A stretch of DNA of 14,559 nucleotides from the NCBI GenBank assembly GCA_963765895.1, contig CAVXZB010000063.1, positions 1 to 14,559 of the forward strand. Direction: 5' to 3'. The stretch comes from an uncultured Nitrososphaeraceae archaeon (lineage in GTDB: Archaea > Thermoproteota > Nitrososphaeria > Nitrososphaerales > Nitrososphaeraceae). The notes under the pieces are model-generated. The model did no database searches and had not been told where the DNA came from. It was given only the letters and a program-made list of their open reading frames with translations. The position numbers and the translations under genes are program-made. Of this stretch, positions 1 to 14,559 are shown piece after piece; position 1 is the first letter of the stretch; each line of letters opens with the position of its first letter.

Positions 1-357
1 TCGATTTTTCCCTTTAGCATTCGATGTAAATTTATAGCATCTTCTTCTAAGCTCAATTAAATAATCTGATTACATATCACTACGTCAATGTATATAGATT
101 GCTGTCTTTATAAAGACAATAATTTCAGATTAGTTTCGGGTATTTGAAGGGATTTCAATAATCGACCCGTTAATTGATATCTCTGACCTATTTTTAATCT
201 ACATTGCTAATCTCAGCTCGCCGACTTAATAATCCAATTGACTTTGACTTTCGAAGTAAATTATTATTTCTATAAAATGGATTTAATATCCATAAATGTT
301 ATTACGTATAGAACACCGTAAATTGTAAAATAGTAAGAAACTCTTTTAATCTGTATT

Positions 358-488
358 GTGCAGAAATTTGTATACGTGAGTCAGGCCATTGCATGCCCTG
401 TGATAAAGAATTTATAGAAAAGGCAATGGCAAAAAGTCATAAAAGATCAACTGGTCACTAGGTCATAGAAAGAATACTAGAGAAATAA
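358..488 (+). pseudogene. Small C2H2-type zinc-finger protein, disrupted
   Basis: Manual translation from 375 gives RESGHCMPCDKEFIEKAMAKSHKRSTGH*VIERILEK*, i.e. C-x2-C-x12-H-x5-H with the conserved Phe. There is a premature TAG at 459-461 and TAA at 486-488. The probable GTG start at 358 (VQKFVY) is one base out of frame. Confidence 0.6.
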
Positions 489-1609
489 TAGTAGGTTATT
501 TAGATTTTAGTCTATAATAGTAGGATAGAGGGATTACTCCAAAAGACTGTGACAATATAGTTATTAAATAAAAATTGTACGTCTATGTTATAATTGATAT
601 TATTATATGTATCTGTTGCCAGTCACTCTGATACTTAATCTATTAATTTAGTAGTCAAAGATATAATCTCTATATAATTTGTTTATCATGAGATATTATT
701 CAGAGAAATATTTAATTGAAGGAAGAACTGTGATAAAGCCATGAACAGAGATTTAATGGTCTTAAAGAGAAATCCATAAAAGATCCATAAACTGTATTAT
801 TAATATTATTAACTATACTAGAAGGATGGGACGATAATGTGTTACGGCTAATAATTTCTTAGAAAGGAGTAAAAGGAAGAGATTAGAGAAATTAGGTTCC
901 TGATTCCACACTTTATTATGCTAAGATTATATATTACACAACGGCTATATACAGATTTGCCTATAATTCCATCTAGATATAGCAGACCGGATTTACCTAA
1001 CAGTAAATTAGTCTAGAATCGATACGCCACATTGCACAAGTGCGATTTATATAAGAATTCCTCCAATTCTGGCTATGAGTTAAGTTACCGCATTAAACTG
1101 AATCACGGTGGGGTGATGTACAGTTAGTCACAAGATTTCGTTCTAACCGTTGTTTGGCGTAATGTATATTATTACTTAAAATTGGCACTCATCTTGTTTG
1201 TTTGTATGTTTACAGGATTGAACCTATATCAATACGCGGATTGAAATGTCAATTTATAGGGATAATGATAAGAAAATTTTATACTAAAGGAAGTATTTGA
1301 AAATTCGAGCTCCATTGATAAACATTAACACATGGCTACTTCAGGCTAGACTATTTAAATTTAAATACAAAAACAATAGATAATAAAGAATTGAGTCAAA
1401 TGAAGTAGACCCAGCCCTTATTGAAAGAACCTACTATATCAGACAGTCCACAAAACGTGTCGCAGCCAATAAGCATATTCACTCAATACTCTTTCGTGTC
1501 AACTAACAATTTGAAGCAAGACTAGTCTCCAGAATCATGAGACAATCTAACGAAATAAAAAATGATTCATATTCTCTAAAGTAGAATGTCTTGATGATTT
1601 ATCATCAAA

Positions 1610-3021
1610 ATGCAAAAATTTGATTTAATAGTCATAGGTGGGGGCTCCGGATTGGATGTGGCTACTTCTGCGGCTCAACATGGCCTTACAGTAGCTGTTG
1701 TTGAAAGGGAAAGGATGGGCGGAACTTGTCTAAACAGAGGATGTATACCATCCAAGCTTTTGATTCACAGTTCAGACGTCATGGAAACAATTAAACACGC
1801 TGCAAAATTTGGAATAGTGATCAGTGGATATGCAGTAGAATTCCAAAAAATTGTTCAGAGGGTAAATGATTTTACCGACCATGAATCAGAGGAAATTCGA
1901 AATGCATTTGAAGGTATCAAGAATCCCAAGCTTTTCTCTAAAGAGTGTAAGTTCATAGGACCAAAAACAATTAAACTAATTGACAATCCTAACCACGATG
2001 ACAATGAACAAAATATTATAGCTGGAGAAAAAATATTGATTGCAGCCGGCACTAGGCCAAAAATACCAAGTATAGCAGGGCTCGAAGAAACAGATTATAT
2101 AACTAGTGATGAGGCATTGCGTCTTAAACATCAACCTGCCACGCTTACTATCATAGGTGGTGGTTATGTGGCTTGTGAGATGGCCCACTTTTTTGGAGCA
2201 TTGGGAACAAAGATAAATATCATCCAAATAGATGATGTCTTGCTTCCAAATGAAGATGAAGACATATCACAGAATTTTACTAGAGTTTTCTCGAAAAAAT
2301 ATAATGTATTTTTAGGTTATGAAACAGAATACGTATCCAAAATTAATGAGGATGGTAGCAGGAAATTCTTTGTAAATCAAAGAAAAAATCTGAGTCTTTG
2401 GAACTTGTTTCTGATCAGCTGTTGATTGCTGCAGGAAGAATACCAAATTCGGATACTCTTAATCTCGATAAGACTAGTGTTGAAGTTGATGTCAGGGGTA
2501 ACATTAAGACCAATATGTATCTCGAAACTAATATCAATGGAATATTTGCTCTTGGTGATATAGTAGGTCGGTATTTATTCAAACATAGTGCAAATCATGA
2601 AGCAAAATATGCCTATAACAATATTATTCATCATAATAATAAAATTCCTGTAGATTATACCGCAATACCTCATGCAATTTTCACTTCGCCTCAGGTTGCT
2701 GGAGTAGGATTTACAGAGCAAAAACTCAAGAACCAGAATCAAATACAATACGTAAAATCTATTTATCCTTACATTAATACAGCTATGGGAAAAGCAATCG
2801 ATGATCAAGACGGATTCGTAAAATTCCTAGTAGATAAGAAAAGTAGAAAAATCCTTGGGTGCCACATTATTGGAGATCAAGCATCCATCCTAATTCACGA
2901 AGTCTTGGTTGCCATGATGTCTGATGATAAGCATAGTGGTACTATCGATAGTATAGTGAGGACCATTCACATTCATCCAGCACTATCCGAAGTAGTTGTA
3001 AGGGCTGCAGCAGAATTTTGA
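1610..3021 (+). pseudogene. lpdA: Class I pyridine nucleotide-disulfide oxidoreductase (dihydrolipoamide dehydrogenase / mycothione reductase-like), split by one frameshift
   Basis: ORF 1610-2425 has FAD-binding DLIVIGGGSG, the redox disulfide GGTCLNRGCIPSK and NAD(P)-binding IIGGGYVACE. ORF 2398-3021 has LLIAAGRIPN, IFALGD and the catalytic HIHPALSE. Adding one A to the A6 run at 2383-2388 joins them (..NQRKKSESLELVSDQ..) into about 470 aa. Confidence 0.9.
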
Positions 3022-3309
3022 ACTAAATACTATGCCTATTCCTCAAATATATTTTCTTAGCTACATCAGTCAATAAGGCATAAATGAAATGCCACGCGTC
3101 ATACTATTTGATTTCGGATAGATATCTAATTTTTATATATCGTATCTTTCTGTGATTTGCTGGGTATTTTATCCATTTTTGGCTATTTAGTAATATCATC
3201 TTTGTCGAGATATCGAACACCAAAATTTACCAATTACTGATCTAAAAGAAGGTAGATTAGCAAGCCGCTTATTACATACTTTACTACATAAAAGTTCGGT
3301 GTAAATGTT

Positions 3310-3892
3310 ATGGATGGAAAGAAAGATGACAAGAATAGCGTAGATGAGCTGATAAAGATTATAATGCGATACTCAGAGAGAGCACTTTACTCACGACAGG
3401 GTAAACACGTTCCAGTGTCTGGACTCTTTGAGACACACCTAACCGTAAGTAATCTGCAGCGATCTATTGCATTCTATAGAGATATCATGGGCCTTCAACT
3501 AGCATTTGAAGTACTTATACACGGTTGACATTCTCCTGGATAGGTGATCATTCCTATGATCCTTCTAGACACTCTATGCTGGGATTATGGTCAGTTGGTA
3601 CTATACCTCTAGGTCTTAATCTGCACGTTGCATTTGAAATGGCAGCAATTAAAGACTTTTTAGATGCACCAAAACGACTTAAAGACCAAGGGATGGTACC
3701 TATCTTTCTTTGCTAAAGAGACAATTGAACCTAGTGTAATCGGATGGATGCCTGAAACTTGCAATTTACTTCCGAGACCCTGATGATAATCTCATGGAGT
3801 ATCTGACGATGCTAGATGAAAAGGAGCGGAAGCCGGACCTAGGAATTGTTACTTGGTCTGAATGGACTTGCAACAATAAACAAATCATATAG
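3310..3892 (+). pseudogene. VOC (glyoxalase/bleomycin resistance) family protein, multiple frameshifts
   Basis: Pieces in successive frames: GLFETHLTVSNLQRSIAFYRDIMGLQLA, then SMLGLW..LHVAF, then FFAKETIEPSVIGWMP, then YFRDPDDNLMEYLTML..PDLGIVTWSEW..* (TAG 3890-3892). These carry the typical N- and C-terminal VOC motifs. Confidence 0.85.
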
Positions 3893-4819
3893 GACATATT
3901 CAAACCACCATACGTACAGGAACTAGGCAGCAGTGTGTAACCCATGTAGGTAATCAATAATGTAACCTATCTCAGTAGTACAACAACTGGTTAATATAAA
4001 TAACTAATCTCCAGAAGTAGGCATACAATATACTAGCATCGAATCAATATGTTTCTTATGACTAGTCACAGAGCATCTTCAGGTTAATGCAGATTTAATA
4101 TCACTAATATGGCAACATCATTATTCTACCCTTCTAGAAACATATTTGTATGATATAAGATAATTCATAAGATTGTAAGCGACTATGGAATAATTACATT
4201 TTCGATGCATTGGACAGACGAAGAATATCAACTAAACCTGCAGCAGCAATCAATCGATTCACATACAGAATTGAATCTTACTGATGATGGTATCACATCG
4301 TAGGACATCATTGAACTATTTCTATATTGTAGTAGCGATGCCTCAACCAGATCATGATCAAAAAGTGTTTTGTTCCTATGTGAACTAGATTAGAACCTTC
4401 TTCTAGAAAGGATAAATATATTGTTATTATAAAACTGAATAGAGAATGAGATCGTTGGTTTAGATGCTCATGAATATTGTGGCGTTTACGTTTTTAATAG
4501 TGTTATCGCTTATATTGACTACAACAATAGGTCATGAAACGTTAGCATTCAAGTCAACCTCCGCATCACACAGTGATGGTATAACACGAGGTATTAACGA
4601 TGTCTTTTGTGACATTAATCTTTGTCAAGGACACGGATATTACCCTTCATGTCCATCAGGACACACGAAACTATACTGCAGTGGATATACACAAGGATAT
4701 AACAAGGAATGGGGTCGGCAGACAGGAAATGGGAATAGCAACTCGAAGGTTCGATCTCAAAATAATACCGGTACACAACCAACAGCGCCCCCAACTTATC
4801 AAACAAATAACTTATCAAC

Positions 4820-5475
4820 TAACGTTTCTGCATTGGTAGATGAAGGTAATGCTCTTTTATCTCAAGGTAGGTATTCGCAAGTGGTAGAATATCTATGATA
4901 GGGCGTTAGTAATAGATCCAAATTATGAGGATGCACTATACAGTCGGTAATACTCTTAACATCTTTTAGGCAACTATACACAGAGCTACATTTTACTTCG
5001 ACAAAGCATTATCTATAGATCCAAATGATAGGGATACATTAGATGGTAAGGGTGCTGCTTTTGGTGGATTAGGCAATTATACAGAAGCCTATACAATATT
5101 ATGATAGGGCGTTAGTAATAGATCCAAATGACGGACAAGCGCTTGATAATAAGGGTATGCTCTTGCTACATGGGCAATCATACGCAGGCAATATCATATT
5201 TTGATAAAGCCTTAGCAATAGATCCAACTAATAAAAGAGCCCTTAATAATATGGGTGTAAGTCTTGACAGCTACTTAGGTAACTACTTGCAAGTGATACA
5301 ATCCTTTGACAAGGCTCTAAAATAGATCTAAACTTTGAAGAAGCACTAACTAACAAAGGTAACGCTCTAATAATCTCGCAATTATACAGAAGCTATACAA
5401 TATTACAATAAGGCCCTAGTTATAGATCCAAGTCACAGTAGTGCACTAAATGGAAAACAAAATGCTATTTCTAAG
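4820..5475 (+). repeat. Tetratricopeptide repeat array (~6 units, ~102 bp period) inside the pseudogene
   Basis: Recurring AL.NKG..L..LGNYT.AI.Y(F/Y)D(K/R)AL.IDP. An exact 30-bp DNA repeat, tatgatagggcgttagtaatagatccaaat, occurs at 4894-4923 and 5100-5129. Confidence 0.9.
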
Positions 5476-5496
5476 TTGATAGCATCTGCGCCCACA

Positions 5497-6740
5497 TCTG
5501 GATATAGTCATGGATGCTCTGATGCACAAATATCCAACCCAGCAGATGGTAATTAATCAAACTGGAAAAGGTCCAAACTTACATAGCAAGCCGATTATGC
5601 AAGCATATCGCAAAGGTCTTGATGCATGTTCCGGCTATTCAAATGGAGGTAGTAGTTTTGATATTGTAAATCAACTACAGCAAAGTACTGGACACCAACT
5701 AAAGTAACTTCGACTAACATGACCGGTCTTCATATTATATTCGATGGGACGGATAGCACATTTAAGATAGGAAATAAAGACCTTAATGCGTGTGTAGATA
5801 TGGTCAGTGATAACGATACAGAGGTATCGTTAGTATGCCATCCTATAACAAATATTCCCCAAGGTAAGAATGGCACACTAGATGTAGGATATTTCATAGT
5901 ACCAAGCAAACGACACACTATACGCATGTGGCAAAGTCCAATTCAATAAGATAGAAGTTTGCCAAGAATTTGATGGTTTAGAAAAACGATTAGACTTGAA
6001 TACAACGGTTTATAATTATGTGAATACGGCGATGGGATGTCTAAAACATCAAAAGATAGACACGCCGGCTTTGGATAAATGTATTCTCGAAAACGATAAT
6101 CCGTCAGAAGAATCAATCTATGCGGCGTCTGTAATACATCTGGTTATAATCATGGGTGTTCAGATGCTCAAATCTCTAATCCTGCACACCGGTACATAAA
6201 TCAACCAGAAAAGAGTCCAGCTTCCATAGTAAGACATTTATGCAGACATATAACAAAGGCTATAACGCCTGCTTAAGTAATTCAAATAACCAATCGAAAA
6301 GTGGCAAGAGTTTTGATAACGAAACTCTACAGATACAAAGCTACTGGACACCAAATAATGTAACCGGCAACTATCATATCATATTAGAAGGTGTAGATAG
6401 CACATTAAAAGTTGGAAATAATGGATTAAAGGCTTGTATTAACGGCGGAAATGACCATCTCATATTATGCCACCCTATAACGAATATTCCTCAAGGTAAA
6501 AGTAATACAGTGGATGCAGGGTATTTTTGGACTGGGCCCAAAGTAATCAGACATCGATATTGGGCTGTGCCTATGCTAAATTTGATGGAATAGGAGTCTG
6601 TATTGGATTTGAGGGACAAACAAATGCATTTCGATTTGCCTACACTAACATACGATGATGTTTATACTGCAATAGGATGTCTAAAATATCATAGGGCAGG
6701 CACGCCAGCTTTAAGTGAGTGCACACTTGATAATGATTAA
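5497..6740 (+). repeat. Diverged tandem duplication, ~642 bp period (unit 1 ~5497-6105, unit 2 ~6139-6740)
   Basis: Paired segments: SGYSHGCSDAQISNPA / SGYNHGCSDAQISNPA; HIIFDGTDSTFKIGN / HIILEGVDSTLKVGN; CHPITNIPQGK in both; TAMGCLKHQKIDTPALDKCILEND / TAIGCLKYHRAGTPALSECTLDND. Confidence 0.9.
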
Positions 6741-6925
6741 ACTAGGATGTAAGCCCATCAAGGATGAGTAGAAAGTCATCAAGCCTCTAAAGAATACTTA
6801 TCTACAGAATACATCATTTGACGCGCCTCGTGTTTCAAGAATTATAATCAATTCGAATCCAGGGAGCCTTAGATATCAATAGAATCGGCTATTATCTCCT
6901 AAAATCTGAATGAACTATTTCATAG

Positions 6926-7708
6926 ATGAATCGGGCTTACTATGCCATATTGGTTCTGTCCATATTGGCAATTATCGCCGCATCAGTGTATTTAATTAAT
7001 AGAAAATCTCCACCACAGCCCTTTTCAAATCAGCTAGGCTTTACTCAAATCTATACTCCAAAGCCAGGTGGTAGGGTGTTTACTGCAATGCAGATTTCAG
7101 GAGATAATTGTGTATTAGATGGGATTAGATTCAACCTTGCTAACAAACATACTCTTGTAGATAGAGAATCAACTTGGATCTTTACTCTAAACAATAATCC
7201 CGCACCTTGTACTGATAAACCGTGGTGGGCTCCTAAGATCGGCTCACATGGTGATGATGATCAAGCTGCAGGACTGTATGAAGCATCTGTTCCATACACT
7301 GGTGGATTTCACTTGATGCGCACAGAAGGACCATTTGAACAATACCATCAGTGTAGAGGTTATCAATATGCGAATGTTCCACCAATGCCACAAGGAAAAC
7401 CAATTGGTATTAAGACTGCTCAGTGGAGAATTCCAAATGGAGTTCATGTAGAATTTTGGTATGACTTTACTGGTGGTGGAAAAGGACCTTGGATAAAATA
7501 TGCAAGCTTAGACGACATACTGCCAGGATACTGCGATGGGGGTTCTATAACTGGACCAATAGGCGTGAATGGTAGACTAATAGGTCCTGCACCAGCTCAA
7601 GATACTATGAGACTGAATGGAGCCGATGCCACTTATATTGGAGGTTCGATTGTGGAGTTGCTTTCAGGTCAAACTCCTAAAGGGGTCGTAGGTTCTAGTT
7701 CTCAGTAA
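6926..7708 (+). CDS. Membrane-anchored or secreted hypothetical protein, beta-rich (possible jelly-roll, carbohydrate-interacting fold)
   Basis: Intact 260-aa ORF with an N-terminal TM helix (YYAILVLSILAIIAASVYLI) and a Gly/Trp/Cys-rich ectodomain. It shares motif order with the 13660 ORF. The fold is an inference. Confidence 0.8.
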   Translation: MNRAYYAILVLSILAIIAASVYLINRKSPPQPFSNQLGFTQIYTPKPGGRVFTAMQISGDNCVLDGIRFNLANKHTLVDRESTWIFTLNNNPAPCTDKPWWAPKIGSHGDDDQAAGLYEASVPYTGGFHLMRTEGPFEQYHQCRGYQYANVPPMPQGKPIGIKTAQWRIPNGVHVEFWYDFTGGGKGPWIKYASLDDILPGYCDGGSITGPIGVNGRLIGPAPAQDTMRLNGADATYIGGSIVELLSGQTPKGVVGSSSQ

Positions 7709-7912
7709 AGTTTATCTTAGATGCGGCACTTACTTGTGGATCACTATCGTGTAAAACATATCATAACTGACTTAACACAATATCACATGCATAATTAATT
7801 TTTTCCCCAAATTGAGGCTACTAAAAAATGCAATGGCTATAATAATTTGGCATGCCTCATCATATACATAATTGTCTACCTTGAGTCTATGTCTAGTATG
7901 CAGTATTTTGAT

Positions 7913-8279
7913 AATATTTATAATCTGGCACACCACATAACGTATTATAACTTATGTCCGGGATGATTAATCTGAATGAGTTAAAAAATCTGAAATGTTA
8001 GACTTATTGCATATTGACTGAATTAATACGTTGATTCGTCATTGACTAGTTGCTACCATTCATAGATATCATCAATTGGGGTAATCAGTCATGATAGTTT
8101 ACCTATGAATCATATCAGTTACGTTACGATTAAGTTTGGGGCAATTTTAATAGCTCTGATTTATGTGCATCAGAATCTTATACCCTGATGTCTATGGATT
8201 CCAGATGAATGTTCTTTACTTCTGGATGCAATATATAGTAATAGTAATCCTGTTTGATAGCAATTATTGGATAAAGTGA
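7913..8279. repeat. Degenerate dispersed repeat, copy A (candidate mobile-element end)
   Basis: Collinear blocks shared with 12947-13344: aatatttataatYtggcRcRccRca; gtatta; gactgaattaa; atagatatca; cagtcMtga; aattttaataRctctgatttatg; ggatgca; tagtaatagtaatcctg. Confidence 0.8.
8130..8279 (-). pseudogene. 3' remnant of a gene with a His-rich, Zn-finger-like tail (copy A)
   Basis: Minus-strand translation SLYPIIAIKQDYYYYILHPEVKNIHLESIDIRV*DSDAHKSELLKLPQT* is homologous to 13192-13344. Confidence 0.65.
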
Positions 8280-9052
8280 AAAAAGCAAGAGACGAGACAA
8301 AGAGATAGACTAAACCTAGCAATTATAGCGAACAATCATTATGCTGGATTTGGTCCTGGAACTGCTAACACATATAGGAAAATGTTGGTAAGAGGATGGT
8401 AAAAATATGGTAACGGGATCGCCGATCACCACAGAGAACGGCAATACCATTACCATATCACTTGTCTTTGAAGTACCAAATGGAGAGCATCCAGTGTCTC
8501 CACCTTTTATGAATGTGGAGTGTTATATAGGTAGTATATGTACAGTGTAATGCAGTGCAACATACTAGCAACATAACAAAATAGTTTACCTAGAATCAAC
8601 CTGACCAAAAAATATAATTGAAGTGGCCGTGAAGGATGTTAGGTTCAGGAGTAATAATAGACAGTTTAGAGAGTTCAAGGATTATTCTTCTAAGTTAGTG
8701 CTCCCGTTGTATTGTAGTGTCCTGGGTAATGCGTTAGTGTCCTGAATTACCTTGTTGTTGCTACCTCTGCTGCCTGTCGCTGGTAGTTGCCGTCCATCAT
8801 TGCTTTTTTACTCTACTTATTTCTACTACGAACAACGCTTCCACCAACCCACAAAAACCGGGGTTTGTAGTTCACTCTTAATGTCCTTGAGACACCTCGT
8901 ATTCCGGCAAGGCAAAAGATGACCAGCTAAATCTTTGAATCGTCTCTTGTCTTTGTTTCCATTAATATCGCGTGACCTTTGCCATTTACCTACTCTGCCA
9001 TCCAAAATATGAAAAATAGATTCATACTTATAAGACTAGACTAGGTGCATGG

Positions 9053-10110
9053 TCATGATTCAAATATTAAGTTAAACGGTGTCTGGGTAGCCCGACGAAA
9101 CTTTGAAAACCCTGCCGATTTTACAGTTTGTGCTATTCGTTCTTCACCTGCCTGCGCTCCCAGTGCAGGTCCATCTTCGTTTAAAAAACCAGGGACACTT
9201 ACAATGGATGATACTGAGTAGAATACTCTTCCAAGCGGGTTTAAATTGTCTTCCACTCTATCATTGGCAAAAGGCTCAACTAACATCAATGTGCCATTCT
9301 TTTTCTTCAATGTCTGTAATGCATGTCATTACTGCCGCTGGATCACCCATGTCATGGAAACAATCAAAGAACGCAACTAAATCATAATCGTCTCCCGGGT
9401 AGTAAGTGGCTTTTTGCAACTTCAAAAGTTATGTTCTCAAGCCTTCTTTTTCTGCTTGTTTCCTAGCCCATTCAATTGACGGTTTGTGAGAATCAAACCC
9501 TATAACTTTTGTATTAGGGTATGCTTTTGTAATCAGGATTGTCGATACACCATGACTACATCCTATGTCTGCTACTTTTGACATTGTTCATTCTTGAGTA
9601 TGTGTTCAATACCTTCTAATGCGGGGATCCAACTGGTTGTCTAAGATTAGCAACATAGTTTGGCTTGAAGAATCTCTCTGTCCCTTCAAATAATTAATGA
9701 TGATGGTCTCCCCAACCAAGACCCTTTCCATTCTTAAATACCTCAATAATTTTTTCCACATCTTTAAATAGACTTACTAGGGACTGATAGAAACCCGCTA
9801 CATAGGCCAGGCTATTCTCGTCAGTGAGAGCAAGAGCATGCTCGTCTGGGAGCATGTATGTGCCATTTGTAGAATTGTATGTAACAAAACCTCCGGCTTT
9901 TGACCGGCAAGCCATTCTTTTATTATTCGTGGATGTGTCCTTGTCTTGTTTGCCAATTCTTCCGGTGTTAACTCACCTGCTCCTGCCATTGCCTTGAACA
10001 ATCTAAGTCTGTCTCCAACAAAAGTAATTAATGCGCCTTCAACTGCTTCCCCATTCATTCACTGCTTTACCAATAAATTCTTGTAACTTTGCCCTATCTA
10101 TTGATCCATT
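9053..10110 (-). pseudogene. Class I SAM-dependent methyltransferase with N-terminal winged helix (Rv2258c-like), multiple frameshifts and stops
   Basis: Pieces: IDRAKLQEFIGKAVNEWG; VGDRLRLFKAMAGAGELTPEELA..HPRIIKEWLA; GGFVTY..GLGWGDHH*; motif I KVADIGCSHGVST; YDLVAFFDCFHDMGDP; LMLVEPFANDRVEDNLNP..ALGAQAGE..AGFSKFRRATQTPFNLIFES*. The true start is not resolved. Confidence 0.9.
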
Positions 10111-10343
10111 TTTATATTTGAAAATATGAACTGAGGCACTACATTACTTCGGCTTAACTATGTTAGATAACGTATAATAGATAGGTGTGTTGAGACTATT
10201 ACTCGATTCGTTCGAACAGGATTATTCATTACCACAATCATAGTCAAGTCCAGCAATTCTTCTGGCTGGATTTCATATGGTCGTTATGTTTATTAAAAGT
10301 TCATGTGAAATGCTAGTTCGAGCTAACTGCTTCATTCAATGGA

Positions 10344-10580
10344 TTAAAATGTGGCGCTTCGATAATATTCTGCAACCGCAAATATATGCTTGCACTTGGC
10401 ATTGTGGCGAGCATAATCTGGACATGAACAAATCCATCTATTGAGTTGCAGTGACGGTATAAGTATTGTCACTAGATGTCGATCTGACACTATAATTAGA
10501 ATCGCTTATAAGTGTAATGGCGCCACTTGTCTGGGCTATAGTTTGCCTTGCTCTTCGCGGTTAACAAGTCGTCTAGGCAT
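10344..10580 (-). pseudogene. SWIM zinc-finger protein fragment (possibly the N-terminus of a transposase-like gene), frameshifted
   Basis: MPRRLVNREEQGK / IAQTSGAITLISDSNYSVRSTSSDNTYTVTATQ / RWICSCPDYARHNAKCKHIFAVAEY..*. This contains the SWIM C-x-C-xn-C-x-H signature. Two indels keep it off the ORF track. Confidence 0.8.
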
Positions 10581-10812
10581 CTTTAGCCATCGCGCACATC
10601 TTGATGACAGTATGTAGTTTTTTCATCTATTGCTTCATCAAATCTTTTGTTCAGGATACTCTTGATGCTCTCTTCCGATTCTAGTTCCTTCGGTTTTAGA
10701 TCCTTAGTGTATATGCGTAACTAGGCATTTTCACCATCTTCCAATGCAACTTACTTCTTACTGGACATCTGTGTCAGCCTCTAATTGTGGTATCTCTTAT
10801 CGTATGCGTTCC

Positions 10813-10842
10813 GTAGAGAACGACAAATTGTCGTTCTCCTAC
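10813..10842. other. Near-perfect inverted repeat
   Basis: gagaacgacaa-a-ttgtcgttctc (10816-10838) has perfect 11-bp arms around a 1-nt centre. It extends by gta/tac with one bulge. Confidence 0.85.
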
Positions 10843-11221
10843 ATTTTTTCTGCATGTGGGATTTGCGAATGCCTTTGCATTTTGCCTTAATTTAATAGTC
10901 TCGAAGAACAAGCAAGACTTCAGTGTCTTCCATAGGTGGCGCAATGGCTTAGTATTAAGATTTTTTCCGACATAATTAAATCGGAATTCATAGAATCCCG
11001 TTCAATCTGAAGCAGATACAAAAATGAGTTCACATGCCTATCTAAGATTTAATCAGCATATTGTAAAGTATATTGATCTAATGCCAATAAAATAAGTTAT
11101 AGTTAAGATGAATGCAGAATATACTTTAATCATATTTACTCTTTTGATATCATAACAGGATTTTACAAATTACAAATATGATCTACTATAACATATCAAT
11201 ATCATCAAGCAAATAATTATT

Positions 11222-11449
11222 ATGAAAAGACAACAAGATAAAACCTATGAAAGGCTTTGGCTATTTGTAATAGCCACTGCGATTCTAGCAGTTAGTAGTA
11301 TTGTTATAATCGGAGCAGAGCCAAGTGCTAGCGCGCACACAGATCAACCATTAGCATTGGTACAGCGAGCCTGTGTTGTATACCAAACTTATCCTGCAAC
11401 GACTGACTGTTCGATGACAATAGGCTCAAGTACATTCAAAGTAGTCTAA
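11222..11449 (+). CDS. Small exported hypothetical protein (possibly truncated)
   Basis: 75 aa with a basic N-terminus, a hydrophobic stretch (LWLFVIATAILAVSSIVIIGA), an ASA cleavage-like site and two Cys. Confidence 0.55.
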   Translation: MKRQQDKTYERLWLFVIATAILAVSSIVIIGAEPSASAHTDQPLALVQRACVVYQTYPATTDCSMTIGSSTFKVV

Positions 11450-11699
11450 CAAAGTTTGCATACATTTGAGCGCTTAGCCAGGATTATAAAAGGAGGATCT
11501 GTAATAATGAAGATAGACCACATACGTTTCAGGTGATACTGCTATTGTAGAGATGACTTCTACTTCCGTTGCTCTGAATGGACGACCATATGCTCAAAGA
11601 TTCTGCTGTATAACACGGTTTGTTGATGGTTTGATTGTCGAGGTTCGAGCTTACTTGGATTCAGTGCTTGTTCAACAACTGATCGATGAGAATGAGTGA
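11450..11699 (+). pseudogene. NTF2/SnoaL-like (ketosteroid isomerase-like) protein, 5'-truncated and frameshifted
   Basis: HTFERLARIIKGGSVIMKIDHI / YVSGDTAIVEMTSTSVALNGRPYAQRFCCITRFVDGLIVEVRAYLDSVLVQQLIDENE* (TGA 11697-11699). The GD..vvE..NG.py....f..G.I..vr.Y.D pattern is typical of SnoaL-like C-terminal halves. Confidence 0.8.
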
Positions 11700-12035
11700 G
11701 TGAGTTATCACTTAGGAATTGCTAAACATGTACTAAGGTTAATATGAAGACTAATTGATGAAAATGATTTCATCAGAAAAGAGGAATAGAAAGGAGAATG
11801 AGTCTGAAAGTAATGATCTTCTGGGACAGTCAGCAACAAGCGGCTACGACTCAACTAGAACAAATTCACGCATATCCATTTCGGAAATTATATACTGCCT
11901 GGATATAACCAATGTCCTAATAAACAACTCATATTAGGTAGTGCAAAATATGCAAGTTTGGTCTCATTTACCTGATAATGGTAGAATCACTATCTTACTT
12001 AAGTACTATAATGTGTAGATGAGTAGTAATACTCA

Positions 12036-12890
12036 ATGGCTTCTTCCTCTTCATCCAATCAAAAGGTTGCCGTTGTTACGGGTAGCTCAACTGGGATAGG
12101 ATATGAAACATCACTAATCTTGGCAAGGAATGGTTTTCTTACTTATGCGACAATGAGGAATCTTAACAAAAGTGAGAGCATAGAATCGATCACTACGAAA
12201 GAAAACTTGCCTATTCATATTAAACAGCTTGATGTTACAGATGATACGTCAGTCAAAAATGCAGTAGAAGCAATCTCGTCTGAGACAGGACGTATAGACA
12301 TCTTAGTAAATAACGCAGGATATGGACTTAACGGTGCCTTCGAGGATCTTGCAATGGATGAGATAAAAGCACAATATGAAACTAATGTGTTTGGATTGAT
12401 AAGAACAACTCAAGCAGTCCTTCCGATTATGAGAAGACAAAAATCAGGAACCATTATAAATATTAGCTCTGGCGCTGGAAGATTTGGTTTTCCTGGAAGC
12501 TCGGCTTATGTTAGCACAAAATTTGCAGTTGAAGGACTAAGCGAATCTATGTCATATGAATTAGAGCCATTTGGTATAAAAGTGGTTTTAGTGGAACCAG
12601 GAGTTATTAAAACGAACTTTGTAGACGGTATGGTCATTGCAAGAAAATCTCAAGATCCAAAATCTCCATATTCTCAAATAGTCCAGAAAATGGTTACTGG
12701 CTTGGAAGAAATGATGAACAATGGATCTTCTCCTGATCTTGTAGCAAAGGTAGTGCTTAACGCTGCTACAAATGAAAATCCTAGCCTCAGGTATTTAGCT
12801 GGAAATGATGTAGAACAATGGTTGGGGAGTAAAAGGAACATGTCTGATGAAGAGTTTTATAAAATGATGAAGCAAAATCTGATGATGTAG
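12036..12890 (+). CDS. Classical short-chain dehydrogenase/reductase, probably NADP(H)-dependent
   Basis: Intact 284 aa with TGSSTGIG, NNAG, a catalytic Ser (NISS) and YVSTK, VEPG, and a basic Arg after beta-2 (ATMRN). Confidence 0.95.
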   Translation: MASSSSSNQKVAVVTGSSTGIGYETSLILARNGFLTYATMRNLNKSESIESITTKENLPIHIKQLDVTDDTSVKNAVEAISSETGRIDILVNNAGYGLNGAFEDLAMDEIKAQYETNVFGLIRTTQAVLPIMRRQKSGTIINISSGAGRFGFPGSSAYVSTKFAVEGLSESMSYELEPFGIKVVLVEPGVIKTNFVDGMVIARKSQDPKSPYSQIVQKMVTGLEEMMNNGSSPDLVAKVVLNAATNENPSLRYLAGNDVEQWLGSKRNMSDEEFYKMMKQNLMM

Positions 12891-12946
12891 AGCATTGTCC
12901 AAGTATACGTAGATATTACTCCATACATGAGATGCCTCATTCTAGA

Positions 12947-13344
12947 AATATTTATAATTTGGCGCGCCGCACATCTGTATTAGAAGATATTTTTCCGATA
13001 TACATATAGGACATGTCAAAATCCCGACATTGTCCGATGTGTTAAAACTTTGGCTATAGACTGAATTAAAATGCTGGTCCATATCAGATAACCGCTACTA
13101 TCTATAGATATCAATTTCTAGAGTCGTCAATTCTGTTGAATAACTAGCATCCAGTCCTGAAGATTCACTTATCCCATGGAATCGCTAGTCATTAGTAAGC
13201 TTGGAATTTTAATAACTCTGATTTATGCTTGTCAGGATCTTTGTATTTACATGATGCTCTACAGACTAGATGTACGTTCTGTACGTCAGGATGCAGCCTG
13301 TAGTAATAGTAATCCTGCTTTAAAGCAATACTAGGACAGCATGG
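12947..13344. repeat. Degenerate dispersed repeat, copy B (candidate mobile-element end)
   Basis: Same collinear blocks and same orientation as 7913-8279, with an extra ~30 bp near 13115-13150. Confidence 0.8.
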
Positions 13345-13560
13345 ACTCTGGTCTAAACCGTGTTCTGGAAGTGGTGTATATGGCGCGTTCGGATCATCGT
13401 AGAAAAAATCGGTTACAGAGCTGATTTTGGCTGTCTCGTATCCTGTATCTACTGATTAAACGCCATCTAACGGGGAACATGAGCTTGTGTGCGCGTCCGC
13501 TTCCCAGCCAGATTTTCCATTAGTAATCCTAGGGTTTTGAACGTGAATTTCGTCAGAATG
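13192..13560 (-). pseudogene. 3' remnant of a gene with a His/Cys Zn-finger-like tail (copy B, longer)
   Basis: ..DGV*SVDTG..FFYDDPNAPYTPLPEHGLDQSPCCPSIALKQDYYYYRLHPDVQNVHL-(alternative frame SVEHH)-CKYKDPDKHKSELLKFQAY*. It contains an internal stop and compensating indels. Confidence 0.65.
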
Positions 13561-13659
13561 AGGAATGCATAGGCAATATTCCATTATTATCACGATGCAT
13601 GTTACTATATTTGGATTTGTCTATGACAAACTCCAAATTGACAAACTTGGTTTCTTGGT

Positions 13660-14559
13660 TTAGGGGAGAGTATACGGGTTCATAATCACTATAGATGGAG
13701 GAGAGTAATTACTTTCATTCGAGACGTTAGCGGAAGTTATTGCTTGTGTAGTCGCAGGCCCAGATACTGGAGGTTGAATCTCCCTAACGCTGAAAAGTTT
13801 TACATCCATATTGTCTATGTTATCCCATCTGAAGTGAGTAAGTGGACCGCCCCATGAGATGATTGTTTTGTCAGTACCACCACAATTCGGATGACCACCA
13901 CCCCAATTGTTTCCCGTATCTACAAATTCTATTGATTTATGCCAATTATTGCCAGGTGTACTAGTATTATTTGTACCATCATCAATCCATTGCTCTAATT
14001 TTACCGTCCCATCTGCACGGGTAAAGAAAATGGCTTTCAGTCCAATCCATCGTCCATCTAATTTCTTGGTTACACCAGCTTTCTCAGGATCGTTTGTGGA
14101 ATAGCCTGCTGTGTGTTCAAGTTCTTTTTCAAATTTACTTCGTCCAGTTTCATACAGGTTAGAGTGGTATGCTGTTCCTTCACACGATTTACTTGAAGTA
14201 TGTACTCCTCCACGTGCTAATAATTCTATGTGTGCCACTCCATTTTTGGTCGAACTGGTAAAACTATTGACTTTGAAATACCCTGTCATCTCCACATTCT
14301 TCCAGTCGCCTGGCGATTGCATATATCCTTGCTGTATCATTGTCTTTTGATTTGTTGTTTTAATTTGGCTAGGATTATATCCAGATGATGTGAAAACCGC
14401 ATATCTTACTTGAGTTGAAGTCACCTTAAAGGATCCATCTGGATTTTTAGTCATACTTGGAGGATTTGTTTGCTTATCTTGATTTGGATTCTGCATATCC
14501 ATGAACCATTGCTCCCCTCCTGATTTCGTAGGATAAAGCTCCTTTATGCCAAATTTGTC
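13660..14559 (-). CDS. Beta-rich hypothetical protein, probably extracellular (possible carbohydrate-interacting jelly-roll); 5' end lies outside the window
   Basis: The frame stays open upstream of the listed Met to the window edge (DKFGIKELYPTKSGGEQWF-MDMQNP). Motifs include WKNVEMTGY, RGGVH..CEGTAY, KFEKE, WIGLKAI, VKLEQWID, WGGP..FRWDN and SVREI, followed by a Ser/Thr/Pro tail. Confidence 0.85.
   Translation of the reverse strand, partial: DKFGIKELYPTKSGGEQWFMDMQNPNQDKQTNPPSMTKNPDGSFKVTSTQVRYAVFTSSGYNPSQIKTTNQKTMIQQGYMQSPGDWKNVEMTGYFKVNSFTSSTKNGVAHIELLARGGVHTSSKSCEGTAYHSNLYETGRSKFEKELEHTAGYSTNDPEKAGVTKKLDGRWIGLKAIFFTRADGTVKLEQWIDDGTNNTSTPGNNWHKSIEFVDTGNNWGGGHPNCGGTDKTIISWGGPLTHFRWDNIDNMDVKLFSVREIQPPVSGPATTQAITSANVSNESNYSPPSIVIMNPYTLP

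Follow-up and report, generated by a model that had tools for sequence, protein, structure and literature searches.

Here we analysed a stretch of 14,559 nucleotides (the window) from the 4.9-Mb genome of a Nitrososphaeraceae archaeon, an ammonia oxidiser of soil, in which two copies of a non-coding repeat unit, one well preserved and one more diverged, are each followed by the decayed 3' end of a helicase-like replication gene (Table 1). The better preserved copy lies shortly after a short-chain dehydrogenase gene, and window positions 12040-12898 are covered by contigs from other soil samples (three RNA-library runs and one DNA run), two of which, X18 and X1, diverge into unlike sequence past 12898. 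The shorter replication-gene remnant shows 59% identity to residues 40-84 of an 87-aa query taken from the helicase-like tail (13195-13455; E = 4.4e-11), and this query identified 20 places in the genome. The 260-aa open reading frame further upstream has neither a Pfam family nor a second copy in the genome according to blastn. Around the motif relic that precedes it, nhmmer gave no match to the unit model.

Table 1. Features in and around the repeat units of the window.
Feature	Position	Strand	Evidence and remarks
Full repeat unit, A-type	12905..13140	+	nhmmer 218.7 bits, model positions 2-240; aligns with other copies
Core of the A-type unit	about 12944-12986	+	~48-bp core, agaaatatttataat-ttggcgcgcc-gcacatctgtattagaag; weight matrix 33.3 at 12953-12975
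Second repeat unit, more diverged	7879..8097	+	nhmmer 133.0 bits, model positions 10-239
Core of the second unit	about 7908-7950	+	TGGCACACC replaces TGGCGCGCC; weight matrix 22.5 at 7919-7941
B-type motif copy aataatTTGGCATGCCtcatcat	7841..7863	+	weight matrix 20.8; 78 nt upstream of the same-strand 7919 core
B-like motif relic catcatTTGACGCGCCtcgtgtt	6812..6834	+	weight matrix 18.9, exceeding all 60 random sequences
3'-end remnant of helicase-like replication gene	13195..13590	-	translation; converges on the unit; in-frame stop 13456-13458
Second, shorter remnant of this gene end	8142..8273	-	adjoins the 7879 unit; one internal TAA
Short-chain dehydrogenase cargo gene	12036..12890	+	PF00106, E = 1.2e-53; ends 15 nt before the unit
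260-aa open reading frame	6926..7708	+	ORF list; between direct motif copies 6812 and 7841

The original prediction listed eleven sites of a recurrent motif in the window and took them for targets or scars of a site-specific recombinase or transposase that assembles and shuffles accessory modules, an interpretation that our results support in part. Searching for ATAATYTGGCRYGCCDCAT with up to three mismatches yielded four matches in the window (6813, 7842, 7920 and 12954), all on the plus strand, against a mean of 0.04 in shuffled sequences, none of 200 shuffles attaining four. A 23-nt weight matrix trained on 19 unique sites, all outside the window, placed the same four (at 12953, 7919, 7841 and 6812) above the best scores of random window-sized sequences (n = 60; mean 10.2, 95th percentile 14.4, maximum 17.1). 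The seven other sites scored at chance level, both the two that had been called good (1015-1032, -2.3; 10349-10366 on the minus strand, -2.6) and the five weaker ones (3080, 8.3; 7721, 1.2; 10131, 0.9; 10932, -5.7; 12931, -3.6). The recurrence of the motif is hence partly confirmed, being real at 4 of the 11 sites, and those four are intergenic as predicted, lying in non-coding DNA at gene ends according to the sequence and the list of open reading frames. The gene at 6926, described as framed by inverted copies, stands instead between direct ones (6812 and 7841, both plus), its supposed minus-strand partner being the chance-level site at 7721. Inverted arms of the form TTATAAT...ATTATAA are present in some copies, while others read ATTAGAA. 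At the genome scale the excess over chance holds as well, with 44 matches to TAATYTGGCRYGCC at one mismatch or fewer against 1 for the reversed control.

The 19-mer is not the free-standing site that had been proposed. It is the centre of a core of about 48 bp (approximately ATGTTTATAATYTGGCRYGCCRCAYATCTGTAYTAGAA), composed of a TATA-like box, a GGCRYGCC palindrome and CACATCTGTATTAGAA, and this core belongs to a non-coding unit of about 200 bp tied to replication-gene remnants. The genome holds 111 nhmmer matches to the unit, 58 of them near full length; the unit also occurs in all six other species of the genus and on 51 metagenomic contigs, and in none of 34 genomes of other genera. Conservation along the unit model is highest in the core and reaches zero beyond position 213, and most pairwise homologies between copies begin between model positions 15 and 50, their ends clustering at 210-224. 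Of 61 genomic sites of GGCGCGCC, where our own arithmetic from a GC content of 36.8% predicts about 6, 27 lie in or adjoin units. Among the 85 core-spanning units, 14 have a second site 80-115 nt before the core, with the B-type consensus ATTATT-TGGCGCGCC-TCATGATAGA in 12 of them, and A and B copies have in common the order AT-rich box, palindrome, YCAT. None of the tRNA genes of this genome contains the core.

High copy number and uniform size (in most copies, 183-203 bp separate the end anchors) are what one would expect if the unit were a MITE-like, non-autonomous mobile repeat of about 200 bp spreading by its own transposition, and its ends are weakly inverted (TCTATAsATAG, 11 of 16 positions in the consensus read by eye). 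However, the combination of terminal inverted repeats and a target-site duplication was not found, the inversion being weak and no duplications being seen; the flanks are recurring families rather than random insertion contexts, and transposition does not lead one to expect the orientation bias between neighbours (29:4) described below. Nor were matching transposase ends found, and an abundant DDE insertion sequence of about 950 bp has no sequence kinship to the unit. We consider such an origin of the repeat very improbable.

What adjoins the units is more informative. To the right of the core lie the 3' ends of replication genes directed towards the unit, and to its left the 3' ends of a tyrosine recombinase gene or of cargo genes. 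The replication genes are of two kinds. The helicase-like tail adjoins 13 of 65 units examined, the unit following directly 3' of its stop codon; one relative (contig C75) retains a 511-aa open frame with a GEQGSAKST P-loop, and relatives of 900-970 aa contain a PF09250 Prim-Pol domain and are PrimPol fusions. The second kind is an open reading frame with a PriX domain that also abuts the unit. This position, together with the PrimPol fusions and the short direct repeats read from the consensus (three TCCGAYRT, three ACATCTG, two TGGCGCGCC), would suit a replication origin of integrated plasmid-like elements, with the repeats acting as iterons bound by the initiator, and a precedent exists in pRN1, where the 166 bp that follow the PrimPol-helicase gene orf904 are described as essential and proposed as the origin (PMC4234260). 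Yet no conserved stem-loop accompanies the unit: the DNA fold of the window copy gives z = -0.40, and a hairpin in its RNA fold (z = -2.45) is disrupted in other copies, as judged by eye. Moreover, one core stands beside two unrelated replication genes although an origin should co-vary with its initiator, 111 unit matches face only 20 places with a helicase tail, and the 90 kinds of left flank reported below are better suited to a junction than to an internal origin. We therefore regard an origin as quite improbable.

On the left side, PF00589 matches occur directly upstream of units at C60:3882-4133 and C38:159630-159758. A tyrosine recombinase, for which the original prediction advised a search and which it noted as absent from the window, is present near the motif elsewhere in the genome and in metagenomes, its gene ending about 100-150 nt before the motif. 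On C60 a B-type site overlaps the final codons and stop of the recombinase frame (read from the sequences), and on a further contig (L113) the open reading frame left of the core aligns with a 390-aa integrase over its HxxR...GH...Y region (E = 2e-4). That integrase, the one full integrase near a unit (L118:3149-4318), has a PF00589 domain. Among NCBIfam models XerA_Arch ('tyrosine recombinase/integron integrase') fits it best, with 66.2 bits where the cut-off is 220; other integron-integrase models did not match, and from its sequence it appears to be distantly XerA-like. Integrase tails as a class of left flank (L0) account for only 17 of 182 units.

The flanks of these 182 units fall into 90 left and 40 right classes in 105 combinations, so that one core is found with differing flanks on both sides. 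The integrase-side class L0 pairs with four kinds of right flank (5, 1, 10 and 1 units), and a right flank of 93-98% identity carries three different left flanks, one on C84 of this genome (G000), one in G003, and one in G004 and metagenome contigs. The switch of left flank takes place at about model position 34 or within the GC core, and at least six alternative continuations begin 3' of the core. Homology switch points between copies and between strains do fall at the motif, as had been anticipated. To the right of the core, breakpoints are scattered (about model positions 83, 94 and 108-111), and others nearby lie away from any core; examples are a G001 breakpoint 195 nt left of the C84 core and, in the window, those at 11457/11458 and 13539. 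Units are located at joints between decayed integrated plasmid-like elements and cargo genes.

Neighbouring units 0.3-10 kb apart share their orientation in 29 of 33 pairs and oppose each other in 4. The segments between cores (n = 58) measure 505-6521 bp, many being shorter than 4 kb, and include SnoaL, luciferase-like, NDH2, MFS and SDR genes, the islands organised by these sites holding redox enzymes, transporters, sensor kinases and hydrolases. Arrays of co-oriented sites among accessory genes are likewise seen in G005 and in metagenome contigs, and this part of the proposed assembly of accessory modules is supported. The shuffling is not, in that no cassette was found in an altered array order, all 79 pairs of segments that cover each other by more than 80% being orthologous or duplicated arrays. 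The order in C48:36781-41861 is kept in the four contigs with two or three of its segments (L098, L136, L142 and L143). A look for excision circles had also been suggested, and among 56 public core-bearing contigs (5 from other genomes, 51 metagenomic) none had the terminal overlaps of a circular or excision junction. Flank searches in the six other species of the genus for a complete element with two cores and its matching empty site returned mosaic fragments only; C84:491358 is a possible empty site, yet in G001 its left flank stops matching at another point.

The composition of the core raises a different explanation, which corresponds to the regulator site that the original prediction kept as its alternative. 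According to it, AGAAAATGTTTATAAT would be an archaeal BRE/TATA promoter, and the palindrome TGGCRYGCCA immediately 3' of the TATA box a repressor site. The control region of the elements would contain this arrangement twice (B and A), and transcription from it would run through the 3' flank of the replication gene, yielding an antisense or non-coding RNA. The TATA-like box has an A-rich element upstream, and by eye it resembles AAATTTTATATAT of the amoA gene in the same genome, about 38 nt before the ATG. The layout that A and B copies share is consistent with such a use, as is a single conserved 5' module placed before varied downstream sequences, an arrangement expected for several transcripts. 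One RNA-library contig carries a core like that of C48 near its end, in a library that may contain DNA and from contigs in which start and strand are unreadable. In contrast, no conserved open reading frame or start codon lies downstream of the core; among the nearest right-hand open reading frames (120 aa or longer), 26 are directed at the unit and 19 face the other way, the named neighbours on that side being convergent replication-gene ends; and the 51 non-redundant units have no pairs in a consensus RNA structure on either strand (RNA.alifold). Adjacency to an integrase and the bias in orientation are not predicted by a promoter either, and we deem this explanation rather unlikely.

We tentatively prefer to view the unit as the attachment core of integrase-borne elements that accumulate by re-using one site, a reading to which we give somewhat less than even confidence. 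The tyrosine integrase of the elements would recombine at the putative att core, and an incoming circular element with the same core as the resident one would restore a complete core at either end. Since every integration regenerates the cores in this way, elements would accumulate as chains in one orientation. Replication and integrase genes would later decay, leaving cargo genes separated by cores. The predicted protein-binding part comprises the GGCRYGCC palindrome and its AT-rich flank, in A and B copies alike. In favour of the attachment core we count the non-random repeat family, the conservation centred on the core, the mosaic flanks, the recombinase beside a subset of the units, the abutting of two kinds of replication gene, the orientation bias and the archaeal precedent. 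Against it we count the stable arrays and the failure to find a two-core element with an empty site or an excision product, as well as the rarity of L0, the scattered breakpoints on the right and those outside cores, and the promoter-like core itself. Homologous recombination at any conserved patch would, besides, yield an identical mosaic.

Soil ammonia-oxidising archaea are key nitrifiers, and little is known of how they acquire accessory genes. Should recombination indeed take place at the site, both a mechanism and a sequence of island building would be named, and the core would be a simple marker for such islands in metagenomes. In soil Nitrososphaeraceae of this genus, a recombinase related to XerA acting on a double-stranded core of about 48 bp (TATA-like box and GGCRYGCC palindrome, in place of a folded attC) could even form an integron-like gene-capture system of its own that links plasmid-borne accessory genes into long same-orientation arrays, which we judge distinctly unlikely; were it true, more than 100 sites per genome would make it a possible main route to the unusually large genomes (4-5 Mb). 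Should the unit be a promoter with operator or an origin instead, this family of archaeal plasmid-like elements would still have gained its first defined conserved cis element.

Placing the unit among known systems requires looking at several of them. In Acinetobacter plasmids, pdif sites are XerC/XerD sites of 11-6-11 layout that flank modules in inverted orientation. Short recombinase-type sites bound accessory modules there as here, but the neighbours in our arrays are direct in 29 of 33 pairs, the wrong orientation for the pdif analogy of the original prediction, and the consensus read by eye has no arm-spacer-arm layout. The integron analogy drawn alongside it fails on attC-like folding and, as it appears, on the type of integrase. 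Integrons are also reported in Archaea (PMC9668308), and with them the units have in common co-oriented sites among mostly accessory genes at a spacing of 0.5-6.5 kb and a tyrosine recombinase near some loci. They differ in that no attC-like folded palindrome is present, the integrase, with 66 bits for a cut-off of 220, appears only distantly XerA-like, the segments contain remnants of replication genes as well as several genes in either orientation, and no reshuffling is seen. With the pRN1 origin (PMC4234260) the unit shares its place as a conserved non-coding region directly 3' of a replication gene with long relatives that are PrimPol-superfamily-3 helicase fusions, although this holds for 13 of 65 units, the stem-loop of about 100 nt is absent, the core is common to elements with different replication genes and the copies far outnumber the genes. 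A further parallel is offered by the archaeal arrays, Thaumarchaeota included, formed by tyrosine-recombinase elements that re-use one integration site (PMC6563490). According to that survey, the att sites of Thaumarchaeota have a median length of 17 bp and the known integrated elements of the phylum sit mostly in tRNA genes, whereas the core described here measures about 48 bp, lies outside tRNA genes, is present in more than 100 copies per genome and yielded no complete element with an empty-site control. The two nevertheless agree in the tyrosine recombinase beside the site, the core repeats in direct orientation, the plasmid-like elements with PrimPol-helicase-type genes and cargo between repeats, and the decay of old copies. 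Here, in a phylum whose known integrated elements use short att sites located mostly in tRNA genes, one genus carries the same conserved junction site in over 100 copies.

Scanning of the window with the pattern of the 19-bp motif, allowing up to three mismatches, yielded four matches where 0.04 were expected, and a 14-nt version with at most one mismatch matched 44 places genome-wide as against one for the reversed control. When sites were scored with a weight matrix trained on 19 motif sites, all lying outside the window, and compared with the best scores of 60 random sequences, four of the eleven sites listed in the original prediction (12953, 7919, 7841 and 6812) outscored the best random sequence and were upheld, whereas the other seven (1015, 10349 on the minus strand, 3080, 7721 and 10131, both minus, 10932 and 12931) scored at chance level and were set aside. 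The supposed minus-strand copy at 10349-10366 does not score as the motif and falls within a distinct repeat family at 10287-10759, which has at least nine further copies in the genome (71-81% identity). The gene at 6926, thought to be bracketed by inverted copies, is in fact flanked by direct ones.

Listing all TGGCRYGCC sites with their flanks revealed a long shared similarity around many of them, and alignment of the A-type copies (those with the motif at the core) together with 58 near-full copies defined a unit that starts at about GTCTATAC, continues through a TATA-like box, the GGCRYGCC palindrome, CACATCTGTATTAGAAG, TTTTCCGATATAAT, AATCCGAcATTGTCCGATGTGTTAA and ACTGAATTA, and ends with TGCTACTATCTATAGATATC, past which the information content drops to zero. 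The right-end motif (CTACTATCTATAG) occurs in tandem at least five times just before the end of one unit on contig C18 (about 5830-5890), where the terminal sequence has thus undergone a small local expansion. Searched with an HMM of the unit, the genome gave 111 matches at E <= 1e-3. Among 85 core-spanning units 14 have a second site, which in 12 of these 14 is a B-type copy (ATTATT-TGGCGCGCC-TCATGATAGA) placed 80-115 nt upstream of the core. Of the 61 GGCGCGCC sites that the genome contains, 27 lie in or beside units. A promoter or operator would fit the look of the core and this A/B duplication, but it would be one lacking a downstream gene, and we regard this explanation as unlikely. The unit was found in all six other species of the genus searched and in none of the 34 genomes searched that belong to other genera in the family and order. 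In the species-representative genome collection the motif core was matched exactly only by Nitrososphaeraceae or Nitrososphaerales MAGs, the unit was present in 51 metagenome contigs, and the viral contig collection gave zero matches to the core pattern. It is secure that the motif forms the core of a non-coding unit which occurs genus-wide and in high copy number at the junctions of integrated plasmid-like elements; that the repeat is instead a MITE is highly improbable given that target duplications are missing.

Unit copies and further motif sites in the window
Feature	Position	Sequence	Remark
Unit copy	12905-13140	window	unit HMM match
Unit copy	7879-8097	window	unit HMM match
B-type site	7841	window	upstream of core of the 7879-8097 unit
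B-like relic	6812	window	

When unit loci are compared in pairs, their homology mostly begins at model positions 15-50 (coordinates in the unit HMM) and ends at 210-224. Of 156 pairs whose similarity covers 150 nt or more of the left flank before breaking off, 68 break off at model positions 80-120, these being counts of pairs and not of independent events. By eye, one 5' module (box, palindrome and CACATCTGTAyTAGAA) leads into six or more unrelated sequences starting at about positions 83, 94 or 110. When 182 units (this genome, one relative and metagenomes) were clustered by their flanks, the left flanks fell into 90 classes and the right flanks into 40, in 105 combinations and with one four-gamete square; the left class on the integrase side pairs with four kinds of right flank and the right class on the helicase side with at least six left classes. 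The clearest single case of flank switching is the right flank of the unit at C84:491358 (minus strand), which is 93-98% identical in two of the other genomes compared (G003 and G004) and in eleven metagenome contigs, and is preceded by three left flanks, namely the upstream region of an SDR gene in our genome, an unrelated stretch in G003, and, in G004 and the metagenomes, the integrase tail. The switch occurs at model position ~34, and in G003 inside the GC core. Contigs from other soil samples match the window along its SDR gene as far as 12898, which is 7 nt short of the unit, and differ from it thereafter; several breakpoints fall outside cores. About 450 nt to the right of the C84:491358 core sits an insertion sequence of ~950 bp (e.g. 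C84:489934-490882), whose family representative has a DDE_Tnp_1 transposase domain and which is listed at a further 40 genomic positions (38 at 95-100% and 2 at 86-87% identity), further contigs bearing it including C55, C24, C22 and C41.

Neighbouring units 0.3-10 kb apart are co-oriented in 29 of 33 pairs, and arrays of the same kind occur in another genome (G005) and in metagenome contigs. The order of the three-segment array at C48:36781-41861 is kept, at 86-96% identity, in metagenome contigs holding more than one segment, and no segment stood in a different order among the metagenome contigs examined. Searches with unit flanks across the genus, one of them swamped by an insertion sequence, returned fragments only and no clean empty site; terminal overlaps, a sign of circularity, were seen in none of 56 core-holding public contigs. 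Together with the breakpoints outside cores, these findings speak against active shuffling.

The genome (4.9 Mb in 88 contigs, 36.8% GC, the window being all of contig C63) contains archaeal 16S rRNA and archaeal amoA, and is that of a soil-type ammonia-oxidising archaeon. Because this amoA, at C24:168102-168652 (loci L033-L035), is split over three reading frames, each piece being free of internal stops, the assembly carries indel or frameshift errors, and the many 'broken' genes of the window need not be real pseudogenes. Apparent frameshifts that may be artefacts affect a pyridine-nucleotide oxidoreductase (1610-3021), a glyoxalase (3310-3900) and a methyltransferase (about 9050-10060). Broken into many frames, the long gene-like region at 4464-6700 has repeats with a period of about 100 nt, five of them at 4880-5460, that look TPR-like when translated; it is also duplicated internally (5686-5793 versus 6342-6437). 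The ends of the window are ~96% identical to other contigs (1-3395 to C60:8049-11467, 13612-14559 to C62:3092-4039), and 11458-13539 shows 92-96% identity to two places on C52; such recent segmental duplicates probably explain the short contigs of this region. Contig C48 bears many archaeal unit copies and opens with a bacterial 16S rRNA gene of full length (C48:134-1646, locus L032; 1603.7 bits, bacterial model), likely the result of a chimeric join or a binning problem.

The minus strand to the right of the units in the window carries remnants of a protein tail (...QDYYYYRLHPDV...KHKSELLKF). This tail, which belongs to a helicase-like protein whose C-terminal domain has a CC...C..H motif, recurs at 20 genomic places, one of them a 511-aa open frame with a P-loop on contig C75 that has no match in Pfam, PHROG, NCBIfam or PDB. 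Its longer relatives (900-970 aa, one from a Nitrososphaeraceae MAG) mostly carry the Prim-Pol domain PF09250, and solely through them may the helicase-like protein be placed; proteins of this Prim-Pol type are replication proteins of archaeal plasmids and integrated elements (PMC6563490). The full-length relatives in G001, another genome compared, are frames of 1401 and 1132 aa and were assigned to other element families because they have no unit nearby. A second type of right-hand module adjoins a convergent ORF that encodes a PriX primase domain. The position of the unit would fit a replication origin such as that of pRN1 (PMC4234260), but the stem-loop is missing, different replication genes share the same core and the copy number is a misfit, which makes an origin rather improbable. 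Some units have the 3' end of a tyrosine recombinase gene on their left, and at one locus (L113) the ORF on that side of the core can be aligned with the HxxR...GH...Y region of a complete integrase of 390 aa, itself distantly XerA-like. In the integrase gene, a 77-nt stretch of the tail region is 80-86% conserved, above its surroundings, at many loci and in all genus members (among many, locus L066:2264-2340, C60:3414-3491, C38:159070-159147 and C32:6667-6747). Accessory neighbours include SDR, SnoaL, a luciferase-like monooxygenase, an NDH2-type oxidoreductase, an MFS transporter, a response regulator, a histidine kinase, patatin, hydrolases, a P-type ATPase, a solute-binding protein and a DDE transposase. 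Neighbouring genes show a weak convergent trend (left, 31 '+' versus 20 '-'; right, 26 '-' versus 19 '+').

Analysis of either strand gave no consensus secondary structure of the unit, the window unit folded as DNA no better than shuffles (z = -0.40), and the hairpin in the RNA fold of its right part (z = -2.45) is broken in other copies. With no consensus structure and an unconserved hairpin, a structured RNA or DNA was rejected. Taken together, these three results mean that conservation acts on the double-stranded sequence, pointing to protein binding. A known RNA family was also rejected, the sole Rfam hit in the window being sR3 (17.8 bits, E = 0.81), as was a tRNA-derived attachment site, the core being in none of 23 tRNAs found by aragorn. 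A CUA-anticodon tRNA reported by aragorn at C78:61936-62028 (labelled Pyl) may be spurious or may represent a suppressor-like tRNA. RNA-library contigs of the public runs examined, which leave most of the unit beyond 12898 uncovered except for two short pieces, are uninformative on transcription.

Our preference, held tentatively, is for the core as an attachment core re-used by a tyrosine integrase, since this reading alone predicts integrase adjacency, a two-sided mosaic at a shared core of ~48 bp, arrays in direct orientation and cores outnumbering the replication and integrase genes. The step from junction unit to integrase substrate is one that we infer. Arrays formed by attachment-site re-use are known for archaeal elements (PMC6563490).

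No description of the motif was found in the literature by title and start of abstract, a search that left the attachment-site supplementary tables of PMC6563490 uncovered and is no proof of absence. By the defining features of integrons (PMC9668308), the unit is not an integron, having no folded attC and an integrase not established as IntI-type, and the orientation of the unit sites is not pdif-like. The closest system is the re-use of attachment sites by integrative plasmids, although the type of site, the length of the core and the scale are all different.
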